Assembly (NCBI GenBank): GCA_040905465.1
Contig: JBBDRK010000066.1
Coordinates: 1-19,735 of the forward strand
Direction of reading: 5' to 3'
From: Trueperaceae bacterium
GTDB lineage: Bacteria > Deinococcota > Deinococci > Deinococcales > Trueperaceae
DNA length: 19,735 nucleotides
Part shown: piece after piece, positions 1 through 19,735 of the stretch
Layout of the letters: each line of letters opens with the position of its first letter
Numbering within the stretch: the first letter of the stretch is position 1
Made by a program: the position numbers and the translations under genes
The notes under the pieces: generated by a model
What the model was told of the DNA's origin: nothing
The model's database searches: none
What the model saw: the letters and a program-made list of their open reading frames with translations, nothing else

Positions 1-49
1 GACCTTGGGCTTAGGAGTCCCCTGCTCTATCCAGCTGAGCTACGGGCGC
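1..49 (-). tRNA. tRNA-Arg(CCT), 5' part only; the 3' end lies outside the window
   Basis: Reverse complement reads GCGCCCG-TA-GCTC-AGCTGGATA-GAGC-A-GGGGA-CT-CCT-AA-GCCCA-AGGTC: acceptor 5' strand, D arm, CCT anticodon loop and variable loop. Confidence 0.88.
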
Positions 50-176
50 ATGCGCGCACAATTTTAAACCCGGTGCGCGCCGCGGCACAACCGCAGGTGA
101 GGCGTTGGAGCCGTCTCGGCCCGCTTCCCAGTGGAACCGGCCCCTCCCCTGTAGACCCCCTTCCCTGCAGACGGAG

Positions 177-980
177 TCAGGCCCGTGCGCCCAGGAACCT
201 CTGCACGAAGCGAACCGCTCCGGAGGTGCCCTCCCAGATGCTTCCGAAGTCGAGCCAGTAGCGCGCCGCCTGTTCCTGCTCGGTAACCGGGTATATCAGG
301 GTCTCCGGAGCGACGGTGGTTCGATCGAAGCGGATGACCTCCTCGACCGTCAACGGCCAGGCACGGTACGCCATCGCCAGAGTGTAGAACGCCTCTTCTT
401 CCCAACCGAGGGCGATGCATGCAAGCACCTTGGCCAGACAGAGTTCGACATTGGGCAAACCGTCCTGCGGAGCCGTCAGCTCCAGAACCCTGGCATGCTG
501 GCCGGCCTGGAGAAGGGCACGGGCGAGCAGAGCTCGTGCGCCGGTGCAGTCTCCCGTGTCGTGCCTGACAACCTCCCGCGCTAGTCGGATGGCCTCCTGT
601 GGCCGGCCCAACCTGCACAGTGCATAGGCGTACTCGCGTGTGGAGCGCAGGTATGGCCGATTATCGCCATCGTCCCAGGCGAAGGTACAACTCCCCGGAT
701 GCGACCTTGTGGCGAGAGCCTGAATGCATATCTCGTGATTCATCTCGAGGAGGCCGACCGCTCCCTCCTCGAATCCGGTGAAGAGTGCGTGAAGCGCCAA
801 TTCGGTACGGACATCGAGAAATTCAGGGTAGAACACCAGAAGATCACCGAGATCGACCCGAAGGTCCCGGTAGAGGCTCTGCACCTCCGAAGTGAGTCTC
901 GGAAAGGCAAAACTCAATCGTTGCGGGCCGAGCTTCTCCAAACGAATATGCTCCACAGCCTCCCGTATGATGACGTCCAT
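177..980 (-). CDS. Hypothetical helical-repeat (TPR-like) protein, 267 aa
   Basis: Protein-like ORF containing W-x3-DNRPYLR...ALCRLGRPQEAIRLAREVVRHDTGDCTGARALL, which resembles bacterial TPR proteins. A purine-rich GGGGGGA lies upstream of the ATG. Confidence 0.6.
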   Translation of the reverse strand: MDVIIREAVEHIRLEKLGPQRLSFAFPRLTSEVQSLYRDLRVDLGDLLVFYPEFLDVRTELALHALFTGFEEGAVGLLEMNHEICIQALATRSHPGSCTFAWDDGDNRPYLRSTREYAYALCRLGRPQEAIRLAREVVRHDTGDCTGARALLARALLQAGQHARVLELTAPQDGLPNVELCLAKVLACIALGWEEEAFYTLAMAYRAWPLTVEEVIRFDRTTVAPETLIYPVTEQEQAARYWLDFGSIWEGTSGAVRFVQRFLGARA

Positions 981-1113
981 GCGGTCCCCCCCGTCGCTGG
1001 CATCGTGAGGGTCAGTCTACCGAGTAGCGCTACGCGCTCTGCCGAAGCGGTCACCGGATCGCCGGCGACCGCGTCTCATCCGCTTAACTGCCCTTACGGA
1101 TACAACTCAGGAC

Positions 1114-2283
1114 ATGCGCCTCCGCCTCTGCCGCCGTTATCTACCCGTTCTTCTGCTGCTCTCGGCACTTCTTCAGGGCGCCGCGGCGGTCGGGCAGGAA
1201 CCGCTGCGAATCGGAGTATTGCTGCCGGGCCGCGAAAGTACCGGCAGCAGCAACTGGAACGAGCTCCTCGCCGCTCGCGCCTGGGAGCGGTCGAGCGCGA
1301 AGGCCGCTTCGGGCGTGACGATCGAGCTCAGCTTTCGCGACGGAGGTACCACGCCCGCCAATACGGTCACCGCCATCCGCGAGTTGGTCGATGAGGAGCA
1401 GGTTCACGGCGTCGTCTGCTGCGTCACCCCGGCAAGCGCTGCGGCGGTCGGATCCTTCACCGCTACGCTTCCGATTCTCGCGCTCGCCCGCCCCAACCCG
1501 GTTGGCCCCGGCGACGACGGCCCTTTGATAATGGCCGCGGGACCGTTGGCGCAGGCTCGAGCCATGGCGCTCGACGCGCGATCAGCGGGTCGCGGCGTGG
1601 GACTGATGACACTCGACAACGGCTACGGCCGAGAAGCGGCGGCGGCCGTGGTCGCCGGTCTGCTCGAGGCCGGACTGGCGCTCTCGCAGGCGGAAACGTA
1701 CCCGCCGGGAGCCAACGTGCTGACCCCAGAGGCGCTGCTTGTTGCGGCCAGCCAGCCGGGGGCCGTCATAGTCTGGGGGCTGCCGGGCGACAGCGCTACC
1801 GCCATCGACGCCCTTCGTGCTCGCGGCTACGACGGTCCGATCTACATCCCCTGGCAGCTCGCAACCGAGTTTCCGGGCGGCGTACGAAATCAGCGACTAC
1901 GGGGGTCGCGCATCGCCGCTCCGCCCTCTGAATTGGCGGCCGTACTTCCCCCGGAACATCCCAACGCTGCCGCCGTGCAACGCTATCAGCGAATACTGGC
2001 GGAGGCGTACGGGGTATACGCGCCGACCTACGAAGGCGCCCTGGCCGTCGACGCACTGGAGCTGTTGGTAAACGGTGGGGAGCTGGCGCTCGTTTACGGC
2101 GTTGACCCAGCGGCCACGGATCGATTCCGGCAGGCGTTGCTAGACGCGTTGATTGGACTGGGTCCGCTAAGCGGTGCCGCCGGCAGCTATGACTACGACG
2201 GTCGAAACCGGGAACTGGCTCTGGCCCGTGGTCTGGTTATCGCTACGCCCGGAGTCGGTGGATTGCACCTCGCTGAAGATTGA
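1114..2283 (+). CDS. ABC transporter substrate-binding protein, LivK/LivJ-like (periplasmic binding protein type 1), 389 aa
   Basis: N-terminal signal peptide, then EPLRIGVLLP, IELSFRDGGTTP...AIRELVDEEQV, DNGYG and GAAGSYDYD, as in branched-chain amino acid binding proteins. Confidence 0.8.
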   Translation: MRLRLCRRYLPVLLLLSALLQGAAAVGQEPLRIGVLLPGRESTGSSNWNELLAARAWERSSAKAASGVTIELSFRDGGTTPANTVTAIRELVDEEQVHGVVCCVTPASAAAVGSFTATLPILALARPNPVGPGDDGPLIMAAGPLAQARAMALDARSAGRGVGLMTLDNGYGREAAAAVVAGLLEAGLALSQAETYPPGANVLTPEALLVAASQPGAVIVWGLPGDSATAIDALRARGYDGPIYIPWQLATEFPGGVRNQRLRGSRIAAPPSELAAVLPPEHPNAAAVQRYQRILAEAYGVYAPTYEGALAVDALELLVNGGELALVYGVDPAATDRFRQALLDALIGLGPLSGAAGSYDYDGRNRELALARGLVIATPGVGGLHLAED

Positions 2284-2435
2284 GCGGGCGAGCGTACAGC
2301 CCTCTCGACGGGGCGCGCGAGCAGCCGGCGCAAGCGGCCGGCCGATCAGCCGCGCCGCGTTCAAGGCGCCCAGGCTGCCCACCACGAGACAAAGCTGTCC
2401 AGGACAGGCGTTCCGACTGCCCCGGCGCGCCACAG

Positions 2436-2441
2436 TACAAT
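2436..2441 (+). promoter_or_regulatory. -10 box (TACAAT) of a probable leaderless prfA transcript
   Basis: TACAAT lies 6 nt before ATG 2448 and there is no good Shine-Dalgarno sequence. Confidence 0.7.
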
Positions 2442-2447
2442 GGGGCA

Positions 2448-3549
<1,102 letters not shown>

Positions 3550-3563
<14 letters not shown>

Positions 3564-4023
3564 GTTCGTCGTTGCCGCGGCGATTCTGCTCGACCTGCAG
3601 GGTCGAGTACTCCTCGTAGGCAACGACTGGCAAGGCTATGGACGGGTGCGCTACACGCTGCCGGGAGGGGTCGTCGAGCGCGGCGAGTCTACGCTGGACG
3701 CGCTCACCCGAGAGGTGCGCGAGGAGACCGGTCTGGCTATTACCGGCGTCGAGCATCTCGCCTACTCGGTGCATGTCGAGGACGTGCGCCGCAACGACCG
3801 GGCGGTGTCCTTCGCGTTCGTGGCACAGTACGACGGCCTGCTGAACCCACGCGACCCCGACGGCTTCATCGTCGAGGCGCGCTTCTTCCCCGTGGAGGAG
3901 GTCGAGCGGGTCATACCTATCCCACCCTTACGCGAACCGCTGGTGAGTTACCTTCGTGACCGCGAGCCGGGCCGGTTCTACTGCTATGCCGGATGGGACG
4001 GACGGGGCGGCCGCTCGGTCTAG
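3550..4023 (+). CDS. NUDIX hydrolase, 157 aa
   Basis: Nudix box GGVVERGESTLDALTREVREETGL. The GTG start overlaps the end of prfA by 14 nt. Confidence 0.9.
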
Positions 4024-4065
4024 ATGAGATGAAAGGGCCGGCACCGCGCATCCGAACCGGTCGCT

Positions 4066-5328
4066 CTACATGTTCTCTATCAGGGCCGTGCCGAACTCGC
4101 TGGTGCGCAGCAGGCTCGCGCCTTCCATGAGTCGGTGGAAATCGTATGTTACCCGCTTCTGACCTATAGTCTTCGACATCGACCCCAACAGCAGATCCGC
4201 TGCCTCCGACCAGCCGAGATGCCGAAGCATCATCTCGCCCGAGAGGATCACCGACGATGGGTTGACCTTGTCCTGGCCGGTGTATTTGGGCGCAGTTCCG
4301 TGTGTTGCCTCGAACATCGCGTGCCCAGTCTGATAGTTGATGTTGGCGCCGGGTGCGATTCCGATACCGCCGACTTGCGCAGCCAGAGCGTCGGAGATGT
4401 AGTCACCGTTGAGGTTGAGCGTGGCAAGCACGCCGTACTCCGAGGGCCGGAGCAGGATCTGCTGCAGCATCGCGTCGGCGATCACGTCCTTGACGGTGAT
4501 TGTCGTCCCGGAGTTGGGGTTATCGAAGGTGAGCCAGGGCCCGCCGTCGAGCTCCTTGGCGCCGTACTCGCGTTTGGCGAGCTCATAACCCCAGTCGCGA
4601 AACGCGCCCTCGGTGAACTTCATGATATTGCCCTTGTGGACCAGCGTAACCGAGTCCCGGTCGTTGGCGATCGCGTACTCGAATGCGGCGGTGACCAACC
4701 GCTCGGTTCCCTCCCGTGACACCGGCTTGATCCCCACGGCGGTCGTGTCCGGGAAACGCACGTTGGCGTACGAGTCGGGAAACTCGTCCCGCAGCACCTC
4801 CAGGAACCGCTTGACCTCGCGGCTCCCCTCGCGATATTCGATCCCGGCGTAGATGTCCTCGGTGTTCTCGCGAAAGATCACCATGTCCACCTGCTCGGGC
4901 TGCTTCACCGGGCTTGGTACCCCTTCGAAGTACTGGATCGGCCGGACGCAGGCGTACAGGTCCAGCCGCTGACGAAGGGCGACGTTGATCGAGCGGATTC
5001 CGCCGCCTACCGGCGTGGTGAGCGGCCCCTTGATGCCGATCAGGTACTCGCGGACGGCGTCCAGCGTCTCCTCGGGAAGCCACAAGGTCTCGCCGTAGAC
5101 ATCGTTCGCCTTGTCTCCGGCATAGACCTCCATCCAGGAAATGGCGCGTTTTCCGCCGTATGCCTTGGCCACGGCTGCGTCCAGAACGCGTTTCGAAGCC
5201 TGCCAGATGTCCGGTCCGGTACCGTCCCCCTCGATGAACGCGATGATCGGATTGTCTCCGACCTGCAGCTGTCCATCACGAACCTCGATCCGATCTCCAG
5301 CGGGAACCTTGATGTGGCGATAGCTCAT
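4066..5328 (-). CDS. icd: NADP-dependent isocitrate dehydrogenase, 420 aa
   Basis: Motifs [62 protein letters not shown] and [18 protein letters not shown] precedes ATG 5328. Confidence 0.97.
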
Positions 5329-5409
5329 GGCACTCCTTCGTTGGGTCCGAGACCAGCCGCGGCAGGCCCAACGAATCACGTCAGGCAGCCACTAACCGGT
5401 TTTGGCGCG

Positions 5410-5418
5410 AGTCTACCA
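5410..5418 (-). promoter_or_regulatory. Extended -10 promoter of icd (TGgTAGACT)
   Basis: Minus strand TG-G-TAGACT about 80 nt upstream of the icd start. Confidence 0.55.
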
Positions 5419-5569
5419 TGAGGCGGAATACGCTCAACGCCGCGTCACGGTCCGCCGTCCGGAGCTTGCGACTGCCGCTCGCACTTCGTGCGGCAGCCGG
5501 TGCCCCGCTGGCTGGACCGCGAGCTGCCACGGAACCGGATCCGCTGGCCGGTCATGTTAGCTTTTCCCG

Positions 5570-6154
5570 ATGGAACCGGGGCACGAGAGTTCGGCTGTAC
5601 TGGCAATCGATGAGACCGGCGTCGCGCTGCCGATCTCCTTCTACGAGCCGGATGCCCGGACGGTGGCCCGAAAGCTGCTGGGCACGTTGCTGGTGCGACA
5701 CGGGCCGGTACCCCGGATCGGTCGCATCGTGGAGACCGAGGCGTATCTGGGCGAGCACGATATGGCGAGTCACGCACGGTTCGGGCGTACCGGCAGGACA
5801 GAGGTGATGTACGGCCCGCCCGGTCGCAGCTACGTCTACCTTATCTACGGGATGTATCACATGCTCAATGTGGTCTGCGCCGGGGAAGGCGATCCGCAGG
5901 CGGTGCTGATACGCGCTATCGAACCGCTGGTCGGCATCGACCACCGGGTGGACGGACCGGGCAAGCTCACCCGAGCGCTGGAGATCGACCGGTCACACAA
6001 CGCCCATCCGTTGACCGGCCCCCCACTTGCGATCCACCCGGGCGACGTCTGCAGCGAGGTGGTGATAACGCCGCGGATCGGAATCGATTACGCCGGCGAG
6101 TGGCGTGACGCTCCCTTGCGGTTCCTGGCCGGGCGATCCGCCGAGCTCAGTTGA
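5570..6154 (+). CDS. mpg: DNA-3-methyladenine glycosylase (MPG/AAG family), 194 aa
   Basis: Motifs VARKLLG, GRIVETEAYLG, YVYLIYGMYHMLNVV, AVLIRAIEP, GPGKLTRAL and TPRIGI. TGtTAGCTT ends 6 nt before the ATG. Confidence 0.93.
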   Translation: MEPGHESSAVLAIDETGVALPISFYEPDARTVARKLLGTLLVRHGPVPRIGRIVETEAYLGEHDMASHARFGRTGRTEVMYGPPGRSYVYLIYGMYHMLNVVCAGEGDPQAVLIRAIEPLVGIDHRVDGPGKLTRALEIDRSHNAHPLTGPPLAIHPGDVCSEVVITPRIGIDYAGEWRDAPLRFLAGRSAELS

Positions 6155-6530
6155 CTTCCGGATCCACATCGTCACCGGTGTCGGCCGCGTCGTCCGGGTC
6201 CAAGCCGAGCGCCTCGAGATCGTCGGCCGCGAATCCGTCCATTTCCGACAGGATCGCGTCGAGATCATCGCCCTGATAGTCGGTCACTGTATCGGCGATC
6301 AGGGCCAGGGCTCGTTCCGCTTCCGCCTCGGGAACCAACACCACCGTGGTGCCGGCGCTCACCGCGCCCAGATGGGAGAAGGCGTCATCGACCTGGTCGA
6401 CCCCACGGGTCATGACCACGAACCCCTCCTCTTCCAATATCGCCGCCACCATCTCCGCGAGAGGTGCCGCCGGCGCCTGGTCGACGACGGTCCACTTGTC
6501 GCCGTTGATCAGCCTGGTCTCGCCCTTCAT
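6147..6530 (-). CDS. Small hypothetical protein (DUF2007-like core, acidic C-terminal tail), 127 aa
   Basis: ATG overlaps the M20 stop (ATGA, 6527-6530). AEMVAAILEEEGF...VLVPEAEAERALALI resembles DUF2007 proteins. The tail is D/E-rich. Confidence 0.7.
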   Translation of the reverse strand: MKGETRLINGDKWTVVDQAPAAPLAEMVAAILEEEGFVVMTRGVDQVDDAFSHLGAVSAGTTVVLVPEAEAERALALIADTVTDYQGDDLDAILSEMDGFAADDLEALGLDPDDAADTGDDVDPEVN

Positions 6531-7675
6531 GCGGCTCCCAGGTAGGCCAGCGCAAGTCGCTCGTATACGGACCGAGCGACGGCCAGATGTTCGACCGGCA
6601 CACCCTCCTCGGTGGTATGGGCTCGTTCCGGTTCCCCCGGGCCGAAGCCGATCACCGGAGCGCCACGCGAAGCGAGAAACGGGGCGTCGGTGGCAAACCA
6701 CCAGACACCTTCGCGGAAGGGGCGATCGAGCTCGGAAAGCGCGGCGCGGATAGCGCTGCGAGCAACGTCGACCTCCGGCGCACCTTGCGGCGCCAGATAC
6801 GCCGGGTTGATGCGCGGGAAGCTGAAGCGGATCTTTCCGTTTTCACTCATTGCGTCCTCCTGTCCGACCACGACCACCGCCTCCGGGTCCAAAGTCTCCA
6901 GGCGCGCCACCACCATTTCCGGCTCGTCCTCCACGATCGTCCGGTAATCGACGGTTATCTCCGCCTCGCCGGGCACCACGTTGGCGCCGCCGGGGAAGAT
7001 GACGATACCTGTCGGGGTGGCGGTCGAGGCGCCGAGGGGGCCGCCCGAGGGCAGTGCGCACTCCTCGAGGTTCCTCAGGTATCGGGCGGCGCGATACAGC
7101 GCGTTAGCGCCGAGCGACGCCTTGGCCGCGTGAGCGATGCGACCCGGTAGCCGGACGCTGATCTCGACGCGCCCCCGGTGGCCGAGCTTTAGTTCGAGGT
7201 CGCTCGGTTCGCCCAGCACAACCACGTCTGCCGGCAGGTGCTCGACGAGATGGCGGGCACCCAGGCCGCCGACCTCTTCCTGGACCACGGCCGCCACCAC
7301 CAGTGTTCCGCTGAATCCACGGTCGGCCGCGTCCCGGCCGGCGATGGCCATGCAGGCCAACGCGGCTTTCATGTCGCAGGAGCCGCGCCCCCACAGGCGG
7401 CCGTCGGCGATCGTACCGGCGAACGGCTGATGCGTCCAAATCCCGGGATCCCCGGCCGGGACCGTATCCATGTGGCCGTTGAACATCACCGTCGGGCCGT
7501 CGCCACGCCGGATCATCCCGATGGCGTTGCCGGCATCGTCGAGATACACTTGATCGTACTTCAGTTCGCGTAACGTCTCGAGCAGGACTTCGGCCGCCGG
7601 ACTCTCACGTCCCGACGGACTCTCCGCCCGGATCAGCTCCCGCGCCAGCTCCAACTCCTCCGCCAATCGTTGCAT
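6527..7675 (-). CDS. M20/M25/M40 family metallo-hydrolase (ArgE/DapE/LysK-like), 382 aa
   Basis: Motifs FNGHMDTV, GRGSCDMK, QEEVGG, GEPS, TDA and AHTTEE. TATGAT (7682-7687) lies 6 nt upstream of the ATG. Confidence 0.9.
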   Translation of the reverse strand: MQRLAEELELARELIRAESPSGRESPAAEVLLETLRELKYDQVYLDDAGNAIGMIRRGDGPTVMFNGHMDTVPAGDPGIWTHQPFAGTIADGRLWGRGSCDMKAALACMAIAGRDAADRGFSGTLVVAAVVQEEVGGLGARHLVEHLPADVVVLGEPSDLELKLGHRGRVEISVRLPGRIAHAAKASLGANALYRAARYLRNLEECALPSGGPLGASTATPTGIVIFPGGANVVPGEAEITVDYRTIVEDEPEMVVARLETLDPEAVVVVGQEDAMSENGKIRFSFPRINPAYLAPQGAPEVDVARSAIRAALSELDRPFREGVWWFATDAPFLASRGAPVIGFGPGEPERAHTTEEGVPVEHLAVARSVYERLALAYLGAA

Positions 7676-7760
7676 GGGCGCATCATACGGGATGGCTCAC
7701 AGATCGGAAGATTTCGAGGTGCGCTCTGGGCCGGTCCCGCTAGCGGTACGACGAATGCGG

Positions 7761-8105
7761 CTAACCTTCCGTGGCGACCGCCGATGAAAGCGCGGACGGT
7801 TCCGGATCCCAGCGGAAGCGCCGCAGGTTCACGCGATCCTCACTGTCGAACTCGACGCCTTCCGCCTCGAGCAGAGCGCGCTGGAGTTCCCCCACCCCGA
7901 TCCTGTATGTCGAGAGCTTGCCTTCGGCATTTATCACCCGCTGCCAGGGAACGTCTTCCGGTTCGCGCAAGCGGTTGAGTACGCCGCCGACCTGGCGAGC
8001 GGCGCGAGGCGCCCCGGCCAGGAGCGCCACCTGCCCGTAGGTGACGACCTGGCCGGGAGGTACCGCAGCGACAATTCCGATTACTCGCTCCTTGAAGGCT
8101 GCCAT
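7761..8105 (-). CDS. Alkyltransferase-like protein (ATL; MGMT family without the catalytic Cys), 114 aa
   Basis: VPPGQVVTYGQVA, ARQVG, and PWQRV in place of PCHRV. TAAACT (8111-8116) lies 5 nt upstream of the ATG. Confidence 0.88.
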   Translation of the reverse strand: MAAFKERVIGIVAAVPPGQVVTYGQVALLAGAPRAARQVGGVLNRLREPEDVPWQRVINAEGKLSTYRIGVGELQRALLEAEGVEFDSEDRVNLRRFRWDPEPSALSSAVATEG

Positions 8106-8197
8106 GGCTGAGTTTACTCCCGTCGACTTCGGGCGCGATCTCCCCGGCCGTCACCTGCCGGCTCGATCTGCGCCATTGCCGGCCGGCCTTCGGTCAA

Positions 8198-8288
8198 GTG
8201 CTCACGCTTCGGCCCAGAGCTCGCGTCTCGGTCACGAGCTTGCGCCTCGGTCACGAGCTTGCGCCTCACGAGCTAACGCCTCGGTCAC
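8198..8288. repeat. Degenerate 19-bp tandem repeat, about 5 units
   Basis: Units: gtgctcacgcttcggccca / gagctcgcgtctcggtcac / gagcttgcgcctcggtcac / gagcttgcgcctcac / gagctaacgcctcggtcac. Confidence 0.85.
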
Positions 8289-9183
8289 CGACAGCCACGA
8301 CCGGCATTCGCTTGCGCGCCAGCAACTGCACCACCAGCGTCCCTACGGCCGCCAACAGCAGACCGCTCACCTCCTTGACCCCCAGCGACTCTCCCAGGAA
8401 GATCCAGGCGAGGACGGCAATCTGGATGAGCATGGTGTTGTTGATGATGCTCGACTCCATCGCCGACAGGGTGCGGAGTGTGTGATTCCAGAGGGTGAAC
8501 GCGAAGGCGGTATTGACTACGGCCAGCCAGGCGACGATTCCCCAACTCGTCAGACTGAGAGCGGGCAGGCCCTGAACGGCGATACCACCTCCCAACAGGG
8601 CGACCGCTCCCACGCCCATGCTGACTACGGTAACGGCAAGCGGTCCCAACTGCCGACCGCGATTGACAGCGCGGCCCAATATTCCTGCGCCGGCGTTGGA
8701 GATCAGGCCCACCAGGATGATCAGGAGCCCCAGCAACTGCCCTCGCGGCAGGTCGGCCGGGTAGAAGAAGAGAAGGGCGCCCGCCAGGTAGAGCGCGATT
8801 CCGAACCACTGGCGGCCATCGAGTGGTTCTCGCAGCAGCACGGTCCCCAGGAGCGCTACCAGAGCCGGACTGAACGACAACACCAGGCTCGTCGTCTGCG
8901 CCGGCAGGTATGAGAGGGCCAGGAACTGGCTCCCCTGGGTGAGCGCATACATCACGATCCCCAGCATCAGGAGCGCCCGCCAATGAGATGCCTGGAGCCC
9001 GCGCAGGCTGCCGCGCTGGAGGGCAACGGGCAGCAATACGAGGAATGCCAGTCCGTAACGCAATCCGGCGAAGGTAAGGGGCGGTATGTCTTCCAGGCCG
9101 ATCTTGATCAGCACCCACGACGTAGACCAGAGAAAGGTCACGAAGAGCGCCTGCAGTACCGAGATCCAATGTGAACGGGCCAT
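8266..9183 (-). CDS. EamA/DMT family transporter, 305 aa
   Basis: About 10 hydrophobic segments; LWSTSWVLIK, PPLTFAGLRY, LLREPL and IFLGESL mark two EamA halves. SD GGAGGTG precedes ATG 9183. Confidence 0.92.
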   Translation of the reverse strand: MARSHWISVLQALFVTFLWSTSWVLIKIGLEDIPPLTFAGLRYGLAFLVLLPVALQRGSLRGLQASHWRALLMLGIVMYALTQGSQFLALSYLPAQTTSLVLSFSPALVALLGTVLLREPLDGRQWFGIALYLAGALLFFYPADLPRGQLLGLLIILVGLISNAGAGILGRAVNRGRQLGPLAVTVVSMGVGAVALLGGGIAVQGLPALSLTSWGIVAWLAVVNTAFAFTLWNHTLRTLSAMESSIINNTMLIQIAVLAWIFLGESLGVKEVSGLLLAAVGTLVVQLLARKRMPVVAVGDRGVSS

Positions 9184-9231
9184 TCCGGAACACCTCCAGG
9201 TGGCGCGTCTCGTCATGAGCGAACCCGCGCT

Positions 9232-9404
9232 GGCCTATCCCCTCGAGGCTTTTATCCGATGAGGTGCCTGCTGGCGCCGGTGGTCCTGCCTTGCTCGGTG
9301 GCCGGGTGCTCCCGGTCTCGGACCCATCCCTGCGCCGGCTTTACGTGGCGCTCGGACCTGCCCGCGTTGCCCGCGGCGGAACCCTAGCCACCCTCCGGCC
9401 GTCG
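9232..9404 (-). ncRNA. ykkC-motif riboswitch (guanidine-I/ppGpp/PRPP fold family), atypical variant
   Basis: The minus strand carries the hallmark blocks in order: GUGGCUAGGGUUCCG (9391-9377), hairpin CCGCG/CGCGG, GGUCCGAG-C-GCCAC (9358-9345), and CAC...GG-AUAAAAG-CC (loop at 9255-9249). It lies in the 5' leader of a transporter gene. Confidence 0.85.
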
Positions 9405-9410
9405 TCTGCG

Positions 9411-9416
9411 AGTCTA
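9411..9416 (-). promoter_or_regulatory. -10 box (TAGACT) for the riboswitch-EamA transcript
   Basis: TAGACT overlaps the lipoprotein stop codon and places a start site near 9404, just ahead of the aptamer. Confidence 0.6.
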
Positions 9417-9917
9417 ACCTACCGGTGCAGCTGTCGGAGGTGCTATCGGAGGTGCTATCGGAGGTGCTGTCGCCGCTCCGACCGGCCCCCAGACCGAAGA
9501 CGGCGACGACGGCGTAATGCGCGAACCGGGAGCGAGATCGAGAGTGTACGCCCCCGTCTCGCCGGGAAACGCTGAGGTAACGATAATGACGTAGCTGCCG
9601 GTGACAGGCAGGCTGACGGTAATCACGACGTTGTAACCGTGGCCGGGACTGTCGTCTATCTCGGCTATCTTGTCGCCGTCGGGATCGAGCACCATCAGGT
9701 AGGGATCGATTGCGTCCGAGGCCAGCGAAATTGTCAGGAGGTCCCCCGAGGAGCCGGCGTAGGTGTACGTCTCGAAAAACTCACCACTTTCGAGCTGTTC
9801 GTCGCCACTGTCCAGGCGTCCGTCGGCCCCGGCGCCGGGAAGCGCCGTGATCATCGTCGGGGCGCAGCCCATCAACGTGAGCGCCACCAGGAGGAGGGGG
9901 AAGAGAGAGCGCACCAT
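9414..9917 (-). CDS. Lipoprotein with PPC-like (pre-peptidase C-terminal) domain and Pro-rich tail, 167 aa
   Basis: Signal peptide with lipobox LMGC; GDLLTISLAS-DAIDPYLMVLDPDG...DDS...LPVTGSYVIIVTS...GAYTL pattern. TATCCT (9923-9928) lies 5 nt before ATG 9917. Confidence 0.82.
   Translation of the reverse strand: MVRSLFPLLLVALTLMGCAPTMITALPGAGADGRLDSGDEQLESGEFFETYTYAGSSGDLLTISLASDAIDPYLMVLDPDGDKIAEIDDSPGHGYNVVITVSLPVTGSYVIIVTSAFPGETGAYTLDLAPGSRITPSSPSSVWGPVGAATAPPIAPPIAPPTAAPVG
9430..9472. repeat. In-frame 12-bp tandem repeat (gct[a/g]tcggaggt x3.5) encoding [T/I]APP units
   Basis: gctgtcggaggt gctatcggaggt gctatcggaggt gctgtcg. Confidence 0.9.
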
Positions 9918-10061
9918 ACCGGAGGATACGCCGAAGAGAGTCACGGCTTTCTGACTTTCCGCCTGCGCGCGCCGTTCGAGTTCCGTAATGTCAGACGGCG
10001 GCCCCATGATTCTATCGAGAGATTCGCGGCCAATCGTGTGCAGCACTGGCTTTGCACGTCA

Positions 10062-10460
10062 CTACCAGACAGCACCCGGAAAGTTGTCTCGAATCAACTC
10101 ATCGCGCGTGACCAACTTTCCATGGTTGAGCCGCGCCTCGGCGACTATCAGGCGATCGAACGGATCTCTCGTCCACGTCACGGAGCACGCCATCGTGGCT
10201 ACCGCTGCCAGCTCTTGCTTGCTGCGCTCTACGCCGATGCTCGTCTCGAGCGTCCGTAGCACTTCCTGCGGACTGGGGCGGATCCGGCCGATCTCGCGCA
10301 GGTACTGCAGCTCGAGCTCGACCATGCCGCAAACGAGCAGCACCCCAGACTCGACGGCGTCTTTCGCGCGCTCCGACAGCCGCCCGACCAGTCCGTCGTG
10401 GAGCCACATTACGACGTGGGTGTCGAGATAGGTCAGCTCAGATTCTTCGGCTCGTGCCAC
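10062..10460 (-). CDS. vapC: PIN-domain VapC-family toxin, 132 aa
   Basis: YLDTHVVMW, ELELQYL and RDPFDRLIVAEA...LVTRD supply the PIN acidic residues. The GTG start overlaps the 3' end of the antitoxin. Confidence 0.9.
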   Translation of the reverse strand: MARAEESELTYLDTHVVMWLHDGLVGRLSERAKDAVESGVLLVCGMVELELQYLREIGRIRPSPQEVLRTLETSIGVERSKQELAAVATMACSVTWTRDPFDRLIVAEARLNHGKLVTRDELIRDNFPGAVW

Positions 10461-10672
10461 TCGCCAACCCTGACTTGCGCCAAGTCGTCGGGATCGCCGA
10501 CTATGCCGTTGCGCCGCTCGAGCCGTGCCAGGCGAGATCGGCCGCCCTTCCCGAGCGCGATCACAACCGTCCGGCCGTGACGTTCGATCTCGACCGGCAC
10601 ACCGGTTTCGAGAACCCCATCCACCACCTGATACAGGCGCTTGCGAAGTGCCGTAATCGTCAACTTCTCCAT
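10433..10672 (-). CDS. Phd/YefM-family antitoxin, 79 aa
   Basis: MEKLTITALRKRLYQVVDGVLETGVPVEIERHG is a Phd-type N-terminus. SD GGAGG is present and the gene lies directly upstream of the PIN toxin. Confidence 0.87.
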   Translation of the reverse strand: MEKLTITALRKRLYQVVDGVLETGVPVEIERHGRTVVIALGKGGRSRLARLERRNGIVGDPDDLAQVRVGEWHEPKNLS

Positions 10673-10705
10673 CACTCGACCTCCGAGGTGAAACACGCTG
10701 GTGGT

Positions 10706-10741
10706 AACGTACGCGCGTTTAGTTTAGCACGTACGCGTACG
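10706..10741 (-). promoter_or_regulatory. Toxin-antitoxin promoter/operator
   Basis: The -10 TAAACT (10721-10726, minus strand) is flanked by two ACGTACGCG boxes 22 bp apart. The second box overlaps the perfect palindrome CGTACGCGTACG (10730-10741). Confidence 0.7.
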
Positions 10742-11054
10742 CAGCGCTCGGACCGTTCGAGCCGGTCGCAGTGCACGCGCCGCCGAGCGCCGTTCGAGAC
10801 TAGAGCTTGTCGTGCATGCCCACGTGCCCTGTCGCCGCAACATGCCGATGACCTCTCGTTCGGCCGTGTCAACCCGGTCCCAGCAAGCGAGGCCCGCAGT
10901 TGATAGAGTCGGAAGAGTGATGCCGGCAGGCGCGGTGCCAAGCTGTAGCATCGACAGGGAGCGGTTACAGGATGATTGCCAAGGCCGGCGAGAACAGTTG
11001 CGGCGAGTCCGGGGGCAGCGCAGCCTCGTACGAATGCTGGGCAGGGAGCGTGCA

Positions 11055-12404
11055 GTGCTAGCTCACGTGCTCACCTACGGCTGTCAGATGAACGAGTACG
11101 ACACCCACACCATCCAGTCGGAACTGGTGGCGGGTGGACATCAGCTGGTGGACCACGTGGCCGACGCCGAACTGGTGGTGCTCAACACCTGCGCGGTGCG
11201 GGGCAAGCCGGTGGAGAAGGTCGTGACCCTGCTGGGCGAGTTCCGCAAGGAGAAGCAGGCCGGGCGCAAGCTCACACTGGCGCTGATGGGCTGTCTGGCG
11301 CAACTCGACGAGGGCAGGGAGATCGCCCGCAAGTTCGAGGTGGACATCCTCATCGGGCCCGGCGCCATCACCGACATCGTGCCGGCGGTCGAGGCGACGA
11401 CGGCCGACAGAGCGACGTTCGAGAGCCTGGCTTTCAAGGACGACCTGCAGACCTACCAGCCTCCGGCACCGGACGCACTAACCGGCTTCCTGACCATAAT
11501 GCGCGGCTGCAACCACCATTGCACCTACTGCATCGTGCCCACCACTCGTGGACCCGAGGTCTCCCGGCCGGCCGAGGCGGTGCTGGCGGAAGCGCGGGCA
11601 ATGGTCGCGGCCGGCGTACAAGAGGTATATCTTCTCGGCCAGAACGTAAACAGCTACGGGTTGGACGACCCCGGCCTGCCCTCGTTCGCCGAGCTGTTGC
11701 GGATGGTCGCCCAGGCAGGCATCCCGCGGGTCAAGTTCACGACCTCGCATCCGATGAACTTCACCTCCGACGTCATCGACGCCATCGCGGAGGAGCCGAA
11801 CATCTGCAACTACATCCACCTGCCGTTCCAGTCGGGGTCCGATTCTGTGCTCAGGCGCATGGCCCGTGAGTACAAGCGAGAACGCTACCTGGAAATCATC
11901 GGCGAAATCCGGGCCAAGGTGCCCGACGTGGTGATCTCTACCGACGTGATCGTTGGATTTCCCGGCGAAACCGAGGATGACTTCGAGCAGACTCTCTCGC
12001 TCTACCGCGAGGCATCGTTCGATCAGGCCTATATGTTCATCTATTCGGCCAGGCCGGGCACTCCTTCGTACAAGCATTTCGACGACATGCCGCGCCGGGT
12101 CAAGACCGAGCGATTGCAGAGGCTCATCGAGTTGCAGAAGGAGCAGTCGTTCCGGTCCAATCGCAGGTTCGTCGGCCGCGAGCTGCGCGTGCTCATCAAG
12201 GAAGCGGCGCGTGAGGGAGATCTGGTGATGGGCCACAGCGATCAGAACCATACGGTACTGGTGCCCAAGGACCAGGTTCAGGACATGGGGCTGCACCTCG
12301 TGCGGATCGACAACGCAACTCCGCATACTCTCTATGGGAGCGTTCTCGATGCCGCAGGCGCCAGGCCAGCGGGTCCGATACCTCTGATGATGGCGTCGCA
12401 GTGA
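11055..12404 (+). CDS. miaB: tRNA-2-methylthio-N6-dimethylallyladenosine synthase MiaB, 449 aa
   Basis: [21 protein letters not shown], radical-SAM [29 protein letters not shown] and [11 protein letters not shown] 11055 follows AGGGAG; ATG 11034 is an alternative start. Confidence 0.95.
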
Positions 12405-12907
12405 CGGACGGACACCACGAGTCAGGCGCAGGACGCCATTTCGTGGCGACCGCCTTCGTGTACTGGCGGGAGCGCCTCCTTCTGCACCGTCATCCCAAGC
12501 TGGACATGTGGCTTCCCTGCGGGGGGCATGTGGAACCTGGCGAGACACCGGAGGAGGCGGCAGTACGCGAGGTGCTCGAGGAATCGGGCGTGGCGGTCGA
12601 GCTCGTGGGCGAGCGGGCGCTCGAGGTCGCCGAGCCGCTCCAGCTATTGCGACCGAGAGGCGTGCAGCTCGAGCACATCGGGCCGGGCCACGAGCACATC
12701 GACTTCGTCTACTTCGCCCGGCCTCTCGAGCCGTACGACGGCACCCTCGGCGGAACGGAACCGGGACTAGCCTGGTTCACGCGCAAAGAGTTGGACTCAC
12801 TACCGCTCACCGAAGAGATGCAGGCGTGGACCGAACTTGCTCTGAGCGAACTGCACCAGCCTCGGACGGTCAGGCGGGCTCGGGCGTTACTGCCGGGATC
12901 AGCCTGA
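12401..12907 (+). CDS. NUDIX hydrolase, 168 aa
   Basis: [27 protein letters not shown] and [12 protein letters not shown] overlap with the miaB stop. Confidence 0.9.
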
Positions 12908-14108
12908 CGCGGGTCACGCGCAATCCCTGAACACCCTCCACGCGCAGTACCGCATCGCCGACACCTACCTCGTCACCGGCGGTCACCTCGCGGGCCAACC
13001 GCCCGAAGACGTAACCGCCGACCGTCTCCTCCTCGACGTCACCGAAGTCCAACTGGTAGCCGCGCTCCAGCTCCTCGAGCCTCACGGCGCCGTCCAGCAG
13101 CACCTGACCGTTGCGGAGCGGAGTGATCTCGACCTCCTCCTCGTCGAACTCGTCGCGGATCTCCCCCACCAGCTCCTCCAGCAAGTCCTCGAGGGTCACG
13201 ATCCCGGCTGTCCCGCCGAACTCGTCCACCACCACCGCCATGTGGCTCTGCTCGCGTTGGAAACGGCGCAACAGCGTCATCGCTTCGGCAGTTTCGGGCA
13301 CGAAGCTCACCGGCCTGGCCGCGGCTCGCAACTCCTGAGACGAAGGCGCCGTCCTGAGGAGCCCTAAATCTCTTACGTGGACGTAGCCGATAACCTGATC
13401 TGGCGAATCGAGACAGAGCGGGAAACGACTGTGGCCGCTGTCGCGTACCTGTTGAAGGATCCGTTCGGGATCGTCGTTGGTCGAGAGCCAGGCGACGTCG
13501 GGGCGTGGAACCATCAGCTCGCCCAGACTTCGCTCCCGAAATCTCAGCGCGTTGTGGATCAGCGACAGTTCGTCACCGCTCAGGCCGCTCGAGTCGAGCC
13601 ACGCCGACAGGCGCTCGCCGGTATCCTCGCTGGCCGCGTCGTAGGAGCGGCGTTGAACCCAGGCGTCGGCCCGATAACTGACGGCAACCAGTGGCGCCGC
13701 CAGGAGCGACCAGGCACGGAGCGGCACGCGCATCACCAGCAGCAGGCGGACAGGCGCCATGCCGGCGACCATTCGCCCCACGAGCAGGAGCACCAGATAG
13801 ACGAAAAAGACAACGCCCAACAGAATCAGCACGCGGCCGGTGGATCCGGCCGGCGCGGTCAGGACCACAGTTCCCGCGGTGAGCGCAAGGTATTGCGCCA
13901 GGCGTGCCGCCAGGCGGTGGCGGGAGGCGTCGCCGGCCGCTATCACGGAGGCGTCCTGATCCATCGCTCTGACCACGGCCTTGAAGGCCGCGCTCAGCAT
14001 CAACAGGAGCAGTCCGCTCAGGAACTGCGAGGTTGTCAGCAGGGGTAATTCGCTTAAAGGTAGGTCGGCTGCCTGAAGCAGCATGGAACTCGGAGGTTGT
14101 TCAGACAC
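12870..14108 (-). CDS. Hemolysin-family (CNNM-like membrane region, CBS pair, CorC_HlyC) protein, about 412 aa
   Basis: N-terminal hydrophobic helices, LMVPRPDV, HSRFPL and VVVDEFGGTAGIVTLEDLLEELVGEIRDEFD. GTG 14108 chosen because TGcTATGGT ends 6 nt upstream. Confidence 0.9.
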   Translation of the reverse strand: MSEQPPSSMLLQAADLPLSELPLLTTSQFLSGLLLLMLSAAFKAVVRAMDQDASVIAAGDASRHRLAARLAQYLALTAGTVVLTAPAGSTGRVLILLGVVFFVYLVLLLVGRMVAGMAPVRLLLVMRVPLRAWSLLAAPLVAVSYRADAWVQRRSYDAASEDTGERLSAWLDSSGLSGDELSLIHNALRFRERSLGELMVPRPDVAWLSTNDDPERILQQVRDSGHSRFPLCLDSPDQVIGYVHVRDLGLLRTAPSSQELRAAARPVSFVPETAEAMTLLRRFQREQSHMAVVVDEFGGTAGIVTLEDLLEELVGEIRDEFDEEEVEITPLRNGQVLLDGAVRLEELERGYQLDFGDVEEETVGGYVFGRLAREVTAGDEVGVGDAVLRVEGVQGLRVTRVRLIPAVTPEPA

Positions 14109-14270
14109 GCAGCTACCATAGCACGGGTCGGTTCGCGTTTGCCCGTAGCCCGGCGACCTGTCCGGTCGACAGCGGCAAAAGCCGGCCAATCCATCATCGG
14201 ACCGGGCAAGGAGCCGGAGGCTCATCGAACGCAAGGTGCAATCTGCCGTCACGCCGACGTCTACAGCGGC

Positions 14271-14300
14271 TTGCGGCGTCAAAAGGTCGGGTGATATACT
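14271..14300 (+). promoter_or_regulatory. Sigma70-type promoter of the tRNA cluster
   Basis: TTGCGG-N18-TATACT with an extended -10 TG. Confidence 0.7.
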
Positions 14301-14431
14301 CTTTTGCTGTCGGCGACGAGGCCGATAGGTAGCCGCCGGCACCTGGCTCGGCTGCCGGGGAACGTGTTCTGAACGAGCGCGTGACCGGTAGGTTCTAATG
14401 AGGACCGGCAGGAGCGGAGCGGGTAGTTTGG

Positions 14432-14508
<77 letters not shown>

Positions 14509-14556
14509 AGATAGCCTCACCGCGGTAAAGGTCTCGTATGATTGGCCCGGCACCGG

Positions 14557-14632
14557 GCGGGAGTAGCTCAGTTGGTAGAGCGACAGCCTTCCAAGCTGTA
14601 TGTCGTGGGTTCGAATCCCATCTCCCGCTCCA
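14557..14632 (+). tRNA. tRNA-Gly(TCC)
   Basis: GCGGGAG...ACAGC-CT-TCC-AA-GCTGT...GTTCGAATC...CTCCCGC-TCCA, 76 nt. Confidence 0.97.
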
Positions 14633-14666
14633 AATCAGACTCAGTCCGGCGGGCGACCGCAGGCGG

Positions 14667-14742
14667 GCACCAGTAGCTCAGTGGATAGAGCAGTCGCCTT
14701 CTAAGCGATTGGTCGAGGGTTCGAATCCTTCCTGGTGCACCA
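14667..14742 (+). tRNA. tRNA-Arg(TCT)
   Basis: GCACCAG...GTCGC-CT-TCT-AA-GCGAT...GTTCGAATC...CTGGTGC-ACCA, 76 nt. Confidence 0.97.
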
Positions 14743-14896
14743 TTGCCGTGAGACTTCGAGGTGACATGTGTTCCTTCGAGAATTCTAGAAATTGCGCCTC
14801 GGCAGAATCTCACGGCAACGACCACGGCGCGATGTATGCGGTAGTTCACGCAAGACCGGAACGCCCGCAGTTTGATAGACTTGGTCTTGCGAGCGT

Positions 14897-14974
14897 GGTG
14901 GGTGTAGCTCAGCAGGTTAGAGCATCGGATTGTGGTTCCGAGGGTCGTGGGTTCGAGTCCCATCATCCACCCCA
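14897..14974 (+). tRNA. tRNA-His(GTG), including encoded G-1
   Basis: G-GTGGGTG...TCGGA-TT-GTG-GT-TCCGA...GTTCGAGTC...CATCCAC-CCCA. Confidence 0.97.
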
Positions 14975-15017
14975 TACCGCAAAGCGGTGCCGCCCCTTCG
15001 GACGGCACCGCAAACGC

Positions 15018-15101
15018 GCGAGGATGGCGGAATTGGTAGACGCGCCAGATTTAGGATCTGGTGGCTTGGCCGTGCGGGTTCAAGTCCCGCTCCTCGCACC
15101 A
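15018..15101 (+). tRNA. tRNA-Leu(TAG)
   Basis: GCGAGGA...CCAGA-TT-TAG-GA-TCTGG, long variable arm, GTTCAAGTC...TCCTCGC-ACCA, 84 nt. Confidence 0.97.
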
Positions 15102-15105
15102 ACAC

Positions 15106-15133
15106 CGGCAAGCTCCCGCTTGCCGCTTTTTTT
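15106..15133 (+). terminator. Intrinsic terminator after tRNA-Leu
   Basis: Hairpin CGGCAAGC-tccc-GCTTGCCG followed by C and T7. Confidence 0.88.
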
Positions 15134-15205
15134 GCCGCGGGCCGCGGTATCATCGGGCGGACGAAGCGCTCCCGCCGTTCGCCGCCCGGGCGACAAGGAG
15201 ATCGC

Positions 15206-16660
15206 ATGGAAGCCAAACTCAAGGACAAGAAGCCGGTCGAAGCGACCGTCGAAGTAACGGTTCCGGCTGCCGAGGTCGACAAGACCTTCGACAAGGTTCT
15301 GCGTCAACTTGCACGGCAGGTAAAAGTACCGGGCTTCCGTCCCGGCAAGGCGCCGCGCGGCGTTCTGGTGAAGAGAGTGGGCAAGGAAGCGCTCGAGGGC
15401 GAGGTCCGCGAGGAGCTGATCGAGAGCAGCTACCAGAAGGCGCTCGAGCAGTTCGAGCTCGTACCTTTACACGCTCACGTCCACGGCGGGGCGCCGAGCG
15501 AGGGGCAGGATTTTACCTTCGAGCTGCACGTCGATCTGTACCCGGAGGTCGTTCTCGGCGACCTGGACGAGCTGGTCATAGACAGCGAGGGCCGGAAGGT
15601 CGACGACGAGATGGTGGCAGCCACCGTAGCCCGCCTGCAGAGCGAGAACGCGACCATGGTCCCGGTAGACCGGCCGGCCGAAGCCGGCGATTACCTGTTG
15701 GTCGAGATGGCGGACAGCGACGATTCCGAGGGCGGCGGCTCGACCATGCCGATAGATCTCGAATCGGTCGGTGACGAGCTCGCCGAACAGCTCATCGGAC
15801 GTTCGGCGGGCGAGTTGGTCACGCTCAGGCTGGCCCAGCCGCCCGCAGCCGATTCCGCCGAGGCCGCCGGGGGCGAGACCGACAGCGACACGCCGTCCGC
15901 CGAGGCGGACGCCGCTGGCGGCGATGCAGGTGATAGCGAGGAGGGATCCTCGACCGGCGAACAGGTCGCCCCCACGCTGGACGTGCGGATCAAGGACGTG
16001 AAGGCCAAGGAGAAGCCCGCGGCCGACGACGAGTTCGCCAAGACCCTCGGCTTCGACGATTGGCAGGAGACGGAGGCGCGCATCCGGGAGAGCCTCCAGG
16101 CGCAGCTCGACGAGGAGGTCTTCGAGGAGCAGCGCGAGGAGTTCGTTGAAAAGCTGATGGCCGGCACAACCTTCGAACTTCCCCGCAGCCTGGTGCAGCG
16201 TCGCCGGGGTGGCCTGCTCGAGAACCTGACCGATGATCTCAAGCGCCGGGGAATGACTCTCGAGAGCTACGTCGGGAGATTGGACGAAAACGGCGGCCGC
16301 GAGGAGTTCGAGCGGGAGCTGCAGGAGGCCGCCGAGAAGGGCGTGCGCCGTGACCTGGTCCTCGAGCGGCTGCTTGAGCAGCGCGGCACGCGCCTGTCCG
16401 ACGCCGAGTTCGAGGCCTCGCTCAGTCAGCTGGCGAACCAGCAGGGGATGGACGTCGACCGGCTCCGTCGCGAGCGTGGCGACGACTGGCTCCGCAACTA
16501 CCGGTTCCTCCTGACCCGCGACCGTGCGCTTCGCGAGACGGTCGCGGAGCGACTCGCGGCCCAGAACGGCCCAAGCGGTGAGGTCGGAACCGCCGCGGGC
16601 GACGTCGCCCCTGAGGACGCCGAGGCGCCGGCGCCCGAGCAGGACGCCTCCGGCTCGTGA
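15206..16660 (+). CDS. tig: Trigger factor, 484 aa
   Basis: Ribosome-binding signature VPGFRPGKAP, VDRPAEAGD, SD AAGGAG before ATG 15206, and canonical tRNA-Leu-tig-clpP-clpX order. Confidence 0.95.
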   Translation: MEAKLKDKKPVEATVEVTVPAAEVDKTFDKVLRQLARQVKVPGFRPGKAPRGVLVKRVGKEALEGEVREELIESSYQKALEQFELVPLHAHVHGGAPSEGQDFTFELHVDLYPEVVLGDLDELVIDSEGRKVDDEMVAATVARLQSENATMVPVDRPAEAGDYLLVEMADSDDSEGGGSTMPIDLESVGDELAEQLIGRSAGELVTLRLAQPPAADSAEAAGGETDSDTPSAEADAAGGDAGDSEEGSSTGEQVAPTLDVRIKDVKAKEKPAADDEFAKTLGFDDWQETEARIRESLQAQLDEEVFEEQREEFVEKLMAGTTFELPRSLVQRRRGGLLENLTDDLKRRGMTLESYVGRLDENGGREEFERELQEAAEKGVRRDLVLERLLEQRGTRLSDAEFEASLSQLANQQGMDVDRLRRERGDDWLRNYRFLLTRDRALRETVAERLAAQNGPSGEVGTAAGDVAPEDAEAPAPEQDASGS

Positions 16661-16746
16661 CCTCTCTGACGGAACACCTTCCCGCAACCGAGCATACTGG
16701 CCGCAGGTCCAGCCGTTTCGCCCGCCTTTTCGCCTGAGGAGTCACA

Positions 16747-17367
16747 ATGCCGCTCGTTCCCTACGTCATAGAGCAGACCGGCCGCGGTGAGCGTACCTAC
16801 GACGTCTACAGCCGACTGCTCAAGGAGAGAATCATCTTCCTCGGCCAGGCTATCGACTCCGAGGTCGCCAACGTAATCGTCGCCCAGTTGCTGCTGCTCG
16901 ACTCGCAGTCGAGCGAGCAGCCGATAAACATGTTCATCAACTGTCCCGGTGGCGAGGTCTACTCGGGCCTGGCGATCTACGACGTGATGCAGTACATCTC
17001 CGCGCCGGTGTACACCAACTGCGTGGGAATCGCGATGTCCATGGGTTCGGTGATGTTGATGGCGGGTGCCAAGGGCCACCGGGTGGCCCTTCCCAACAGC
17101 CGCATCATGATCCACTCGGGCTCGGCCGGCTTCCCGCGCTCTTCCATGCCGGACCTCGAGATCATGGCTCGCGAGTATCTCGACATTCGCGACATCATGG
17201 AACGAATCTACGAACGCCACACCGGCAAGTCACGCGAGGAGGTCCGCAAGGACCTCGAGCGCGACTACTTCATGTCTCCACAGGAGGCCAAGGATTACGG
17301 CCTGATCGACGACGCGATCGCACCCAAGGATGCCGCCCGTTTTCGCAACCTGCCGGGGAACGGCTGA
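16747..17367 (+). CDS. clpP: ATP-dependent Clp protease proteolytic subunit, 206 aa
   Basis: [20 protein letters not shown], and the catalytic triad in GIAMSMGS (Ser), RIMIHS (His) and ERDYFM (Asp). Confidence 0.97.
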
Positions 17368-17369
17368 GG

Positions 17370-18569
17370 ATGACCGAGCCGAGCTGCAACTTCTGCGGCC
17401 GGGGTCACGGCGAGGTCCGGCAACTGGTGGCGGCCGAGAACGGCCTCGCCCATATCTGCAGCGACTGCATCTCGCGCATCTCGCAGGTCCTCACTTCGAA
17501 AACCTCCAGCTACCCGACACAGCTTCGGCTGCCCACGCCACGCGAGATAAAGGGCCTGCTGGATCAGTACGTGATCGAGCAGGAGCAGGCCAAACGCACC
17601 CTGTCGGTCGCCGTTTACAACCACTATCGGCGGCTGCAGAATCCCGAAGCCGAGATCGAAAAGTCGAACATCCTGCTGATCGGATCGAGCGGTACCGGGA
17701 AGACTCTGCTGGCCCAGACCCTGGCACGGATCCTGCAGGTTCCTTTCGCCATCGCCGACGCCACCACCCTGACCGAGGCGGGCTACGTCGGAGACGACGT
17801 CGAAAACATCGTGCTGCGCCTGTTGCAGACTGCCAACTACGACGTCGAGTCGGCCGAACGCGGCATCATCTATCTCGACGAGATAGACAAGATTGCGCGC
17901 AAGTCCGAGGGCGTCTCGATAACCAGGGACGTTTCCGGTGAGGGCGTACAGCAGGCCCTGCTAAAGATGATCGAGGGGACTGTCACTCATGTTCCGCCTC
18001 AAGGCGGACGCAAACATCCCCACCAGGAGCTTATCCCGGTGGACACCAGCAACATCCTGTTCGTCTGCGGGGGCGCTTTCGAAGGCGTGAAGGATATCGT
18101 CCGCAACCGGGTCGACGTCTCGAAGGTCGGCTTCCAGACCGCGCGCGCCGAAGCGGACGATCCCGGCGCCAAGGCGGAGGTGATCCCCGAGGACCTGATG
18201 ACCTTCGGCCTGATACCCGAGCTGATCGGTCGCCTGGCGGTTACTGTACGGCTCCACGACCTCAGCCTCGACGCGCTGGTGGACGTGCTGACCAAGCCGC
18301 GAAACGCCCTGATCCGTCAGTACCAGGAGTTGTTCTCCCTCGAGGGCGTGGAGTTGAGATTCAGCGACGGAGCCTTGCGAAGCGTGGCTCAGCGGGCTCT
18401 GGAACGCAAAACCGGGGCGCGTGGCCTGCGCTCGGTGATGGAGCAGACGCTCCTGGACCTGATGTTCGAGGTCCCCGGCTCCGAAATATCGGTCATTCGC
18501 ATAGACGAGAAGAACCTCGACGACCCCGAGCTGGTGCTCGACCAGGCCGAGCGGCGCAAGACCGCCTGA
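17370..18569 (+). CDS. clpX: ATP-dependent Clp protease ATP-binding subunit ClpX, 399 aa
   Basis: C4 zinc finger (CNFC...CSDC), Walker [13 protein letters not shown] pore loop, DEIDK, RKH loop, VGF loop and TGARGLR. Confidence 0.97.
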
Positions 18570-18575
18570 TCTGCG

Positions 18576-19709
18576 CTAAGCGGCAAAAGCCCGGCAGCGC
18601 TGCACGGCGGCGAGGAATCGCTCGGCCGCGGCCAGAGCGCCTTCGCGCGAGACCGCGGCGCCGAAGCTGAAGCGCATCGTCGCCTTCGCTTCCCGTTCCG
18701 ACAGACCCATGGCCCTCAGCACGTGAGACGCCTCGATCGAGCCTGCCGAACAGGCCGAACCCGCGCTCACGTAGACACCCTCCGCGTCGAGGCTCATAAG
18801 CAGGGCCTCGCCCTCCACCCCGGCGACACTCACGCTGCTGTGCTTCGGACCACGCGCAACCCCTGCAGCGTTGACCGTGAGCCCTTCCTCCCCGGCGATC
18901 GCCGCTTCGAAGAGATCCCGCAGCTCAGCCACTTCCTCCCCGTGCCGGCCGGCGCCCAGAGCCATTCGGGCGGCGGCGCCCATGCCGGCGATAGCCGGGG
19001 TGTCGTGGGTGCCTGGGCGCAGACCGCGCTCCTGCCCGCCCCCATACGTAACACTGCTCAACTCGACCCCATCGCGCAGCCACAGGGCGCCCACGCCCTT
19101 GGGGCCGTAGGCCTTGTGAGCAGAGAGTGCCAGCGCGTCCACGCCAAGAGCGCGCACGTCGACCTGTTCGAATCCGAAGGCCTGAACGGCGTCGCAGAAC
19201 AGCAGGGCTCCGGCATCGTGAACGATGCCGGAGAGTCGCTCGATCGGCGTGCGAACCCCGGTCTCGTTGTTCACCAGCATCAGCGCCACCAGCCCGGCGC
19301 CCGATTCCTCGAGGGCCTGCCCGACCGCGGCAAGATCGATCTCGCCAGTCGGAGAAGGCGCCAGGTAAGTCACCGGGCACCCCGAGGCCTCCAGGGAACG
19401 GGCGGCAGCAAGCACGGCGCTGTGCTCGAACGGACTGGTGAGAAGACCGCCGTCGAGGCACGGAAGCACGCCGCGGAGCGCAAGATTGTCCGCCTCGGTC
19501 GCTCCCGAGGTGAAGATGATCTCATTGGGTCGAGCATTGATCGACGCCGCAACGGCTTCGCGGGCCTCCTCGACCACCCGTCGGGCTCGGCGACCCGGAG
19601 TGTGAATGCTTGAGGGGTTGCCGTACGAGTCGTTCAGAACAGCCGAAACGGCCTGTTGCACCTCAGGATGAACAGGCGTGCTGGCAGCATGATCCAGATA
19701 GATCTCCAC
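18576..19709 (-). CDS. iscS: Cysteine desulfurase (IscS/NifS group I), 377 aa
   Basis: IYLDHAAST, YGNPSS, IIFTSGATEADN, DAVQ, SAHKAYGPKG (PLP Lys) and SAGSACS (catalytic Cys). GTG start. Confidence 0.92.
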   Translation of the reverse strand: MEIYLDHAASTPVHPEVQQAVSAVLNDSYGNPSSIHTPGRRARRVVEEAREAVAASINARPNEIIFTSGATEADNLALRGVLPCLDGGLLTSPFEHSAVLAAARSLEASGCPVTYLAPSPTGEIDLAAVGQALEESGAGLVALMLVNNETGVRTPIERLSGIVHDAGALLFCDAVQAFGFEQVDVRALGVDALALSAHKAYGPKGVGALWLRDGVELSSVTYGGGQERGLRPGTHDTPAIAGMGAAARMALGAGRHGEEVAELRDLFEAAIAGEEGLTVNAAGVARGPKHSSVSVAGVEGEALLMSLDAEGVYVSAGSACSAGSIEASHVLRAMGLSEREAKATMRFSFGAAVSREGALAAAERFLAAVQRCRAFAA

Positions 19710-19735
19710 GTCAGCCGGTCCTCATGCAGCCGGTC

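Follow-up and report, generated by a model that had tools for sequence, protein, structure and literature searches.

A probable ykkC-family riboswitch of an EamA-associated subtype 2 branch in a Trueperaceae genome

Results

Organization of the locus

The window, the whole stretch of 19,735 nt of Trueperaceae DNA analysed here, carries on its minus strand an EamA/DMT transporter gene (9183..8266, 305 aa from AUG 9183). Upstream on the same strand, the stop codon of a PPC-domain ORF (9416..9414) flanks a 197-nt gap before the EamA gene. The transporter protein matches Pfam EamA with 147.9 bits (E 2.8e-43), and its best NCBIfam match, TIGR00950 at 94.5 bits, falls below the cut-off of that family. 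No conserved second gene is found after EamA among the ORFs downstream of the listed copies. A sequence-only reading of this DNA had named an EamA transporter as the regulated gene, and this assignment stands.

The likely start codon is AUG at 9183..9181. It is preferred over the in-frame ATG at 9216 of the ORF list, which lies inside the hairpin of the expression platform and has no Shine-Dalgarno (SD) sequence. The SD GGAGG occupies 9197..9193, and GAGGUG there is complementary to CACCUC of P3. A –10-like hexamer, TAGACT (9416..9411), overlaps the stop codon of the PPC-domain ORF.

Between these elements lies the putative aptamer (9400..9232), delimited by two covariance-model matches and by sequence reading and made up of P0, P1, P1a, P1b, an extended P2, P3 and a 3′ tail. 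The P0 5′ strand GGCC (9400..9397) pairs with GGCC at 9235..9232, which doubles as part of the downstream platform hairpin. A purine linker, GGAGG (9396..9392), connects the P0 5′ strand to P1, a helix of GUGGC and GCCAC (9391..9387 with 9349..9345). The P1-P1a-P1b domain (9391..9345) aligns to positions 8–57 of the Rfam model RF00442 and holds the block CUAGGGUUCCG (9387..9377) and, after the P1b hairpin, the block GGUCCGAG (9358..9351) followed by the subtype marker base C9350.

The extended P2 takes up 77 nt (9344..9268) and combines a long stem, a hairpin and a conserved motif. The hairpin, CCGGG-AGCA-CCCGG (9315..9302), is taken from a single-sequence fold, and the motif ACCGAGCAAGGCAGG (9299..9285) recurs in relatives with a long P2. 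Next come J2/3, P3 and the 3′ tail, GCACCUCAUCGG-AUAAAAG-CCUCGAGGGGAUA (9267..9236), in agreement with the consensus of 66 listed relatives. Here CAC lies at 9266..9264, and AUAAAAG (9255..9249) is the A-rich loop of P3, whose stem is GG/CC. The order of the ykkC blocks, P1, CAC, AUAAAAG and the GGCC ends are all as the sequence-only reading had placed them. Its three-G tail has to be corrected to CCUCGAGGGGAUAGGCC, with four G.

Covariance-model searches

At Rfam gathering level, the window yields five tRNAs and no riboswitch. The Guanidine-I model RF00442 has a gathering score of 63 bits and matches the leader locally at 9391..9345 with 29.6 bits (E 0.0015 in a search of 421 bases), visible at an E-value threshold only. 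The match covers positions 8–57 of 107, the 5′ half of the model, with posteriors near 1, and it ends at P1 because P2 has only 22 positions in the model but 77 nt in the leader. Over the whole genome, the leader is the best match to RF00442 (E 0.003) while below the gathering score, and a canonical ykkC RNA is absent from the genome in this search.

We built a second covariance model, R1, from 32 homologous leaders, with the window and P0 excluded. R1 matches 9397..9235 over all of its 110 positions with 73.9 bits (E ~1e-15 by a rough calibration), and this is the sole copy in the 3.5-Mb genome. In the alignment, P1, P1b, P2 and P3 are all paired in the window, and a 56-nt insertion falls inside P2. 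Both alignments thus show the ykkC scaffold of CUAGGGUUCCG and GGUCCGAG with a paired P1, and it continues with the P2 hairpin and P3 with the AUAAAAG loop, for which docking on P1a is predicted. A search with RF00442 had been proposed as a check, and it gives the sub-gathering local match, which the full-length R1 match extends.

When the whole leader is folded for minimum energy, the aptamer is not recovered and P1 is missing, and the fold gains no stability over shuffled sequences (z –0.10). We judge such a fold uninformative for a GC-rich 221-mer. On the strength of the model alignments, the leader is a real ykkC-family riboswitch as far as its sequence tells.

Relatives and covariation

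A scan for the tail motif, with one genome per species, returned at least 120 stretches, and 29 among the matches listed carry the ykkC 5′ block upstream. The remaining listed stretches match the 17-mer by chance. A metagenome scan with the 5′ motif returned at least 120 matches as well. When R1 was run on the window and 99 listed loci, 96 were matched: 76 score 84–118 bits, the window comes next, and a group at 44–48 bits follows that carries the canonical guanidine-I tail CACGG..GGGAUAAAAGCCCGGGAG. Invariance inside a search pattern is uninformative because the sets were chosen by pattern; the conservation of the tail was assessed on leaders chosen by the 5′ motif. Aptamer copies with missing parts also occur elsewhere (L205 and L279).

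In alignment A4, with 82 distinct rows selected by pattern among the matches listed and fitted to R1, 97.5% of the cells pair versus 86.8% in shuffles, and none of 500 shuffles reaches the observed value. Changes on both sides are seen in 13 of 25 pairs, and the covariation score is 0.275 versus 0.103. With the partners slid, pairing falls to 35–58%, with a maximum of 57.6%. P1b and the base of P2 each covary in five of five pairs, whereas P1 shows no variation because its 5′ strand belonged to the search pattern. Covariation among the leaders of EamA genes, another proposed check, is therefore borne out by these values.

P0 has 6 bp in the homologues. By a script run on 70 distinct leaders, 91% of its cells are paired in register versus 8–44% when slid. 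Shuffled partners still pair at 88.5%, although none of 1000 shuffles reaches 91%; the closeness of this control indicates that P0 is mostly conserved sequence, GUCGAC/GUCGGC. Compensatory forms nevertheless exist: GUCGGU/GCCGGC, CCGAU/AUCGG, UCAAC/GUUGA and CCGGA/UUCGG, together with GUCUGC/GUGGAC and GUCCGC/GUGGAC in three Phytoactinopolyspora records. The window itself has a P0 of just 3–4 bp (GGCC/GGCC) versus the 6-bp consensus. The suggestion of a closing helix like that of subtype 2 is supported, and with its ends paired as P0 and conserved flanks (the GAAGG linker and the GGGGA.A tail of the relatives) the leader shows the architecture of subtypes 2a–2c.

At highly conserved positions, the window departs from the consensus of the 66 distinct listed relatives only in the linker, J1/2 and the base of P2. 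Its linker is GGAGG versus GAAGG in all 66, at a position half-fixed by the search pattern. Every pocket and docking position equals the consensus, and in the stretch of J2/3, P3 and tail all highly conserved positions are identical to it.

The long P2 is drawn from single-sequence folds, in which a three-way layout is common to 12 leaders with long P2. Beside the long stem and a variable hairpin, it includes a small element, RCC-GAG(A)CA(R)-GGC-A(R)G, which hardly varies (as the motif RCCGAG.CA.GCA.G) among 9 of the 12. RNAalifold on the long P2 regions finds only 9 pairs, because MAFFT misaligned the variable arms. The solved ykkC structures have no counterpart of this large conserved domain.

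Promoter and expression platform

A TAnnnT element stands at a fixed offset in 58 of the 64 listed leaders, 18 positions before the model start in 42 and 19 before it in 16. This would place the start of the transcript immediately ahead of P0, at a predicted ~9405..9402. The same 64 leaders show no conserved –35, and a simple sigma-70 promoter scan returned no promoter. The sequence-only reading had claimed a –10 box with no coordinates; TAGACT sits where 58 of 64 leaders have TAnnnT.

RNAfold of the 3′ part predicts a platform hairpin, AGG-CCA-GCGCG ... CGCGC-CA-CCU (9236..9198), which shares bases with the tail and with the 3′ strand of P0. In the homologous platform, the P0 3′ strand and ACG pair with CGUGCCGAY, and 62 of 69 leaders pair at least 7 of the 9 positions. 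Between the end of the hairpin and the SD lies a median of 3 nt, and an SD with a start codon is present in 66 of 69 leaders. A terminator scan of the leader found no U-tract terminator. The window and the eight relatives nearest to it have an SD (GGAGGC or GGAGGUG) complementary to one strand of P3, GCCUC on the 3′ side or CACCUC on the 5′ side, and RNAfold pairs the P3 strand with the SD once the 5′ part of the aptamer is omitted.

Linkage to the EamA gene

Counting aptamers with at least 200 nt downstream and tblastn matches of E ≤ 1e-3, 65 of 66 distinct listed branch aptamers precede a homologue of the window's EamA protein, at identities of 40–81% with a median of 51%. The sole aptamer without it is a degenerate copy. 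Guanidine-type leaders from the same scan never precede EamA (0 of 6). Among 151 genomes sampled from the class to which an Acidimicrobiia record belongs, at least 6 have a strong match under strict filters, and the EamA-linked branch is widespread.

A genome of the same genus (G002, 98% complete) has the orthologous gene at 72% identity after the same PPC-domain gene. Its leader of ~100 nt holds no aptamer, and the best unfiltered R1 score in the locus, 5.8 bits, lies elsewhere. The leader retains GAUAGGC, a GC hairpin and GGGAGGUG. Since the gene is there and the aptamer is not, the switch was lost or gained within the genus and is dispensable in that genome.

Comparison with known ykkC subtypes

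As marker base of P1a, guanidine-I has A, and the PRPP and ppGpp aptamers have a pyrimidine (PMC6031431, in the sections available), and subtype 2 is defined by a pyrimidine at the marker and at the equivalent of G67 (available parts of PMC5340920 and PMC6031431). The window has C9350 and C9263 at these positions. We mapped the guanidine pocket from the available text of PMC5340920 and the RF00442 alignments: Dda A38 becomes C9350, G67 (the cation-pi floor of the pocket) becomes C9263, the GGGAG of the P3 3′ strand that includes the G84/G85 region becomes CGAGG, and the match of 29.6 bits stays below 63. In that paper, the guanidine-I mutants G67A, G84A and G85A bind ~200-fold more weakly or down to the limit of measurement. 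Subtype 1 is rejected because the pocket letters are changed where such mutations weaken guanidine binding. This upholds the claim of a ykkC fold outside subtype 1. The window and guanidine-I share a near-identical P1-P1a-P1b, the A-rich P3 loop and the overall layout of three hairpins, but the window adds a conserved P0 and its branch regulates a different gene set.

The PRPP and ppGpp aptamers (6CK5 and 6CK4) form a four-way junction of P0, P1, P2 and P3, and in the PRPP complex CACC, an AG linker and a GGAUAGG tail hold the ligand-contacting bases (PMC6031431, available sections). The window shares the predicted junction, the pyrimidine marker (C49) and all three of these elements. By position, its letters equal the PRPP-contacting A5, G6, G48, C49, C77, C78, A101, A103 and G105 of the same source, and they differ around G96 and G104. 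It has GCACCU versus ACACCG and, around the specificity base G96, CGAGGGG versus GGGAGG, GGGCGG or AGCGG of subtypes 2a and 2b. These subtypes precede genes of purine or of branched-chain amino acid and glutamate synthesis, whereas the window gene is EamA. In a comparison set of 151 genomes of one phylum (that of G145), PRPP/ppGpp-type RNAs score at most 66 bits with R1, and the best 30 loci precede purine- or branched-chain amino-acid-like genes, judged by N-termini only.

Subtype 2c, whose RNAs respond to ADP and CDP or to dADP and dCDP and accompany NUDIX and HAD hydrolase genes (PMC7266159 and PMC9881157, each as available in part), is the nearest known class. Three sequences of Table S2 in PMC9881157 (H23, H24 and H81) show the best fit to the (d)ADP/CDP model and lie ahead of NUDIX or HAD genes in the portion available. 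A short-pattern search added three natural loci (L314–L316) from 3 of 401 genomes; one of them is a Table S2 entry, and each is followed by a NUDIX gene (Pfam E 4e-26 to 2.6e-25). With 2c traits taken from these five distinct examples rather than from the published consensus, GCACCU, a 6-nt junction, AUAAAAG, a 3-nt strand, CGAGGGG and A.AGG recur in the window at identical spacing. The 2c loci also have P0 and a purine-rich linker of GAUGG type, and in both the 3′ end of the aptamer takes part in the expression platform. They score 62–71 bits with R1, top among the non-branch ykkC RNAs scored, so that the score fails to separate them from the window (73.9).

Several traits set the two apart. 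The marker is G (CCGAGGGC) in 5 of 5 distinct 2c examples but C in 66 of 66 listed branch members. After CACCU the window has CAU (CAY in the branch), whereas the five 2c examples have AUU. The genes do not overlap either: no NUDIX gene follows the EamA-linked copies examined, and no EamA was seen after a marker-G leader. Moreover, the 2c loci have a clear U-tract terminator, whereas the platform of the window is a hairpin beside the SD that lacks a U-tract; the window branch lives in high-GC Acidimicrobiia, other Actinomycetota (as labelled) and Trueperaceae. Read from its letters, the sensing pocket of the branch comes nearest to that of the ADP/CDP class, with differences at diagnostic positions. 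The sequence-only reading had compared P3 with guanidine-I alone and missed this closest relative, but it rightly found no clean fit to a subtype of known ligand.

Variant types in the Trueperaceae

The orphan subtype 2d regulates transporters annotated EamA (formerly phn_DUF6) and TauE in the available text of PMC7266159, so the EamA association, previously taken as without precedent, was already on record. The available part of PMC5912903 likens 2d most to guanidine-I, gives conserved flanks for 2a–2c only, and proposes a small charged toxic compound as the 2d ligand because the transporters share the superfamily of the guanidine exporters. We found no solved 2d ligand in the literature; a 2020 review and a 2023 paper, in the parts available, still call it orphan.

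R1 matches occur in 31 of 121 genomes of the window's family. The 29 family loci that we read fall into three leader types before three kinds of DMT transporter. EamA orthologues follow 21 of them, including the window and one incomplete copy, in a sub-form A with a GAAGGG linker and a long P2 and a sub-form B with a GAUGAUGG linker and a short P2. Four loci precede phn_DUF6-like proteins and another four YdcZ-type DMT proteins. The tail block CCUCGAGG is common to the window and the phn_DUF6-type and YdcZ-type leaders.

The phn_DUF6-type leaders have neither the linker nor P0 (L012, L275, L280, L281, L035, L070, L117 and L003/L271). With TIGR03340 (phn_DUF6), the window protein scores 16 bits versus 127 bits for the protein of a phn_DUF6-type leader. 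The reference protein and L003/L271 come from an unpublished genome (G034), but what is said of the type is independent of that genome because seven other loci have it. These leaders fit 2d, known here by its description as printed in the parts available, better than the window does.

Discussion

We regard it as probable that the leader is a ligand-sensing ykkC riboswitch of an EamA-associated branch of subtype 2 that would respond to a nucleotide-like phosphorylated ligand and control translation. The class of ligand is drawn from the pocket, whose letters equal those of 2c except the marker C and the CAU junction. From these letters, the ligand is most likely an anionic, nucleotide-like phosphorylated metabolite, and guanidine is out of the question. 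We infer that the transporter would move this ligand or a relative of it.

Among the other readings, a divergent guanidine-I riboswitch that controls a guanidine exporter would explain why Guanidine-I is the sole Rfam family to match, and the DMT superfamily does contain guanidine exporters (PMC5912903, available part). However, the match is confined to the 5′ half at 29.6 bits versus 63, three pocket sites are changed, where mutation at the equivalent positions weakens guanidine binding (PMC5340920, available text), true guanidine-type leaders reach 44–48 bits with R1 versus 84–118 for the branch among the listed loci, and none of six precedes EamA, so we give this reading practically no weight. 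A decaying or ligand-independent leader, either a relic aptamer or a protein-bound RNA that senses no small molecule in this genome, is very improbable too. The weak P0 and altered linker position of the window, the sister species with no aptamer before the same gene and the incomplete copies L205 and L279 all speak for decay. Yet every highly conserved pocket and docking position is intact, P1, P1b, P2 and P3 pair, the elaborate P2 domain retains its conserved motif, and the leader still has its promoter-like element, platform hairpin, SD and start codon.

The two closer contenders are the published subtypes. A plain 2c riboswitch for ADP and CDP (or dADP and dCDP), recruited to a transporter gene, is backed by the P3 and tail blocks, identical in letters and spacing in L314–L316 and in H23, H24 and H81 (PMC9881157, portion available), by R1 scores of 62–71 bits, the highest of any non-branch RNA, next to a best of 66 bits in the 151 genomes of the G145 phylum, and by the GAUGG-type linker that sub-form B leaders in the window's own family share with 2c. 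Against it stand the marker (G versus C), the AUU versus CAY after CACCU and the gene sets without overlap among the copies examined; moreover, a single base change converts PRPP specificity to ppGpp on this scaffold (PMC6031431, available sections). We hold this reading to be unlikely, while giving it some weight. Membership in the orphan 2d is about as doubtful and a shade more so. It draws on the review that links 2d to EamA and TauE (PMC7266159, as available), on the proposal of a charged toxic ligand (PMC5912903, likewise), on the Pfam class of the window gene, on CCUCGAGG, seen as a similar P3 3′ strand in all three family types, and on a ykkC scaffold with a pyrimidine marker and a DMT-type transporter as the only regulated gene. 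But 2d is described as guanidine-I-like, with flanks reported for 2a–2c only (PMC5912903, in the part available), whereas the window branch carries P0 as well as the linker and the GGA.A tail in conserved form; the window transporter belongs to a different EamA clade, and the phn_DUF6-type leaders suit the 2d description better. As 2c and 2d are compared here by description and examples, the branch may already sit inside the published sets of either.

Within the preferred reading of an EamA-associated subtype 2 branch, a more specific version is possible but tentative: that the branch forms a further ligand class, a P0-bearing sensor from the stock of the ADP/CDP switches, retuned by the marker and the CACCU junction to another metabolite, phosphorylated or nucleotide-like, which the DMT transporter would export or import.

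Mechanistically, the RNA would start a few bases before P0 and fold into P1-P1a-P1b, a P2 domain of unusual size and P3; the A-rich loop of P3 would dock on P1a. P0 would close the two ends and, along with the GGA.A tail and the purine linker, enlarge the pocket in the manner of the sensors for PRPP, ppGpp and ADP/CDP. The bound ligand would hold P0 and P3 together. In its absence, the P0 3′ strand and the tail would pair with the downstream strand of the hairpin adjoining the SD, and the CCUC strands of P3 could pair with the SD. Most likely, the ligand would thereby induce translation of the one EamA gene.

The control is most likely translational, judging from the leader sequence. We lean towards an ON switch, in which P0 and P3 held by the ligand would free the SD. 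Translational ON control is favoured by the platform hairpin beside the SD, the complementarity of P3 and SD and the logic of the PRPP, ppGpp and 2c switches, in which P0 forms part of the platform (PMC6031431, available sections).

The ykkC scaffold is a textbook fold that has been retuned to guanidine, ppGpp, PRPP and nucleoside diphosphates, and one of its transporter-linked classes has stayed orphan since 2017–2019. The present comparison indicates that the transporter-linked variants are not uniform, with three sequence types before three kinds of DMT transporter in one family. P0 and a pocket near that of the ADP/CDP class narrow the search for the ligand to phosphorylated, nucleotide-like compounds, and compact natural relatives of ~120 nt (such as L282) offer testable constructs. 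If the branch is indeed a further ligand class, it would give a new riboswitch ligand and the first substrate for this EamA clade.

Leader types related to the EamA-linked branch

The exact 5′ motif GAAGGGUGGCUAGGGUUCC of the EamA-linked branch (the related ykkC-variant leaders before EamA homologues) also occurs in some guanidine-I-type leaders, those of ykkC subtype 1. Eight metagenome leaders carrying it (loci L143, L144, L158, L160, L167, L172, L211 and L229) have the canonical guanidine tail despite the motif. The 5′ linker sequence alone is therefore insufficient to define the EamA branch.

Two further ykkC-variant leader types occur in the bacterial family of the window, each before another kind of DMT-superfamily transporter. 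The YdcZ-type leaders (loci L274, L276-L278 and L025, with the L278 stretch of genome G080 identical in sequence to L025) have their own closing helix P0 (GACCG/CGGUU) and very long inserts in P1b. The phn_DUF6-type leaders (loci L012, L275, L280, L281, L035, L070 and L117, plus L003/L271 of the unpublished genome G034) are without P0.

EamA loci lacking all or part of the aptamer

In the window's own genus, genome G002 has an orthologous, syntenic EamA gene with 72% identity (locus L318, 1385-1535). The aptamer is absent from its leader of about 100 nt, which retains GAUAGGC, a GC hairpin and the SD. This locus amounts to a clean natural version of the EamA locus without the aptamer.

Shortened copies are found at two other loci. 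The 5′ half of the aptamer directly joins the leader of an EamA gene in the metagenome locus L205, and the mid-portion of EamA coding sequence in L279 of genome G109. Both look like deletion products with P3 removed.

Possible alternative pairing and neighbouring features in the window

In the window leader (9400..9232, minus strand), GCCACC in the P2 extension (9302-9297) is the complement of GGUGGC (9392-9387), the 5′ strand of P1. When the entire leader is folded to minimum energy, this pairing takes the place of P1. The predicted pairing could be a chance match or an alternative fold.

A tandem repeat at 8190-8282, with 4.1 units of 19 nt and an overlapping 15-nt reading, is located in the 160-nt gap from the EamA stop to the next gene, whose 114-aa product carries a 6-O-methylguanine-DNA methyltransferase DNA-binding domain. 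Another, at 9430-9472 with 3.6 units of 12 nt and 93% matches, falls within the 3′-terminal part of the PPC-domain ORF that lies upstream, and therefore specifies a short repeated peptide immediately ahead of the stop codon. Farther away, five tRNA genes are clustered within 670 bases on the plus strand (14432-15098; Rfam tRNA, 62-76 bits).

Taxonomic spread

The window belongs to Trueperaceae of Deinococcota, while the EamA-linked branch is otherwise represented mostly by copies from Acidimicrobiia or other Actinomycetota, according to the record titles. Such a distribution, Trueperaceae plus mostly Actinomycetota, would fit horizontal spread of the branch.
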